Positions 1-64,000 of a stretch of 64,000 bases of DNA are shown here, piece by piece. Origin of the DNA: an uncultured Saprospiraceae bacterium (GTDB lineage Bacteria > Bacteroidota > Bacteroidia > Chitinophagales > Saprospiraceae); NCBI GenBank assembly GCA_964589365.1, contig CAZPTQ010000002.1, positions 4,746 to 68,745 of the forward strand, given 5' to 3'. A program made the position numbers and the translations under genes. Position 1 is the stretch's first letter. Each line of letters starts with the position of its first letter. The notes below the pieces were generated by a model. It had not been told where the DNA came from and did no database searches. It saw nothing but the letters and a program-made list of their open reading frames with translations.

Positions 1-2850
1 AGCATCGAGATTGGTGCTGAGTTTGCTCAGATCGGCATTCAATTTCTTGTCTTTAACCAATGCAATCCGTTGATCCGTACTGTCCTTCAGGTTGCGTACC
101 TGAGCCTCTAGCAAGCTGAGGTTTTCAACCATTTCAAAAAGCCCGTCCGAGATTGCCCGTTTTTTGGCATAATCCAGTTCGGGTTGTAGCGGGTCAGGTA
201 CAAGTTTCAGGATACCCTCATCGCTGAAATCCCCTGCTTTGATTCGCACTTTGTAATCGCCAGGCATGGCCAAACGACCAATAAAGCCCGCGTACACACC
301 AAATTCTCCCTGTACCAAAACACCCTTGGCCGCTTTGGGCGGTGCCAAACGCATGTCCCAGCGCACGAAATTGATTCCCTTTCGTTTGGTGCCAGGCATA
401 GAGGCAATTACTTTGCCGGAAGCATCAATGATTTCCACGGTCACGTCGCCCGTATTGAGGCGCTCCTTCAGGTAATACTGAACGGTGGCAATTTCTGGCG
501 CATTGGGTCCGCCATAGGAATCAGTACTAGGGAAAGAGGAGCCGTAGTGCCCACTTGATACAGCGGTGGGGCGGGTAGGCAACAAAGCCGCGTCCTTTTG
601 CAAAACATCTGCCTTTAGTTGGCGAAGTGGCGAAATATCGTCTATAATAAAAATGCCACGTCCGTGTGTGCCCAGCACCAAATCATTTGTTTTTGCTTGA
701 ATCACAATGTCGCGCACAGCCACATATTCGGGCAATCTGGACTTGTAAAGCACCCAACTTTGTCCTCCATCTGTGCTGATGTACAGCCCGAACTCCGTTC
801 CAAGGAAAAGCAATTCGCGATTTTCGATGTCCTCCACAATGACGTGGGCGTAACCCTGCAGCACTTTGTCCGTGCTGATATTCACCCAGGTTTTGCCGCT
901 GTCGGAAGACTTTGCTGCGTATGTTTTCATATCTCCGTAAGCGTGGTTGTCAAATGTTGCATACACCACATTTCGGTCAAAACGGCTGGGCGTCACGCGG
1001 CTCACCCAGGTGCCTGCCGGCACGTCGGGAATATTTTTTGAAATGAGTTCCCAGTTTTTTCCGCCGTCGCGGGTCACTTGAATGTTGCCGTCGTCCGTGC
1101 CTATAAAAATCAAGTTTTCATCGAGGGCTGAGGGGCCGATGGTGAAGATGGTGCAATGGTTTTCGGCGGAAGTATTGTCCACCGTCACGCCGCCGCTTTC
1201 GGCTTGACGTTGTTTTTCCTTGTTATTGGTGGTCAAATCGGGTGAAATACGCTGCCAACTGTGTCCACGATCATTGGTTTTGAAAAGGAACTGTGCGCCG
1301 ATGTAGAGGGTGCTGGGGTTTACAGAGCCTTTCACGAGCGGGGTGTTCCAGTTCCAGCGATGCTGTTCTTCATCTTTTTGAGCTTGAGGTTTAATAAATT
1401 GCGACTGGTTGGTGCGGAGGTTGTTTTTGGTCACTTCCCCGCCTTGGCTTTCACAGAAAATGATATTGGGATCTGAGGCATCTGGCTGTACCCAAAAACC
1501 ATCTCCACCGCCGACGCTTTCCCAGTCTCGATTTTCTATTCCGCCTTTGCTTTGAGAAGGTCCACGCCAGGAACCATTGTCCTGCAATCCACCATAGACG
1601 TTGTAAGGCGTTTGATCGTCAATTTGAACATGATAAAACTGCGACACCGGCAAGGTGTTGAGGTGTGTCCAGGTTACCCCTTGATCCAGGCTCATATACA
1701 CGCCGCCATCTGTGCCGAGGTACATTTGATTGGTGCTGTTGGGGTTGATCCAAAGCGCATGATGATCCGAGTGAACCCAACCACCAGCATTGGAGGCATC
1801 GCTGAAAGAATGACCGCCATCTACACTCGTAGAAAACGAAAAGGCTGGACGGTATACGCGCTTGGGGTCTTTGGGGTCCACCACCAAGGTGCTGAAATAG
1901 AAAGGGCGAGCCGTCACGTTGGTATTTGCACTTTGGTATTTCCAGGATTCGCCGCCATCAGCAGAAATAAGCAGGCTGGTTTTTTCGCTTTCCACTATGG
2001 CCAGCATATTATCGGGAGCGCTGGGTGCGAGCGCAATGGCGATGCGTCCAAACTCGCCCGTGGGGAGTCCGTTGGTGATTTTGCGCCAATTTTTGCCGCC
2101 ATCAGTGCTTTTGTAAAGGGCGCTGCCGGGGCCGCCGGAAATAAAGGAGTATGGGCTTCTGCGGAATTGCCACATGGAGGCAAGCAAAACATCGGGGTTT
2201 CCAGGGTCCATGATGATGTCAGCGCAACCCGTTTTTTCGTCGGTGTAAAGAATCTTTTCCCAAGTCTTCCCACCGTCGGTGGTTTTGTAAAGGCCACGGT
2301 CGGGGCTGTCGCTCCAAAGTTTGCCAGGCACGGCTACATAGAGTGTGTTGGCATCGGTGGGATGGAGAATTATTTTGGAAATGTGCTCTGAATTTTCGAG
2401 GCCCACACGGGTCCAGTTTCGGCCAGCGTCGGTGGTTTTGTAGAGGCCAAGGCCAATGGCGACGCTGTTGCGCATATTGCTCTCGCCCGTTCCGACCCAC
2501 ACGGTTTCAGGCTTGTTTTGATCAACGGCGAGGCAGCCGATGCTCTGCGGGTATTTTTCAAAAACAGGCTCGAAAGTGAACCCTGCCGTGGTGGATTTCC
2601 AAACGCCACCGCCCGCCGTGCCAACGTATATTGTTTTTGGGCTGTTGTTTACACCCTCTATCGCAGTAATGCGCCCACCCATAACGGCAGGCCCAATGCT
2701 CCGTGCTTCTACCGCGCCAAAAGTGGAAGATGTAAGTTTGGTTTGCGCATTTGCTTTGATTGGAAGAAAACTCGCCGCCGCCCATACCGCTGAAAAAACT
2801 ATGGCGCGTGAAAAAACTTTGGCGGATAAAAAGTGAAGTAATTGTTTCAT
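1..2850 (-). CDS. BNR/Asp-box repeat, sortilin/VPS10-like glycosyl-hydrolase-family secreted protein. The C-terminus runs off the left window edge.
   Basis: Absent from the ORF track because the frame is open to the window edge. Reverse translation from the ATG at 2850 gives MKQLLHFLSAKVF..., a signal peptide, then ...AVEARSIGPAVMGGRITAIEG. Repeated Asp-box motifs were checked by hand (LYKTTDGGKTW about 2260-2290, LYKSTDGGKNW about 2090-2120). Frame spot checks at 1201-1260 (SWQRISPDLTTNNKEKQRQA) and 361-420 (SGKVIASMPGTKRKGINFVR) have no stops. The listed + strand ORFs here are antisense artefacts. Confidence 0.85.
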   Translation of the reverse strand, partial: MKQLLHFLSAKVFSRAIVFSAVWAAASFLPIKANAQTKLTSSTFGAVEARSIGPAVMGGRITAIEGVNNSPKTIYVGTAGGGVWKSTTAGFTFEPVFEKYPQSIGCLAVDQNKPETVWVGTGESNMRNSVAIGLGLYKTTDAGRNWTRVGLENSEHISKIILHPTDANTLYVAVPGKLWSDSPDRGLYKTTDGGKTWEKILYTDEKTGCADIIMDPGNPDVLLASMWQFRRSPYSFISGGPGSALYKSTDGGKNWRKITNGLPTGEFGRIAIALAPSAPDNMLAIVESEKTSLLISADGGESWKYQSANTNVTARPFYFSTLVVDPKDPKRVYRPAFSFSTSVDGGHSFSDASNAGGWVHSDHHALWINPNSTNQMYLGTDGGVYMSLDQGVTWTHLNTLPVSQFYHVQIDDQTPYNVYGGLQDNGSWRGPSQSKGGIENRDWESVGGGDGFWVQPDASDPNIIFCESQGGEVTKNNLRTNQSQFIKPQAQKDEEQHRWNWNTPLVKGSVNPSTLYIGAQFLFKTNDRGHSWQRISPDLTTNNKEKQRQAESGGVTVDNTSAENHCTIFTIGPSALDENLIFIGTDDGNIQVTRDGGKNWELISKNIPDVPAGTWVSRVTPSRFDRNVVYATFDNHAYGDMKTYAAKSSDSGKTWVNISTDKVLQGYAHVIVEDIENRELLFLGTEFGLYISTDGGQSWVLYKSRLPEYVAVRDIVIQAKTNDLVLGTHGRGIFIIDDISPLRQLKADVLQKDAALLPTRPTAVSSGHYGSSFPSTDSYGGPNAPEIATVQYYLKERLNTGDVTVEIIDASGKVIASMPGTKRKGINFVRWDMRLAPPKAAKGVLVQGEFGVYAGFIGRLAMPGDYKVRIKAGDFSDEGILKLVPDPLQPELDYAKKRAISDGLFEMVENLSLLEAQVRNLKDSTDQRIALVKDKKLNADLSKLSTNLDA

Positions 2851-2975
2851 TTTTAACGACTTGAATTTGCATGAAAAAACCGCAGAATAGCGGGGAAGCT
2901 GATAAATAATTCTCTAAAGAATCTTTTCTGCGTCCCCGCCTTCCTGCGGTTTAAATTATTTGTGCGTGCTAAAAC

Positions 2976-3701
2976 TTATTTTGTTGGCATATTAAAAAGC
3001 TTCGTGTCTATCATAGGGTTCACCATAATAGAGGTTATGGTAACAGTCGAACCACCCATCATAGGGTCAGCCTGTTGGATGGTGAAAGGAAAAACCAAGC
3101 CATCCTGAGTTTTAAAATTAGAATAGAGTGTTGCCGTTTCGGATTCTTTTCCGTCCACTTCTTCTACGCGGATGTTCTTGATTTCGTAGTAGGTAGCGGG
3201 ATCAAAGAAAGAGTACTCAGAGCGCTTTTCTCCTTTGTTGATTTTGATTTTAATGGCCTCAGTTCCGTCCACATCTTCCATGCCTACATACTCGATGGTG
3301 TAACCTTTTGCTTTGTACCCGACGAGCGAACCGTCCACATCCGTCATGTCTTTCATAGCCTTTACCTGGTCAGATGTAATAGGCTCTGGATCCATTTTAT
3401 TCGCGAAGGGGTTGGTAGACCAGCCTCCGTCGCCGTGTAGGACCGTGGTTTGAGTCATGCCCATTACCGATACATCCATACGTAGCGATTTGTCGCGTAC
3501 AGCCAGCATGCTCATCATAATAGACATTCCAGGAGCGCCGTCGGCGGCGATTTTGGCTTCGGATTTCACTGCTTCGACGCCAGCCCATTTGTCGCCGCCG
3601 ATTGCGGCAATGTGTTTGGCTACGATTTCTTCTACGTTTTGAGCTTGTGCAAATCCCGTGAAAAAGAGGAGGAATGCTGCAAAAAAGAGCGTTTTTTTCA
3701 T
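2976..3701 (-). CDS. LolA-like outer-membrane lipoprotein-sorting family protein (secreted)
   Basis: ORF 2976..3746 trimmed to the ATG at 3701 (MKKTLFFAAFLLFFTGFAQAQ signal peptide). Family-typical pattern: IAAIGGDKW, DGGWSTNP, VGYKAKGY..EYVGMEDVDG, LYSNFKTQDGLVFPF. Confidence 0.7.
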   Translation of the reverse strand: MKKTLFFAAFLLFFTGFAQAQNVEEIVAKHIAAIGGDKWAGVEAVKSEAKIAADGAPGMSIMMSMLAVRDKSLRMDVSVMGMTQTTVLHGDGGWSTNPFANKMDPEPITSDQVKAMKDMTDVDGSLVGYKAKGYTIEYVGMEDVDGTEAIKIKINKGEKRSEYSFFDPATYYEIKNIRVEEVDGKESETATLYSNFKTQDGLVFPFTIQQADPMMGGSTVTITSIMVNPMIDTKLFNMPTK

Positions 3702-4013
3702 TGTTGTTAAATTGATTTGGAAATGTTTTATGCCAGAGAATGACAAGTTTTCTGCTACAAAGGAACGAAGAGAACCATTCAGCCGTAAATTTTTTTAGAT
3801 AAGTATTCGTAGTCGAGGGACAAATGAGTGAATTTTTGAGCACGGACTGTTCCAAATAGCCAATATGTTTTCCATTTGGAAACGGTAAACGCCGCATCGT
3901 TTCAATTAGCGGCTCCAAAACCTCGCTTTTTCCCAACTTTACACTTAAAAGAGTGTTCCAATCTCGATTTTTCTTCCCTTGCCCTTGAGGTTTTCTTAGG
4001 TTTGCCCCTCACC

Positions 4014-4985
4014 ATGTCTTTAGACACAATCAAACATCCAATCGCTGCCGAGCTCGACACATTCGAGCTGCGCTTCCGCGATGCTATGCGAAGCAAAGTC
4101 CCTTTATTGGATAAAATCACCTGGTATATCGTGCAACGCAAGGGCAAGCAAGTACGGCCCATGCTCGTGCTGCTCAGCGCGCGACTCTTTGGACCGATCA
4201 TCGAGCCAAGCTACACGGCAGCTTCGATGGTGGAACTCCTGCATACGGCTACGCTTGTGCACGACGATGTGGTGGACGATGCGAACGAGCGCCGGGGCTT
4301 TTTTTCCATCAACGCCCTTTGGAAAAACAAAATAGCCGTGCTCGTTGGTGATTTCTTACTGTCACAAGGTTTGATGTTATCCGTTAAAAACCAACAGTTT
4401 GTAATGTTGGAACTAGTGAGCAGAGCGGTAAAAGAAATGGCCGAAGGCGAACTCATGCAAATGGAAAAAGCCCGCCGATTAGACATCAAAGAGGAAGTTT
4501 ATTTTGAAATTATTCGACAAAAAACGGCCTCGCTTATCGCAGCGGCTTGTTGTGCTGGAGCGGTAAGTACGGCCCCAGGGAACGACGAAATCCGCCAGCG
4601 CATGTGGCTTTTCGGAGAAAAAACGGGCATGGCATTCCAAATCCGCGACGACCTTTTTGACTTTGGTGACGACGATGTGGGCAAACCCCTCGGCATTGAC
4701 ATCAAAGAAAAAAAAATGACCCTGCCGCTCATTTATGCCCTCAACCAAGCTGAGCGCAGCGAACGCCGCCGGATCATCAATATCGTCAAAAACGAGAGCC
4801 ACAAACCCGAAAAAGTGGACGAGGTGATCCAATTCGTGCGCCAAAGCGGCGGCCTGGATTATGCCCGCGAAGCCATGTACCGCTATCGGCAGGAGGCGTT
4901 TGACTTGCTGGATGCTGCGCCTGAAAGCCCGGCGCGGCAGTCGTTGAGGGATTTGTTGGTGTTTGTGACAGAGCGGAAGCGGTAA
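4014..4985 (+). CDS. ispB: trans-polyprenyl diphosphate synthase (octaprenyl/IspB-like)
   Basis: ORF 3876..4985 trimmed to the ATG at 4014 (MSLDTIKHPI), giving 323 aa. Both aspartate-rich motifs are present: LVHDDVVDDANERRG and FQIRDDLFDFGDD. Confidence 0.9.
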   Translation: MSLDTIKHPIAAELDTFELRFRDAMRSKVPLLDKITWYIVQRKGKQVRPMLVLLSARLFGPIIEPSYTAASMVELLHTATLVHDDVVDDANERRGFFSINALWKNKIAVLVGDFLLSQGLMLSVKNQQFVMLELVSRAVKEMAEGELMQMEKARRLDIKEEVYFEIIRQKTASLIAAACCAGAVSTAPGNDEIRQRMWLFGEKTGMAFQIRDDLFDFGDDDVGKPLGIDIKEKKMTLPLIYALNQAERSERRRIINIVKNESHKPEKVDEVIQFVRQSGGLDYAREAMYRYRQEAFDLLDAAPESPARQSLRDLLVFVTERKR

Positions 4986-5000
4986 GGCGGGTTTTATATT

Positions 5001-5297
5001 TCACTTTTGATTTTTCATTGCCTTCCCCTCTTTTGGCATCATCTTGTCAAATGGATTGCCCTTCCATTTATTGTCGTCTGAAGAGCGCTTATAGTCTTTA
5101 TCAAGTAGTTGACAGCCCCAACGGCTATTATCCCAATGATACACCAGGCCAGGATATTGCCCATATAAAGTATTGCATTCCAGACATTTTTGGTCGCCAT
5201 GCTCCTCGAAACCTGCATTTCGGAGGAGATTTTGAGCCTTGGAAGAATAGGCGGCATAAATAAAAAGCAGACCAAGAAAGTAAGGGTAGCTGTTCAT
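5001..5297 (-). CDS. small secreted hypothetical protein, possibly an N-terminal fragment of a larger family
   Basis: ORF 5001..5327 trimmed to the ATG at 5297 (MNSYPYFLGLLFIYAAYSSKAQ signal peptide). The NLLRNAGFEEHG motif resembles the N-terminus of ORF 58285..58866 (YFRNPSFEGAPG). Confidence 0.45.
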   Translation of the reverse strand: MNSYPYFLGLLFIYAAYSSKAQNLLRNAGFEEHGDQKCLECNTLYGQYPGLVYHWDNSRWGCQLLDKDYKRSSDDNKWKGNPFDKMMPKEGKAMKNQK

Positions 5298-5353
5298 GCA
5301 ATAAGATTGTTTGGAATCAAAACGCATGAATTGGGAAAGACGTATGGATAGGG

Positions 5354-5496
5354 GAGGAACACGGATGACGCAGATTAGACACGGATTTGCACGGATTTTT
5401 CAAATAACCATTTATCCGTGCAAATCCGTGTCTAATCCGTGCAATCCGTGTTCCCATTCTGCCGGCAGTGTCTAATCCGTGCAATCCGTGTTCCCC
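5354..5496. repeat. CACGGAT-type palindromic intergenic repeat: imperfect ~41-nt inverted repeat plus a third direct copy
   Basis: The left arm ggaacacggatgacgcagattagacacggatttgcacggat (about 5356-5396) pairs with atccgtgcaaatccgtgtctaatccgtgcaatccgtgttcc (5414-5454) across a 17-nt loop. gtgtctaatccgtgcaatccgtgttccc recurs directly at 5428-5455 and 5468-5495. The element abuts the epimerase stop codon (5497-5499). Confidence 0.85.
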
Positions 5497-6429
5497 TCAT
5501 GCCGTATGATACTCGAAACTGATCTTGCCCCCCCATTTTTTGTCCGGCGCAAGACTCACCAAGCCTTGTTTGTTGTTGAACGCATCCACATTGCAGCTCA
5601 TCGGCTCCAGCGCGACGCTTTCGCGGTGAGGCGGAGTAAATACCTGGAAGAATGGAAATTGAGCAATGGGTGCTTTCATCGTAAGATACCGGCCATTTCC
5701 TTCGAGCATCAACGGGTAGCTCCCCCTGGTTTTGGAGCTTTGGAAACAGTTGTCCAAAATAGTGTCTTCGATAAAGCTGAGTTTTTGGAAATCCTTGAAC
5801 TGCGCCCGCCCGCCCGTTGGGATCATTCGCTTGTTAATGGTTATTTTTTCGCAAGGTGGTATCCGAAGCCCATGACCATTCGCCCCTTCCATGAGCCGAA
5901 AATAGGGGTGCCAGCCAAAGCCGAAAGGAATCAGGGAGTGATGCAAATTTTCAACTTCTACCTGCACTTCGAATTTGCCCGTATCGTGTATGGAAAACTC
6001 AATTTCGAGTGAAAAAGGGAATGGATAATGGGGCCGATCGCCCAAATAATCGAAGAAACACCGTATGCTCGCAAAGTTTTTTGCCAGAAAAACATACTCC
6101 ACTTCAAATGCTTCCGCTCGCACAAAACCATGTATCGCATTCCCCGTGGCAGCATTGTTGAGGGGAAATTGATATTCTTTGCCCAGCCATCTGTACTTAC
6201 CCTCGTCCAAGCGATTGGGAAACGGAAACAGGATGCTGCTTTTGCCCCATTTACCTGCCTCCAATTCTTGTGGGGTAGCATATCCGTCTAAAATGCTTTG
6301 GTTCGCAAACTGAATATCCAGCACATTTGCGCCCACGGCGGGCACTATGCTAAAACCGTTGCCTGTCAAGGGGTTGCGCAATTCATAGCACGTATTTTTG
6401 CCGAATGGGGTTTTGGTTAGTTCATACAT
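5497..6429 (-). CDS. aldose 1-epimerase (galactose mutarotase-like) family protein
   Basis: ORF 5497..6471; the probable start is the ATG at 6429 (MYELTKTPFG). Family pattern: ILFPFPNRL, NAIHGFV, FGFGWHPYF. Confidence 0.85.
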   Translation of the reverse strand: MYELTKTPFGKNTCYELRNPLTGNGFSIVPAVGANVLDIQFANQSILDGYATPQELEAGKWGKSSILFPFPNRLDEGKYRWLGKEYQFPLNNAATGNAIHGFVRAEAFEVEYVFLAKNFASIRCFFDYLGDRPHYPFPFSLEIEFSIHDTGKFEVQVEVENLHHSLIPFGFGWHPYFRLMEGANGHGLRIPPCEKITINKRMIPTGGRAQFKDFQKLSFIEDTILDNCFQSSKTRGSYPLMLEGNGRYLTMKAPIAQFPFFQVFTPPHRESVALEPMSCNVDAFNNKQGLVSLAPDKKWGGKISFEYHTA

Positions 6430-6537
6430 AGGAAAGAGGGTGTTATGTTCGACGTAAATGTATAAATTCACAAAATATCTTCTGGAAAGAAACCCTCTTG
6501 CCCGCGCGTTGTTTCACCGTTTTTTGATCGTGACAAT

Positions 6538-7215
6538 ATGAAAATGAAAGGAATAATTGCACTAAGTCTGCTCGCGCTTGGCCTTTTTGCCTGCCAATCA
6601 GACGCGCCTAAAAATGCCCCCAATGCGGCCATTCAAAGCCCAGGCCAAGCAGCGCCCCTTGAAAAAAAGAACATTGTCTTTTTCGGCAACAGCCTTACGG
6701 CAGCTTACCAGTTATCCCCTGAACAGGGCTTTACAGCATTGATTCAGTTGAAAATTGACTCGCTCGGCCTGCCTTATACCTGTGTGAATGCAGGTTTAAG
6801 TGGCGAGACGACCGCTGATGGCGTCAATCGTATTGAATGGGTGTTGCAACAACACGTTGATATTTTTGTGTTAGAATTGGGCGCCAACGATATGTTGCGC
6901 GGTCTGCCTATCACGGAGTCAAAAAAGAATCTGCAAGCAATGCTCGACAAGGTGAAGGCCAAATACCCTGCTTGCAAATTAGTGGTAGCAGGTATGCTCG
7001 CCCCACCCAACCTCGGAGCTGTGTACACCGATGCTTTCCGAGATATGTACCCCGCTTTGGCGAAGCGCAACAACGCTGTGCTGATCCCGTTTCTGCTGGA
7101 GAACGTAGGCGGCGTGCCCGATCTCAATTTGCCAGATGGCATACACCCTAATTCAGAGGGACAAAAAATTGTGGCAGAAACTGTTTGGAAGGTGCTGAAA
7201 CCGATGTTGAAATAA
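6538..7215 (+). CDS. SGNH/GDSL hydrolase (arylesterase / TesA-like), lipoprotein-type signal
   Basis: Signal with LFAC lipobox-like sequence. SGNH blocks present: FFGNSLT, NAGLSGETT, LGANDMLRG, DGIHPNSEG. Confidence 0.85.
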   Translation: MKMKGIIALSLLALGLFACQSDAPKNAPNAAIQSPGQAAPLEKKNIVFFGNSLTAAYQLSPEQGFTALIQLKIDSLGLPYTCVNAGLSGETTADGVNRIEWVLQQHVDIFVLELGANDMLRGLPITESKKNLQAMLDKVKAKYPACKLVVAGMLAPPNLGAVYTDAFRDMYPALAKRNNAVLIPFLLENVGGVPDLNLPDGIHPNSEGQKIVAETVWKVLKPMLK

Positions 7216-7284
7216 TGTTTAATGTTGAAAAATCTGTGCGACCGAGCATTGGCACAGGTTTTTGAACATTGACCACATTTTACT

Positions 7285-7713
7285 TTACCACTTCTCCAAA
7301 CGTACCGAAATAGTCATCCCAGATTGATACAGATCAAAAGCCGCTTCCGCCCATTTCGGTGCCCTAAAACGTGGCCGAGCATTATTGGAAAAACCATACG
7401 GCTCGTTTGGGATGCCCGCCCAATTAGTGTCCAACTGACCATTGCCATTCAGGTCATGGAAACAGCTTAGCGCGTATTTGCCAGGAGGCAAATTGCCCAG
7501 CGATAATTTCATCGGGCCTGTTTGGGTGATCGGCGTGATTTTTTTGCTGAAAACCTTGTCAACTTTCAAAAAAGCATCTGAACGGTTATAAACGGCCACA
7601 TACAAACGGCCCTTTGCCTCGCGGATATTGCTAAATTCGACCCACAGCTCAGGTTCAAAAAACGAAGGAAAAAACAAAAAAAGGAGAAGCATATATCTTT
7701 GAATTTGAGGCAT
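7285..7713 (-). CDS. DUF2141 family protein
   Basis: ORF 7285..7743 trimmed to the ATG at 7713. Typical DUF2141 pattern: GRLYVAVYN, HDLNGNGQLDTNWAGIPNEPYGFSNN. Confidence 0.8.
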   Translation of the reverse strand: MPQIQRYMLLLFLFFPSFFEPELWVEFSNIREAKGRLYVAVYNRSDAFLKVDKVFSKKITPITQTGPMKLSLGNLPPGKYALSCFHDLNGNGQLDTNWAGIPNEPYGFSNNARPRFRAPKWAEAAFDLYQSGMTISVRLEKW

Positions 7714-7939
7714 CAAACGTGGTTTAAAACTTATGGTTGCCAAATCTGGTTATAATAAATCAATGTGGATGGGATGACTTGAAAAGTTCAGGTTCCGAAA
7801 AATCGAACACCCGGCAGCACCAAAAATTTAATTCTGTAACAGGCTTCAACATTTCGAATTTCCCAAACATTGCCCGCGCTTCGCCTATTATTAACAAATA
7901 CTTGTCGGCAAGTGCTTTTTTTTGTGCGAGATAAAAGCC

Positions 7940-7947
7940 TACTTTTG
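7940..7947 (+). promoter_or_regulatory. Bacteroidota sigma-A -7 box (TAnnTTTG) upstream of typA
   Basis: TACTTTTG at 7940-7947, about 160 nt upstream of the typA ATG. Motif match only. Confidence 0.35.
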
Positions 7948-8106
7948 CGACCCGTTTGGGCGAAAGCCATTTTTTCTTAAAAATTTGGTCAATTTGGCAA
8001 TTTTTCGATAAAAATTTTTTGTTCGAGCCAAAATATAGCCAACTCCCAAACATCATTTTTAAAAACCTCGATATTCAAATCGCCATCGCTCACCAATTAG
8101 TTTTCC

Positions 8107-9918
8107 ATGAAGAACATCCGCAACGTCGCAATCATCGCCCACGTAGACCACGGCAAAACCACTCTTGTGGACAAAATGATCCTCGCTTCTCAGATATTCA
8201 AGGAGCACGAGATGACTGGCGACCTTATGCTTGACAACAACGATTTGGAGCGGGAGCGTGGCATCACCATCCTTTCCAAAAACGTTTCAATCAACTTTAG
8301 AGGGACAAAAATCAACGTAATTGACACGCCAGGTCACGCCGACTTTGGTGGAGAGGTAGAGCGCGTACTCAACATGGCCGATGGTGTGCTCCTCCTGGTG
8401 GACGCTTTCGAAGGCCCTATGCCCCAAACCCGTTTCGTTTTGCAGAAGGCTTTGGAGATGGGCAAAAAACCCATCGTAGTTATTAATAAGGTAGACAAGC
8501 CAAACTGCAACCCCGACTGGGCACACGAACAGGTGTTTGACCTTATGCACTCTTTGGGCGCTACCGAGGAGCAACTTGATTTTCCCGTTGTTTTCGGCTC
8601 CGCCAAACAAAGCTGGATGGCACACGACTGGAAAAACCCTGCCACCGATATTATTACCCTGCTCGAAGACATTGTAAAATATATCCCTGAACCACAAGTT
8701 GCAGAGGGAAACACCCAAATGTTGGTGACTTCCCTGGACTTTTCAACCTTCATCGGGCGTATCGCTGTGGGTCGCCTGTTGCGCGGCAAACTTGTGGCAA
8801 ACCAGCCAGTTACGCTGTGTAAAAAAGATGGCAAGATGTTGAAGCACCGCATCAAGCAATTGTTTGTATTTGACGGTCTTGCCAAGAAAGAGGTAAAAGA
8901 AGTAGAGCCGGGTGATATTTGTGCAGTGGTTGGTGTAGACGGTTTTGAGATTGGCGATACCATTGCAGACTATGACAATCCAGAAGCGCTCGCGCCCATC
9001 TCGATTGATGAGCCGACAATGTCCATGATTTTCACCATCAACGATTCGCCGTTTTTTGGTCAGGAAGGCAAGTTTGTAACCAGCCGCCATGTGCGCGAAC
9101 GTTTGGAAAAAGAACTCGAAAAGAATTTGGCAATGCGCATGGAAGACACCAACTCTGCCGACTCCTTTATGGTGTTCGGTCGTGGCGTGTTGCACCTTTC
9201 CATCCTGATCGAGACCATGCGTCGTGAAGGCTACGAACTTCAAATTGGCCAACCGCGTGTAATCGTGAAAACGATCAACGGCCAGAAGTGCGAGCCAATT
9301 GAAGAACTCACCATTGACGTGCCAGAATCAACCAGCGGCAAGTGCATTGAATTCGTGACACGCCGCAAGGGTGTAATGACCAGTATGGAACCCAAAGGCG
9401 ACCGCTTCTTTTTGCGCTTCGAGATCCCAGCAAGAGGCATCATCGGCCTCCGCTCCAACATCCTTACAGCTACCCAGGGTGAGGCGATCATGACACACCG
9501 CTTTAAAGGCTATGAACCTTGGCGCGGCGACATCGGCGGTCGCCAAAACGGCTCGCTGATCTCCATGGAAACAGGAAACGCTTTTGCTTATTCTCTCGAC
9601 AATTTGCAAGACCGTGGCACCTTCTTTATCGAACCGGGTGAAGAGGTGTACGAAGGCCAGGTTATTGGCGAAAACAACCGCCCGATGGATTTGGTCATCA
9701 ATGTGACCAAAGCTAAAAAACTCACCAACCATCGCGCTTCAGGCGCTGACGATAAAACTTCTTTGCCGCCTGCCCAACGTTTTACCCTTGAAGAAGCACT
9801 CGAATACATTCAAGAAGACGAATATGTGGAATTGACGCCTAAAAGCATCCGCTTGCGTAAAGTCTATCTCAAAGATTTCGAGCGTAAAAAATCCGAGAAG
9901 GGTTTATCAGTAGCCTAA
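8107..9918 (+). CDS. typA: translational GTPase TypA/BipA
   Basis: 603 aa. N-terminus [43 protein letters not shown], and full-length EF-G-like architecture. Confidence 0.97.
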
Positions 9919-10189
9919 AAGGGGTGCAAGTGTGTGGAATTGTCCATTTTTAGAGTTCCCTGCTCCACCGCTTTTCCTGTTTCGTTCGGAAAAATTTTGT
10001 AAAACCCTCTTGTTTGTCTGGAAATTTTACTTTTGCAGCCGTTTTTGGCTGGAGAAAATTTTTTCAAACATGGAAATTCACTTAATAAGCCCTTTATTTT
10101 ATTGAAAATACCAGTTTTTCCAAAATCAAAACAGCCAACAAAGGGTTTTACGAAAACTGAATTTGCCCAAAGTGCCTGACAAATAAACT

Positions 10190-11254
10190 ATGCGTACCAA
10201 ACTATCCCAGTTCAATTTTGATCTTCCCGCCGAATTGGTGGCCCAATATCCTGCAGAAGAGCGCGATCAAAGCCGCCTTATGGTGTTGCATCGCAAAACG
10301 GGAAAAATCGAACACAAGATTTTCAAAGATATCCTCGGCTATTTCGGTGACGGGGATACTATGATTTTCAACAACACAAAAGTTTTCCCGGCAAGGCTTT
10401 TTGGGCAAAAAGAAAAAACCGGCGCTAAAATCGAAGTGTTTCTGCTCCGCGAACTCAACCACGACGCACGCCTTTGGGATGTGCTGGTTGACCCTGCCCG
10501 CAAAATCCGCGTAGGCAACAAGCTGTATTTTGAAGACGAACACGGCAACGATGCGCTTGTGGCGGAGGTAGTGGACAACACCACTTCGCGCGGACGTACC
10601 ATCCGTTTTCTTTTTGATGGCTCCGATCAGGATTTCATTGACGAAATCATTAAACTTGGCAATACTCCCCTGCCAAAATACATTGAGCGGGAGCCGGAAG
10701 CCATTGACCGCGAACGGTATCAGACCATCTACGCCAAAGAGATGGGTGCAGTAGCCGCCCCCACGGCAGGACTTCACTTCAGCCGCGAACTGATGAAACG
10801 CCTCGAGCTCAAAGGAGTGAATTTTGCTGAACTTACTTTGCATATCGGCTTGGGCACTTTCCGCACCATTGATGTGGAAGATTTGTCAAAGCACAAAATG
10901 GAAGCCGAGTACTTCAAAATCACTCAGGCAGCAGCCGAAACCGTCAACAAAAGCCTCTTGGCCGATAAGAAAGTGTGCGCCGTTGGTACCACCACGATGC
11001 GCTCTATCGAAACCTCTGTGAGCGCCGAGCGTCTGCTTAAACAAGTGGAAGGATGGACCAACAAGTTCATTTATCCACCCTACGAATTTAGCATCGCCAA
11101 TTGTATGGTCACCAATTTCCATCTTCCAAAATCCAGCCTACTTATCATGGTTTCGGCTTTTGGTGGTTTTGACCTGGTGATGGAAGCCTACCATCAGGCT
11201 GTAAAAGAAAAATACCGCTTTTTCAGTTACGGCGACGCAATGCTGATTCTTTGA
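10190..11254 (+). CDS. queA: S-adenosylmethionine:tRNA ribosyltransferase-isomerase
   Basis: 354 aa. [57 protein letters not shown]. Confidence 0.95.
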
Positions 11255-11354
11255 TAATCAGAAATTTAGATATTGAGATATTTTAAACCGGACACGGGTC
11301 ATAAAAATATCTCAATATCCTACTATCCAAATTTTTAAAACAAAAGAACCACCT

Positions 11355-11576
11355 ATGTATTGGACACTTGAACTGGCCTCCTATCTGGAAGAGGCTCCGT
11401 GGCCAGCCTCTAAAGACGAACTGATTGACTACGCCATTCGCTCCGGCTCTCCGGCTGAGGTCATCGAAAACCTGGAAGAACTCGAAGAAGATGGCGAGCT
11501 TTACGAGGGCATAGAAGATATTTGGCCGGACTATCCGCGCCACGACGACTTCTTCTTCAACGAGGACGAGTATTGA
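11355..11576 (+). CDS. DUF2795 domain protein
   Basis: 73 aa. WPASKDELIDYAIRSGSPAEVIENLEELE pattern with an acidic tail. Confidence 0.7.
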   Translation: MYWTLELASYLEEAPWPASKDELIDYAIRSGSPAEVIENLEELEEDGELYEGIEDIWPDYPRHDDFFFNEDEY

Positions 11577-11617
11577 CGGCCTTTGGCTTTCAAAGGCTTT
11601 AATTTTTATCCCAAAAA

Positions 11618-11651
11618 AGAGGCCGATTCCGCAAACACGGAATCGGCCTCT
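11618..11651. terminator. bidirectional hairpin between convergent genes
   Basis: agaggccgattccg / caaaca / cggaatcggcctct gives a 14-bp perfect stem. It is flanked by an A-run upstream and T-rich sequence downstream. Confidence 0.7.
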
Positions 11652-11677
11652 TTACATATCCAGAAATTCGTTGAAGA

Positions 11678-12466
11678 TCAGTTCTTATTCGCTACCTTCA
11701 AATAATTCTCCAAAGCCACCGCAATAGAAGGCGCTTCGGGCGTTCCGGCCTGAATGCTCACTTTCATCCCACGGTCTGTCACGGCTTTCAAAGCCGCCGA
11801 GCCAAAGACGCATATTCGGCGGTCTTCCTGTTTGAAATCAGGGAATTGCTCGAACATAGACTTGATCTCGTTGGCGGAAAAGAACGCGATAATGTCGTAC
11901 TTGATGTCTTTCAGGGTAGAAAGATCGTTATTTACGGTACGGTACATCACTGCTTCCTGAATGGGCACTTTCATATCCCTGAAAAAGCGCGTCACATCAG
12001 GGTTACCCTGGTCGCCACAAGGGAGATAAAACTTTTCTTCTTTGTTGCGAAGGATGTACGATTTCAGGTCAAGGACAGACTTAGTGCCGTTGAAAACCTT
12101 TCGCTTGCGGAAGTTGATAAATTTCTGGAGGTAATTGGCAATAGCCTCTGTTGCGCAGAAGTACTTTGTTTCGTCCGACATTTTGATGCGCATTTCGGCG
12201 CAAAGTCGGAAGAAGTGATCTACGGCATTTTTACTGGTGAAAAGAATTGCTGTGTAATCATTAGGGTACACGCGGTTTTTGCGATACTCCTTTTCTGTCA
12301 GGCCCTCTACCGTCACAAAAGGTACAAAGTCAATGTGAACACCAAAGCGCTTTTCGATTTCGTCGTAAGCAGTTCGCACGGCGGGTTGGCCTTGCGAAAC
12401 GAGGATGTTTTGGACTTTGTGGGGGGTAGAATCCTGAACAGGTGCAGCACTAGCAGTTGCAGACAT
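11678..12466 (-). CDS. hemD: uroporphyrinogen-III synthase (HemD) family protein
   Basis: 262 aa with HemD-like repeats (ILFTSKNAVDHFF, AFFSANEIKSMF). It sits downstream of a DUF4271 gene, the usual Bacteroidota arrangement. Confidence 0.75.
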   Translation of the reverse strand: MSATASAAPVQDSTPHKVQNILVSQGQPAVRTAYDEIEKRFGVHIDFVPFVTVEGLTEKEYRKNRVYPNDYTAILFTSKNAVDHFFRLCAEMRIKMSDETKYFCATEAIANYLQKFINFRKRKVFNGTKSVLDLKSYILRNKEEKFYLPCGDQGNPDVTRFFRDMKVPIQEAVMYRTVNNDLSTLKDIKYDIIAFFSANEIKSMFEQFPDFKQEDRRICVFGSAALKAVTDRGMKVSIQAGTPEAPSIAVALENYLKVANKN

Positions 12467-12578
12467 TCGGGAGTGCGTTTTGTGTGTAATTTGTGTAAAT
12501 TTGAACAGTTTGTGAGATTGAAATGCTCAGCCCAAAATGCATTTAGCAAAGAAAAAGTTCGGTTAAAAACTTCCACTT

Positions 12579-13484
12579 TTACGCTGTCTGCATCAGTGCG
12601 AGTTTCACCAAAAGCAATATCGGGGCAATTTCGACGGTGCAAAAGTACAACAAAAAGTGAAATGGGCTTTGCGATAAAAATTTAAGGCCAATCGCGCTTG
12701 CCCGCAGGCTACGGTATGCATAAAAAATGGCCACCAAACCCAGCATCCAGGACACCAGAAGCAGCTGCTGGCCGCCAGTTTCAGCTGAAAAAGCGATAAA
12801 AAGATTGAACGGAACGAGAAACAAGCCCAACACGCAGTTGAAGATGATGATCAAAAAATTGTACTTACGGACTTCTGCATCAAGTGGAAATAGTGCGCGT
12901 ACGATTCCAAGCATCAAATGTTTGGAAAGGAAAGCAACTACAGCACCGCCCAAACAAATGAGCAAAAACCAAATGTTGTTGAAATCCTCTTTCTGAAAAA
13001 CACGGGTAACTAGAAATACAAAAATGCCTGCGTTGAACAGGAAATTGACATAAAGCAGATAGTAAGGGGTCGTGCCCACAAAACCAGAAGCCTCGCGCTG
13101 CGCTACCGAAAACCCGTTGTCGTGCAGAAAGCCCGCCCATGCTTTGCCAACGGCATTTCGGTTGGAAGCCACAGAAAAGGTAAGAAAAGCAAAGGCGGTC
13201 AGCAAAAGAACAGCCATTATACTCCCTGAAAGCCCACCGCCGCGGGGCAGCACCGAAAAGGGCTTGAAAGTTTCTGTCTTGTTTTCGGCCAATGATTCTG
13301 TTGCGACGGGGGCACGGTGTGGTACCACATCAAAAGGGTTGGCTGGTGGGAGGGAAATTCCATTGGCGGCAAGCACTTCTTTTGGCAGGCGATGCAGTAG
13401 TTCAAATGGATTGGCAGCATTTTGCCCTTGCGCTGCCGCACAAAAGCCCATTAATACCAGCACAAAAAACTTCTGATGAAACAT
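12579..13484 (-). CDS. DUF4271 domain membrane protein
   Basis: 301 aa. Signal peptide, NPFELLHRL and NPFDV motifs, then multiple TM helices. Confidence 0.75.
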   Translation of the reverse strand: MFHQKFFVLVLMGFCAAAQGQNAANPFELLHRLPKEVLAANGISLPPANPFDVVPHRAPVATESLAENKTETFKPFSVLPRGGGLSGSIMAVLLLTAFAFLTFSVASNRNAVGKAWAGFLHDNGFSVAQREASGFVGTTPYYLLYVNFLFNAGIFVFLVTRVFQKEDFNNIWFLLICLGGAVVAFLSKHLMLGIVRALFPLDAEVRKYNFLIIIFNCVLGLFLVPFNLFIAFSAETGGQQLLLVSWMLGLVAIFYAYRSLRASAIGLKFLSQSPFHFLLYFCTVEIAPILLLVKLALMQTA

Positions 13485-13554
13485 GGCGCAAAGTTACACG
13501 AATGATTTTTGAAAAAAATTCAAACCCTGTTTTCCCATTTGATAAAAGTGCGCG

Positions 13555-13562
13555 TATCTTTG
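13555..13562 (+). promoter_or_regulatory. TAnnTTTG -7 box for tRNA-Phe
   Basis: TATCTTTG lies 22 nt upstream of the mature tRNA 5' end. Confidence 0.45.
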
Positions 13563-13583
13563 CGTCCGCTTTTCAGCAGGTTC

Positions 13584-13659
13584 GGTGTCTTAGCTCAGCT
13601 GGTAGAGCAATGGACTGAAAATCCATGTGTCCCCGGTTCGATTCCGGGAGATACCACCA
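13584..13659 (+). tRNA. tRNA-Phe (GAA), CCA encoded
   Basis: Hand-folded cloverleaf. Acceptor GGTGTCT/AGATACC, D arm GCTC..GAGC, anticodon stem ATGGA/TCCAT with loop CTGAAAA, T arm CCCGG TTCGATT CCGGG, discriminator A, then CCA. Confidence 0.95.
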
Positions 13660-13660
13660 G

Positions 13661-13699
13661 AAATCCCGGAGATCGCAAGATTCCGGGATTTTGTTTTTT
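13661..13699 (+). terminator. rho-independent terminator after tRNA-Phe
   Basis: aaatcccgga (13661-13670) pairs with tccgggattt (13682-13691), followed by tgttttttg. Confidence 0.75.
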
Positions 13700-13703
13700 G
13701 TGT

Positions 13704-13795
13704 GGATTTGGGGATGTTGGGGATTTGGGGATTTTTTTTGGTCAAGCTTGGTTGCTCGAATAACCAAATACTCAAATAACCTAATCACCCAATAC
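13704..13795. repeat. GGGGATTTGG / CAAGCTTG / CCAAAT-type palindromic repeat element (copy A)
   Basis: G-rich tandem units ggatttggggatgttggggatttggggatt come first, then the palindromic core caagcttg. The C-rich arm follows: ctcgaataaccaaatactcaaataacctaatcacccaatactcgaa. The core caagcttggttgctcgaataaccaaat matches 20411-20437 at 24 of 27 positions. Confidence 0.8.
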
Positions 13796-13811
13796 TCGAA
13801 CAAACAACACC

Positions 13812-14879
13812 ATGTCCGAAGATATCGTCATCCGAATTTTACTTTTACCCTTAGCCCTGCTATATGGGCTTGGTGTGGGGTTTCGCAACCTTATGTATCG
13901 TGTGGGCATTTTGCGGAGTGTTCGGTTCGACTTGCCCGTTATTTCGGTGGGCAACCTTTCGATGGGAGGCGCAGGAAAATCGCCCCATATCGAATACCTG
14001 ATCCGATGGCTCGACGATTTTCTGGAAGTAGGGGTACTGAGTCGCGGTTATGGCCGTAACACCTCCGGATACCGTCCAGTGACAACGATTGACACCGCAG
14101 AAATGGTTGGCGATGAGCCGTTACAGTTCAAACGAAAATTTCCCAATGTTCCGATCTGCGTGAGCGAAAGTCGGGCCCTGGGCGTGCCCGAATTGGTAAA
14201 AAGAAATCCCGAAATCCAATGCGTCTTGCTCGACGACGCCTTTCAACATTTGGCCGTCACGCCAGTACTGAACATCCTCCTCACCGAATTTGCGCACCCT
14301 TTCACCCGCGATTGGCTGCTGCCTTCGGGGCGGTTGCGGGAAGGTCGTTACAATTACCGCCGCGCCGATATTATCATCGTGACCAAATGCCCGCCAGATT
14401 TCTCCGTGTTGCAGCGACAGAAATTGGTGCAGGAAATTGACCCTTTCCCTCGTCAACACGTTTTCTTTTCCCGTTACCGATACGGGATACCCTACGATCT
14501 ACTCCGCCCTGATCTGCTCCGCCCGCTGGACCTGAATACCGATGTGCTGCTTGTAAGCGCCATTGCCAATACCGACTACCTGTTGAAGCACTTGGCCGTT
14601 TCTGTAAAATCCGCGCAAACACTCGAATTTGAAGATCACCACTTTTTTAAAGAAGACGAACTCTTGGATATGGTGCGCCGATTTGAGCGTTTGCCAGGGC
14701 GCAATAAAATTATCCTCACGACTGAAAAAGATGCGATGCGGCTCGAATTGCATCAGGATTTTTTCTGGAAAAATGAACTGCCTGTTTTTGTGCTGCCCGT
14801 AGCGGTCGAATTCTGCGATGACGACGAACAGGCATTTCAGGAGGAGGTGAAGCGGGTTTTGCTGGACTTTAAAAGTTAG
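13812..14879 (+). CDS. lpxK: tetraacyldisaccharide 4'-kinase
   Basis: 355 aa. LLPLALLYGLGVGFRN, VISVGNLSMGGAGKSP (P-loop), SRGYGR. Confidence 0.92.
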   Translation: MSEDIVIRILLLPLALLYGLGVGFRNLMYRVGILRSVRFDLPVISVGNLSMGGAGKSPHIEYLIRWLDDFLEVGVLSRGYGRNTSGYRPVTTIDTAEMVGDEPLQFKRKFPNVPICVSESRALGVPELVKRNPEIQCVLLDDAFQHLAVTPVLNILLTEFAHPFTRDWLLPSGRLREGRYNYRRADIIIVTKCPPDFSVLQRQKLVQEIDPFPRQHVFFSRYRYGIPYDLLRPDLLRPLDLNTDVLLVSAIANTDYLLKHLAVSVKSAQTLEFEDHHFFKEDELLDMVRRFERLPGRNKIILTTEKDAMRLELHQDFFWKNELPVFVLPVAVEFCDDDEQAFQEEVKRVLLDFKS

Positions 14880-15688
14880 GCTCCCCCATACGCCCTCAAA
14901 GCGCCCCGCACACTCCCAAATCGCAACAACAATTGTTTCGCGGCCTCGTATTCCAGCCCGGTAGCCTGCATCACCATTTTCGCGCCACGGTCCACCAACT
15001 TGTTGTTGCTCAGTTGCATATCTACCATTTTGTTGTCTTGCACTCGTCCGAGTTGAATCATAACGGCGGTGGAAATCATATTCAAAATCAGCTTTTGCGC
15101 CGTGCCGGCTTTCATACGGCTGCTTCCGGTCAGGAATTCTGGCCCAACTACCGCAAGGATCGGAAAATCTGCCTCGGCCAACAAGGGCGCACCGGGATTG
15201 CAGGTAATGCACCCGGTGGCGATGCCCCGCTCGCGGCAAATACGGAGACCATGTACCACATAAGGCGTGGTACCCGATGCTGCGATCCCGATTACTGTGT
15301 CAAGCGAATCCAATTGCCAGACGTTCAGGTCAGACCAGGCTTGTGTTTCGCTGTCTTCGGCGTTTTCCACGGGGTGGCGGATGGCACGGTCACCACCTGC
15401 AATGATGCCGATTACCCATTCCGGCGGAGCGCCAAACGTGGGCGGGATTTCAGAAGCGTCTACCACACCGAGCCTGCCGCTGGTGCCCGCGCCAATGTAA
15501 AACAGCCTTCCCCCCTCTCGCATTTTGGGCACGATGGAGTGCACCAATGCTTCAATTTGTGGGATGGCTTTTTCAACTGCCAACGGCACAGTCTGGTCTT
15601 CAGCGTTTATGTTGACGAGCAAGTCCCGTACGCTCATTTTTTCCAAATGGCGGTACTTGGAAGAAGATTCGGTGATTTTTTCCATCAA
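14876..15688 (-). CDS. murQ: N-acetylmuramic acid 6-phosphate etherase
   Basis: 270 aa SIS domain. GGRLFYIGAGTSGRLGVVDASEIPPTFG, IGIAASGTTPYV, TGSSRMKAGTAQK. The stop overlaps the lpxK stop by 4 nt (convergent genes). Confidence 0.92.
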   Translation of the reverse strand: MMEKITESSSKYRHLEKMSVRDLLVNINAEDQTVPLAVEKAIPQIEALVHSIVPKMREGGRLFYIGAGTSGRLGVVDASEIPPTFGAPPEWVIGIIAGGDRAIRHPVENAEDSETQAWSDLNVWQLDSLDTVIGIAASGTTPYVVHGLRICRERGIATGCITCNPGAPLLAEADFPILAVVGPEFLTGSSRMKAGTAQKLILNMISTAVMIQLGRVQDNKMVDMQLSNNKLVDRGAKMVMQATGLEYEAAKQLLLRFGSVRGALRAYGGA

Positions 15689-15833
15689 AATTTAAGGTTT
15701 ATTCAAACTTGTTCGACAACCATTTGAGAATTTAACAAATATTCCGAAAGCCATAACAGGTTTTAAGTGAACTGGATATGCGGACTCCTGCACCTTGATG
15801 CAAGGTTTAGAAAACAGTCAAAAACGAAAGATT

Positions 15834-16531
15834 ATGAACACCACGGTCCGAATCCTCGCCCCACTTTTTTTGTTGGCATTTTTGCTGACTGCTTGCCACA
15901 CCGCTCAAAAGTATGTTGAAAGCGGTGACTATGACAGCGCAATTGACCTTTGTGTCCGCAAATTAAAAGGCAAATCAAAAAAGAAACTGGAGTATGTGCA
16001 AGGCTTGGAACTTGCCTTCCGAAAAGCCCAAGCCCGCGACATTGGCTACGATCGAACAACTCAAGGCCGAGAACCGCCCAGAACGCTGGGAGCGCGTACA
16101 CAAAATCCATCTGGACATTCGCAGCCGTCAAAACAAAGTGGCACCGCTCACCCCGCTGGTGGCCAAAAACAGCTATCGGGCCCAGTTCCAGTTTGTGGAA
16201 ATTGCCGCCATGGAGCGCCAGAGCCGCGAAAAGGCTGCTGGCATTTGATAAAAGGGGGTTGGACAGCGAATGGCGGGAATTTTCTTTTGAAGAAAAACAC
16301 GGCTTACACTATGATTACAAGGCTGTTTACAACGTCCGCGATATTGACATCTGTCCCGAACGCGTACAGGAGCGGTCCTACATAGATGAAAAAAAGATTC
16401 AGGACGGTTGGGATTATGTGCTGGATAGGCGCGGCAATGTGATGCAGGACGAAGATATGTTGGTACAAGCCGCAGAGCGCCTGAAACCGAATGTGAAAGA
16501 AGAACTCCGCCGGAGTAGAGCGATTCTTTGA
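15834..16531 (+). pseudogene. degraded lipoprotein gene with at least two +1 frame changes, probably also internally deleted and truncated
   Basis: Sensible protein sequence hops through three frames. Frame 0: MNTTVRILAPLFLLAFLLTAC...LELAFRKAQARDI. Frame +1 from about 16043: ATIEQLKAENRPERWERVHKIHLDIRSRQNKVAPL...REKAAG. Frame +2 from about 16240: FDKRGLDSEWREFSFEEKHGLHYDYKAVYNVRDIDICPERV...GWDYVLDRRGNVMQD. The frame-0 continuation after about 16045 is Arg/Pro/Gly-rich junk. Confidence 0.65.
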
Positions 16532-16681
16532 AAAAGCTACCAAACAAAATTTGACAGAGACGACAATTGATTCACTTTTGAGACACCGCCATTTTATAGG
16601 CCGCCCAACACTTTTCGAGCTTCGTAAGAAAATGTTACGCGGCCTATATTTTTTGCCGATTTTTGCGCAAAATTTTTCTCC

Positions 16682-17839
16682 ATGCAAATTCGCCGACTAC
16701 TGCCATTTTTTGTCTTTTTACTATTGTCCAAAATTGTTTCTGCCCAAATTGACTACCCTGAAGACGCTTTCCGCGAATTGCGTCGTGGGCTGGAAGGAAC
16801 CTGGTTTATGCCAACCGACCGAGGCGACCGCCTTGAAATCTGGTGGCAAGAAGATGACCAAACCCTGGCAGGGAAAAATATACGTATTAAGCCTGAAAAC
16901 GGTGACACGGTATTGCTCGAGCGTTTGCGCATAGAGTGGCGCGATACCACCATCACCTACATCGCAATTGCTCGCAATCAAAACAGCAACAAGCCTGTTG
17001 CATTTCGCCTCACCGAAATTGACGAAGAGGGCTTTTTCGTTTTCAGCAATCCTGAACACGACGACCCTCAAACAATTCGCTACCTACTGCTAGGCAACCG
17101 CGAAATGCAGGTGGAAACCATCGGCAAGCGCAATGGCCGGGAGGTGAAACAAGAGTTTGTGTTCGAGCGAGAATTCACCCCAGGAGCCGTGGAATTTCGA
17201 GTGCGTGGTGGTATAAACGCCAGCAACCTTCGTAGATCAGGTAGCCTGATACCGCTTGACACACCCCCCAAATTCGGTTGGAAACCTGGCTGGGAGTTTG
17301 GAATGCAAGCTCGATTTAAAGGTCGCGGGGGATTCATAAGCATGAATGCGGAAATCAGCGTAATGGGTCGCCGTGCTTCTGCTCAGTCTGCTTTTTCCGT
17401 TGATGTAGACACGATGCCCTACTTTGTTGATTATAAACGCGACTTGACTTATAATTCTATTTGGCTTATGGCCTCCATAATGCCCGAGCTCACTTTCCGT
17501 CGCGACGGCCGTCTTTCTATAATGGCAGGGCCTTATTATGCCCGGCTAGTGGGCCTGACTGGTAATGGCTTACAAGAACCTGCAGAGCAAGATAAGCTTT
17601 TCAAGGTCAACAATGACTTTAAAAAGAACGATTTTGGCCTAAACTTAGGGTTTCAATACAAACTCAATTTTGGTAAAAAGGACCTCGGCGGTATCCTAGG
17701 CGTTCGGGCAACATACGGCTTATCCAACATTGACAACCTTTATTCCCGTGATTGCAATGACAACCCTACTCTATGCAATGGACAGGTTTCGTTTATGGGT
17801 GCATCGCTTTATTACAGCGTGAATCTTTTAAAGTTGTGA
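16682..17839 (+). CDS. secreted two-domain protein: N-terminal lipocalin-like DUF plus C-terminal PorT/OMP_b-brl_2-like outer-membrane beta-barrel
   Basis: 385 aa. Signal peptide MQIRRLLPFFVFLLLSKIVSAQ. The C-terminal half has an alternating beta-strand pattern (FGLNLGFQYKLNF, LGVRATYGLSNI, ASLYYSVNL). Confidence 0.7.
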   Translation: MQIRRLLPFFVFLLLSKIVSAQIDYPEDAFRELRRGLEGTWFMPTDRGDRLEIWWQEDDQTLAGKNIRIKPENGDTVLLERLRIEWRDTTITYIAIARNQNSNKPVAFRLTEIDEEGFFVFSNPEHDDPQTIRYLLLGNREMQVETIGKRNGREVKQEFVFEREFTPGAVEFRVRGGINASNLRRSGSLIPLDTPPKFGWKPGWEFGMQARFKGRGGFISMNAEISVMGRRASAQSAFSVDVDTMPYFVDYKRDLTYNSIWLMASIMPELTFRRDGRLSIMAGPYYARLVGLTGNGLQEPAEQDKLFKVNNDFKKNDFGLNLGFQYKLNFGKKDLGGILGVRATYGLSNIDNLYSRDCNDNPTLCNGQVSFMGASLYYSVNLLKL

Positions 17840-17848
17840 TTGTTTATC

Positions 17849-17896
17849 GGTGATTTGGTGATGCGTATATGCAAATCACCAAATCACCAAATCACC
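17849..17896. repeat. hairpin plus 3 perfect tandem AAATCACC octamers (same CCAAAT-type repeat family)
   Basis: ggtgatttggtgat (17849-17862) pairs with atcaccaaatcacc (17875-17888). aaatcacc occurs 3 times at 17873-17896. The element lies directly after the stop codon at 17839, so it probably also terminates that gene. Confidence 0.8.
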
Positions 17897-17901
17897 ACCG
17901 C

Positions 17902-18531
17902 ATGGCAAAGCAAAAATTCTACGTAGTGTGGGCAGGCCATAAGCCAGGGGTATATGCTTCATGGGATGAGTGCAAACGTCAAGTGGACGGCGTGGCTGGG
18001 GCGAAATACAAGAGTTTCGAGCACCGATCCGAAGCCGATGCAGCCTTCAAGAGCAACTACTGGAAGTTTATAAAAAAGGTCGATGGACCGCCCAAAACTG
18101 CCGCTACGCTTTCCAAATCAGCCATTATTCGGGAAAGCGTGGCAGTAGACGCAGCCTGCGCTGGAAACCCCGGCGACATGGAATACCGGGGCGTTTGGAC
18201 AGCAGATAGCCGCGAATTGTTCCACATAGGCCCGCTCAAAGACGGTACCAACAACATCGGCGAATTTCTCGCCATCGTGCACGCACTTGCCATGCTGAAG
18301 CAACAGGACAAACCAGGTATGCCGATTTATTCCGACTCCAAAACTGCCCAAGCTTGGGTCAAAAAAGGAAAGTGCAACACCAAGCTCGAAGCAACCAATC
18401 GCAATGGCAAAATCTTCGAGATGATCCAACGAGCCGAAAACTGGCTGGCAGCAAACAAAATCACGAACCCGATCCTGAAGTGGGAGACGGAGGCTTGGGG
18501 TGAAATCCCGGCTGATTTTGGGCGGAAGTGA
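17902..18531 (+). CDS. ribonuclease H1 with N-terminal hybrid-binding (Cauli_VI-like) domain
   Basis: ORF 17869..18531 trimmed to the ATG at 17902. KFYVVWAGHKPGVYASWDECKRQVDGVAGAKYKSFEHRSEADAAF is the N-terminal domain. VDAACAGNPG, NNIGEFLAIVHAL and IYSDSKTA mark the RNase H catalytic core. Confidence 0.85.
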   Translation: MAKQKFYVVWAGHKPGVYASWDECKRQVDGVAGAKYKSFEHRSEADAAFKSNYWKFIKKVDGPPKTAATLSKSAIIRESVAVDAACAGNPGDMEYRGVWTADSRELFHIGPLKDGTNNIGEFLAIVHALAMLKQQDKPGMPIYSDSKTAQAWVKKGKCNTKLEATNRNGKIFEMIQRAENWLAANKITNPILKWETEAWGEIPADFGRK

Positions 18532-18597
18532 ATTGAAATTACCCATCTATTCAGGCTTGCGAAGGTCTTACGACCCCGCAGTTTAAATTACCCATCT

Positions 18598-20325
18598 ATG
18601 AAGCATCTATTTACCCTTTCCTTTTTTTACCTTTTTGTCAGCTCCTGCTCCCAATCACCCAATACCCCAATATCCCAATATCCCAATATCATCTTTATCA
18701 ACGGCAATTTTTTTACCGCTGATTCTCTGAATCCTAAGGCCACGGCTGTTGCCATTGTTGGCGATCGCATTTTGGCCGTAGGGAATGATGCTGATCTCAA
18801 AAAATTGGCAGGGAAAGAGACGCAAATCATTGACTTGCAAGGTGCTTTTGCGATGCCCGGGTTTATTGAGGGTCACGGGCATTTCAATGGGTTGGGGGCA
18901 AGTCTTCAAAATCTCAATCTCATCAATACCAAAAGTTGGGCAGAGATAACGGGCTTGGTGGCCGAAAAAACGAAGTCTGCCAAACCCGGCGAATGGATTG
19001 AAGGTCGGGGCTGGCACCAGGAAAAATGGTCCGAATCTCCGGGAGCGAATGTGAACGGTTACCCATATAATACCGATCTCAGCGCCGTTTCGCCAAATAA
19101 TCCAGTAATCTTGTACCATGCCAGTGGTCACGGGCTTGTTGCCAATTCAAAAGCCATCGAGCTGGCAGGCATTTCCAACGAAACTTCTGACCCCATAGGT
19201 GGGCGTATCGTTCGAGATGCGCGCGGCAAAATCACAGGGGTTTTTGAAGAAAATGCAATGGGTTTGATAGAAAAACCTTTCAATACCTGGAACAACCTTC
19301 GCTCAGAAGCCGAGAAAACTGCGGCTTTTGAAAAATCCACCAAACTCGCTGCTGCTGAATGCCTCGCAAAAGGAATCACCTCATTTCAAGATGCCGGCAG
19401 CAGTTTTTGGGAAATTTCCCAATATCGCCGCTTGGCCGAAGTGGGTCAACTCCCACTACGCCTCTGGGTAATGGCCAGTCAGCCTACCGCCCACGATATT
19501 CCGAAACTGGCCGATTATCCGCAAATTGGGCTTGGAAATCAGTACTTTACTTGCCGCGCAGTCAAATGCTACTTTGATGGGGCACTTGGCTCATACGGTG
19601 CTTGGCTGCTTGCACCATACGACGACAAACCAGGGTTCGTGGGGCAAAACACCACGCCGCTAGATACCATCGCGAATATGGCCAAAGCCTGTCACCAATA
19701 CGGCCTCCAACTCTGTGTTCACGCTATTGGCGACCGGGCCAACCGGGAGATTTTGAATGTGGTTGAAAGTGAACTGGGGGCAAAAAATGAGCGACGTTGG
19801 CGGATCGAGCACTCCCAACACATTGACCCACAGGATATTCCGCGCTTCGCTCAGCTCGGCGTTGTCGCATCCATGCAGGCCATCCATTGCACCAGCGATG
19901 CCCCCTTCGTGGTAAAACGCCTCGGTACGGAACGCGCCCGTACAGGTGCCTATGCCTGGCGAAGCCTGCTCGACAGCGGCGCGCACTTAGCCAACGGCAC
20001 GGATGCCCCCGTAGAAGATGTAGATCCGCTGCCCTGCCTTTATGCTTCCGTGACGAGAATGCCGACCACCCCCCTTCCTTATGGAGGGGGCCAGGGGGAG
20101 GCTTTTTTTCCGGAACAAAAAATGACCCGGGAAGAAGCCCTGTTTTCCTACACGATATGGAATGCATGGGCGGCTTTTGAAGAAAAAGAAAAAGGCTCGC
20201 TCACGCCGGGAAAATTGGCTGATATCGTGGTGCTATCTAAAGACCTCTTGCGGTGTACGCCGGAGGAAATATTGCAGGCGAAGGTGTTGAAGACTGTGGT
20301 AGGGGGGAAAGTGGTCTTTGAGTAA
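18598..20325 (+). CDS. Amidohydro_3 (YtcJ-like) metal-dependent amidohydrolase, secreted or lipoprotein
   Basis: 575 aa. PGFIEGHGHF, CVHAIGDRA, RIEHSQH, ASMQAIHCTSD, GTDAPVE. Confidence 0.9.
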   Translation: MKHLFTLSFFYLFVSSCSQSPNTPISQYPNIIFINGNFFTADSLNPKATAVAIVGDRILAVGNDADLKKLAGKETQIIDLQGAFAMPGFIEGHGHFNGLGASLQNLNLINTKSWAEITGLVAEKTKSAKPGEWIEGRGWHQEKWSESPGANVNGYPYNTDLSAVSPNNPVILYHASGHGLVANSKAIELAGISNETSDPIGGRIVRDARGKITGVFEENAMGLIEKPFNTWNNLRSEAEKTAAFEKSTKLAAAECLAKGITSFQDAGSSFWEISQYRRLAEVGQLPLRLWVMASQPTAHDIPKLADYPQIGLGNQYFTCRAVKCYFDGALGSYGAWLLAPYDDKPGFVGQNTTPLDTIANMAKACHQYGLQLCVHAIGDRANREILNVVESELGAKNERRWRIEHSQHIDPQDIPRFAQLGVVASMQAIHCTSDAPFVVKRLGTERARTGAYAWRSLLDSGAHLANGTDAPVEDVDPLPCLYASVTRMPTTPLPYGGGQGEAFFPEQKMTREEALFSYTIWNAWAAFEEKEKGSLTPGKLADIVVLSKDLLRCTPEEILQAKVLKTVVGGKVVFE

Positions 20326-20326
20326 G

Positions 20327-20452
20327 TTGGGGATTTGGTTATTTGGTGAATTGGTTATTTGGGGCACTCAAGCTTGATATTGGTATTGTCGAAGTGGAGA
20401 TGAGAAATGCCAAGCTTGGCCACTCGAATAACCAAATCCCCAATTCACCAAC
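20327..20452. repeat. GGGGATTTGG / CAAGCTTG / CCAAAT-type palindromic repeat element (copy B) between convergent genes
   Basis: ggggatttggttatt (20330-20344) pairs with aataaccaaatcccc (20427-20441), and ggtgaattgg pairs with ccaattcacc. There are two caagcttg cores (about 20368 and 20411). It shares the caagcttgg..ctcgaataaccaaat core with 13743-13769. Confidence 0.8.
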
Positions 20453-21562
20453 TCACCTTTTCAGCAATTGCACCAGTATCCCGCTTTTCAATCGCGGTTC
20501 GAAATAAGTGCTTTTTGGCGGAAGAATCTCACCCGCATCGGCCAGATACATCATGTCGGCAAAATGGACCGGGAAGAGTGCAAAACCCACTTTATGGCGA
20601 CTATTGGCAGCTTTTTGCAGGCCATTCAGGCCTTTGCTACCATCAATATAAGTCACTCTGGTATCAGTGCGCACATCGTGTATCCCAAGGATATTTCCCA
20701 GTACTCGTTCGTTCAAAAGCGAGGCATCAAGCAGGGCATTTTGTTCATCCAGGCCAGGCAGCAATTCAGGTCGCCAATGTAGTGAATACCATTCTTGGCG
20801 GAGGCACATCACGACTTCATGCTTGTCCAAGGGGCGGCGAGGCGCTTCCAATAATTCAATGTCGAACACCTTGGAAATCAGTGCCATAAACTGCGCACCG
20901 CTCATTCCTTCTGGGATTTCCGCAGCTCGGTTGTAGTCGAGAATGTCCAGCTGGTCGGTGGCGAAAAAGGCGCAAAAGAGGTGGTCGAAATCAAACGCTG
21001 GAAACTGGTCGCGTTGCTCATGCAGCATCGCCATGGTAGAGGTGCGGTGATGCCCGTCGGCAATGTAGGTGGACTTTACATTCTTGGTAAAAAGGTCCTG
21101 CAAATCGGCAATATCTTGCTCATCCGTCACGGCCCATATACGGTGAAGCACTTTTCCATTCTTAAATCTGGTGTCGAACAGCGGCTTGTTTTTATGCACA
21201 AACCCGTTCAACCACGTACTGATGCTCGGAACAGAAGGATACGTTAGCAACACAGGTTTTAAGATGGCCTCCCATTGCAAGAACAAATCCCTTTGATGTT
21301 CTTCGCGTGCGCCAAGCGTGGCTTCGTGTTTTTTGACTTTTCCCTCAAAAAAATCCTCTACCTCGTTGAGCGCCACCAATCCCGTGTGCTCGCCTGTGAT
21401 TGACTTGATTTGATAAATGAAAAAGGCGGCTTGGGGGACTTTTTTATAAAGCCCTTCTTTTACATACTGCTGGTAAAGGTTTTTTGCTTCATCGCAAAAA
21501 ACTTCGGAGGATTCAATTTTCGCAAAATCCGGGTAACAGGCTCGGAGTGGTTTTATCTTCAT
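20453..21562 (-). CDS. DUF1015 domain protein
   Basis: 369 aa. MKIKPLRACYP, HEATLGAREEHQ, YIADGHHRTSTMAML. Confidence 0.85.
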   Translation of the reverse strand: MKIKPLRACYPDFAKIESSEVFCDEAKNLYQQYVKEGLYKKVPQAAFFIYQIKSITGEHTGLVALNEVEDFFEGKVKKHEATLGAREEHQRDLFLQWEAILKPVLLTYPSVPSISTWLNGFVHKNKPLFDTRFKNGKVLHRIWAVTDEQDIADLQDLFTKNVKSTYIADGHHRTSTMAMLHEQRDQFPAFDFDHLFCAFFATDQLDILDYNRAAEIPEGMSGAQFMALISKVFDIELLEAPRRPLDKHEVVMCLRQEWYSLHWRPELLPGLDEQNALLDASLLNERVLGNILGIHDVRTDTRVTYIDGSKGLNGLQKAANSRHKVGFALFPVHFADMMYLADAGEILPPKSTYFEPRLKSGILVQLLKR

Positions 21563-21688
21563 GGATGGGCTGGTAAAGGCGGGCGAAAAGTAAGGAATTT
21601 TGCAAGACGCTTCAACCCACTAATCAAACACCGGAAGCGAGGGATTGGATAAAAATTCCAAGCGATGGGTTTTTTCCGGCAGCACTTC

Positions 21689-22096
21689 TTAATTCTCTTG
21701 GTTTACAAAAAGAATTTTCTGCTGGTAGGTTTCCCAAAAGCCAGTCTCGAATGAATCTATTATCAGGTTTTTTATCTTTTCAACTACTTGATTCACAAGA
21801 TTTTCAGGCGCGATCTTCAAGTCCAGTTCAAAAGGTTTTTCATGCAAACAATCCGTATCAATTTGCACTACGAGGAAATCGTTTTGCTCAAATGCACCTT
21901 GGAAAAGCGAGGATTGGCAGTAAGCTATCACCTGCGTCCATCCTCCTTGTCGTTGGAAAGCATCCGTCGCGTCAAGGAGGGGTTGGAGTGGGCGAACCGT
22001 TAGATCGGGGTCATCGAAATGACCGACGAGGATGTTCTTCAGAACCCGATGGTCGGTTGGGCCTTCCGCAATAAGGCCGAAAGTTGGATTAGGCAT
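21689..22096 (-). CDS. 135-aa mini Toprim-like protein (E ... DxD pattern), partner of the upstream ATPase
   Basis: ORF 21689..22105 begins at a TTG in the track. The first ATG is at 22096 (MPNPTFGLIAEGPTDHRVLKNILVGHF), 5 nt after the ATPase stop. An acidic DxD motif (FLVVQIDTDC) lies about 70 aa downstream. This resembles the N-terminal EG..(D/E) and DxD pattern of DUF4276, DUF4435 and RloB Toprim partners. Confidence 0.7.
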   Translation of the reverse strand: MPNPTFGLIAEGPTDHRVLKNILVGHFDDPDLTVRPLQPLLDATDAFQRQGGWTQVIAYCQSSLFQGAFEQNDFLVVQIDTDCLHEKPFELDLKIAPENLVNQVVEKIKNLIIDSFETGFWETYQQKILFVNQEN

Positions 22097-22101
22097 AGTC
22101 T

Positions 22102-23211
22102 TCAAATGTTGGGTAGACCACCGATATAGCCCCGGAGAAACTGCTCAGACAGTTTCACGGACTCGTGGCCATTAGCAGATGGTTTTTGCTCAATTCGGAG
22201 GGCTTTGGTATGGCCGAGTTTATTACGAGAGATGACGAATAGGCGTTGTTCCTGATCATTTAGGTTGAGGCCATCAAGTAGACCGGGGTTATGTGCAGTA
22301 ACTATGACTTGCTTGTCATTTTCTTTTGCCAATCGTACTAATTCACCAATAAGTTTAGCGCAGAGCCGAGGATTCAGCGGATTGTCAATATTGTCAATAG
22401 CAAAGAACTTGGAGGTATGAGGGCTGACAAAAAGAGTAATATAAAAAAGCAAGTAGAGAAAGCCCTCATTGCTGCAGCGTTGGTCAATGTATGCGATGCC
22501 GTCTTCTAAGTAGCGATCCTTGATTTGTATGCGCCGCTCATTGAAAAGCAAATCATTGGGGATTTCAGAGCCTTCGAACCAGTCAATGAGTTGGAGGGTC
22601 TCACTGATTTTTTTGAACACCTCTGGCTCTTTGCGAACAAGGTCGGCAAAGTGACTGAACAATGCTTCGCCGCGTATGCCTAGTGGTCGAATTTGACCTT
22701 CTTCGTCGAAGCGACGGAGGTAGGTGTTTTCGGGAGCATAAAGTTGATATCTAGGGATATTCGTCTTATTTACTTTATTAACATAAAAATTTCTTCCTTT
22801 TTCAAGCGCGATTAAAAAGTCCTCTTTGCTTTCAGCCAATATAGTGTCTCTCTCCTTATCTGTATTCGTGTAGTTTGTATTTTTAAGAAACCAGTATTGA
22901 TCAGGGTCAAAAACATGAATAATATCGAGTGGGTACGTATCTGTTTCGTTTGAAAAAGTAATATTCATCTCCTTTTTAGCCTTTCCAAAACCTGAAAACA
23001 TTAAATCAGCATCAGTCAATCTGATGCCTTTCCAAGGCAAAAAGCCATCTCCAACCATTGTGTCGTCAATTACCAAACTCCCCAAGGCAATCGCTTCCAA
23101 AATATTCGTCTTTCCGAAACCATTCTCCCCAATCAAAACATTCACTCGCCCCAAGTCGATTTCGAGTGAGAGAATAGACTTGTAATTTTCAATTTTAATA
23201 TGCTGTATCAT
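22102..23211 (-). CDS. ABC/SMC-like AAA_21-type ATPase with non-canonical Walker B
   Basis: ORF 22102..23238 has a TTG start in the track; the ATG at 23211 gives MIQHIKIENYKSI. Walker A GENGFGKTN (23104-23130), signature-like CSNEGFLYLL, Walker B region KFFAIDNIDNPLNP (22369-22410), H-loop VIVTAHNPGLLD. Confidence 0.85.
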   Translation of the reverse strand: MIQHIKIENYKSILSLEIDLGRVNVLIGENGFGKTNILEAIALGSLVIDDTMVGDGFLPWKGIRLTDADLMFSGFGKAKKEMNITFSNETDTYPLDIIHVFDPDQYWFLKNTNYTNTDKERDTILAESKEDFLIALEKGRNFYVNKVNKTNIPRYQLYAPENTYLRRFDEEGQIRPLGIRGEALFSHFADLVRKEPEVFKKISETLQLIDWFEGSEIPNDLLFNERRIQIKDRYLEDGIAYIDQRCSNEGFLYLLFYITLFVSPHTSKFFAIDNIDNPLNPRLCAKLIGELVRLAKENDKQVIVTAHNPGLLDGLNLNDQEQRLFVISRNKLGHTKALRIEQKPSANGHESVKLSEQFLRGYIGGLPNI

Positions 23212-23226
23212 AATCCGTGTATTGGG

Positions 23227-23234
23227 CAAAAGTA
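23227..23234 (-). promoter_or_regulatory. TAnnTTTG -7 box immediately upstream of the ATPase gene
   Basis: The minus strand reads TACTTTTG, 15 nt before the ATG at 23211, in the 34-nt gap after the ABC exporter stop. Motif match only. Confidence 0.4.
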
Positions 23235-23245
23235 GCAATTATCCC

Positions 23246-25069
23246 CTACACATACCCCTTCGCCTGCAACCTAAACAATTCCGCATATTTCCCACCTTTA
23301 GCCACCAACTCCTCGTGAGTGCCCAATTCAAGCAACTCCCCTTGTTCAAGGAACAAGATTCGATCTGCCATGCGCACGGTGGAAAAACGGTGCGAAATCA
23401 GCACGGCCGCTTTGCCTTTCATCAATTCTGCGAAACGCACAAATACCTCGTGCTCGGCTCTGGCATCCAGCGCTGCCGTTGGTTCATCGAGGATAATCAG
23501 TTGAGCCTCACGCATATATGCGCGTGCGAGCGCGACTTTTTGCCATTGTCCGCCGCTGAGGTCAACACCCCCTGCAAAGCGTTTTCCGAGCATCTGGCCG
23601 TATTTTTTGGGTAATGGTTCAATCACGGTATCGGCCAGACTTTTATGGGCCGAGTCTTCGATGCGGGACTGGTTTTCGTTTTCTGAAATGTTGCCGATGG
23701 CAATGTTCTCCCCTGCGGTGAACATGAACCGAACGTAGTCCTGAAAAATTATTCCAATCTCACGGCGCAGGTCTTCCGGGTCATAATCGCATAAATCCAC
23801 GCCGTCGAGCAGGATCCGGCCTTCGGAGGGTTCGTAAAGATGGGCAAGGAGTTTGACGAGGGTGGTTTTACCAGCGCCGTTTTCGCCAACTAGGGCAAGT
23901 TTTTCGCCGGGATGAAGCGTAAAACTGAGGTGCCTCAATGCCCAGACATCGGTTTCGGGGTATTTGAACCCAACGTTTTCAAACACAAAGCCTTGCTTCA
24001 TGGGGCGCGGGATCTTGTGCCCACCCGTGTGTGTGCCAGCCAAGGGCCTTAATTCCAAAAAATCAAAAAGATCTTGAAGATAAAGCGAGGTCTCGGCGAT
24101 GCGTGAAAAACGACTCACTATTCCTTGCAACAAGCCTTGCAAACGGCTAAACGCTCCTGCCAAAAAAGTGAGTGTGCCCACCGTGATTTGCCCGGCAATG
24201 GTTTGGCCGATCACGAAAACGTAGGCAGCATAATATGAAACCGTTCCAAGCGTAGAAAATAAGGCTCCCCAAGCCGCCCGGCGCAACGCCAGTTTTTGAT
24301 TGACCAGAAAATAGCGATCCGAAATGGTTTTGAAACGTGTGGCGATGAAATCTTCAAGGCCAAAAATTTTGATCTCCTTGGCGGTCTCGTTGCTCGCACC
24401 GATGTAGCGGAGATAGTCAATTTCGCGGCGTTCGGGTGTCCAGGAACGGGAAATGGAATACGATTCCTGGTTGAACTTAGCCTCCCCAATAAAGGAAGGT
24501 ATGACAGCAATTACGAGAATGAGCAGCAGCCAAGGATTGAAAGCGATAAGGCCAACAGCAAGAAATGCTACGGTGATGAGGTCTTGCGCTTGTGAAAGCA
24601 CCATGCTCATGAGCGCAGTACGACCGGAGGTTTGTGTGCGGGCGCGTTCAAGTTTGTCGTAAAAAGTTGCGTCTTCAAACTGGTAAAGGTCCAGCGTGGC
24701 GGCGTGGCGGATGATTCTTACGGAGGAGTCGTTGTTTACTAAATCGCCCAACAGACTGTCTGTCAAAGTGATGGCGCGGTTTAGCAGGCTCGAAGCTACT
24801 GCCAGCGCAAGTTCTGCGCCCACCCAAAACCAGAGCGGATTGGAGAATGTGAGCGCGACCGGACGAGCGATTTGGGCAATTACCTCGTCAATAATTTCCT
24901 TTCCAACATAAAGCATGGCAAGTGGCACAGCGGCTTGTACGAGACGCAGCACCATGTTCCAAATTGTCAGTTTGGGGCTGACAGCCCAAATCATTCGGAA
25001 GAAACGCGGGACGTTGCGAAGGGATTCAAATTGGGCAAAAAAGCCCTTTTTTTCTTTTTTTTCTGTCAT
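23246..25069 (-). CDS. ABC exporter, fused transmembrane and ATP-binding domains (MsbA/multidrug type)
   Basis: ORF 23246..25180; the probable start is the ATG at 25069 (MTEKKEKKGFF). Six-TM region, then GENGAGKTT, LSGGQWQKVALARA, LIILDEPTAALD, ISHR. Confidence 0.9.
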   Translation of the reverse strand: MTEKKEKKGFFAQFESLRNVPRFFRMIWAVSPKLTIWNMVLRLVQAAVPLAMLYVGKEIIDEVIAQIARPVALTFSNPLWFWVGAELALAVASSLLNRAITLTDSLLGDLVNNDSSVRIIRHAATLDLYQFEDATFYDKLERARTQTSGRTALMSMVLSQAQDLITVAFLAVGLIAFNPWLLLILVIAVIPSFIGEAKFNQESYSISRSWTPERREIDYLRYIGASNETAKEIKIFGLEDFIATRFKTISDRYFLVNQKLALRRAAWGALFSTLGTVSYYAAYVFVIGQTIAGQITVGTLTFLAGAFSRLQGLLQGIVSRFSRIAETSLYLQDLFDFLELRPLAGTHTGGHKIPRPMKQGFVFENVGFKYPETDVWALRHLSFTLHPGEKLALVGENGAGKTTLVKLLAHLYEPSEGRILLDGVDLCDYDPEDLRREIGIIFQDYVRFMFTAGENIAIGNISENENQSRIEDSAHKSLADTVIEPLPKKYGQMLGKRFAGGVDLSGGQWQKVALARAYMREAQLIILDEPTAALDARAEHEVFVRFAELMKGKAAVLISHRFSTVRMADRILFLEQGELLELGTHEELVAKGGKYAELFRLQAKGYV

Positions 25070-25191
25070 TTTGCCTTGTGGGTTGGCGGTGCGAACTGCT
25101 CTCCGGTAGTTTTTATCTCTTGATTGCATCTTTACTTTTATCTCAAATGCGCGGTATCTTGGCGCGAAAGTCGTTATCAAACCCGTCTGGC

Positions 25192-25941
25192 ATGAAAAAG
25201 TTGTTCCTTTTTAGTCTGTTTGGCTTCTTTGTCGCTTGCTCCTCTAAAAGTTTCCCATTCCAAAATCCACCCGCACCCGGATTTAACGCAACGGCCTCTG
25301 ATGCCAAGGCTATTTCTATCGCCGACGAGGTGATGCAGGCCATGGGTGGAAGACAAGCCTGGGACAACACCCGGTTCCTCTCCTGGAATTTCTTTAACCG
25401 CCGCAAATTGCTGTGGGATAAACAGGCAGGTATCTGCCGCATCGAATGGACAACCCGACCACTGAAAATTATTGTGAATTTGAACGATGGTACGGGAAAA
25501 GTAAACCTCAACGGCATCGAGCAAACCCATCCCGACTCGCTTGCCAAGTATCTCGATATGGGTAAAAAAGTATGGATCAATGATTCTTACTGGCTCGCCA
25601 TGCCGTTCAAACTGAAAGATTCTGGAGTGACTTTAAAGTATCTCGGGGAATCCAAAACCGAGGCAGCTGAAAGCTCGGATTTGCTCCAAATGACTTTCGC
25701 GGGCGTGGGCGTTACGCCCAACAACAAGTACCACGTGTGGATAGATAAAAAGACGCGACTCGTGACGCAATGGGCTTATTTTGAAAAATTTAGTGATGAA
25801 AAAGCTGGTATTATAAATGCTTGGGCTCGGTACAAACGTTGCGGTAAAATCCTGATTTCTACTGAGCGCGGCAGTCGTGGTTCATTGGAGCCTGTTGAAG
25901 TTTTTGAAACGGTGCCTGAGGAAATGTGGTCATTACATTGA
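25192..25941 (+). CDS. hypothetical lipoprotein
   Basis: ORF 25078..25941 trimmed to the ATG at 25192 (MKKLFLFSLFGFFVACSS lipobox). Protein-like composition, no family recognised. Confidence 0.7.
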   Translation: MKKLFLFSLFGFFVACSSKSFPFQNPPAPGFNATASDAKAISIADEVMQAMGGRQAWDNTRFLSWNFFNRRKLLWDKQAGICRIEWTTRPLKIIVNLNDGTGKVNLNGIEQTHPDSLAKYLDMGKKVWINDSYWLAMPFKLKDSGVTLKYLGESKTEAAESSDLLQMTFAGVGVTPNNKYHVWIDKKTRLVTQWAYFEKFSDEKAGIINAWARYKRCGKILISTERGSRGSLEPVEVFETVPEEMWSLH

Positions 25942-26985
25942 CCACATTTCATTCATGCTGCTCCCAATCATATTCTTCCATGCCTTTTCGGGATGTTCGC
26001 CCACTTTCTTGAGCAATTCTAATTGGTGCGGGGAGAGTAGTTCATCAGGCGTAAGACGTTTGCCAACGAGGTTATTTGCACGGCAGGCTTGTAAAGAGGT
26101 CATCGGAATAAACCGATATTCCGTTTGAGAAAGGTAATATTTTGGTTCGCGGTCAGCGCGAAAACCCTGATTTTTAGCGCAAGCAGTCATGCTTTTAGGA
26201 AGGGTCTGTCGTTCCAAATCGGCGCGGCTGGTCACGGATGGGTCGAATTGGACTTTCACCACTTCTTTCCCATCTTGAAAACCCGGCTCGGTTTCTATCA
26301 CTCCGGGAATTGCGCCGAATGTACCTTCGCCTGTCCAAAAGCAGTACATCGAAAAGGTGGCAGTTTCCAATCCGGCCTCACGGGCTGAAAGTTCTTCTTC
26401 TAAAAGTTCGAGGTAGCGCGCGGCAATTGTACCAGTCAAATCTAGGGCACGTCGCATGCCGTTTACGAGTTGGAGCGAGGAATTGAAATTGGGCATTCGC
26501 AATACAACATCTTGGTTGTCAGCGCGGACGATGCGGATTACGGGGTTGTTCCAGGCTGGCTCACCAAAAGTTCGGAGTGCTTCAGCATCTTTTCCGCCCT
26601 TGTTGTTGAAAATGCAGACGGGCACAAAATAGGTCTCAATGGCCTCCACAATGAGCGGGTTGGAGAGGGTCGTATTACCGTAGCGGGTGCAGTTGGAGCA
26701 GCCAGGCACCTCTTGGAAAAGCAGGAGTATGGGCTTGCCGGATTTTTGGGATTCAGCACGGCCCGCATCAAGGTCACGGAGCCAATGGACTCGGCCTAGT
26801 TCCTCTGGATCACCCGCCGTAGCACGAAGTGCGAAGGAGGGTTGGGTTGGTAACTGGTTGATTGGGGATTGGTGACTGGCGTTTGGCCCGTTTTCTGACG
26901 CCGTTAAAATTGGGTTTTTTGGAATAAATAAAGCCGCGACCAATGCCGAAATAGTGAGCGCGGAGCACAACGAAAGGAGTTTCAT
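25933..26985 (-). CDS. secreted thioredoxin-fold (VPGCxxT motif) protein fused to an MsrA-like domain
   Basis: 350 aa. Signal peptide, then KPILLLFQEVPGCSNCTRYG (thioredoxin-like, matching the VPG[C/U]xxT pattern). The C-terminal half ATFSMYCFWTGEGTFGAIPGVIETEPGF...VKVQFDPSV resembles the MsrA GCFWG core. Confidence 0.8.
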   Translation of the reverse strand: MKLLSLCSALTISALVAALFIPKNPILTASENGPNASHQSPINQLPTQPSFALRATAGDPEELGRVHWLRDLDAGRAESQKSGKPILLLFQEVPGCSNCTRYGNTTLSNPLIVEAIETYFVPVCIFNNKGGKDAEALRTFGEPAWNNPVIRIVRADNQDVVLRMPNFNSSLQLVNGMRRALDLTGTIAARYLELLEEELSAREAGLETATFSMYCFWTGEGTFGAIPGVIETEPGFQDGKEVVKVQFDPSVTSRADLERQTLPKSMTACAKNQGFRADREPKYYLSQTEYRFIPMTSLQACRANNLVGKRLTPDELLSPHQLELLKKVGEHPEKAWKNMIGSSMNEMWSM

Positions 26986-27059
26986 ATTAATCTTTACGTT
27001 TGGATTTAAACATTAAGCGAGCAATAGGCCTTTTAGTGTCAAACAAAACTTATTAAAAC

Positions 27060-27773
27060 ATGGAGTGGATCGCCGATCCTGATATCTGGATTGCATTTTT
27101 TACGCTTTGCGCGCTTGAAATCGTGCTTGGAATTGACAATATTATTTTCATTTCTATCCTTACCAGCCGACTGCCGGAAAATCAACAAGCAAGAGGCCGC
27201 CGTATCGGCCTCGCACTGGCGATGTTTACACGCATCGCGCTACTTTTATCATTGGCCTGGATGATGAAACTTACAGCGCCCATTTTGGTTGTCGGAAGCA
27301 ATGAAATCAGTGGTCGAGATCTTATTTTGTTGGTTGGAGGTCTTTTTTTGATGTACAAAAGCGTCAATGAAATCCACGCAAAGGTGGAAGAAACCGATCA
27401 GCCTACCAAAAAAGTCCGCAAGGCTAAGTTTTCTACCATTATCGTGCAGATTATTTTGGTGGATATTGTGTTTTCGCTCGATTCGGTCATTACAGCAGTA
27501 GGTATGGTAGATCAAATTGGGGTTATGGTTGCTGCCGTGGTCACCTCAGTAGCAGTGATGATGGTTGCGGCCGGGCCTATCAGCAATTTTGTAAACAAAC
27601 ACCCCACTGTAAAAGTGCTGGCACTGGCGTTTTTGATCATGATCGGGGTAGCACTTATCGGTGAAGGGCTGGGGTTCCATATTCCGAAGGGCTACATTTA
27701 TTTTTCTATGGCCTTTTCTGTGGGGGTGGAATTTGTCAATATCCGGCTCAAAAGCCGATCTGCAACATCCTAA
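27060..27773 (+). CDS. TerC family integral membrane protein
   Basis: 237 aa. LEIVLGIDNIIFISIL and VDIVFSLDSVITAVG are the paired TerC motifs. Confidence 0.9.
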   Translation: MEWIADPDIWIAFFTLCALEIVLGIDNIIFISILTSRLPENQQARGRRIGLALAMFTRIALLLSLAWMMKLTAPILVVGSNEISGRDLILLVGGLFLMYKSVNEIHAKVEETDQPTKKVRKAKFSTIIVQIILVDIVFSLDSVITAVGMVDQIGVMVAAVVTSVAVMMVAAGPISNFVNKHPTVKVLALAFLIMIGVALIGEGLGFHIPKGYIYFSMAFSVGVEFVNIRLKSRSATS

Positions 27774-27872
27774 ACGCTTGCTATTGAATAGACTTTTGCT
27801 TCCCTTGGTAGGTTCTATGAATCGTTTTCGGAGAGGCGAACTACCTTTCGGTCCGCCGAATTTTTTTGTCTA

Positions 27873-30167
27873 ATGAAAATAACATTATCAAAATACACCC
27901 CATCTGGGCAGTGTCTTATCGTGGTCGCAATGTTTTGCATTGCGCTCATTCCGTTCGAGGTTCTTTCACAAACTCCTAAAAGCATCACGCTCGACGACTG
28001 CTTTACGTTTTACAAATTTTTCCCACAAACTGGCGCAGACTTTCAATACCTCCAGAATGGAGCGCACTATGTGGAAGCCACCCACAACGGAAACCTGCAT
28101 ATCCGCGACGTTCGCGATGAAAAATTAGATTCCACCATCACACTTAAGCTCTCCGACAAAGCCATGGGCTTTGACCAGTTCGAGTTCAGCGAAGACGAAA
28201 CGAAACTCTTGCTCCGCACCGAGACGGAACCCGTTTACCGCCATTCGGTGCTTGCCAATTATTTCGTGTACGATTTTAAAACCAATTCGACAGAGCCGGT
28301 TTTTGAAAAGGGGAAACAGCAATTTGTGGCTTTCTCTCCAGATGGAAGCAAGCTGGCATTCGTTTTTGAAAACAACCTGTACGTCAAGGATTTAGTCGCC
28401 AATAAGATTATTCAAATCACCCAAGACGGAGCAGCCAACAAAATTATCAATGGCATTCCCGACTGGGTTTACGAAGAAGAGTTCAGCCCTGTGGAGAGCG
28501 ACGGTATGGTGGCCACCCGTTGGAGTCCCGATGGCACGATGCTGGCCTTTATTCGCTTTGACGAAACAGCAGTGCCAGAAATGTCACTCAGCTGGTATGA
28601 AGGCGGGGCCTATCCGCGTCGCAGTACGTTTAAATACCCCAAAGTTGGGGAGGCCAATTCGGTGGTAAGCGTCCATCTCTACGATCTGAAAACGCAAGGT
28701 ATGTTGGGCAAATTGATGGGTCTGGAATCCAGCGACTATTGCCCACGAATTCATTGGACAGCAGATAATCAATTGGTGATGACCCGCTTGAACCGCCAAC
28801 AAGACACGCTCGACCTGCTATTCGCCTTGCCAGATCGAAGCATTTATGTTCAAGAAGACCAGACAAACTGGATCCCCACGCGATTGCTTTTGGAAGAAAC
28901 CGACCCGGCATATGTGGAAATCGAATCAGAAAACAAACTGTTTTTTTTGAAAGACAATCGCCACTTTTTGTGGATGAGCGAGCGCAGCGGCTGGCAGCAT
29001 ATTTATCGGTACAGCTTAAGCCCAAATGCGCCAGCGGAGGAGCGGGGAGTCGAACTTACGAAGGGCAATTTTGACATAACTGCCTTCTATGGGGTGGACG
29101 AAAAAAAGGGCAAATTTTACTTTCAGGCCGCCACGCCTACACCGCTCGACCGACAGATTTGGGAGGGCGACCTGAACGGCGGCGACGCTCGCTTGCTCAC
29201 CCCATCAAGTGGTACGCATGAGGCTGCCTTTAGCCCGACGTTTGACTACTTCACCCACATTTGGTCTAATGCAAATACGCCGCCGGTGGTACATATTTGC
29301 GACCGAAACGACGATACATTACGGGTGATCAACAAAAACGAGCGGGTGAAAAGACTCCGAAAGGAATACGGTTTTGTCCAAAAGGAGTTTTTCCAAATAC
29401 CGATAAAAAGCACCTCTCCTGAGGGAGGGGGCTGGGAGGGGGTTTTGAATGGCTGGATGTTGCGCCCTGCGGTGTTGGACACCCTCAAAAAATACCCGAT
29501 TTTGTTCGATTGTTACGGCGGCCCAAACTCTCAAACTGTTCAAAACCAATACGATGGATACATGGACAGCTGGCGCCAGATGCTGGTACAAAAGGGCTAC
29601 GTCGTGGTCAGCGTAGACAATCGCGGCACAGGCGCTCGAGGCAGCGATTTCCGAAAATGCACACAACTCCAACTCGGCAAATTAGAAACAGAAGACCAGA
29701 TCGCCGCCGCCCGTTATCTCGGATCGCAGCCATGGGCTGACCCAAACCGAATCGGCATCTGGGGCTGGAGTTTTGGCGGCTACCTCAGCACCTCCTGTAT
29801 TTTGAAAGGAGCAGACGTGTTCAGGATGGCTATGGCGGTGGCGCCAGTTACCAATTGGAAATGGTATGATTCGGCTTATACAGAACGATATATGCACACC
29901 ACTGCCAACAATGAAAAAGGATACGAGGAAAATTCGCCGCTCAATTTCGCCGACCGGTTGCGGGGCGACAATTACCTGATTTGCCACGGTGTCACGGACG
30001 ATAACGTGCATTGGCAACAAACGGTGGAAATGATTGATGCGCTGATCAAAGCCAATAAGCAGTTTGAGACCTATTACTACCCTAATCGGAATCATGGGAT
30101 TTATGGGGAGAATGCTACGAAGCACTTGTTTACTAAGCTTACGGATTTTGTGATGAAGAAGCTTTGA
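27873..30167 (+). CDS. dipeptidyl-peptidase IV (S9B serine peptidase)
   Basis: 764 aa. N-terminal DPP-IV beta-propeller (GIPDWVYEEEF), catalytic GWSFGGYL, HGVTDDNVH. Confidence 0.92.
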   Translation: MKITLSKYTPSGQCLIVVAMFCIALIPFEVLSQTPKSITLDDCFTFYKFFPQTGADFQYLQNGAHYVEATHNGNLHIRDVRDEKLDSTITLKLSDKAMGFDQFEFSEDETKLLLRTETEPVYRHSVLANYFVYDFKTNSTEPVFEKGKQQFVAFSPDGSKLAFVFENNLYVKDLVANKIIQITQDGAANKIINGIPDWVYEEEFSPVESDGMVATRWSPDGTMLAFIRFDETAVPEMSLSWYEGGAYPRRSTFKYPKVGEANSVVSVHLYDLKTQGMLGKLMGLESSDYCPRIHWTADNQLVMTRLNRQQDTLDLLFALPDRSIYVQEDQTNWIPTRLLLEETDPAYVEIESENKLFFLKDNRHFLWMSERSGWQHIYRYSLSPNAPAEERGVELTKGNFDITAFYGVDEKKGKFYFQAATPTPLDRQIWEGDLNGGDARLLTPSSGTHEAAFSPTFDYFTHIWSNANTPPVVHICDRNDDTLRVINKNERVKRLRKEYGFVQKEFFQIPIKSTSPEGGGWEGVLNGWMLRPAVLDTLKKYPILFDCYGGPNSQTVQNQYDGYMDSWRQMLVQKGYVVVSVDNRGTGARGSDFRKCTQLQLGKLETEDQIAAARYLGSQPWADPNRIGIWGWSFGGYLSTSCILKGADVFRMAMAVAPVTNWKWYDSAYTERYMHTTANNEKGYEENSPLNFADRLRGDNYLICHGVTDDNVHWQQTVEMIDALIKANKQFETYYYPNRNHGIYGENATKHLFTKLTDFVMKKL

Positions 30168-30185
30168 ATTAGTGCAATTAAGTGA

Positions 30186-30290
30186 GAAGACAAATTTATT
30201 TCACGCGACGACGCAACGACACAACATTTTGATAATCAAGCAACTAAAACGTTGTGTCGTTGCGTCGTCGTGTGAAATAAATTTGTCTTC
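30186..30290. repeat. 40-bp-stem inverted repeat between convergent genes
   Basis: gaagacaaatttatttcacgcgacgacgcaacgacacaac (30186-30225) pairs with gttgtgtcgttgcgtcgtcgtgtgaaataaatttgtcttc (30251-30290). There is one G-T mismatch and a 25-nt loop. Confidence 0.9.
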
Positions 30291-30294
30291 GTAC

Positions 30295-31053
30295 TTATTT
30301 CCAAAAAACATCCCAGGCAAACCTTGCCACAATTCCTGCCACCACCACCAGAAAAACCTGACGGATAAAAGCATTTCCACGCAGCACAGCCATTCGACTG
30401 CCCAGATAAGCGCCCGCTACATTGCAGGCCATCATAGGCAGGGCAAGATGAAAAAGGATATATTTGTTCATCAGGAAAAAAATGAGCGAGGAGACATCCG
30501 CCACCACATTGATGATTTTGGAAATGGCCGAGGACGATAAAAAACTGTACCCGATAACGCTTACAAAGCCAAATACCAACAAACTCCCGGTACCCGGGCC
30601 AATAAATCCATTGTAAAAGCCCAGTGTTGCGCCAATGCCAGCCGCCCACCAACCCAGTTTTTCCGGCGCGACATTGAATTGTTCCTGGTGCCCAAAATCC
30701 TTCTTTCGATAGGTGTAAATCGCGATGACGATAATTAGAACAAGGATGATCGGTTTCAATACTTCGGAGGGAAGGAGGCTTTGCAGCGTAGCCCCGAAAT
30801 AAGAAAAGACAGATGCTGGTATTCCGGCATAAAGCACCGTCTTCCAAGGGATTTTTACACTCCGGGAGTAGTTCCATGCTGCCACTGAGGTGCCTACCGC
30901 CGAAGCCAAACGATTGGTTCCGATAATGTTTGGCACCGAAAGCTGAGGATATAACACAAAGAAAGCAGGCACCTGCACAAGCCCACCACCGCCTACGATG
31001 CTGTCAATAAATCCGGCGAGAAAGGCGAAGGCGCAGAGGAGGTAAAGTTCCAT
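30295..31053 (-). CDS. TauE/SafE family sulfite-exporter-like membrane protein
   Basis: ORF 30295..31068 has a TTG start; the ATG is at 31053 (MELYLLCAFAFLAGFIDSIVGGGGLVQVP). Confidence 0.85.
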   Translation of the reverse strand: MELYLLCAFAFLAGFIDSIVGGGGLVQVPAFFVLYPQLSVPNIIGTNRLASAVGTSVAAWNYSRSVKIPWKTVLYAGIPASVFSYFGATLQSLLPSEVLKPIILVLIIVIAIYTYRKKDFGHQEQFNVAPEKLGWWAAGIGATLGFYNGFIGPGTGSLLVFGFVSVIGYSFLSSSAISKIINVVADVSSLIFFLMNKYILFHLALPMMACNVAGAYLGSRMAVLRGNAFIRQVFLVVVAGIVARFAWDVFWK

Positions 31054-31094
31054 AAGTATAGCCCGCAAGGATACGCCAAAAGATATATTTCAGC

Positions 31095-34000
31095 TCACTT
31101 CCCCACCACCAACTGCCCAAACCGCATATACCCCTCATTTTCAATCCGATAAGCATACGCTCCGACAGGCAAACCTGTTAAAGACAGCACCGCTTCACGC
31201 TCAAATTTTAGCACCCGCACCTGATTCCCTTTCGCGTCGAAAAGCCGGAATGTACAGTTTCCCGGTGCACCCGAACGTAATTGCAAAGTGCCGCTCTCGG
31301 CTACTGGATTGGGGAATGGTGGTAGCACGGCGTTTACGCCGTCAGGAAGAGGGGTGTTTACACCCCGTAATGCCGCCGTAAACGGCGCATTTCCCGACGG
31401 CGTAAAAGCCGTGCTACCGGTCTTCAACTCCACCAGCCCCGGCAATTCAAGCCAAAATTGCCCCGCCGCTTTCAACTGATTGTTGCTCGTGAAGCCCAAT
31501 GCAGCGTTTGGGCCTTCGTTCAGCACGTCGGCAGCATCGAGATTTTGCCACAGGGGTCCGTGTGCTACCTGGCCGCGCCGCCAAAGTTTACAGGAGGCGG
31601 CGGGCAAATCTGCAGGCATCGCGCCGATTTCGGTGAACCAAATTTCTGAGGGTGCGACAAAGGTGGCATTCGTTCCGTAATTCTGCAAAATCCAGTAATC
31701 TGTTGAATTAGAATGCACTATGCCCGGAATCGTATCGGGCGCGACACTCAGGCGCGACACGACCACCTCTCCATTAGGGTAAGTACCAGTAGCTGGAAAC
31801 ACCAGAGTTAGTCCGGTACCATTGAAGGTGTAACGTTTTTTCCCAAGTGCTATGTTAAGGCGCTTGCTTACGCCTTTGCCTACAGGAGCCGTAGATTTTT
31901 CCCGCTTCACCGTCGGACCTGCCAGCGATCCGTGACGTACGCCCACACGGTCGAGCGCAGGCCCGTTGGCTTCGTTGAATTGGTAATAGCTCACCAGATT
32001 CGGGAATTCCTCTGGTGCTTTGGTCAGGTGCATGAGTTCGCGTATTTCCTCCTGCGTCAGGGATTTGTCGAAGATGCACACCTCGTCCATAGAGCCTTTT
32101 ACAAAACGACCGCCCCAGCCTTTGTAATTGCCGAGTCGGTTGCCAGAGTCGAAAATCACCGGCAAAACATTAAAACTTTGCTTGGATGCTCGGCCATTGA
32201 GGTAGAGTGTAATGCCAGAGGGTTCTACCACCATTGCCACATGACTCCATTCGCCGGACGGGGCGATAAGGCCGCTGTTCCACCACCATTGTCCGCCCGG
32301 CCAGTGAAGGCCAAGGGAGTTGTCGCCGGGACGAAAGTTGAACCCAGCGGTCTCGCCATCGTGCATAAAAATTGCACTGTACTCGGGTTGGATGCCCTCA
32401 GGTTTTATCCACGCCGTTACTGTCAGGGTATTGGTGTTCAGGTTGAGGGCGGGCGTTGCAATGTAATCCCCAAAGTCATTGCCACCGATGTTTACCGCCG
32501 AACCGGGAATGGTATCAGCACGGCAACCATCGCCGATGCTGATGCTGAGCGATTTGGAGTATTGCCCGTTCAGCGTCAGCGTGGCAGTATAAGTGCCCAC
32601 GTCGCCAAAAACTACTTTCGGGTTGCGAATATTGGTTGCTCCGGACCATTGTGGGGCGGGACTGAACGCCCATTCCCAGCTCGCACCAGAATGATTAACT
32701 ACCGAATAATCATCGAAATAGATGGTATCGCGGGCGCAATTTGCTGACAATGCGCTGGCCATAGGTTGCACCACCACCGCTGAAGGTTCGTACAAATCAG
32801 CTTCCCAAACGCCAAAGCCCCAGCATCCGTTGCGTATTTTTCCGCTTTTGTAAAAGGGTTTTAGTTTGTTGGTTTCTGCCGAAAGCGGAAGCCCAAGGTT
32901 GTAGGGCTGCCAATCGGCCAAACTGTTGTTTCTGTAAAAAATGCCCCTGCTCGTGCCGAGATAAATACCGCCATCAGTACCATATTGTGCCATAATATTG
33001 GCGATGGTGATGTTGTTGAGCACGGCTGTTGTCAAGTTCTGCCAAGACTGGCCACCATCGGTGGTTTTGTAGATTTTTTTCCCATTTGAGCCATAAGAAA
33101 CCGCTGCCCAAAGTAGGTTTTCATTTTCGGCACTGAGCGCCATTTTCACACGGTCGTTGTTGTTCGGTAGGGGAAGGCCCGTTAGTTTTGTCCAGTTCTG
33201 GCCGCCATTGGTGGTTTTCCACATCGAGTCGTCGGTGCCGTCCCATTGTGAGCAGTAGATCACATCGGGGTTGCTGCGACTAATCTCAATTTCAAACACT
33301 GTATTGTCAACGTTGCCGGGGAAAGCATACAGCATGGTGTACGAGCTGCCGCCATCCATGCTTTTCCAGATTTTGTTGCCATTTCCAAGATAGACAATGT
33401 TCCAGCAGCGCGGGTCCCAGGCCATCTCCGAGTTGGCGTAGTATGCATAGCTTTCGTTGGGAAAAAGCCCCACGGGAAAGGAGCTTGCGCCATTTAAGAA
33501 TCCCCCGCGCAATTCATGGCCACCAATATCGGAGTGGTACAACCTTCGATTTTTGCCGGGGTTGACGTAGCCCGTGGGAGATTCTGCGCCTCCCATTCGG
33601 TAAAATTTCCCTTCAGGGAAACTCTCGTGCCAAGCCATGTTGCCGTTGTGATAACGCCCACCCACCAGCACGTCTTCGTTCCATCCCGAGTCAAATCCCC
33701 ACATATCCGAGCCTGAAATACCATTCATCCGCGCCTCCATGCTTTGGCCGAAATTGTTGGAATAATTGATGCCGCCGTCGCTCGTAATCCAGAGATCGTT
33801 GCCGAGAGCGGTGAGGGCCTGAATGTCGGGGTGACTCCAGGAAAGTCCGCCGACATAACCGCCGAGCGGCTCCCAGGTTTGGCCTCCGTTATTGCTTCTG
33901 AACCAGGAACATCCGCCTGCAATCAATTGATTGTCATTGTTTGGGTTCACGATGATCGCCATGTCATAGAAGCCCTGCGTGAACCAATCTACGCCGTTGG

Positions 34001-35189
34001 CATCCATCAAATTGGTGTGCGAGGGGATGGCGTAGGGCTGGCCGATGGCATTGGTGGGGTGGGTGTTCGCCCAGGTGCCACCGCTATTATTGCTCCTGAA
34101 TACCCCAATGTAGCCGCCCAAATTACCCCCTTCACCGCATATATAAGCGTACACTTTCGAAGGGTTAGAAGGGCAGACGGCAATCATCCCTCCCGTTACG
34201 GTCATTCCAGCTATGGGTGTCCACCAACCAGTATTGGAGTTTACGAACGTCGCACCGCCGTCGGTCGAAACCCGGAAATCAGAACCTGTTCCACTCTTTC
34301 GAATGGAAAAAACGGTCAGTGGGACGCCAGGCTTAAATTCCACGGCCCAAGTCTGTTGGGTATGGAGTTTGGACCAGTTCGCCCCCGCATTTGCTGTGCG
34401 AAGCAGGCCTTGGTCGCTGGCTGCCAGAACCACATCGGGTTGGTCAGGTTTGATGGCGATGTCATTCACCCAAAGGCCGCTTTCGCTGTAAACCGTAGCC
34501 CAGCTCGCACCGCCATCGGTGGTTTTGATGATTTTTCCGCTCGTGGCGGCGTACACAGTGTTAGGGTCAGTTGGATGGATTTTCACTGCACCGAAAGAGC
34601 TGTGTAAGACATTCATCGTGAGTAATTGCCAGTGCAAGCCCTTGTCGGAAGTTTTCCACAGGCCACCCGATTCGCCGCCGGCGTAGAGCACATTTGGGTT
34701 GGAAAGCGAGATGTCAATGGAATAAACGTTTGTCTGCCAAGTCAGCTCTGTGAGTCCATCGGTATCAAAGGTTTGTTTGGGGCCCAGAAAGGTCCAGCCA
34801 GCGGAATGATCTTGTTGCCGAGCCTTGGAGCGCAGTTCTAACAGTATAGTTTCTTTCGCCGCAATTTCTTCTATCGTCGGTTCCTTTATCGAACCATCAG
34901 GCTGAACGAAAGGTCTTGCCCAATGCATCCAATGTTTGAAATATTGGGTATAGGAATTTTTCTCAAAGGGTTGATTTTCAAAGTATTCAGCGTAAGCCTT
35001 TTGAATTTCGAGGACATTGGGGCTGTCTTCACTCAAAAGATGTATCCACCTTGGTGCGTCGGGTGTTATGTAGGGTAATGCAGGTTTTTGTTGTGCGATA
35101 AGGAGCGTTGGGAGAAAGAGGAATAGGAATAAGCCCGCCTTCGCTAGGGCTACAGCGGGTAAAGCGGGTAAAAATGTACGGTTTTTCAT
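31095..35189 (-). CDS. large secreted multi-domain protein: BNR/sialidase-like beta-propellers, PKD-like domain, LamG/concanavalin-like domain and T9SS C-terminal sorting domain
   Basis: 1364 aa with a signal peptide. Many Asp-box-like motifs (TTDGGASW, STDGGATF, SNNGGQTW, SMDGGSSY, TTNGGQNW, TTDGGQSW). LamG-like segment (TAWIKPE...MDEVCIFDKSLTQEEI). The C-terminal about 80 aa (FPNPVAESGTLQL...YAYRIENEG...GQLVVGK) is typical of the Por secretion tail. Confidence 0.85.
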   Translation of the reverse strand: MKNRTFLPALPAVALAKAGLFLFLFLPTLLIAQQKPALPYITPDAPRWIHLLSEDSPNVLEIQKAYAEYFENQPFEKNSYTQYFKHWMHWARPFVQPDGSIKEPTIEEIAAKETILLELRSKARQQDHSAGWTFLGPKQTFDTDGLTELTWQTNVYSIDISLSNPNVLYAGGESGGLWKTSDKGLHWQLLTMNVLHSSFGAVKIHPTDPNTVYAATSGKIIKTTDGGASWATVYSESGLWVNDIAIKPDQPDVVLAASDQGLLRTANAGANWSKLHTQQTWAVEFKPGVPLTVFSIRKSGTGSDFRVSTDGGATFVNSNTGWWTPIAGMTVTGGMIAVCPSNPSKVYAYICGEGGNLGGYIGVFRSNNSGGTWANTHPTNAIGQPYAIPSHTNLMDANGVDWFTQGFYDMAIIVNPNNDNQLIAGGCSWFRSNNGGQTWEPLGGYVGGLSWSHPDIQALTALGNDLWITSDGGINYSNNFGQSMEARMNGISGSDMWGFDSGWNEDVLVGGRYHNGNMAWHESFPEGKFYRMGGAESPTGYVNPGKNRRLYHSDIGGHELRGGFLNGASSFPVGLFPNESYAYYANSEMAWDPRCWNIVYLGNGNKIWKSMDGGSSYTMLYAFPGNVDNTVFEIEISRSNPDVIYCSQWDGTDDSMWKTTNGGQNWTKLTGLPLPNNNDRVKMALSAENENLLWAAVSYGSNGKKIYKTTDGGQSWQNLTTAVLNNITIANIMAQYGTDGGIYLGTSRGIFYRNNSLADWQPYNLGLPLSAETNKLKPFYKSGKIRNGCWGFGVWEADLYEPSAVVVQPMASALSANCARDTIYFDDYSVVNHSGASWEWAFSPAPQWSGATNIRNPKVVFGDVGTYTATLTLNGQYSKSLSISIGDGCRADTIPGSAVNIGGNDFGDYIATPALNLNTNTLTVTAWIKPEGIQPEYSAIFMHDGETAGFNFRPGDNSLGLHWPGGQWWWNSGLIAPSGEWSHVAMVVEPSGITLYLNGRASKQSFNVLPVIFDSGNRLGNYKGWGGRFVKGSMDEVCIFDKSLTQEEIRELMHLTKAPEEFPNLVSYYQFNEANGPALDRVGVRHGSLAGPTVKREKSTAPVGKGVSKRLNIALGKKRYTFNGTGLTLVFPATGTYPNGEVVVSRLSVAPDTIPGIVHSNSTDYWILQNYGTNATFVAPSEIWFTEIGAMPADLPAASCKLWRRGQVAHGPLWQNLDAADVLNEGPNAALGFTSNNQLKAAGQFWLELPGLVELKTGSTAFTPSGNAPFTAALRGVNTPLPDGVNAVLPPFPNPVAESGTLQLRSGAPGNCTFRLFDAKGNQVRVLKFEREAVLSLTGLPVGAYAYRIENEGYMRFGQLVVGK

Positions 35190-35401
35190 GCGTAAAAGTG
35201 GAATGTTGATTGCGCAAATATCACGATAAAAGGGTGAGCGGACAAAGCTGTTATGGCTTAAGCCTATTGCTCAAACCCTCCAAGGTTAATCTTCATCTGC
35301 ATTTTACCGCCTTTTATCCAAGTCTTGAGGCCGTCACGCTTGGCAAAATTGACCTTCGCCCCCGAAATCAATTTTTTGATCATCAAAGGCATCAATACAA
35401 A

Positions 35402-36898
35402 ATGGCAATTCTACAGCCCAAACGGAAAAAAAGAACCCTGCTTTACGTACTCATTGGCGTATTCGTGCTGCTTATCGTGGCAGCTGTGTTTAAAGGCCGC
35501 CAAAAACCAAAAGGCGAGGAAGTGACGGTTGAAAAGGCCGAAAAGCGCACCATCAAGGAAACGGTGAGCGCGAGCGGCAAAATATTCCCTGAAACAGAGG
35601 TCAAGATAAGCTCAGACGTTTCGGGCGAAATCACCGAACTCTACGTAAAAGAAGGCGACTCTGTCACGGTGGGCCAGATACTGGCTAAAATAAGGCCGGA
35701 TGAATACCAGAGTGCCGTCGAACAGGGCGAAGCCTCGGTTAGCACAGCGCGTTCTCAGCGTGAGATATCAAGCTCCAATGTGCAAGGGAGCGGTGCTCAA
35801 ATAGAGCAATTAAAGGCTGACCGACAGCGCGTATTAGCACAGCTTGATGTGGCCCGGAACACCCACCAACGCAACGAAAAGCTCTACAAAGACGGGGTTA
35901 TTTCAACCGCTGAATTTGAGACTTCAGTGAGCAACCTGAAATCTGCCGAAAGTGCTGTAGCTGGTTCGGAAGCGAGTTTGCGCTCCGCAGAAAGCACTCT
36001 TTTAAGTGCCAAGGCAGGTGTTCGGGTTTCAGAATACGGTATCAACAGTGCCTCGGCTCGCTTAAAAGAACTTCGCACCAGCCTCCAAAAAACCATCATA
36101 ACAGCCCCTGTGAGTGGCATCGTTAGCAAATTGAACGTGGAAAAAGGGGAACGCGTAGTGGGTACGCTCCAAATGGCCGGCACCGAAATGATGCGCGTTG
36201 CCAACCTCCGCAGCATGGAAGTACAAGTAGACGTGAGCGAAAACGATATCCTTAAAGTGAGCCTCAACGACGATGCCGACATTGAAGTCGACGCCTATCT
36301 AGGGCGCAAGTTCAAGGGGAAAGTCACCGAAATAGCCAACAGCGCAAGCAACGTGGGTAGCATAGGCGGGGTGAGCCTCAACACGGATCAAGTGACCAAT
36401 TTCGTGGTCAAAATCCGAATGGACCCGGCATCCTATTTAGACCTTCTGAAAGATGGCCGCCGCTATCCATTCCGTCCGGGCATGTCGGCTTCGGTAGATG
36501 TTTTCACCCACACGGCTGAGGGAACCCTTTCGGTGCCGATTATCGCTGTCACCGCTCGCGATGACGACAAAAAAGACGAAAAGGATAAAGATAAAAAGGA
36601 CGAGGAAGACGAACCCGCCGCCGAGGCTTTGGCGGGTAAAAAAGACAACGACATTATAAAGGAAATTGTGTTCGTGGTCACAGGCGATACGGTTGGAATC
36701 CGGGAGGTGAAAACCGGTATTCAAAATAACGATTACATTGAAATCGTATCTGGCCTGCAAGAGGGGGAAACCGTGGTGACAGGGCCTTATTCAGCCATTG
36801 CTCGGAAACTAAAAGGCGGTAGCCGGATCAGGGTTTCTGACAAAAAGAAGGGAGAGGGAACTGAAAAGAAAAGTGGAATAAGCGTGGAGGTTGATTGA
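35402..36898 (+). CDS. efflux transporter periplasmic adaptor subunit (HlyD/MacA-like)
   Basis: ORF 35210..36898 trimmed to the ATG at 35402 (MAILQPKRKKRTLLYVLIGVFVLL TM anchor). Lipoyl-like motif VKISSDVSGEITELYVKEGDSV, coiled-coil hairpin, ITAPVSGIVSKLNVEKGE. Confidence 0.85.
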   Translation: MAILQPKRKKRTLLYVLIGVFVLLIVAAVFKGRQKPKGEEVTVEKAEKRTIKETVSASGKIFPETEVKISSDVSGEITELYVKEGDSVTVGQILAKIRPDEYQSAVEQGEASVSTARSQREISSSNVQGSGAQIEQLKADRQRVLAQLDVARNTHQRNEKLYKDGVISTAEFETSVSNLKSAESAVAGSEASLRSAESTLLSAKAGVRVSEYGINSASARLKELRTSLQKTIITAPVSGIVSKLNVEKGERVVGTLQMAGTEMMRVANLRSMEVQVDVSENDILKVSLNDDADIEVDAYLGRKFKGKVTEIANSASNVGSIGGVSLNTDQVTNFVVKIRMDPASYLDLLKDGRRYPFRPGMSASVDVFTHTAEGTLSVPIIAVTARDDDKKDEKDKDKKDEEDEPAAEALAGKKDNDIIKEIVFVVTGDTVGIREVKTGIQNNDYIEIVSGLQEGETVVTGPYSAIARKLKGGSRIRVSDKKKGEGTEKKSGISVEVD

Positions 36899-36940
36899 GA
36901 GGACGTATAAGTCATAATTGTTTGATTTTCATAATTTTTA

Positions 36941-36985
36941 GCGCGTCCCCAGTAGCAAACTGCTGCAGGGGACGCGCGTTTTTTA
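36941..36985 (+). terminator. rho-independent terminator
   Basis: gcgcgtcccc (36941-36950) pairs with ggggacgcgc (36968-36977), with extra inner pairs, followed by gttttttat. Confidence 0.75.
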
Positions 36986-37160
36986 TCCAGATTTAATCGC
37001 AAGTTGGCCACTGAAGGCTTTGCGCGAATTGACTTTTGTGGCCGACTAGTTGAATATTTTAACCAAAGTGTTCACGCAAGGCTTCTATATTGGCATTACC
37101 CCCAAACCACAAAAGATTCCCAATCAATTTCAAACTTTCACTCAAAAATTCCTTCCAACA

Positions 37161-39167
37161 ATGAAAAAACGTTTTTTGAATTTCAGTCAAAGCCTGACAG
37201 GCATCCTGACTATTGTGCTCTCCTTTCTTTTTATTGCTGTTTCGCAAGGCCAACCTTGCGAAGGCGTTCAAAACCCGGCATCTTCCCCACTGTGTCAACC
37301 AGCTGGCAATCCTTTTAAGGTTTTGCTCGTTTTGGACGAATCGGGCTCGATTTTTGGCTTGGAAGACAAAGTAGAGGCTGCAGTTGACTCTTTCGCCGCC
37401 ATCCTTAATCGCAAATCTCCAGCCCTTGGTAAGATATTCATGGGTATTGTAGAGTTTGATGACGAAGATTCAAATCCCATTGCTGTGATGGATGTAAAAG
37501 CCCCGTCTTTTATCAACACAGTAAAGGATTATCTTTACAATTTCGATGGCAGCACTACCAACCCCAACTATCAGCCTGATGGCACTACGGACTTCGTGGG
37601 TGCTTTGTCACGAGCGCAATCTGTTTCTTCGTCCAATCAGGTAGATATCATTTTCTTTATTACGGATGGAAATCCTGACACCGGACTAAACACAACGTCT
37701 TGGATAGGGACAGCAGATGCCATAAAAAATTCTGGCACCTACATTTTTGCCATAGCCGTTGGTACGGTTGGAACAGTTGCAACTTGCGTTGTTACAGCAC
37801 TTTCTGGGCTAAATGAATTAGACACCCCAAACCCAATAGGTGTACCATATAATATCCAGAACGGAGCAGATTGGACTCGGACAAATTTTACTCAATTAGC
37901 GGATGACTTGGCTAATTTTGCAAACTCAATTACTGACACGCAAGGGCCGTCCATTACCTGCCCAGGCAACATTAGGGAAAGCAATGATCTAGGAATGTGC
38001 GGGAAAAAAGTCACTTACCCAAGCCCAGTAGCCACAGATAATTGCCAAGGTTTTACAACGGTCTGCGCCCCGCCACCAGGCAGTTTCTTCAATGTCGGCC
38101 AAACGATTGTCAACTGTACAGTCACGGACATGGTCGGATTATCCGCTAGCTGCTCTTTTATTATCAAGATACTTGATTTGGAGGCACCGAAAATCACTTG
38201 CCCCGCCAACAAACTTATCAGCTGTGAGGAATCTTCCGCTCCGGCCAATACCGGCTCGCCGACCACTTCGGACAACTGTGGCGTTGCTTCTGTCTCGAAT
38301 GCCGATATTCGGGTAGATGGTAGCTGCCCTTTCGAATTCTCGATCAATCGAACTTGGACCGTTGTAGACATTCATGGCAACGCTAACAATTGTATCCAAG
38401 TCATTTCTGTTGAAGACAAGAAAAAACCTGTCATTAATTGCCCGGCAAACATCACCGTCACTTGCGACACCTCGATTCCTAAAACAGGAACAGCTACCGC
38501 TACCGACAACTGTGATATGAGCGTAAGCATTACCAACCAAGATATTCATATCTCTGGCGACTGCGACTGGTTTTGCATCACTGAGCGCCACTGGACTGCT
38601 ACAGACGACTGCGGCAATTTTAGCAAATGCGTACAGGTCGTCACGAAAGACGTGACTCCACTAATCGAGAAAGCCCTTGAAGGAGGTCCACTGGTTTGGG
38701 GTCAAACTGCCGCCACCGTCACCCTACCTCCCGGCAAGGGAGCCTGCGTGGTCAAATGGCTTCCTTATGTAGGAGTTGTGCCTACGGCTTTGAAATTTGA
38801 CGATGCCGTGGCTGGAGCAGATTGCAAATTGATGACCAACCCACTTGACCGGAATACAGGCCAAATCGTAAACCCATTGCTCGGAGAAGCAATGAAGTTG
38901 AAAATTCTCGTGCGCCTCAACCCCGCGCTGGGCCTGAAAAAGGTGAAAGGAATCTTGGACGCCCATAACCCTCGTTGCGAAATGCACTTTATCGTAAGGC
39001 AGGCGCTTGGTGGTGGAGAGAACGCTAATGTAAACGAATTGCTCCGTGTTACTGACCTGACACTTGGCAATGTTAACGTAAACCTTCTGGTGCCTGAGCA
39101 TGCCTTACATCTGTTGGCGGTATTGAAATGTGTCAATGATGGTAGAAGTGTTTGTAACAACCCTTAA
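37161..39167 (+). CDS. secreted vWA-domain protein with HYR-type Ig-like repeats
   Basis: ORF 37050..39167 trimmed to the ATG at 37161 (MKKRFLNFSQSLTGILTIVLSFLFIAVSQG). MIDAS motif LVLDESGS with FFITDGNP. This is followed by about 3 Cys-rich repeats of the CP(A/G)N...TDNC...C type (HYR-like). Confidence 0.85.
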   Translation: MKKRFLNFSQSLTGILTIVLSFLFIAVSQGQPCEGVQNPASSPLCQPAGNPFKVLLVLDESGSIFGLEDKVEAAVDSFAAILNRKSPALGKIFMGIVEFDDEDSNPIAVMDVKAPSFINTVKDYLYNFDGSTTNPNYQPDGTTDFVGALSRAQSVSSSNQVDIIFFITDGNPDTGLNTTSWIGTADAIKNSGTYIFAIAVGTVGTVATCVVTALSGLNELDTPNPIGVPYNIQNGADWTRTNFTQLADDLANFANSITDTQGPSITCPGNIRESNDLGMCGKKVTYPSPVATDNCQGFTTVCAPPPGSFFNVGQTIVNCTVTDMVGLSASCSFIIKILDLEAPKITCPANKLISCEESSAPANTGSPTTSDNCGVASVSNADIRVDGSCPFEFSINRTWTVVDIHGNANNCIQVISVEDKKKPVINCPANITVTCDTSIPKTGTATATDNCDMSVSITNQDIHISGDCDWFCITERHWTATDDCGNFSKCVQVVTKDVTPLIEKALEGGPLVWGQTAATVTLPPGKGACVVKWLPYVGVVPTALKFDDAVAGADCKLMTNPLDRNTGQIVNPLLGEAMKLKILVRLNPALGLKKVKGILDAHNPRCEMHFIVRQALGGGENANVNELLRVTDLTLGNVNVNLLVPEHALHLLAVLKCVNDGRSVCNNP

Positions 39168-39206
39168 GCAATTTAGGGTAAAGCACTGATCGAACGATGT
39201 ACTTTT

Positions 39207-39246
39207 GTGCCGCGTCCCGCCCATGCGAGACGCGGCACAATTTTTT
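39207..39246 (+). terminator. rho-independent terminator
   Basis: gtgccgcgtc (39207-39216) pairs with gacgcggcac (39229-39238), followed by aatttttt. The T-run runs directly into the ATG at 39247. Confidence 0.7.
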
Positions 39247-39732
39247 ATGGAAAATCAAAACGCTGAAAATCAGCAACCTACTTCGGCAGACCAAACCGAA
39301 TGCCTCTCCTCCAATTCCACCTTGTTCTGGCGAGTATTTATGCCCATCTTTGGCACGGTATTTTTAGGCGGATTATTGCTCACTTTCTTGCTCATCCCCG
39401 AAGAAGACCTTTATCTGCCTTTTCCGCTTCTATGGGGACAGGCATTCCTACTTGTACTATGGCTTGGTTGGCTGTTTTTGGTGCGTCGCACTGTCTGGCG
39501 CTTGAAGCGTGTGGATGCGAACGCGGCCCATTTTTTTGTCACAAATTACTGGACTACAGTGCGTTACCCTTGGGGCGATGTGGAGAAAACGGAAGAAAAA
39601 ACGCGCTTGGGCCGCCGCATCGTCAATCTCTGCTTAAGGGCGCCGGGGCGTTTTGGCCAGAAGATCTCGTTTCTGCCAGGAGATCGTTTTGAAGAATGGA
39701 AAAAGGAGCATGAGGGTGTTGTCCCCTCTTAA
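39247..39732 (+). CDS. hypothetical membrane protein (2 TM helices)
   Basis: ORF 39205..39732 trimmed to the ATG at 39247 (MENQNAENQQ). Hydrophobic segments FMPIFGTVFLGGLLLTFLLI and WGQAFLLVLWLGWLFLV. Confidence 0.55.
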   Translation: MENQNAENQQPTSADQTECLSSNSTLFWRVFMPIFGTVFLGGLLLTFLLIPEEDLYLPFPLLWGQAFLLVLWLGWLFLVRRTVWRLKRVDANAAHFFVTNYWTTVRYPWGDVEKTEEKTRLGRRIVNLCLRAPGRFGQKISFLPGDRFEEWKKEHEGVVPS

Positions 39733-39802
39733 CTTTAAAGGCCTTTTTTAAAAAACGCCCTTAAATCCATCACTTTATCACTCCATCACCCCACCACTCC
39801 AT

Positions 39803-40882
39803 TTAAAAAAACTCCCTCAAATTCGTGCCAATGCCCAAGTGTGCCACCCCACCTGCGAGGTGATAAGCGCCGTAGCCAAAATCTACGCGGAAGCGACTGA
39901 TTTTGATTCCTACGCCGCCGGAAAACCCTGCCAGGCTGCGATAGTTACTTACCGACAGTTCGCGTTTCAGGAGGTGGTTGTAGCCCAATCGGATGCGCAA
40001 ACCCTCGTTTTTCCCGAGCAAAAATTCCCCGTTGAAAATCAAGTGGCGAAAAAAATTGTCAATCGCGGCGGTAGCCTTGTTTTCCTTGGGCTGCTCGTCG
40101 CCAAAGAGCAGCACCTCGTCGCCCTGTAAATTTGGGTCGTTGTATCGGATGTCCCACTGGTGTAAGTGGTGTGCAATAACACTAAACCGGAACGGCAGGT
40201 GTTTTAATCGTTTGCTCACACCAAGTTGAATATCAAAAGGCAACGTTTCCTTTATATCAGAATAAGTAGAAAGTTGTGTGCCTGCATTGCGGATCACAAG
40301 ACCCACGGTGAAACGACTGGCAGAGTCGGCATAGATCAAGCCTGCATCGGCCAGCAGGGCCGAGGATTTGTAGGTGTCTAGCCTCGAAAATGCCAAACGG
40401 GCGTTCAATCCAAGCGATAATTTATCGGTCAGGGGGCGTGCTGCACCCAGTGTGAACGCCGTCTCGCCGGCCTTTACGGTGCCTTGTGTATCCCCGAATT
40501 CATCTGCGCGTTTTATCTCGCCATAATTCATGTATTGAATCCCACCGTGCATGGTGAAGCCCCATTTGGGCAATTGTTGCGCGTAGGAAATATAGCCATG
40601 TTGGATGCCGCCAAGGAAAAAATTATGGTTGAAGGCCATTCGGCCCGACATGGCAGGGTTGAGCGCGCCAGGGTTGGTAATGGCAAACACGGGGTCGTCG
40701 TCTCTGACGGCAATTTGTGCTCCGCCTAGCCCGGTTACACGTGCGGATTGTGGAAGTGAAAGAAAAGAAAAAACGTGTCGTCCACCTACCACCTGCGCTG
40801 AAACCGTAGCAGCAGGCAGGAGCAGCAAGCAGTATGCTGCGCAAATGAGGTTTATTTTTTGTAGTAAAGTGTTCATGGTCAT
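39803..40882 (-). CDS. porQ: type IX secretion system PorQ-family outer-membrane protein
   Basis: 359 aa. Signal peptide, then VVGGRHVFSFLSLPQSARVTGLGGAQIA, the characteristic PorQ N-terminal motif. Beta-barrel-like remainder ending in F. Confidence 0.75.
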   Translation of the reverse strand: MTMNTLLQKINLICAAYCLLLLPAATVSAQVVGGRHVFSFLSLPQSARVTGLGGAQIAVRDDDPVFAITNPGALNPAMSGRMAFNHNFFLGGIQHGYISYAQQLPKWGFTMHGGIQYMNYGEIKRADEFGDTQGTVKAGETAFTLGAARPLTDKLSLGLNARLAFSRLDTYKSSALLADAGLIYADSASRFTVGLVIRNAGTQLSTYSDIKETLPFDIQLGVSKRLKHLPFRFSVIAHHLHQWDIRYNDPNLQGDEVLLFGDEQPKENKATAAIDNFFRHLIFNGEFLLGKNEGLRIRLGYNHLLKRELSVSNYRSLAGFSGGVGIKISRFRVDFGYGAYHLAGGVAHLGIGTNLREFF

Positions 40883-40890
40883 GCGTTTAG

Positions 40891-41511
40891 TTATTTTTTC
40901 CAGCGTGTAAGGCAGGCGCCGTTTTTACAATCGGCGATTCTGATGAGTTGTCCATTTTCGTCATACTCTTTCAATTCACCTTCTTCAAGGCCATCGCCAT
41001 CTTCATTTGGGGCGTAGGTGCCTTCGGTTTTCAGGGTTCCATTTTCGTAGTACTCTGTAAAAGGCCCGTTTTCAACATTGTCTTTCAACTGCACCTTTTC
41101 CTGGATTTTGCCGTCTGGATAGTAGCGTATGCTCAGCCCGGTCAGTGCGCCCTGAACGAAATCCTGCTCAATTTTTAATTGTCCATTCTCGTAAAAGCCC
41201 TGGAATTTACCATGGATTTTGTTGTTTTCATAGCGTTCGATGCTCTCCAATATGCCTTTCGAAGAATAGAATTTTCGCTCGCCTTGCAGCGAATCGGCAA
41301 GGTAATGCGCCTCTTCGAGCAACACGCCCTCCGGCGAAAACCTTTGAGAAAGCCCCTCCCTGGCAAAATTGTCCTTGCGTCGCTGCCAGCGCTCGAGTTG
41401 GCCGCGGTCGTTTTTGGCTTCGGTAGTTTCGATGGGGCTCTGGGAACAAAAGGCTTGAAAAACAAGCAAAAGCAGCACGCTGTGGCGCAGGAAAGAACGA
41501 ATGAGTTGCAT
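40891..41511 (-). CDS. MORN-variant repeat protein (YwqK-like family)
   Basis: ORF 40891..41571 trimmed to the ATG at 41511 (MQLIRSFLRHSVLLLLVF signal). Repeated G.....YY.NG.L..E units (FYENGQLKIEQDF, RYYPDGKIQEKVQ, EYYENGTLKTEGTY, EYDENGQLIR). Confidence 0.8.
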   Translation of the reverse strand: MQLIRSFLRHSVLLLLVFQAFCSQSPIETTEAKNDRGQLERWQRRKDNFAREGLSQRFSPEGVLLEEAHYLADSLQGERKFYSSKGILESIERYENNKIHGKFQGFYENGQLKIEQDFVQGALTGLSIRYYPDGKIQEKVQLKDNVENGPFTEYYENGTLKTEGTYAPNEDGDGLEEGELKEYDENGQLIRIADCKNGACLTRWKK

Positions 41512-41617
41512 GAAAAACAGATTTGGCCCTGCAGACGCAGTCGACAAGTCAATGGCGAGCAAGGAATGCAAAGGTTGACGACAAAAGTCGGAATCAGGCT
41601 GCCTGTGGGGAGAAAAA

Positions 41618-42676
41618 TCACCAAGCGTTCAATAATTCTGGCTGGTCGGTGTACAAATCCATGACCGCTTTCACCAGCCAGGTTCCCCCAAAAGTGATGG
41701 TATTGTGGTGGGAAAAATAGAGCACCCAGGTAAAACTTGCATCGAACACCATCCCCTCGTGCAATCCACCAAAAATTTGTTCGGCATCAATTTCAAAAAG
41801 CCCCGTCTCACAATCCAGCAAGTAAAGTGGCTCTTGCAGTTTTTGACTAAGGAGCGCACTAATGGCCTGTTTTTTATCCTCCGTCATGGCATTGAGGAAA
41901 ACCACCTCGGAAGGCGCGAGCGGTGTGAGCGGGTCCCAGAAGTTGGAATCGAAGTTCCATTTTTCTTTGAGCATCTGGCGAAGTCGGGCGGCCTCTTCTC
42001 CCAATATACGCCCATTTACAGGGCCATTGGGCACAAATTCTGGCTGTAGCGGGTCCGTGGGAAACAGCACCGGGAGTTCGTGTGCAATGGTGCGTGCCGA
42101 TTTTTCGATCACCCTGAAAAGCGAGCGCAGGTATTCCGGCACATTCGGGTCAATGGGAATTTGCACCTGTTTTTCCCGGTTGGCGATATGGATATCGAGC
42201 AGGAATTTGACAGGCGCGGCGGCAGCGATTTTTTCCACGGCTTCTTGTGCCAAATCAGTGTTAAAAACCGTGTAGTAATGCAGGTAATTCCCCGAAAAAC
42301 GCTCGTTCCCCCTTGGTATTCCGTTGCAGGTTTCGTCAAGCACTTGCTGAATTGGATCCAGGTAGCCCGAAGTCCAGTCGTCGTACCAGGGGGCGCCCGC
42401 AGGGTAGCCCGTCCAACGGCGCATTTGGAAATGAAGGGTCATCACTTGCAAGCTGTGTGGATGGGGTTTGGAATAGTCTCTGGCAATCCATTTGTCGCCC
42501 TCTTGTCGGAGTGCGGCTATTGGATCAATGTTGGCGGGGATTCCGGCTGTTTCGGATTGATCGGGTTTTTGGCCGCAGCAGCCAGTCTCAATGCTAAGCT
42601 CGAGATTGGGCATGGTCGCAATGCGGACGTAATGCCATCGGTTGCCGATCTGTTTGTAGAGGATTATGCGCTGCAT
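41618..42676 (-). CDS. hypothetical protein with N-terminal WGR-like segment
   Basis: ORF 41618..42733 trimmed to the ATG at 42676 (MQRIILYKQIGNRWHYVRIATMPNLELSIETGCCGQ...). The pattern resembles the bacterial WGR domain (nkfW.i...g..l....G..G). The rest is unassigned. Confidence 0.65.
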   Translation of the reverse strand: MQRIILYKQIGNRWHYVRIATMPNLELSIETGCCGQKPDQSETAGIPANIDPIAALRQEGDKWIARDYSKPHPHSLQVMTLHFQMRRWTGYPAGAPWYDDWTSGYLDPIQQVLDETCNGIPRGNERFSGNYLHYYTVFNTDLAQEAVEKIAAAAPVKFLLDIHIANREKQVQIPIDPNVPEYLRSLFRVIEKSARTIAHELPVLFPTDPLQPEFVPNGPVNGRILGEEAARLRQMLKEKWNFDSNFWDPLTPLAPSEVVFLNAMTEDKKQAISALLSQKLQEPLYLLDCETGLFEIDAEQIFGGLHEGMVFDASFTWVLYFSHHNTITFGGTWLVKAVMDLYTDQPELLNAW

Positions 42677-43122
42677 GGTCTGGGATATTGAGGGCTTGAA
42701 ATCGTTTAGCGTTGAGGGGACTGCTCCAAACACTCAAGCCTAGAACCTATGAGCCATAACAAAGAAAAGTTCGTGCCATAAACTGATTTGAAGGAGATTT
42801 GAAGGAAGTTTTTTAAAAATAAATTACATGAAATGTGACGAAAAGGCCCAAAAACGCTTTGAAAGCGGCCAATTTTGAGCGCGAGTGGGATTATTTTCAG
42901 CTCCCCCTTGCAAATGTTGTTAAAACAGCCTTAATTTTGTACCAGTTTTTAAGTCAACTGAAACAACCATGAACATTCGCAGACGGTTTTTGTAATCCTT
43001 ACCGTCGTTGTTTTAATCAAGTTCCATATTTTACTGTGTAATCCCGGTTGCAAACGCTTTGGCCCCACTCCTTTCTGAAAACGAGTGTTTTGACAACCAG
43101 ATTCTGTAACAAAAATTTGCGA

Positions 43123-43527
43123 ATGAACGACTTGCACACGAATCTCACATTTCCGTCCGACCCCCAAAATGTATCCAAAGTCGAACCTTTCGTCCACGAT
43201 GTAGCCACGCGGTACAACCTTTCTCCCGACACACATGGTAATATACTTGTGAGCCTTACAGAGGCCGTCACCAACGCTGTGCTTCATGGGAATCAAGGCG
43301 ATTGCCGTAAAAACGTTTCTATCTCCCTCAAACGTAATCAAGATGCACTGGCTATCAGTGTAACAGATGAAGGCCCGGGTTTCGACCCAAACAATGTACC
43401 TGACCCCACCAATGTTGACCATCTGGAATGTTGCGGTGGCAGAGGCCTTTTTTTGATGCGCCATTTGAGCGATGAGTGCCACTTTGAATGCGGTGGCAGG
43501 ACAGTAGAGATGCGGTTTAAACTTTGA
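43123..43527 (+). CDS. anti-sigma regulatory factor, RsbW/SpoIIAB-like Ser/Thr kinase (HATPase_c_2)
   Basis: ORF 43048..43527 trimmed to the ATG at 43123. LTEAVTNAVLHGN, VTDEGPGFD, GGRGLFLMRHLSD. Confidence 0.8.
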   Translation: MNDLHTNLTFPSDPQNVSKVEPFVHDVATRYNLSPDTHGNILVSLTEAVTNAVLHGNQGDCRKNVSISLKRNQDALAISVTDEGPGFDPNNVPDPTNVDHLECCGGRGLFLMRHLSDECHFECGGRTVEMRFKL

Positions 43528-43541
43528 TTTTTTAAAATTAC

Positions 43542-43603
43542 TTTTCAGAATGAGATCGGGGTTCTCAACCATTTGGTTGAGAACCCCGATCTCATTCTGA
43601 AAA
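43542..43603. terminator. perfect 29-bp hairpin, bidirectional terminator between convergent genes
   Basis: ttttcagaatgagatcggggttctcaacc (43542-43570), loop attt, then ggttgagaaccccgatctcattctgaaaa (43575-43603). T-run and A-run at the two ends. Confidence 0.85.
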
Positions 43604-43616
43604 ACCGAATGCGGCA

Positions 43617-46241
43617 CTAGTTGCCTCCTCGCTTCTCCTCCTCAGCTTCCTTCTCCGATTTGTGCCCGAAAATACGGCGAAAAAGACCTTTTTTCTTCTC
43701 GCCTTCGGGCTTGTCCTTTTCATCTACGGGGACTTCTCCACCGGGCGTTTCGCCTGGTTTGAGTCGCTTGGTGTAGACTTGAAGCAATGAATCGCGCAGG
43801 GTAGAGTCCTGCCCTACTTCATTTATGAACATCTGGAAAGAATCCGGTGAAATACTAATCCAGGGCTGGCAGCCCAACAAATTGAGCACTTCTGGTTTTG
43901 GGGTTGGGAATCGCTCTATTAGGAGTTTGCTGAGTTTTTTGTCGCCGGCAATCTTGTTCCAAAAACCTCCTACAATGGGCAATGCCATAGCCGAGCCTTG
44001 TCCTTGTGCCATGTTTCGAAAGCGCACAGCTGGGCTTTCGCCACCCACCCAAGCACCCGTGACGAGTTGGGGATTGTAGCAAATAAACCAACCGTCGGAA
44101 TGATTTTGAGTGGTACCTGTTTTGCCCGCAAAATCGCCGCGTACATAAGCGCGAAGCCGTGCGCCGGTGCCATGGTCCACCACATTTTGAAGCATTTTGG
44201 TCATGGTGGCGGCTTGGTTGATGGTCAGCGCCTCCTCGTATGGGCCGAGTTTGGGATTGATTTCCAGTTCTTTTTTATAGTCGTAGATGTCATTGCCGCG
44301 GCGGTCAGCAACGCGCAGGACCGTGACAGGTTCAGGGCGTTTCCCTGCATTAGCCATCGTTCCATAAACTTTCATCATTTCGTAGAGCGAAGTATTGGCC
44401 GCGCCAAGACTGATGCCAAATTCACGGGGCAAAGTAGAAGTAATGCCCATTTTTATGGCTAGATCAATGGTCTTTTGGATACCAACCTTCTCGATGATCT
44501 GAGCGGTGACGACATTGACGGAGCGAGTGAGTGCCCCTGCCGCAGAATACCAACCTCCGTAGGTCTCATCGGCATTGTGCGGTTCCCAGTCCAGTATCTT
44601 CTTGATTTGGTTGGGGAAATATGTGCAGGGTTTAATCGTGTCTTGCAGCGCGGCAGCATAAACTATGGGTTTGAATGTGGAGCCAACCTGCCGCTTGGTG
44701 AGCGTATGGTCTACTTTGAAATTTTTGAAATGAATGCCTCCCACCCAGGCGCGGATGTAGCCGTTGCGATGGTCCATGGCCATAAACCCGCAGTTGAGCA
44801 TACAGAAATAGTAACGTACCGAATCAATTGGGGTCATGGTGGTATCCATTTCGGAACCCCCGTTTTGCCAAGTAAAAATGGTCATGCGTGTCGGCGTTTC
44901 AAAAGACTTTCGGGCATCTTCATCGCTTTTACCCGCTTCCTTGAGTGACTCCCAGCGACTGCTGTTTTCTACCTGTTTGTCAATCCACTTATCATCGCCC
45001 CAGGGTTTTTCCTGCTTATAGTTTTTCCAGTGTTGGTCAAATTGTTTTTGCAGCTTTTGCATATGTGCTTGCACCGATTCCTCAGCGAACTGTTGCATTT
45101 TGGAGTTGAGCGTGGTGTAAATTTTGAGCCCGTCGGTATACAGGTTGTAGGGTTTTCCGTCAGCGTTTCGGAGGTCTTTCAATATCTTGGGCATCACATC
45201 GGTGCGGAGGTGCTCGCGGAAGTAGGTACCCGTGCCTTCATTGTTGCTGTCCACATTGTGGCGTTTTGCACCCACTGGTTTTTTGCTCAACTCGTCGTAT
45301 TCTGCTTGGGTAAGGTGGCCGTTATTCACCATCTGTCTCAGTACTACATTGCGGCGTTTTTTGGCGTATTCAGGATTTCGTAGTGGGTTGTACAAGGTGG
45401 TGCCTTTGAGCATCCCTACGAGCGTGGAGGCTTGATCCACGGTGAGGTCGTTGGGCTTTTTGCCAAAAAATTGTCGGGAAGCAACATTGATACCAAATGA
45501 GTTCTCCCCAAAGGGCACCGTATTCAAATAAAGGCTCAGCAACTGAGGTTTGGAGTAGACCCTTTCAAGGCGGACGGAAATAAAATTTTCTCGTATCTTA
45601 TTGATTATCATGCTCACTCCAGGAACATAATAGTTCTTTCTTGGATAGAGGTTTTTGGCCAATTGTTGGCTTAGGGTCGAGCCGCCGCCGCGATGCCGTT
45701 GACCTGTAAGCAGGCCGAAACCTACCCGCATATAACTCATAATGTCAATGCCGCTGTGCTCCAAAAAACGCTTGTCTTCTGTTGCAATGAGGGCATTTAT
45801 TATGAATGGGGATACATTTTCGAGTGAAATGGACGTCCGGTTTTCAAAAAAATACTTCCCGATCAATACACTGTCGGCAGTATAAATTTCTGTAGAATTC
45901 GCCGATTCGATTTCCCGAAGTTCAGAAGTGGAAGGCAGCCGCCCAAAAAGGCCAATCCACACGCCTAAAATTAATAGCAAAATGGCATACAGCCCCCAAC
46001 GAGCAAAAGTGCCGAGCCATCCCAGGGTAAAACCCATCTTTGGGTAACGCTCCCGGAAACCTGCCCAACGTGTGCGCACTGGCGCAGTGAGGCTGGCCCA
46101 GATGTTGGCAACCGGCTGCAAGAAAGTCCAAATAGGTGCTGTAAGTCGAGCCCACGCGATGCGCACAGGGCTTGTTTTATCAAGAACCCAAGAGAAGGCG
46201 TTTTGGATTATTTTGATCAAGGTCTGGAAAAATTCGAGCAT
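43617..46241 (-). CDS. mrcA: class A penicillin-binding protein 1A (glycosyltransferase GT51 plus transpeptidase)
   Basis: 874 aa. ATEDKRFLEHSGID, GGSTLSQQLAKN, RKxxE region, STFKP, SVN, KTGTT. Confidence 0.92.
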   Translation of the reverse strand: MLEFFQTLIKIIQNAFSWVLDKTSPVRIAWARLTAPIWTFLQPVANIWASLTAPVRTRWAGFRERYPKMGFTLGWLGTFARWGLYAILLLILGVWIGLFGRLPSTSELREIESANSTEIYTADSVLIGKYFFENRTSISLENVSPFIINALIATEDKRFLEHSGIDIMSYMRVGFGLLTGQRHRGGGSTLSQQLAKNLYPRKNYYVPGVSMIINKIRENFISVRLERVYSKPQLLSLYLNTVPFGENSFGINVASRQFFGKKPNDLTVDQASTLVGMLKGTTLYNPLRNPEYAKKRRNVVLRQMVNNGHLTQAEYDELSKKPVGAKRHNVDSNNEGTGTYFREHLRTDVMPKILKDLRNADGKPYNLYTDGLKIYTTLNSKMQQFAEESVQAHMQKLQKQFDQHWKNYKQEKPWGDDKWIDKQVENSSRWESLKEAGKSDEDARKSFETPTRMTIFTWQNGGSEMDTTMTPIDSVRYYFCMLNCGFMAMDHRNGYIRAWVGGIHFKNFKVDHTLTKRQVGSTFKPIVYAAALQDTIKPCTYFPNQIKKILDWEPHNADETYGGWYSAAGALTRSVNVVTAQIIEKVGIQKTIDLAIKMGITSTLPREFGISLGAANTSLYEMMKVYGTMANAGKRPEPVTVLRVADRRGNDIYDYKKELEINPKLGPYEEALTINQAATMTKMLQNVVDHGTGARLRAYVRGDFAGKTGTTQNHSDGWFICYNPQLVTGAWVGGESPAVRFRNMAQGQGSAMALPIVGGFWNKIAGDKKLSKLLIERFPTPKPEVLNLLGCQPWISISPDSFQMFINEVGQDSTLRDSLLQVYTKRLKPGETPGGEVPVDEKDKPEGEKKKGLFRRIFGHKSEKEAEEEKRGGN

Positions 46242-46518
46242 GGTGTTGTCCCAAAAAGTGCGCGAAGGTAAGAAAGGTCGTGGAAACGATTTTCACGAAC
46301 GAGTAGTGTGCAAACTTTTACAGCAGTTCTAAATTTGACTGTCTTTGACCCTGTCTTGCTGACTGACTCAGATTTTTCGGGGCTGTTTACGCAGCATTGG
46401 CGCGCGCTTGAATGGAAACATCTTGGCTCCAACGACAATAACAACTGTAAACCAATCAGATATGCTGCAATTGAAACTTTTCAGCATCAAAATTGAATAA
46501 ATACAAAACAAATAGTTT

Positions 46519-46526
46519 TATATTTG
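46519..46526 (+). promoter_or_regulatory. TAnnTTTG -7 box upstream of the SRPBCC cluster
   Basis: TATATTTG about 130 nt upstream of the ATG at 46654. Motif match only. Confidence 0.3.
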
Positions 46527-46653
46527 CCTTTCAATGGAAACTGCCGGGAAGCCATGACTTTTTTATTATGCTACCCAATGAACACATACAAAAGCAAGCA
46601 ATCTCTAATTTTATAACTTTTTAACAAGGAATTCAACAGACAAAACCAACATC

Positions 46654-47052
46654 ATGGTAGAAGTAATCGTCTACGCTCCGGTAGATAAAGTATGGGCCAT
46701 CTATACTTCGCCCGAACACATCTTGCAATGGAACAACGCGTCAGAGGATTGGCACACCACTTAAGCTACCAACGATTTGAAACCTGGTGGTAAATTCAAT
46801 TCCTACATGGCAGCCAAAGATGGTAGTATGGGCTTTGATTTTTGGGGGATATACGATGCGGTTAAGACACACCAAAAAATAGCCTATACGATGGGCGACG
46901 GACGTAAAGCGGAAGTGCATTTTACCAGCCATGGAGACAAAACAAAAGTGGTTGTGACATTTGAAGCCGAGACAGAAAACTCCATTGAACTGCAGCAAGG
47001 TGGTTGGCAGGCCATTTTGAACAATTTTAAAGCCCACGTGGAATCACAGTAG
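46654..47052 (+). pseudogene. SRPBCC (AHSA1/START-like) gene interrupted by an in-frame TAA
   Basis: The ATG at 46654 gives MVEVIVYAPVDKVWAIYTSPEHILQWNNASEDWHTT. A TAA follows at 46762-46764. The same frame then continues ATNDLKPGGKFNSYMAAKDGSMGFDFWGIYD...GGWQAILNNFKAHVESQ. The track ORF 46777..47052 starts at an internal TTG. Confidence 0.6.
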
Positions 47053-47089
47053 GGTTGAATTAACCATTCAACTTCTAAATTTTTAAGCG

Positions 47090-48388
47090 ATGAAAAAACT
47101 TACATTTTCAACCCAAATCAGCGCACCCAAAGAACGGGTCTGGAACATACTCTGGGGTGACCTGAGCTACCCAAGCTGGACGAGCGTATTCAGCGAAGGC
47201 TCCCGCGCAGAACCGGACTGGAAAGAAGGCAGCAAAATCCTTTTTCTTGACGGCAAAGGATCGGGTATGGTAAGCAAAATCGCCCGATCAATTCCCAATG
47301 AATTCATGTCTTTTGAACATCTCGGAGAGATCAAAGACGGTGTGGAAGACTACCTCTCCGCCGAGGCGAAAGGCTGGTCGGGTGCTCATGAAAACTATAC
47401 GCTTCGGGAAAAAGATGGTGGCACGGAACTGGCAGTCGAATTGGATATAGACGATTCCTTCGGCGATATGTTCTTGGAAGTATTCCCAAAAGCCCTGCAA
47501 AAAGTGAAAGAATTGGCCGAAGCGCAAAAAATCACTCCCTTTATCTGGTTTGACCAACAGGCAGAAGAGGCCGTAAATTTGTACACCTCCATTTTCCCCA
47601 ATTCGGAAATCACGAGCATGGCCAAATTGCCGAATGGCTCTTTGATGACTGCAGGTTTTCAACTTTGCGTAGAAAATTTTGTGGCTTTGAACGGAGGCCC
47701 TATGTTTAAACTCAACCCTTCGATCTCCTTTTTTGTCGTCTGCGAAACCGAGGCCGAGCTTGACAACGCTTGGCAAAAACTCTTGGAAGGCGGCTCGGTG
47801 ATGATGCCCCTCGACCGATATCCTTGGGCCGAAAAGTATGGTTGGCTGCAAGACCCTTACGGGCTTACCTGGCAACTGTCGTTGGGCAAATTGAGTGACG
47901 TGGGGCAAAAATTCACCCCAACCCTCCTGTTCGTGGGCGAGCAGCACGGACGGGCGGAAGAGGCCTTGAACCTGTACTGTTCCATCTTCAAAAATGCCAA
48001 AACGGATGGCATCATGCGCTACGGCGAGAACGACCCTAGCGGTACGGCGGGCACGGTACAGCACGCGCAATTCGGTCTCGACGGTCAGAAATTCATGGTC
48101 ATGGACAACAACGGGGAGCATGCGTTCCAATTCAATGAAGCCTTATCTTTTGTCATCAATTGTGACACACAGCAAGAAATTGATTATTACTGGGATGCAT
48201 TGACCGCTGATGGAGGAGTTGAGAGCATGTGTGGCTGGTTGAAAGACAAATTTGGGGTATCCTGGCAAGTAGTGCCGCCGATTTTGAGCAAATTATTGAG
48301 CGACCCTGATCCTGCTAAATCCCAACGGGTCATGCAGGCTATGTGCCAAATGAAAAAACTGGACATTGCCGGTTTGAGCCAGGCATAA
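47090..48388 (+). CDS. fusion protein: SRPBCC (AHSA1-like) domain plus two VOC/PhnB-like (3-demethylubiquinone-9 3-methyltransferase family) domains
   Basis: 432 aa. The N-terminus ISAPKERVWNILWGDLSYPSWTSVF is SRPBCC. ITPFIWFDQQAEEAVNLYTSIF...YGLTWQL and FTPTLLFVGEQHGRAEEALNLYCSIF...FGVSWQV are two PhnB-like repeats. Confidence 0.85.
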   Translation: MKKLTFSTQISAPKERVWNILWGDLSYPSWTSVFSEGSRAEPDWKEGSKILFLDGKGSGMVSKIARSIPNEFMSFEHLGEIKDGVEDYLSAEAKGWSGAHENYTLREKDGGTELAVELDIDDSFGDMFLEVFPKALQKVKELAEAQKITPFIWFDQQAEEAVNLYTSIFPNSEITSMAKLPNGSLMTAGFQLCVENFVALNGGPMFKLNPSISFFVVCETEAELDNAWQKLLEGGSVMMPLDRYPWAEKYGWLQDPYGLTWQLSLGKLSDVGQKFTPTLLFVGEQHGRAEEALNLYCSIFKNAKTDGIMRYGENDPSGTAGTVQHAQFGLDGQKFMVMDNNGEHAFQFNEALSFVINCDTQQEIDYYWDALTADGGVESMCGWLKDKFGVSWQVVPPILSKLLSDPDPAKSQRVMQAMCQMKKLDIAGLSQA

Positions 48389-48421
48389 AATCATTCACAT
48401 CTAAAACAAAATTGATTAAAA

Positions 48422-48958
48422 ATGAAAATTCTGAAAAAAATCCTCCTCGCGCTGGGCATCCTCATAGCCATTCCCCTTATCGTCGCTTTGTTCATGTCAA
48501 GAGACTACAAAGCAGAACGTGAAATCACGATCAACAAGCCCAAACAAGAAGTCTTCGATTATGTCAAGTACCTGAAAAACCAGAATAACTACAGCACCTG
48601 GAACATGATGGACCCAAAAATGAAACAGAGCTACCGCGGCACCGATGGGACTGTGGGGTTTGTATCCGCTTGGGAAAGCGATATGATGGGCAATGGTGAG
48701 CAGGAAATTAAAAAGATCACCGAAGGAGAAAGGATTGACGCAGAACTGCGTTTCAAGGGTATGTTTTCTTCGACTTCACCTGCTTTCATGACCACCGAAG
48801 CCGTAAACGATTCGGTGACAAAAGTAAAAATGGCTATGAGCGGCAATATGGCTTATCCCTTGAACTTCATGCAGGTGTTTATGAGTATGGAGGAAATGAT
48901 CGGGACGGAATACGAAAAGTCATTGATGAACCTCAAAGGGATTCTTGAAAAACAATAA
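48422..48958 (+). CDS. membrane-anchored SRPBCC family protein
   Basis: 178 aa. N-terminal TM (ILLALGILIAIPLIVALF), then a polyketide-cyclase/SRPBCC-like pattern (REITINKPKQEVFDYV). Confidence 0.7.
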   Translation: MKILKKILLALGILIAIPLIVALFMSRDYKAEREITINKPKQEVFDYVKYLKNQNNYSTWNMMDPKMKQSYRGTDGTVGFVSAWESDMMGNGEQEIKKITEGERIDAELRFKGMFSSTSPAFMTTEAVNDSVTKVKMAMSGNMAYPLNFMQVFMSMEEMIGTEYEKSLMNLKGILEKQ

Positions 48959-48967
48959 AAATACACC

Positions 48968-49066
48968 ATGAAAAAACTTGTTCTTTTTATGCACATCTCC
49001 CTCGATGGTATCAAATCGTTCAAAATTCAAAATGTATGGAATCTCCAAATCGCTCAAAAAAGTTGA
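48968..49066 (+). pseudogene. 32-codon remnant of a RibD_C/dihydrofolate-reductase-like gene
   Basis: The ATG at 48968 encodes MKKLVLFMHISLDG, the conserved N-terminus of the RibD C-terminal domain family. The sequence then diverges and stops at 49064-49066. It overlaps the start of the next ORF in another frame. Confidence 0.35.
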
Positions 49067-49434
49067 CGGATGAGGAATTGGTGCAAGTTTACATGACAAA
49101 ACTCGAGCACCCGCTCAAACCGGAAATAGAAGCCTTGCGCGGTATCATCAAAGGTGCCAGCCCTAATATTTCGGAACGTATCAAATGGAATGCCCCGAGC
49201 TACTACTACAAGGAGGACATTGTGACCTTTGGGCCGCCAGCCCGGAAATCAGACGAGATATTGCTGGTTTTTCATTATCCAGGTGTCGTAAAAATCAGCG
49301 CTGCGATTTTGGAAGGGAATTACAAAGACCGACGATTGGCTATTTTCAAAAACATAGCCGAAATTGAAGCGAAGCGTGAAGAATTAACGAGCATTTTGAA
49401 CACGATCATCGGTGAAATTGATGGCGAAGGATGA
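49036..49434 (+). CDS. DUF1801 (YdhG-like) domain protein
   Basis: 132 aa. ISERIKWNAPSYYYKEDIVTFGP is the typical DUF1801 core. Confidence 0.75.
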   Translation: MESPNRSKKLTDEELVQVYMTKLEHPLKPEIEALRGIIKGASPNISERIKWNAPSYYYKEDIVTFGPPARKSDEILLVFHYPGVVKISAAILEGNYKDRRLAIFKNIAEIEAKREELTSILNTIIGEIDGEG

Positions 49435-49542
49435 AAAACGACAAAAAAATCGCCGGAGCGACTATTACATCTCTTCGGCGAGGTCTTCACGCTTAGCGTG
49501 GAAAAGTTGGAAATAAGTTTAGGTGGGAAAACCGTGGTGGTG

Positions 49543-49782
49543 TCACTCTTTATTTTCGTGCATCCTACTTCGAATGCGCTGAATAAGTGCCGGGGAGGCT
49601 TTTTCGCGCGACAGGTTTGCTTTGAGCAAGGAGCGCAGTGATTCCACATCGGGAGATTCTGGTTTTCGGGGCGCCGGTTTTTCGGCGAATACTTTGTGCT
49701 CAAAAAGTGCTGAATCTTCCGGGCCACTGACCCGGGGCTTGTCGCTGGCGGGTATGCCAGTTTCATTGCGTGCGTTTTTCAT
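49543..49782 (-). CDS. possible small hypothetical protein (79 aa)
   Basis: This is the C-terminal part of track ORF 49543..50013, starting at the internal ATG at 49782 (MKNARNETG...SLRSLLKANLSREKASPALIQRIRSRM). The N-terminal 77 codons of the long ORF look non-protein-like. No family recognised. Confidence 0.3.
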   Translation of the reverse strand: MKNARNETGIPASDKPRVSGPEDSALFEHKVFAEKPAPRKPESPDVESLRSLLKANLSREKASPALIQRIRSRMHENKE

Positions 49783-50060
49783 GCTGACGTGAATTTGTGC
49801 CGGTGTTCTGTCACTTGGATTGCTGCCTCCATATCTGCCTTTGCCAACAACGCCGGGTATCCCATATTGCCTGCTGCGGCTGCCAACCGCGCTAAGACAT
49901 ATTGATATGGGCGACCAATTTATCGCGGACGCTGAGACGAGGTTCAAGCATGGAAGGAAGCAGGCAATAGTAGCCTGCTGACCTGTGGAAGAACGCTGAC
50001 GAGTGAATAACATAGTGATGACGTTTTTATTTGTTGTTGAGATTGTTGAGGTGTTTATGC

Positions 50061-50115
50061 GAAAAAAGGGTTTGCCGCGGGCAGTTTCTAAAACTGCTTT
50101 CGGGCAAACCCTTTT
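50061..50115 (-). terminator. rho-independent terminator after the ECF sigma gene
   Basis: The minus strand reads aaagggtttgcccgaaagcagttttagaaactgcccgcggcaaaccctttttt. This is an extended stem (gggtttgcc/ggcaaaccc plus gcagttt/aaactgc) followed by a T-run. Confidence 0.7.
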
Positions 50116-50118
50116 ATT

Positions 50119-50712
50119 TTACGCTGCGCTGGGAGCATCTTCGTCTGTGCCTACGGTGCCCTCGTTGTCTTGCACGTTATAGCCTTTTGAGCGTCCGTAC
50201 ATTTCTAGTTTTTTCGCCAAAACATTGCGGGCGCGGTGCAGACGCGAACGGACTGTTCCGATCGGGATGTCCAAAATGGCCGCGATTTCTTCGTAAGTGA
50301 AATCTTCGAGGTCAAGGAGTACTACCGTACGGAAGTTGGGCGAAAGGGCATTGACCGCCAACATCACCTCATCGCCCATGCGGTCGTTGCGCGGAGCCTC
50401 AGCGACGGGTAAAATACGCACCGTTGGGTCTTCAATATCGCGGGTGCGGGGTTGGGTCTTCCGGCTGCGCCACTCATTGATGAAAGCGTTGCGGCAGATT
50501 CGGAACAGCCATGCTTTGGCGTTCGTCTCAGCGGTGTAGCGCTCGATAAAGCGCCATGCCTTCATAAAGGTCTCTTGTGCGAGGTCCTCAGCCTGAGTCT
50601 TGTCGCCAGTTAGGCGATAGGAGAACGCATAGACCGCATCAAGCAGTGGAACGAATTCCTGCTCGAATACTTGACTTTGCGCGCTGTTTGCCTTGTAGGT
50701 TAAGGTAGCCAT
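50119..50712 (-). CDS. ECF-type RNA polymerase sigma-70 family factor
   Basis: 197 aa. Region 2 (DLAQETFMKAWRFIERY, AWLFRICRNAFINEWR) and region 4 (FTYEEIAAILDIPIGTVRSRLHRAR). Confidence 0.92.
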   Translation of the reverse strand: MATLTYKANSAQSQVFEQEFVPLLDAVYAFSYRLTGDKTQAEDLAQETFMKAWRFIERYTAETNAKAWLFRICRNAFINEWRSRKTQPRTRDIEDPTVRILPVAEAPRNDRMGDEVMLAVNALSPNFRTVVLLDLEDFTYEEIAAILDIPIGTVRSRLHRARNVLAKKLEMYGRSKGYNVQDNEGTVGTDEDAPSAA

Positions 50713-50832
50713 AGAGTTTTGGTTTTAGTTATTCGGAACTACAAAGGTCGCCGATAGGCGCACACAACACAAGGGGGGGAGGCGTGAGTTCCCGTAGGCG
50801 AACATTTTTTTAAAAAAACAACTATTTAATGC

Positions 50833-51303
50833 TCAAACCGTGCCTCGATTCCTTGTGCGCCAAATAGAAAGCATCATGCGAATGGCAAAAGCAGGCGCAG
50901 CAATTGCACTTCCAACGCCGAAAAAGAGCATTTCGCCCCAAATATATTCCTCAATGGCTGGCTGTTGAGCAGGTGGAAGATGCCCTGTGAGCGGTTCCCA
51001 CGTTTGTTCTTCGATGAAACCTAAAAACTCATTGATCCTTTCAATCAACCAAAATGTTAGCGGAAACATGAGGAGCATCAGCACGATTTTTAACTCTTGT
51101 TGTCTGCTGATAAAAGTGTGCTTGAGCAGAAAAATATATCGGGTCAGTGTAAGGAGCACCACTACAAACAGCACATTTGTCCATTCAAACGGCCATACGT
51201 ACATCGCCTTTTGGATGGGTTGCAATACAACCCAAACGACGATGGCTGTGATGACCCACCAAAGCAATTCGAGTATGATTTTCAAGGTGTTGGATTTGTT
51301 CAT
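50833..51303 (-). CDS. hypothetical integral membrane protein
   Basis: ORF 50833..51339 trimmed to the ATG at 51303 (MNKSNTLKIILELLWWVITAIVVWVVL). Four predicted TM segments. Confidence 0.6.
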   Translation of the reverse strand: MNKSNTLKIILELLWWVITAIVVWVVLQPIQKAMYVWPFEWTNVLFVVVLLTLTRYIFLLKHTFISRQQELKIVLMLLMFPLTFWLIERINEFLGFIEEQTWEPLTGHLPPAQQPAIEEYIWGEMLFFGVGSAIAAPAFAIRMMLSIWRTRNRGTV

Positions 51304-51351
51304 GCTGTTCGTTTTATTTGTATGCGGCATTGAAAACAACTTTTTTTAGGC

Positions 51352-52803
51352 TCAGGCCTCAATCCCTTCATTTTCTTTAGACCTCCCCCATAAACTCCCC
51401 AGCAACATGCCCAATGCGCTGGCAGCCAATCCATAAAGTATGGCGGGCACTTCGAGCAGCACCTGGGTTGTGCCTCCAACCTCCCCCGATTCGGCCAAAG
51501 GGGGCAATAACCAATTTGTGCCAAACCAAACAACAAGGCCCGCTATCATGGAAGCAATGGCACCCGTCCCAGTGGCTCTTTTCCAATAAAGGCCCGCAAT
51601 GAGCGGCACAAAAAGCGACACCAGGCTAAATGCAGAAGATTCGCCTACCAATTCGAAAATGTTGTTGCGAGACAATGCCATGAGCCCGGTGATGATGGCT
51701 ACCCCAACCAGTGAAATGCGCATGATACGCAAAAGTTGCATATCCGTGATATTCCGAAAAAGTGGCCGCACGAGGTTTTCGCCGATTACTGTGGCCGGGG
51801 CCAGCATCGCGCCGCTACAAGTGCTCAAAATGGCCGAAATGAGCGCTCCGAAAAAGAAAATTTGCATGGCTGGCCCACTATGCTGAAGCACCATGGTGGG
51901 TATTATCATCTGCGCATCGCCTTCCAAAAGTTCAGGGTAAAGCACTATCGCACAGTAGCAGATGATGAGCGGGAGCATCGCTATTGTGAGGTACATGAAG
52001 GAGGATATGTAACAAGCCCATACCGATGAGCGCACATTTTTAGCAGCCATAACTCGCTGAAAAACATCCTGTTGTGGTATGCTGCCCAGGCCGATGGTCA
52101 TCCACGCGGCAAACCAGTGGATAATTTCTGTCGGTTTGGGATCAGGAAAAAATTGAAAAAAATCAGGCGGGGCAGCTGCCACCATTTTATCAAACCCACC
52201 CACCTGCATTACCATACTGACGGCCAGTACCAGCAGGCCTACAATAATGGCGATGGTCTGTACAAAATCCGTGACAGCCACCGACCACATCCCCCCGATA
52301 TAGGTATAAACCACCACCAGCGTGGTGCAAAGCAGCACACCCCATTCGCGCTCCAGACCGCTCACTGCTTCCAACACAATCGCCAAAGCAACTATTTGTG
52401 CTGCAATCCAACTAAAATAAGAAGGCACCATAAAGATGGCAGAGGTAATTTCTGCGGGCCGCCCAAATCGTATTCGATAAAAATCATTGAATGTCAGGAT
52501 TTTGAGATTGTAAAGCGGTCGTGCTACGAGCAAGCCTGCAAGCAAAAGACAAAGCGCAGCCCCAAAGGGGTCTTCAATGACCCCCAATAGTCCGTGCTCT
52601 GCAAATTCTGCACCAGCACCCAACACTGTTTCAGAGCCAAACCAGGTAGCAAATAGGGCGCAAGCAACGATAAACATAGGAAGGCCCCTTCCCGCTATTA
52701 CAAAATCGGCTGTTGTTTTTACGCGCCGTGAAGCCCACCAGCCTACTGCCAAAGTTCCGAAAAGGTATAAGGCTATAAAGCTGAGTAACAATCCATTTTG
52801 CAT
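51352..52803 (-). CDS. sodium:solute symporter (SSS) family transporter
   Basis: 483 aa. FVIAGRGLPMFIVACALFATWFGSETVLG, with more than 12 TM segments. Confidence 0.9.
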   Translation of the reverse strand: MQNGLLLSFIALYLFGTLAVGWWASRRVKTTADFVIAGRGLPMFIVACALFATWFGSETVLGAGAEFAEHGLLGVIEDPFGAALCLLLAGLLVARPLYNLKILTFNDFYRIRFGRPAEITSAIFMVPSYFSWIAAQIVALAIVLEAVSGLEREWGVLLCTTLVVVYTYIGGMWSVAVTDFVQTIAIIVGLLVLAVSMVMQVGGFDKMVAAAPPDFFQFFPDPKPTEIIHWFAAWMTIGLGSIPQQDVFQRVMAAKNVRSSVWACYISSFMYLTIAMLPLIICYCAIVLYPELLEGDAQMIIPTMVLQHSGPAMQIFFFGALISAILSTCSGAMLAPATVIGENLVRPLFRNITDMQLLRIMRISLVGVAIITGLMALSRNNIFELVGESSAFSLVSLFVPLIAGLYWKRATGTGAIASMIAGLVVWFGTNWLLPPLAESGEVGGTTQVLLEVPAILYGLAASALGMLLGSLWGRSKENEGIEA

Positions 52804-52882
52804 GAGAAAAGCAACAGGGTTTTGATTTTCGCGTCAAAGGTAAAATTGTGCGTAAGGAAGAACCCTGGTTTTGGAGCCTCTA

Positions 52883-53605
52883 CTAAAGGATCTTTTTAGG
52901 CTTGGTCAAAATGTAAGAAAGGGTGGCTCCACCAAAATAATACCAGTCCTTTTTTTCGGGGTTTCCATTAAGGCGCACCCCATCCAAATAGTCAGAAAAC
53001 ACTGGTCGCAAGCCCAGTTCTGCGCCAATAACCAATGTTTCATTGATATCTGCCCTGAGTCCGATGCCCATTGGGGCGATGAGGAACGTTTGATGTGCCC
53101 CGTTCTCTGGCAGAGGTGCTATTAAAAATTTGCTTCGATCATCCGGTGTCCCGTAGTACTCGACCTTGATACCACTAAATGTGCCACCCACACCCAAATA
53201 AAGGTATGGTGAAAGGAAGTGTTTATGAATGCCAGTGTTCGAAAAACGATCTTTCCCCAAAATGTGCCATTCGCCGCAAACGCCAAACTCAAGTATGTCC
53301 GTGCCAAAACGGAGGCTTCGTCGCCGTAAAAGCGGGTCTTTAGCATTTGCGTCGTCGCCAGAAATTGAGCCAGCATAAAGATGTGCTCTAAGCGAAATTT
53401 TTTTGGAGAGAAAGTAGCGTAGGAAGGCACCATAACTCAAGCGTGTTTCTGATAGATGGAGGTGCTTTTCAGCAATATCGCCTGAATAATTGGCGGCCCC
53501 GAAAAGAAAGCCGGCTTCCCAATAGCGCTGGCTAGGCTTGTAGGTTGATTGGGCCGACAAACTCAATGCAAAACACAAGAATAAAGGTAAAAACAAATGT
53601 TTCAT
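52883..53605 (-). CDS. DUF6089 family outer-membrane beta-barrel protein
   Basis: 240 aa. Signal peptide, then YWEAGFLFGAANYSGDI...YGAFLRYFLSKKISLRAHLYAGSISGDD, the family-typical N-terminal pattern. Confidence 0.75.
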   Translation of the reverse strand: MKHLFLPLFLCFALSLSAQSTYKPSQRYWEAGFLFGAANYSGDIAEKHLHLSETRLSYGAFLRYFLSKKISLRAHLYAGSISGDDANAKDPLLRRRSLRFGTDILEFGVCGEWHILGKDRFSNTGIHKHFLSPYLYLGVGGTFSGIKVEYYGTPDDRSKFLIAPLPENGAHQTFLIAPMGIGLRADINETLVIGAELGLRPVFSDYLDGVRLNGNPEKKDWYYFGGATLSYILTKPKKIL

Positions 53606-53823
53606 AGATCAGTAGCCGGTTTAAGAAGCAGCATGACGCAAAGCTCTGCCACAAAGAACGGTGAAAATAGAGAAGAGCATCTTTTTAACAAGTCGAAGGG
53701 GATTAGTTTTGCCGTTTTCGGGTGCATCGGGGCTTAACTTTTTACATTTGCCGGGTCAAACAGGCTCTAAGAAAATCCCCAAGATGCTCTAACCCCAGCC
53801 CAAGGCTTTCAAATCCAACGACT

Positions 53824-54696
53824 ATGCCTCTCGATCAGCAACACGAACAAGAACGCAACGAAATGTCTTTTTTCGATCATATTACCGAATTGCGAAGGCA
53901 TCTCCTTCGATCTGCGTTGGCGATAGCGGTGGTAGGCATCGTGTGTTTTTTGAATAAGGACTTTGTTTTCAACACACTCATTTTTGGCCCGCGGAGTCCT
54001 GATTTTATCACTTATAGGGCGCTCTGCAGCTTCTCGCATTGGGCAAGAGCGGGCGAGGCGATGTGCTTTACACCGCCAGTGTTCAACCTCATCACACGAC
54101 AATTGGGCGAAGTGTTGATGCAGCATTTGTATGTGTCGTTTTGGCTGGGGGTCATCGGGGCTTTCCCGTTTATTTTTTGGGAATTCTGGAGGTTTGTCCG
54201 CCCCGGTCTACTGGACACCGAGCGAAAGGCAGTGCGTGGGGTGGTTGCCATTTGTACTTTTCTCTTTTTGCTGGGGGTATCGTTTGGCTATTTTATCATT
54301 GCTCCGTTTTCCATCAGTTTTTTAGCAGGCTATACCTTGGAAGGGCTTGAAGTGTCGCCTACCCTGGATTCGTATGTTACGTACATGACTATGTTTACTT
54401 TGCCAACGGGCTTGATTTTCGAGATGCCCATATTGGCTTATTTTTTGGCAAAAATCGGATTGATCGGACCCGCCTTTTTGCGCAACCAGCGTCGGCAAGC
54501 CTTTATAATCATACTCATCGTTGCGGCCATTATCACACCACCAGACGTAGTATCCCAAATGCTGGTAACCGTCCCATTATACGGTCTTTATGAGATAAGT
54601 ATCTTGGTGGTGGCCAGGGTACAGCGAAAGCGCGAAAAGGCCCTAAAAGCCTCTGAGGATAAAAGCCGCCAACTGACAGCATACGAGGAAGATTAA
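53824..54696 (+). CDS. tatC: twin-arginine translocase subunit TatC
   Basis: ORF 53722..54696 trimmed to the ATG at 53824. MSFFDHITELRRHLLRS, six TM helices, IITPPDVVSQ. Confidence 0.92.
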   Translation: MPLDQQHEQERNEMSFFDHITELRRHLLRSALAIAVVGIVCFLNKDFVFNTLIFGPRSPDFITYRALCSFSHWARAGEAMCFTPPVFNLITRQLGEVLMQHLYVSFWLGVIGAFPFIFWEFWRFVRPGLLDTERKAVRGVVAICTFLFLLGVSFGYFIIAPFSISFLAGYTLEGLEVSPTLDSYVTYMTMFTLPTGLIFEMPILAYFLAKIGLIGPAFLRNQRRQAFIIILIVAAIITPPDVVSQMLVTVPLYGLYEISILVVARVQRKREKALKASEDKSRQLTAYEED

Positions 54697-54755
54697 GAGG
54701 GCTTGGATATTTGCGCCATCATTGTCTTAAGCCCGATGTCTAACGCCCATTTCTT

Positions 54756-56240
54756 ATGCTCAAATATCTCTTTCGCCGAACAATCTTGGCCATACCCACG
54801 CTGCTGGTCATTTCCTTTTTGGCATTTGGGCTAGGCAAATGCGCACCGGGCGACCCGGTGGTGAACGTTTTTGGCGAGGAGGCTTACAACACACTGGACC
54901 CGGCTCAACAGGCCGAACAATATCGCTCAAATGCCGTTCGGCTTGGGCTTGATGGCCCCGCGTTTTACTTCTCCCTTACCACCGCCGCTTACCCTGACAC
55001 GCTGTGGCGTATTTTCCCGCTTGACCGACGTGCACGGTTGGAAAAACTGATCGGGCAAACAGGCAATTGGCCTGCTGTTAAAAAATACGATGCGGCCATT
55101 TCTGCAACCGTACGCGCAGTGGAATCTCTTCCGTCATCAGTTCCTCAAAGCAGCAGGTTGTTGCGTGAATTGACTTTTTTGGTACGCGCCGAAAACCTAA
55201 TTTTACTTGATTCTGCCGTGAAACGAGTAAACGCGCTGGCCGCCGAAATCCCGGAGGCTCCTTTTATGCCGCTAAAGCCGAACGAGATATTGTCTGAACG
55301 CCTCGAACCAGGGCCAGCTTATGCCCATCTGGCTACCGCGCTTTCACAATTGGATACAACGGTTTATGCGTTGCGCAGCCAAAGCCTCCCGGGCAATCTC
55401 CGCCGCCCAGCTGTTCACTGGCATGGGTTTGATAATCAATACCATCGGTGGTTCAAGGGGTTCCTGACGGGTGATTTAGGCCTTACGAGACGGCGGGTGG
55501 AGGTATGGTTGGATATACAGTCAAGCCTGATTTCAACCCTTACAATTAATTTTCTGGCTATAATATTGGCATACCTTATTGCCATTCCCTTTGGTGTAGA
55601 AATGGTTCGAAGAAAGGGCCGTTGGCTGGATGTCTGGGGCAAACGGACTTTGTTTTTCCTTTATTCAATACCTGTTTTTTGGCTAGGAGGCTTGCTAATA
55701 ATGGTATTTACGAACACTGCATGGGGACATGCTTTACTACCCAACATTTACTTTGACGTCCAAGATGCATGGCAGCCCGGCAAAACTTCTTTTACTGATT
55801 GGTGGAGCGCCAATGCTTCGAAATGCGTGCTACCTATAATCATTTTGACGATCCATGCAGTGGCGATTTTGGCCTTGCAAATGCGGAGCGGAGTACTCGG
55901 CGTCATAGGAGAAGACTATATCCGTACAGCACGGGCCAAGGGGGTGGGGGAGGAAGAGGTGTATTGGAGTCATGCTTTCCGTAATGCGCTTTTCCCGATC
56001 ATCACGGTGTTTGCGACGGTGCTGCCTGCGGTGTTTTCAGGCTCACTGGTCGTAGAGGCTCTGTTCGGTTTTCCGGGTATGGGCAATAAAACCTTTGAGG
56101 CCTACCTGGGAAAAGACCTCCCACTGCTTTCGGCTATTATGATGGTAGCGGCTACGCTCACCATTTTGAGCGGGTTGCTTGCAGATGTATTGTATGCGTG
56201 GGCTGACCCTCGTGTGCGATTTTCAAAAGAAAACGGCTAA
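54756..56240 (+). CDS. ABC transporter permease (DppB/OppB type) with a large extracytoplasmic insertion
   Basis: 494 aa. MLKYLFRRTILAIPTLLVISFLAF, LGLDGPAFYF, EAA-loop region EDYIRTARAKGVGEEEVYWSHAFRNALFPIITV. Confidence 0.85.
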   Translation: MLKYLFRRTILAIPTLLVISFLAFGLGKCAPGDPVVNVFGEEAYNTLDPAQQAEQYRSNAVRLGLDGPAFYFSLTTAAYPDTLWRIFPLDRRARLEKLIGQTGNWPAVKKYDAAISATVRAVESLPSSVPQSSRLLRELTFLVRAENLILLDSAVKRVNALAAEIPEAPFMPLKPNEILSERLEPGPAYAHLATALSQLDTTVYALRSQSLPGNLRRPAVHWHGFDNQYHRWFKGFLTGDLGLTRRRVEVWLDIQSSLISTLTINFLAIILAYLIAIPFGVEMVRRKGRWLDVWGKRTLFFLYSIPVFWLGGLLIMVFTNTAWGHALLPNIYFDVQDAWQPGKTSFTDWWSANASKCVLPIIILTIHAVAILALQMRSGVLGVIGEDYIRTARAKGVGEEEVYWSHAFRNALFPIITVFATVLPAVFSGSLVVEALFGFPGMGNKTFEAYLGKDLPLLSAIMMVAATLTILSGLLADVLYAWADPRVRFSKENG

Positions 56241-56275
56241 GATTCTGAATGTCAGAAAATTAGCCGTTGTATTTT
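56232..56275. terminator. hairpin shared by the permease gene and convergent tRNA-Cys
   Basis: aacggctaa (56232-56240, includes the stop codon) pairs with ttagccgtt (56260-56268). Inner pairs ttctga/tcagaa, then gtatttt. Confidence 0.6.
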
Positions 56276-56276
56276 G

Positions 56277-56347
56277 AGGTTTCCAGCGGATTCGAACCGC
56301 TGTAGCAGCTTTTGCAGAGCTGTGCCTAACCGCTCGGCCAGGAAACC
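56277..56347 (-). tRNA. tRNA-Cys (GCA)
   Basis: The reverse complement folds by hand. Acceptor GGTTTCC/GGAAACC, anticodon stem CAGCT/AGCTG with loop CTGCAAA, T arm AGCGG TTCGAAT CCGCT, discriminator U. 71 nt; CCA not encoded. Confidence 0.93.
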
Positions 56348-56510
56348 TTGTTGCTGAAAGCGGGTGCAAAGAAACGGGTTTTTTCGCGAAACTTACAAGC
56401 CCACTGGCCCAATGAATTTTATTTTTCTAGAAAAAGGTGCTCAATTCGTGGCAAAACTCATTTCAAATGATGAAATACTTTCCCAAACCTTTGATTCTCC
56501 CGACCCTTCC

Positions 56511-56518
56511 TACATTTG
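56511..56518 (+). promoter_or_regulatory. TAnnTTTG -7 box upstream of the symporter gene
   Basis: TACATTTG 69 nt upstream of the ATG at 56587. Motif match only. Confidence 0.35.
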
Positions 56519-56586
56519 GGCTGCCTTAACCAGACCCGGATTTTTGCCACACCATTTCTTAATTCACTTTTTTCAACTGGACACTT

Positions 56587-58197
56587 ATGGGTGCTGCTTT
56601 ACAATCTTTGGATTATGCCGTTTTCCTGCTGTACTTTTTCATCGTATCGGGTTACGGCTATTGGATTTATCTTAGAAAGAAATCGGGCGAAAATACTGCA
56701 AGCGGTTTTTTCCTCGCGGAAGGAGCGCTCACTTGGTGGGCCATAGGTGCATCGCTCATTGCATCCAACATCAGTGCCGAGCAATTTATCGGCATGAGCG
56801 GTTCGGGCTTCGCCATGGGCTTGGCCATTGCCTCGTACGAATGGATGGCTGCGGCCACGCTGATCGTGGTGGCCGTGTTTTTTATGCCGGGCTATATCAA
56901 AAACAGGATTTTCACGATGCCGCAATTTCTCGAAAAGCGGTATAGTCCTTTGGTGGCCACAATGATGGCGGTGTTTTGGCTATTGGTTTACGTTTTTGTG
57001 AACCTCACTGCTATCATTTATCTCGGCGCGATAGCGGTGAGCACCATCTCTGGCTTTAGTTTTACGACTTGCGCGATTTTTTTGGCTGCATTTGCAATTC
57101 TTATTACCCTTGGAGGAATGAAAGTGATTGGCTATACGGATGTCATTCAGGTAGCGATCTTGGTTTTGGGAGGCTTGTTCACGACCTATCTGGCGCTTGA
57201 TCTGGTAGCGCAACAATTTGGCACTCAAGGCGCAGTAGCCGGTCTTGGGCTTCTCAGAGAACAAGCTCCGGGACATTTTCACATGATTTTTGACGAATCG
57301 AACAAATACTATAAAGACCTGCCTGGGCTTACCGTGCTGTTCGGTGCAATGTGGATTGCCAACCTGAATTATTGGGGCTGCAATCAGTACATTACCCAAC
57401 GGGCATTGGGCGCGAAAATAGAAACGGCTCGCAGCGGGCTTCTTTTCGCGGCGTTTTTGAAGTTGTTGATGCCGATCATCGTTGTTCTGCCGGGCATTGC
57501 AGCGTATGTGCTGCACCAAAAAGGAATGTTCCAGCAAGAAATGATGAACGCGGCAGGCGAAGTGAAGCCCGACAAGGCGTACCCCGTGCTGCTCAATTTG
57601 CTCGGCCCTGGCTTGAAAGGACTGTCATTTGCGGCACTTACCGCAGCCATCGTGGCTTCTTTGGCAGGCAAGGCAAACTCAATTGCCACTATTTTCACCC
57701 TCGACCTGTACAATAAGTACATGGAAAAAGGAGCTTCTGAGGAAAAACAAGTGCGCGTTGGGCGTTGGACCATTCTTGTTTCGATGGCCATTGCCGTTTT
57801 GGTGGCACCTCAATTGCAAAAACTCGAACAGGGTTTTCAGTTCATCCAAGAGTTTACGGGGTTGATTTCGCCGGGGGTAGTGGCTATTTTCTTGCTGGGC
57901 TTTTTCTGGAAAAGGGCTACCGCAAACGCAGCGTTGGTAGCAGCGCTCGTTACAATTCCACTGGGCTTAACCTTCAAAAAGTGGATGCCAGAAGTGCCAT
58001 TCCTGGACCAAATGGGCTACGTTTTCTTGGTGCTTGTAGCACTTATGGTTGTCATCAGCCTAGTGGACCCGAAAAGCAAAAACAACCCGAAGGCAATGGA
58101 AGTAGACACTTCAATGTTTAAGACTTCACAGTCATTTGCCATTGGCGCCTTGTTGGTTGTTGGTATTTTAGCTGCATTGTATATTGTGTTTTGGTAA
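56587..58197 (+). CDS. sodium/sugar (SGLT-like) solute symporter, SSS family
   Basis: 536 aa. FFLAEGALTWWAIGASLIASNISAEQFIGMSGSGF, TMPQFLEKRY, GCNQYITQRALGAK. Confidence 0.9.
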   Translation: MGAALQSLDYAVFLLYFFIVSGYGYWIYLRKKSGENTASGFFLAEGALTWWAIGASLIASNISAEQFIGMSGSGFAMGLAIASYEWMAAATLIVVAVFFMPGYIKNRIFTMPQFLEKRYSPLVATMMAVFWLLVYVFVNLTAIIYLGAIAVSTISGFSFTTCAIFLAAFAILITLGGMKVIGYTDVIQVAILVLGGLFTTYLALDLVAQQFGTQGAVAGLGLLREQAPGHFHMIFDESNKYYKDLPGLTVLFGAMWIANLNYWGCNQYITQRALGAKIETARSGLLFAAFLKLLMPIIVVLPGIAAYVLHQKGMFQQEMMNAAGEVKPDKAYPVLLNLLGPGLKGLSFAALTAAIVASLAGKANSIATIFTLDLYNKYMEKGASEEKQVRVGRWTILVSMAIAVLVAPQLQKLEQGFQFIQEFTGLISPGVVAIFLLGFFWKRATANAALVAALVTIPLGLTFKKWMPEVPFLDQMGYVFLVLVALMVVISLVDPKSKNNPKAMEVDTSMFKTSQSFAIGALLVVGILAALYIVFW

Positions 58198-58284
58198 CAG
58201 CTTCGTTTGTTGTGATAAGCACCTGTTGGAGCATTATTTATTGGCAATAAGTCTTCAACAGGCGCTAAGTCTAAATTGATTTTG

Positions 58285-58866
58285 ATGCAAAATCTAGTAT
58301 TCCTTTTCCTCTCGCTTGCCACATTTTCGGCACAACCTTCGGGGAAAATCTACTTTCGCAACCCTTCTTTTGAAGGTGCTCCAGGTGCTGGCAAATGCCC
58401 GAAAGGTTGGTATTCTGGCTATCAAGGCAGCACACCAGATATGCTACCTGGAGCTTGGGAAGTAATGTTCCCTGCCCAAGACGGCAAAACCTGTGTGGGC
58501 CTTATCGTGCGTGAAGACGGTACCCGCGAGGATATCAGCCAAGCATTGGCCGAGCCGCTCGTAGGCGGAAAGTGCTACGCATTCGCACTCTACCTTGCCC
58601 ATGCGCCCAGGTATGTGGGCTACAACAAACCTACCAGATTACGCATTTTTGGCTATTCGGATAAAGGAGGAAAGCCTGAACTTTTGGCCAGTTCAGTTTT
58701 GATTGACCATGCTGATTGGCGGCAATACAAGTTCGAACTTAGCCCTTCAAGCAACGTGACTCAGTTGGTTTTTGAAGCGGATTACGCACCCGGGATTGTT
58801 TTCAAATACAAGGGGAATCTTTTGATTGACAATTGTTCGCCCTTGGAAAAATGTGTGCGGGCGTGA
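58285..58866 (+). CDS. secreted hypothetical protein (jelly-roll/CBM-like by pattern)
   Basis: ORF 58276..58866 has a TTG start; the ATG is at 58285 (MQNLVFLFLSLATFSAQ). YFRNPSFEGAPG N-terminal motif as in 5001..5297. Confidence 0.6.
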   Translation: MQNLVFLFLSLATFSAQPSGKIYFRNPSFEGAPGAGKCPKGWYSGYQGSTPDMLPGAWEVMFPAQDGKTCVGLIVREDGTREDISQALAEPLVGGKCYAFALYLAHAPRYVGYNKPTRLRIFGYSDKGGKPELLASSVLIDHADWRQYKFELSPSSNVTQLVFEADYAPGIVFKYKGNLLIDNCSPLEKCVRA

Positions 58867-58920
58867 CAAGTCTGTCAGTAATATATTCCCCTTGTCAAAA
58901 AAATTGAACACAAAAACACG

Positions 58921-60360
58921 ATGCGCCTCAACCGAGCCAATCCTATTCTTTTGAATTTTAAGATTTTAATCCTGTCTTTCCTAATCCCCCAAGTGCTTGC
59001 GGCACAAGCTGATTCGCTTTTCAGGCAGATTGTTTTCATTGAAAAAATTACGATTGAGGGGAATAAAAAAACGAAAGCGGGCACGATCTTAAGAGAATTG
59101 GAATTTGCCCCAGGCGATTCTCTTCAAACTGCCGGGCTTCCAGCTACTTTGGAGCGCAACCGACTCCGCCTTATGAACCTTGGCATTTTTACGGAAGCGA
59201 GCATCAGTGTAGCCAATTGGAGCAGCGATGGGAAAGTCGGCCTGTTGGTTCATGTCACAGAAGGATGGTATATATTTCCCGTACCAATCCTTTCGCTCTC
59301 CGACCGGAACTTCAACGTGTGGTGGAATGAATTCAACCGCTCCTTCAAAAGAGTAAACTACGGCCTCGATTGGAGCCAACTCAACCTTACTGGCCGCGCT
59401 GATGCGCTGAAAGCCAAAGTCCAATTTGGTTATACCAACCAATATGAACTTGCTTACCGAAGCCCCGGACTTAATCGCAGCCGCACACTGGGCCTGGAAG
59501 CCAGGCTTTCGTACAGCCGCGCCCATGAGCTCTCATACAAGACCACTGCCAACAAACTTGAATTCCTGAAAATACGGGAGACCTGGCAGCTGGAACAGAT
59601 TGTAGCCTCCATGACCCTGATTTCGCGTCCTAAACTATTTAAAAGTCAATCATTTACGCTTGAGTATCGCGACAACTTCGTGGCCGATACCATTGCTCAA
59701 GTGCTCAACCCGGACTATTTTTTGAACGCTAATACCCGGCAGCAACATTTCAGTGCGGTATATTCACTCTCGTTTGACTATCGCGACATCCGGCCTTACC
59801 CGCTGAAAGGATGGCGTGCGATAATTGAAATACGAAAAAACGGGTTGCTGCCTACTGACCATCTCCAGATTTTCCGCGCCTTTGCCGAGTGGGATCAATA
59901 TATTTCGTTCAACAAATGGCTGAGCCTCGAACTTGTAGGTAAGGTGCGCACTTCCCTTCCCCGCCGCAAACCCCCTCAGAGTAACAACCAAGCGCTCGGA
60001 TATGGAGGAAATCTGGTGCGCGGTTACGATTATTATGTCGTTGATGGACTTGATTTTGGCCTGTTGCGTACGTCATGGCACTTGCGTGTGTTCGAGGGGC
60101 TATTCAATCTTGGAAAAATTGTGCCGATAAAAGCCTACCGAAAGATGCCGATAAAAGTCTATCTCGCATTCAACAACGATCTCGGTTGGGCCAATGACCC
60201 ACATTACATCGCAACCAACCCCTTGTCCAATCGCTTGCTCTATGGCTATGGGCCGGGACTTGATTTTGTGCTTTACTATGACAAATCTATCCGCTGTGAA
60301 TGGACATGGAACGATCTTGGCGAAGGCGGTTTTTTTCTCCGGGTGAATACGGGACTTTGA
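58921..60360 (+). CDS. BamA/TamA-family outer-membrane protein (POTRA plus surface-antigen barrel)
   Basis: 479 aa. The POTRA motif is IEKITIEGNKKTKAGTILRELEFAPGDSL. The C-terminal part is a beta-barrel. Confidence 0.85.
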   Translation: MRLNRANPILLNFKILILSFLIPQVLAAQADSLFRQIVFIEKITIEGNKKTKAGTILRELEFAPGDSLQTAGLPATLERNRLRLMNLGIFTEASISVANWSSDGKVGLLVHVTEGWYIFPVPILSLSDRNFNVWWNEFNRSFKRVNYGLDWSQLNLTGRADALKAKVQFGYTNQYELAYRSPGLNRSRTLGLEARLSYSRAHELSYKTTANKLEFLKIRETWQLEQIVASMTLISRPKLFKSQSFTLEYRDNFVADTIAQVLNPDYFLNANTRQQHFSAVYSLSFDYRDIRPYPLKGWRAIIEIRKNGLLPTDHLQIFRAFAEWDQYISFNKWLSLELVGKVRTSLPRRKPPQSNNQALGYGGNLVRGYDYYVVDGLDFGLLRTSWHLRVFEGLFNLGKIVPIKAYRKMPIKVYLAFNNDLGWANDPHYIATNPLSNRLLYGYGPGLDFVLYYDKSIRCEWTWNDLGEGGFFLRVNTGL

Positions 60361-60522
60361 TACGTGCGTTTATCCTCATAAATCCGCCCTGTTACCCACA
60401 TCTTCCCCAGAACATCGCCGAACACGCTTTCTTTGCACTTGATTCACAAGATTTTTGAAAAGAAAAAGTGGGGAGAACGTTTTTTTGTTGTCCAAACAGA
60501 TCAAGTTTGAACCGTTAAATAT

Positions 60523-61473
60523 ATGCACACAGATCACCGCGATGCCTACCGCTCATTTGCCGCCGCGCTGCCCGATCTGCCGCTGTTCATGCAGCCGTGG
60601 TATCTTGATGCTGTGTGTCAGGGAGGTGAATGGGATGCGGTGATGGTGCAAAACGCGGGACAAACGGTGGCTGTACTGCCCTATTTTTTGAAGCAAAAAC
60701 TTGGCTGGTGCTATGTAACGATGCCCCAAGTCTGCAAACAAATGGGGCCTTACCTGCATCCGGAATACCGCAGTTTGAAATGGGAAATGCGCCTTTACAA
60801 GGAATTGATAGCGCAGCTGCCGAAGGGGCTTGCAGCCTTTCAACAAAATTTCAATTACTCGGTCACGAATTGGCTTCCATTCTATTGGCAGGGTTTCCAA
60901 CAGAGGACTTTATATTCTTATATGCTTTCCCTAAACGATTCGGAGGAATTGATTTTCAAGAATATAGAAAAAAATTACCGCAATAAAATCCGTTCCGCAG
61001 CATCCAGAGTAGTCGTCAGTCACGATTTGCCTTTGGCTGAATTGCACCGACTGATAGGCTCAAGTTTTGAACGGCAGGGCTTGGATCAGCCCCTTGAATT
61101 TTCTTTCTTGCAACGCATTTTTACTGCATTGATAGAACATAATTGCGGCAAACTCTTTTTTGCCAGCGACCCAAATTCAGGACAGCTGCACTCCGCAGCG
61201 CTGCTTGTTTGGGATAGTGACTCGGCCTATTATTTGATGAGTGGAGACGACCCTGCCTTGCGTTCCTCTGGCTCATCCATCTTGCTCAATTGGGCGGCCA
61301 TACAGTATGCTAAAAATGTAGTGGGAGTCCCAGTGTTCGACTTTGAGGGAAGCATGATGCAGGGGATAGAGCAAGGTCGCCGTGATTTTGGCGCAGCACA
61401 ACGACCCTATTTTCAGCTTCGGCGCGAGTGGTCAGTATGGTGGAAGTGGGGGAAGTTTTTGAGCGGGCAGTAG
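60523..61473 (+). CDS. FemAB-like / GNAT-fold acyltransferase family protein
   Basis: 316 aa. PLFMQPWYLDAV N-terminus and the overall pattern resemble Bacteroidota 'GNAT family N-acetyltransferase' FemX-like proteins. The assignment is tentative. Confidence 0.6.
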   Translation: MHTDHRDAYRSFAAALPDLPLFMQPWYLDAVCQGGEWDAVMVQNAGQTVAVLPYFLKQKLGWCYVTMPQVCKQMGPYLHPEYRSLKWEMRLYKELIAQLPKGLAAFQQNFNYSVTNWLPFYWQGFQQRTLYSYMLSLNDSEELIFKNIEKNYRNKIRSAASRVVVSHDLPLAELHRLIGSSFERQGLDQPLEFSFLQRIFTALIEHNCGKLFFASDPNSGQLHSAALLVWDSDSAYYLMSGDDPALRSSGSSILLNWAAIQYAKNVVGVPVFDFEGSMMQGIEQGRRDFGAAQRPYFQLRREWSVWWKWGKFLSGQ

Positions 61474-61491
61474 CAATGCCAACTGCTCCTG

Positions 61492-62361
61492 TTACCTCCG
61501 CTCGCCCGCCAAGCGCTGTGCCTGGCCAACCCAGTCGTCGCGATAGATTTTGCCAGGACTGATGTCCAGCGTTTTGGCCACAGAGATTACCGTATCATCG
61601 TCCCAATGGCTTATCTGGGCGAAGCTCGAAATGCCCATCCCCCCCAAGCGTTCCACAAAAGTGGCCATCCCCTTGATGCTTTTCAAATCATCTACTTGGG
61701 GCGCCGCGACACTTCCTTTTCGAGTGGTTTTGAGTTTTTGTGGCTGCGTTTCTGCTTTTTGTTGGATTTCGAGTTGAAGTATTTCTATCTCTGTTCGGGT
61801 TTGCGCAAGTTGTTGGCGAAGCGTCTCGCGCTCGGTTTCAAGCGCAATGGATTTTTGCTCGAAAGCAGCCAAGCGCTCTTGAGTGGCTTTGAAACCTCGG
61901 TAAAGCGTATCCCAATCTCCAATTTCTTTTTGGGTGCTGGCAAGCTGTTCGGTGAGTTCAGTATTCCGCGCCCGGAGGCTGTTGGCCAGCACTTCGAGCG
62001 CAGCTACTTTTTGAGCGTACTGGGCAGCGGCGGCTTCTGCGTTGGCGATGCGGGCTGCATTGAAAGGTGCGTCGGGTAAAAGCGTTGCACGTTCATCCTC
62101 AAGAAGTTGTACAATAGCGCGAAGTTTTTCAACATCCAAAGAAGCTCGACGAAAATCGGCCTCACGCAAATCGTGCTGGTGTTTTATTTGGGTGTAAAGC
62201 CTGGCCAGCGTGTTTTTTTCCTGCTCGATTCGACCCAGCACCCCACGCACCTCTTTTTCGGAGGTGTTGGCGCGCAACGACCAGCCGATAATGGTGCCGG
62301 CCAGTGTGAAGATGCCCCACACGAGCCAAAAAAGAACCGGATCTTCCAGAAAAAAACTCAT
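61492..62361 (-). CDS. membrane-anchored coiled-coil protein with C-terminal helix-hairpin-helix-like domain
   Basis: 289 aa. N-terminal TM (VLFWLVWGIFTLAGTIIGW), long heptad-rich Ala/Glu/Gln region, and C-terminal DDLKSIKGMATFVERLGGMGISSFAQI. Confidence 0.7.
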   Translation of the reverse strand: MSFFLEDPVLFWLVWGIFTLAGTIIGWSLRANTSEKEVRGVLGRIEQEKNTLARLYTQIKHQHDLREADFRRASLDVEKLRAIVQLLEDERATLLPDAPFNAARIANAEAAAAQYAQKVAALEVLANSLRARNTELTEQLASTQKEIGDWDTLYRGFKATQERLAAFEQKSIALETERETLRQQLAQTRTEIEILQLEIQQKAETQPQKLKTTRKGSVAAPQVDDLKSIKGMATFVERLGGMGISSFAQISHWDDDTVISVAKTLDISPGKIYRDDWVGQAQRLAGERR

Positions 62362-62571
62362 GACAAATGACTTGCTTTGGCGACATATTAGCAGAAAACG
62401 TGCCGCTTTTAGTCAGACAAATTTCTAAACTTTTTGGAAATCAAGGGTTTAGAGTTTCAAAGAAAGCACTTTTTGACCAAAAAAATTTTTTTAGGGTAAA
62501 ACCCTTTTTTAAAACCGTTCTGAAATTGCGAAAAAAAACGTCGTTCAATCAGAATCTGATTGGGGCTTTCC

Positions 62572-62579
62572 TACTTTTG
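62572..62579 (+). promoter_or_regulatory. TAnnTTTG -7 box upstream of a small ORF
   Basis: TACTTTTG 39 nt upstream of the ATG at 62618. Confidence 0.4.
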
Positions 62580-62617
62580 TGCCACATTTTTCGCACCACA
62601 AAATTTTGCAGGACAAC

Positions 62618-62746
62618 ATGGAAGACATCAAAAACTCGCGTGGCAAGGGATACTGCATTCTCTACATCCTTATGGGTCTGTTTTTCCTCACGGCAGTGCT
62701 ACTTATGCTATACAACCGCAGCGCTGTGTTGGATTTCGGGCAGTAA
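62618..62746 (+). CDS. possible 42-aa single-TM small protein
   Basis: MEDIKNSRGKGYCILYILMGLFFLTAVLLMLYNRSAVLDFGQ. It is too short for the ORF track, but is flanked by a promoter box and a terminator. Confidence 0.4.
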   Translation: MEDIKNSRGKGYCILYILMGLFFLTAVLLMLYNRSAVLDFGQ

Positions 62747-62773
62747 TTCGCCACAAGAATATGATTTTCAATA

Positions 62774-62816
62774 AAAACCGCAAAGGGCGTAGGCACTGTT
62801 GCGGTTTTTTGTTTTT
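62774..62816 (+). terminator. rho-independent terminator
   Basis: aaaaccgcaa (62774-62783) pairs with ttgcggtttt (62799-62808), followed by ttgttttt. Confidence 0.65.
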
Positions 62817-62821
62817 CACCC

Positions 62822-63490
62822 ATGATCATCAAACACATACTTTTTGACAATGACGGCACCATCGTTGATTCGGAGATTGTTGCCGCTCGTATTATGTTGA
62901 GGCTTCTTGCCCAACATGGTTTGCAGCTCTCGGAGCGCGACTACAACATGCGCTTCCCAGGGCTCAGAACCCGTGATATTGTGACTACACTTCAAGAAGA
63001 GGTAGGTTTTAGTCCACCTGCTGATTTTATCCAGCAAATACACGCTGAACACAAAGAGGCCTTTCACCGATCGCTCCGTGCCATAAAAGGGATGCCTACC
63101 TTGTTCCGAAACCTAAAAGTTCCGAAAAGCATGGTATCCAACGGGAGTATCCTACATGTAGAAAATTGCCTCCGGAAAGTACGCTTGCTCGGTTCTTTGA
63201 ATGGCCACATCTTCTCCGCGGAACAGGTGAACAACCCCAAACCATCGCCCGATGTCTATCTTTTTGCACTGGAAAAACTAGGGCTTTCAGCCCACGAAAC
63301 CTTGGTAGTAGAAGACAGTGTAACTGGGGTTTTTGCTGCAAAAAGTGCTGGTATTCAGGTAGTTGGTTTCTTAGGAGCTACACACATCCATGACGGGCAT
63401 GGACAAAAACTTTGGGAGGCGGGTGCCGATTTCGTAGTGCCTGATGCCAAGGGTCTTGCCCTATTGTTGAAAAAAAAAGATGTTTATTGA
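62822..63490 (+). CDS. HAD-IA family hydrolase (phosphatase / beta-phosphoglucomutase-like)
   Basis: 222 aa. ILFDNDGTIVDSE (DxD motif), SNGS, VVEDSVTGVFAAKSAG. Confidence 0.9.
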   Translation: MIIKHILFDNDGTIVDSEIVAARIMLRLLAQHGLQLSERDYNMRFPGLRTRDIVTTLQEEVGFSPPADFIQQIHAEHKEAFHRSLRAIKGMPTLFRNLKVPKSMVSNGSILHVENCLRKVRLLGSLNGHIFSAEQVNNPKPSPDVYLFALEKLGLSAHETLVVEDSVTGVFAAKSAGIQVVGFLGATHIHDGHGQKLWEAGADFVVPDAKGLALLLKKKDVY

Positions 63491-63781
63491 AAAAATAATC
63501 CCTAAAAAACTTGACAGTTTCAAATATTTTTCCGGCCTTTGCAACAGTTTTCATTTGGTTTTTTGGGGTTTATTAGCCGTCAGTCGCGCAAGCGTTCTGG
63601 CGGCTTTTTTTTACCCGTCGAAGATTTCCCGCCTCCACCAGGCCGAAAACGATTGTTGGCAAAAGGGGGGGTGGTATAGTTGTTCTCAGCTACTTTGGAT
63701 CTGTAAAAAATTTCCGTCCTTTGCCTACCCAATGAGCCAACCTTTTTCATTGCGAAGCGTTTTACCCTAAATTTTTTCACT

Positions 63782-64000
63782 GTGCAATTGACCGAACAAC
63801 TGGATGTAATCATTTATAGGGTGCGCGAAAACGGCCTTGAAGTGTTTTTGGTGAACCAAGAAAGTGATGGTTCGCTTACTGCGCCTTTTGCAAGTGATGC
63901 TCCACCAGACAAGCTTGCTGCCTATTGTATTGAACTCGACCCTGTGGCCGATGCCAATGGCGAAACGCGCAAAGCCATCGCCATAGAAGCTGATTGGCAT
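63782..64000 (+). CDS. hypothetical protein, N-terminal fragment (runs off the right window edge)
   Basis: The frame is open from the stop at 63704-63706 to the window end. The first start candidate is the GTG at 63782 (VQLTEQLDVIIYRVRENGLEVFLVNQESDG...). It is not in the track because it is truncated by the edge. Confidence 0.4.
   Translation, partial: MQLTEQLDVIIYRVRENGLEVFLVNQESDGSLTAPFASDAPPDKLAAYCIELDPVADANGETRKAIAIEADWH

Follow-up and report, generated by a model that had tools for sequence, protein, structure and literature searches.

A probable decaying copy of the PDC-M31 candidate ATPase and Toprim-like module in an uncultured Saprospiraceae bacterium

PDC-M31 is one of the 145 'phage defence candidates' of PADLOC, which were found by guilt-by-embedding and are defined by their location inside BREX, DISARM or type I RM loci (bioRxiv 10.1101/2024.01.29.577857). 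A literature search for PDC-M31 found no mention of the system and no reported activity, and the related system HEC-01 gave no protection in test. In PARIS, an AAA_15/21 ABC ATPase is followed by a separate effector of the Toprim superfamily, and the PARIS paper names DUF4276 among the partners of AAA15/21 ATPases. AbiL of Lactococcus, a plasmid-borne system of Firmicutes, has been shown experimentally to act by abortive infection; according to a review, its AbiLii component (about 200 aa) is predicted to be Toprim/OLD-like. DUF4276 itself has been placed in the Toprim superfamily, and effectors of the DUF4276/RloB kind include Mad4 of MADS and the C-terminal domains of NsnC of Menshen. The ATPase and Toprim parts of OLD/GajA are fused, and the partner of PtuA (Septu, retron systems) is an HNH nuclease.

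The pair of genes analysed here lies in a stretch of 64,000 nucleotides from contig CAZPTQ010000002.1 of an uncultured Saprospiraceae bacterium (the window). An earlier note, made from the DNA letters, had described two minus-strand ORFs 5 nt apart between an ABC exporter and a DUF1015 gene; reading of the sequence confirmed both ORFs and their coordinates (Table 1), with agact as the intervening bases, and profile matches confirmed both flanks (ABC_tran, E 2e-33; DUF1015, E 1.5e-50). The note proposed a defence module of a compact, possibly undescribed subtype. Our analysis indicates that the locus is most probably a recently inactivated, decaying copy of the known PDC-M31 candidate module of an ATPase and a Toprim-like protein. 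The apparent mini-nuclease is the stump of a 217-residue gene minus 181 bases, and the pair is thus a broken member of a catalogued type, not a new compact one.

Table 1. Features of the locus, in window coordinates.
Feature	Position	Strand	Details
Promoter-like motif TACTTTTG	23227..23234	-	15 nt upstream of the ATPase ATG; from sequence reading
ATPase gene	22102..23211	-	369 aa; ATG 23211, stop TGA 22102-22104
Walker A P-loop G28-E-N-G-F-G-K-T35	23107..23130	-	G28, N30, G31, G33 and K34 invariant in 24 homologues
Hypervariable insert, ATPase residues 46-155	22747..23076	-	GC 0.339
Walker B strand F269-F-A-I-D273-N274-I-D276	22384..22407	-	Strand at 269-272 in the model
H-loop T305-A-H307-N308-P309	22285..22299	-	T305, H307, N308 and P309 invariant in the family
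Small ORF	21689..22096	-	135 aa; ATG 22096, stop TAA 21689-21691
E11 of the small ORF	22064-22066	-	Retained
D80-x-D82 of the small ORF	21851-21859	-	Retained
Deletion junction	21708..21714	-	181 nt = 60 codons + 1 nt; P0002 residues ~132-189
Out-of-frame C-terminal remnant KPRELRSAAGKNPSLGIFIQSLASGV, then stop	21624..21704	-	Original stop kept; from translations

The first gene encodes an AAA_15/AAA_21 SMC-like ABC ATPase, as the earlier note had proposed. It scored above the Pfam cut-offs for both AAA_15 (64.4 bits, cut-off 32.1) and AAA_21 (62.7 bits, cut-off 27), with residues 23-313 aligned to profile positions 1-304, and the best Foldseek matches of its model were PtuA, OLD and SMC heads (E ~1e-11), the fold also matching Rad50. 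The motifs GENGFGKTN, SNEGF and TAHNP are present as claimed, but the Walker B strand reads AIDN and lacks the catalytic Glu. All 24 aligned homologues conserve F270, A271, I272, D273 and N274, and the replacement of the catalytic Glu of the ABC Walker B motif by Asn (N274) is a property of the whole family, not a defect confined to the window protein. The NEGF part of the signature is also invariant in the homologue alignment, and the motif cores of both proteins are invariant or nearly so in the sampled homologues. Within Walker A, every homologue shown has Cys or Ser where the window protein has F32, and four contigs of the same population have Cys there (see below). The C-terminal tail LSEQFLRGYIGGLP is conserved. 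The hypervariable insert shares 51-54% identity with three homologues (P0044-46) but only 16% with the protein of the syntenic relative (P0047). In the N- and C-terminal parts, by contrast, identity to each of these four proteins reaches 83-89%. Aligned ATPase homologues range from 353 to 430 aa in whole-protein length.

Profile searches against defence models assigned the pair to PDC-M31. The whole of the ATPase aligns to PDC-M31A (E 5.1e-67, 224.7 bits; residues 1-369, profile positions 1-395), and the small ORF matches PDC-M31B (E 9e-10) with residues 5-84 on positions 3-85 of 241. The type is therefore already catalogued in PADLOC, which disposes of the suggestion that it is undescribed and, with the present copy broken, leaves it small discovery value. 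The A and B genes are adjacent on the same strand, as in PDC-M31, and the expectation that they occur as a unit elsewhere was borne out: in 79 of 80 other loci, from five phyla, the ATPase gene lies directly upstream of the partner on the same strand, with a spacing of 3-31 nt in all but three of them. The modest match to PDC-M31B points to a divergent branch. The locus differs from PDC-M31 in that a frameshifting deletion has cut its B gene short, and in that the pair lies outside BREX, DISARM and RM loci here and in most relatives.

Matches to the other systems were partial. The AriA model of PARIS matches the ATPase with E 6e-25, but only over residues 1-151; unlike in PARIS, the Walker B motif of the window family has no catalytic Glu, and searches of the window ORF and of its full-length homologues alike gave no DUF4435/AriB match. 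The AbiLi models reach further (E 2e-21, residues 1-322), and one partner homologue has a faint match to AbiLii (E 0.005), but the window protein has none and the similarity is marginal. The Glu and DxD motifs of the partner fit what PMC12065111 describes for effectors of the DUF4276/RloB kind; mad3 matches ATPase residues 1-145 (E 1e-14), but mad4 gave no match, and no methyltransferase or other MADS or Menshen component was found near the window pair. Structurally, PtuA, the retron Eco8 OLD nuclease and Thermus OLD all superpose on the model of the ATPase (TM 0.46-0.55). However, sequence matches to OLD, GajA and PtuA span only ~45 residues around Walker A (residues 2-43 for the Old model), and the ATPase and its partner are encoded by separate genes here and in the 79 other loci.

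The small ORF contains the segments FGLIAEGPTDH and VVQIDTDC, which had been taken as a Glu...DxD signature. This assignment gains support from the homologue alignment, where E11 is at least 90% conserved and D80 and D82 are invariant. The 135-aa sequence itself has no match in Pfam (E <= 1), NCBIfam or PHROGs. Among 37 full-length homologues, 27 match DUF4276 (PF14103; E <= 0.1, best 2.6e-7) and 15 match RloB (PF13707), in agreement with the proposed Toprim/DUF4276/RloB kind of partner, with scores against DUF4276 mostly below the gathering cut-off of 30.2 (21 bits for P0002, the full-length homologue encoded next to P0047 in the syntenic relative) and a precomputed PF14103 assignment in 5 of 42 proteins. 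For the window partner and its full-length homologues alike, the best match is PDC-M31B (E 1e-9 to 4e-15), and intact homologues match it up to positions 7-212 of 233. The partner family is accordingly a divergent relative of DUF4276, with a fragment as its window copy, and these comparisons support its placement in the DUF4276/RloB-like group, predicted from the literature to belong to the Toprim superfamily.

The model of the full-length partner (pLDDT 91) has four strands alternating with helices, with E11 following the strand at residues 6-9 and DxD following that at 74-80. Its top match in BFVD is an RloB-like protein (TM 0.51, E 0.05). Foldseek against the PDB retrieved no Toprim, OLD or AriB structure (best E 0.027, TIR/flavodoxin-like), and the partner-family profile gave only chance matches to CD226 among PDB sequences. 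Since no Toprim structure was retrieved from the PDB, the Toprim assignment rests on motifs, weak Pfam matches and the literature.

Of 41 homologues of the small ORF, 40 are 214-234 aa long and the remaining one is an 83-aa fragment. Their alignment with the window protein ends at KILF (~131 residues), before the motif E138-C-W-L-L-P; all 37 full-length homologues carry this motif unchanged, and the window protein lacks it. Comparison with the syntenic Saprospiraceae relative L001 revealed one contiguous gap of 181 nt, both by blastn and by single-gap global alignment; these methods, together with tblastn of P0002 against the window, were used because a MAFFT DNA alignment misplaced the gap. 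In the tblastn alignment, residues 1-131 lie in frame -1 and the C-terminal remnant in frame -3. The remnant is 69% identical to its equivalent in L001, which reads CKPKGLRSAAAKNPSLGIFIQALPVKI followed by the stop. The exact position of the deletion is ambiguous owing to CCTnTT-like microhomology at both edges. The deletion removed the end of strand beta-4 and ~58 residues, including ECWLLP, and shifted the frame of the C-terminal codons that remain, so that the present ORF consists of 131 native codons, four out-of-frame codons (NQEN) and a stop. The length of 135 aa is thus what a frameshifting loss of 181 nt has left of an ordinary gene of ~217 aa. The C-terminal helices of the partner fall in the deleted part. 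Read-through past the TAA would give FLSNPSLPVFD, which resembles a C-terminal NPSL motif; this candidate was rejected, as DNA alignment and tblastn place the remnant in another frame.

The deletion allele was found on 10 metagenome contigs with 99.4-100% nucleotide identity from JGI, ENA and Logan assemblies. That these contigs are independent indicates that the deletion is real, and we give virtually no credence to the idea that sequencing or assembly produced a false truncation of a gene that is really full length. The window is apparently metagenome-type data, and both genes of a second relative, L022, contain frameshifts, possibly through errors of assembly. The contigs, however, come from different samples and assemblers and differ by SNPs elsewhere, and a clean 181-nt deletion with microhomology at its edges is atypical of homopolymer-type error.

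A functional compact mini-Toprim effector, which together with the ATPase would form a new compact ATPase-nuclease defence subtype, would account for the retention and conservation of E11 and D80-x-D82, and for an ORF that is open, starts 5 nt past the end of the ATPase gene and recurs unchanged on many contigs. We nevertheless regard it as highly improbable. The deletion explains the shortness base by base, with the old C-terminus still legible out of frame, and the protein is without ECWLLP and without ~85 C-terminal residues that belong to one fold, modelled with confidence. Nor do short homologues make up a natural length class: among the best 150 representatives of the small ORF, 122 have at least 200 aa, and the lengths of the others are spread between 75 and 186 aa without any peak. 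The partner ATPase, in addition, is under relaxed constraint (see below). The claim of a compact subtype accordingly falls, and the case suggests that an unusually small partner should be checked against the lengths of its homologues and against a syntenic relative before a compact subtype is called.

On the 10 contigs, the reading frame of the ATPase is open and free of indels, but the gene is evolving at a near-neutral rate in the population. In this small sample (12 ATPase sites, 10 contigs), 9 nonsynonymous and 3 synonymous SNPs were observed in the ATPase (pN/pS 0.82) vs 4 and 17 in the flanking genes (pN/pS about 0.07; Fisher p 0.0028). Because an exact match to the 135-aa product was the criterion for retrieving the contigs, this set cannot show variation within the small ORF. 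The nonsynonymous changes include N308S in the H-loop (on six contigs), P281H and Y241H; N308 and P281 are invariant in the family, and Y241 is invariant or nearly so. The window ATPase also carries five private deviations at columns invariant in 23 homologues, compared with 0-3 in other sequences. Over the longer term, dN/dS against L001 is low for the ATPase core (0.04) and the small ORF (0.09), in the same range as for the flanking genes, which argues that the inactivation is recent.

Defence sensors are often under positive selection, and the nonsynonymous excess in the ATPase could in principle reflect such selection on an immune sensor. The ATPase would then be a working orphan beside a dead effector, its changes due to diversifying selection or to a new role, as the intact frame on all contigs and the hypervariable insert carried by the family would allow. 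This explanation appears improbable, because none of the nine nonsynonymous SNPs lies in the insert (residues 46-155) and all fall in the conserved core, several of them replacing invariant or near-invariant residues, and because at columns otherwise invariant no sequence has more private deviations than the window allele. The adjoining partner gene in 79 of the 80 loci also argues against an independent role. We therefore favour relaxed constraint on a decaying pair.

The intact module consists of an SMC/Rad50-like ABC ATPase with a hypervariable insert and a DUF4276/RloB-like partner of ~215-235 aa. If PARIS, AbiL and OLD are a guide, the ATPase of intact relatives may sense a trigger through the variable insert and hold or release the partner, which would be a metal-dependent nuclease using E11, D80-x-D82 and probably E138. 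A defence function of PDC-M31, with sensor and effector roles for its two proteins, can likewise be proposed by analogy. In the window copy, the frameshifting deletion left the 135-aa stump, after which the ATPase would have begun to drift. We infer that the module has stopped working and is decaying, the effector gene having gone first; this order would be expected of an effector that is toxic in the absence of its ATPase. Some residual activity of the stump is conceivable, given its retained E11 and DxD. For those who test PDC-M31, the invariant ECWLLP, the missing Walker B Glu, the cassette-like insert and the order of decay could be useful.

The family is patchily distributed, with 354 loci in 185,579 species genomes, and its members tend to occupy particular sites. 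In Microcoleus and related filamentous cyanobacteria, 23 loci are found at one site beside an M28 peptidase gene; six pairs adjoin purA (four in Arcicella, two in Cytophagales MAGs), six Armatimonadota loci adjoin nadE and three Saprospiraceae loci adjoin ligA. Immediate neighbours at 10 loci included LigA, NadE, PurA, MgsA, KaiC, an M28 peptidase and an AAA protein, and the 118 ORFs near 24 loci gave few strong defence matches (type IIG RM, HEC-06, DrmMI, SoFic). With so few defence genes among the neighbours, the genomic context lends no support to a defence function. The defence-island setting raised earlier does not hold either, as the pair lies outside islands here and in most other genomes, among mostly housekeeping genes.

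These observations fit a different view of the intact family, as a lineage-fixed, dispensable accessory pair for nucleic-acid processing, loosely RecF/RecR-like and not anti-phage. Besides the fixed site between housekeeping genes within each lineage and the scarcity of defence neighbours, the long-term dN/dS, as low as that of core genes, and the replacement of the Walker B catalytic Glu in every member speak for it. On the other side stand the patchy occurrence across phyla, best profile matches that are all to defence models (PDC-M31, AriA, HEC-01, AbiLi, PtuA, OLD), the definition of PDC candidates by their embedding in defence loci, a cassette-like hypervariable insert typical of immune sensors, and, here as in the syntenic relative, a module GC lower than that of the genome on average. 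On balance we consider such an accessory role rather unlikely. Similarly unlikely in our view is that the intact family, rather than an ordinary mobile defence system, is a lineage-fixed pair of a hydrolysis-impaired ABC ATPase (Walker B D-N in every member) and a Toprim-like protein, long kept at single sites between core genes. Were this so, the window would record the death of the pair in a natural population, effector first and the ATPase drifting after, an order that would agree with the two proteins depending on each other in the manner of a toxin and its antitoxin.

Two further features of the locus had been emphasised in the earlier note. A promoter box was one of them: the motif TACTTTTG is present upstream of the ATPase gene and agrees with TAnnTTTG, which we take to be the Bacteroidota -7 promoter consensus. 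The pattern TANNTTTG is, however, not enriched in the window (42 observed vs 45.7 expected), and since it occurs at chance frequency the box by itself is no evidence of a promoter. Sigma-70 and terminator scans yielded nothing useful, Rfam and tRNA scans gave no match near the locus, and no second intact copy of the pair was found in the window.

The other was AT-richness, read as a sign of horizontal acquisition. The low GC is real (0.37-0.38 over 22600-23200 vs 0.484 for the whole window), but its minimum coincides with the hypervariable insert of the ATPase, and the remainder of the module has a GC of 0.39-0.46. The AT-rich stretch is thus the insert and not a signature of recent island acquisition; the junction between the ABC exporter and DUF1015 genes holds the pair also in a relative with saturated synonymous sites (dS 1.3-1.8).

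The small ORF downstream of the ATPase gene is a truncated gene. The sequence coordinates agree with the layout described in the earlier note, two minus-strand ORFs with a 5-nt spacer between the ATPase stop and the small ORF ATG, and profile matches confirm the ABC exporter and DUF1015 genes that had been named as flanks of the pair. A homologue search with the 135-aa protein (5.8 billion proteins, E ≤ 0.01) retrieved 42 proteins, including the window protein itself, one 83-aa fragment and 40 proteins of 214-234 aa, several of which have a PF14103 (DUF4276) assignment. Alignment of the window protein to these homologues is confined to their first ~131 residues; the protein ends with KILF-V-NQEN, immediately before their ECWLLP motif, which is invariant in 37/37 full-length sequences aligned.

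The Saprospiraceae MAG GCA_046160345.1 (locus L001) shares the gene order of the window: Thioredoxin_7, a hypothetical gene, the ABC exporter, the ATPase, a 217-aa full-length partner (P0002), DUF1015, Amidohydro_3 and RNase H. The two DNA sequences show ~79% identity in an ungapped alignment from mid-ATPase to window position ~21708, followed by a single contiguous gap of 181 nt in the window (60 codons plus 1 nt) with CCTnTT-like microhomology at both edges, past which homology picks up and runs to the start of DUF1015. Owing to the frameshift, the original C-terminus is still legible in another frame as a remnant, whose L001 counterpart reads CKPKGLRSAAAKNPSLGIFIQALPVKI and ends at the same stop. 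In a tblastn search of the window, P0002 residues 1-131 matched in frame -1 and residues 190-213 in frame -3, with residues 132-189 missing and no second copy of the partner gene found in the window. In the P0002 model (pLDDT 91), the fourth strand spans residues 128-133 and the next helix starts with E138CWLLP; the window product stops within this strand and has lost the motif and all C-terminal helices. The deletion is real, and its allele was found on ten retrieved contigs (JGI, ENA and Logan assemblies) with 99.4-100% identity over a 1.8-kb region.

When the 135-aa query was compared with 1.84 billion representatives, 122 of the best 150 matches were at least 200 aa long (mode 220-239), with the ECW motif present in 117 of these 122. 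The remaining 28 were scattered between 75 and 186 aa with no length peak, as expected of contig-end fragments and occasional decayed copies. Thus, the compact, possibly undescribed subtype of ATPase and mini-Toprim protein proposed earlier is refuted by the frameshifting deletion, the length of the homologues and the absence of a short length class.

Features of the ATPase-partner locus (window coordinates)
Feature	Position	Strand	Size or detail	Basis
ATPase gene	ATG 23211 to TGA 22102-22104	-	369 aa	
Small ORF	ATG 22096 to TAA 21689-21691	-	135 aa	
Putative promoter box TACTTTTG	23227-23234	-	15 nt 5' of ATPase ATG	
Out-of-frame C-terminus remnant KPRELRSAAGKNPSLGIFIQSLASGV, ending in a stop	21624-21704	-		translation of window
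Walker B strand F-F-A-I-D-N-I-D	22384-22407	-	ATPase residues 269-276	homologue alignment
Hypervariable ATPase insert	22747-23076	-	residues 46-155; GC 0.339	homologue comparison
ATPase C-terminal tail LSEQFLRGYIGGLP	22102-22143	-	last ~14 residues, almost invariant across family	

The AT-rich stretch reported previously was recovered as a GC content of 0.37-0.38 over 22600-23200 versus 0.484 for the whole window, and it coincides with the hypervariable ATPase insert. The promoter box is present at the spacing described and resembles the Bacteroidota promoter pattern. However, with 42 occurrences versus 45.7 expected, the motif TANNTTTG is no more frequent in the window than chance predicts; the box is therefore consistent with, but does not constitute evidence for, a Bacteroidota promoter. 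The locus bears no trace of integration at a tRNA gene, as the only two RNA genes found in the window, tRNA-Phe(GAA) at 13584-13659 (+) and tRNA-Cys(GCA) at 56276-56347 (-), are both distant.

The ATPase scored above the Pfam cut-offs for AAA_15 and AAA_21, and the PADLOC PDC-M31A model covers it end to end (E 5e-67), with weaker and mostly partial matches to AriA, HEC-01A, AbiLi, PtuA, Old and mad3. When modelled with AlphaFold (pLDDT 73.5), the ATPase superposes on PtuA, the retron Eco8 OLD nuclease, Thermus OLD and SMC/Rad50 heads (E ~1e-11, TM 0.45-0.55), in agreement with the SMC/ABC-like assignment made from the sequence. The 135-aa ORF has no match in Pfam, NCBIfam or PHROGs and matches PDC-M31B (E 9e-10) only over profile positions 3-85 of 241. 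The full-length partner homologues matched DUF4276 (27/37) and RloB (15/37), mostly below the Pfam cut-offs, and the best structural match of the partner was a phage RloB-like protein (TM 0.51). Published work assigns DUF4276 and RloB to the Toprim superfamily and gives the same Glu and DxD motifs for them (PMC12065111), names DUF4276 as one of the partners that AAA15/21 defence ATPases have (PMC11464382), and describes AbiL as an analogous ATPase and Toprim pair (PMC13064643). In the P0002 model, E11 follows strand 6-9, and D80-x-D82 ends strand 74-80. The Toprim-type reading of the small ORF is supported at the level of the family and the conserved Glu and DxD residues, but no Toprim structure was among the Foldseek matches of the partner model in the PDB; a profile search of the partner family against PDB sequences found nothing. 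P0002 (L001:8001-8654, MFN0215781.1) is named 'phage tail protein' by NCBI, a name that finds no support in the profile matches, the structural comparison or the gene context.

The locus is a decayed member of PDC-M31, a known, experimentally untested candidate system, and the family-level reading of the earlier note was right. PDC denotes a set of 145 untested "phage defence candidates" from guilt-by-embedding (bioRxiv 10.1101/2024.01.29.577857), and PDC-M31 itself is mentioned nowhere in the papers searched. The pair is not PARIS because it has no DUF4435 partner, not OLD/Gabija because its two domains are encoded by separate genes instead of being fused, and not MADS because both a mad4 match and a methyltransferase context are absent. 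The value left in the locus lies in family-level oddities and in the view that it gives of a module being lost within a population.

Across 185,579 species genomes, 354 loci were found to encode a relative, and context was examined for the best 80, which belong to Bacteroidota, Cyanobacteria, Armatimonadota, Acidobacteriota and Desulfobacterales. In 79 of these 80 loci, the gene immediately upstream, on the same strand, encodes an ATPase homologue; the exception is truncated by a contig end. The pair is a tight unit with a patchy distribution across phyla. Of the loci compared, L001 alone has the exporter/DUF1015 site of the window. Within lineages the site is fixed between housekeeping genes, with the pair adjoining an M28 peptidase gene in Microcoleus and related filamentous cyanobacteria (23 loci), purA in four Arcicella and two Cytophagales MAGs (6 loci), nadE in Armatimonadota (Capsulimonadaceae, Armatimonadales; 6 loci) and ligA in Saprospiraceae (3 loci), and with a shared downstream AAA gene in Runella (5 loci). 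A mobile defence module, as the pair is supposed to be, would not usually occupy such fixed sites (loci L013-L092). The proposed defence-island setting fails, since 118 neighbour ORFs from 24 loci gave few strong defence matches and mostly encode core metabolism.

The Walker A core, the DQR..NEGF motif and the H-loop are invariant across the family ATPases, in which the usual LHP reads LNP. In ABC ATPases a catalytic Glu comes directly after the Walker B Asp; this Glu is replaced by Asn in 24/24 aligned family members, suggesting an ATP-binding switch with slow, little or no hydrolysis. Compared with three metagenomic homologues (P0044-46), the insert of the window ATPase shows 51-54% identity, but it is not alignable with that of the L001 ATPase (16%); outside the insert, identity to all four proteins is 83-89%. 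The aligned ATPase homologues are 353-430 aa long. The insert thus behaves like a swappable cassette. The conserved C-terminal tail, modelled with low confidence (pLDDT <50, residues 364-369), may act as a peptide that docks the partner protein. By analogy with PARIS, AbiL and OLD, the ATPase of intact members would detect a trigger via the variable insert and control the partner, a putative metal-dependent nuclease. In the window genome, the effector is presumably dead and the ATPase probably no longer has any function upheld by selection. Apparent loss of the effector first would fit, in this single case, an effector that is harmful without its ATPase.

Constraint on the ATPase is relaxed among the ten contigs, which were retrieved by exact 135-aa identity, making small-ORF variation invisible in the SNP counts. 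The ATPase carries nine nonsynonymous and three synonymous SNPs (pN/pS 0.82) versus four and 17 in five pooled flanking genes (pN/pS about 0.07; Fisher p = 0.0028). None of the nine lies inside the variable insert, and three ATPase SNPs alter invariant or nearly invariant residues: N308S (H-loop), P281H and Y241H. The window ATPase also deviates at five columns uniform in 23 homologues (A46L, F155Y, G183A, S246C and P267S), compared to 0-3 such private deviations in any other sequence. The dN/dS values against L001 are low for the ATPase core (0.04), the small ORF (0.09) and the flanking genes (0.03-0.10). Thus, purifying selection acted on the module during most of the period after the window/L001 split, and constraint was lost only recently. 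In another Saprospiraceae MAG (GFS_12690, JAYSUY010000543.1; L022:4311-6053), both genes of the pair are split over two reading frames (ATPase near 5063-5099, partner near 5634-5637), which could reflect independent decay or assembly indel errors.
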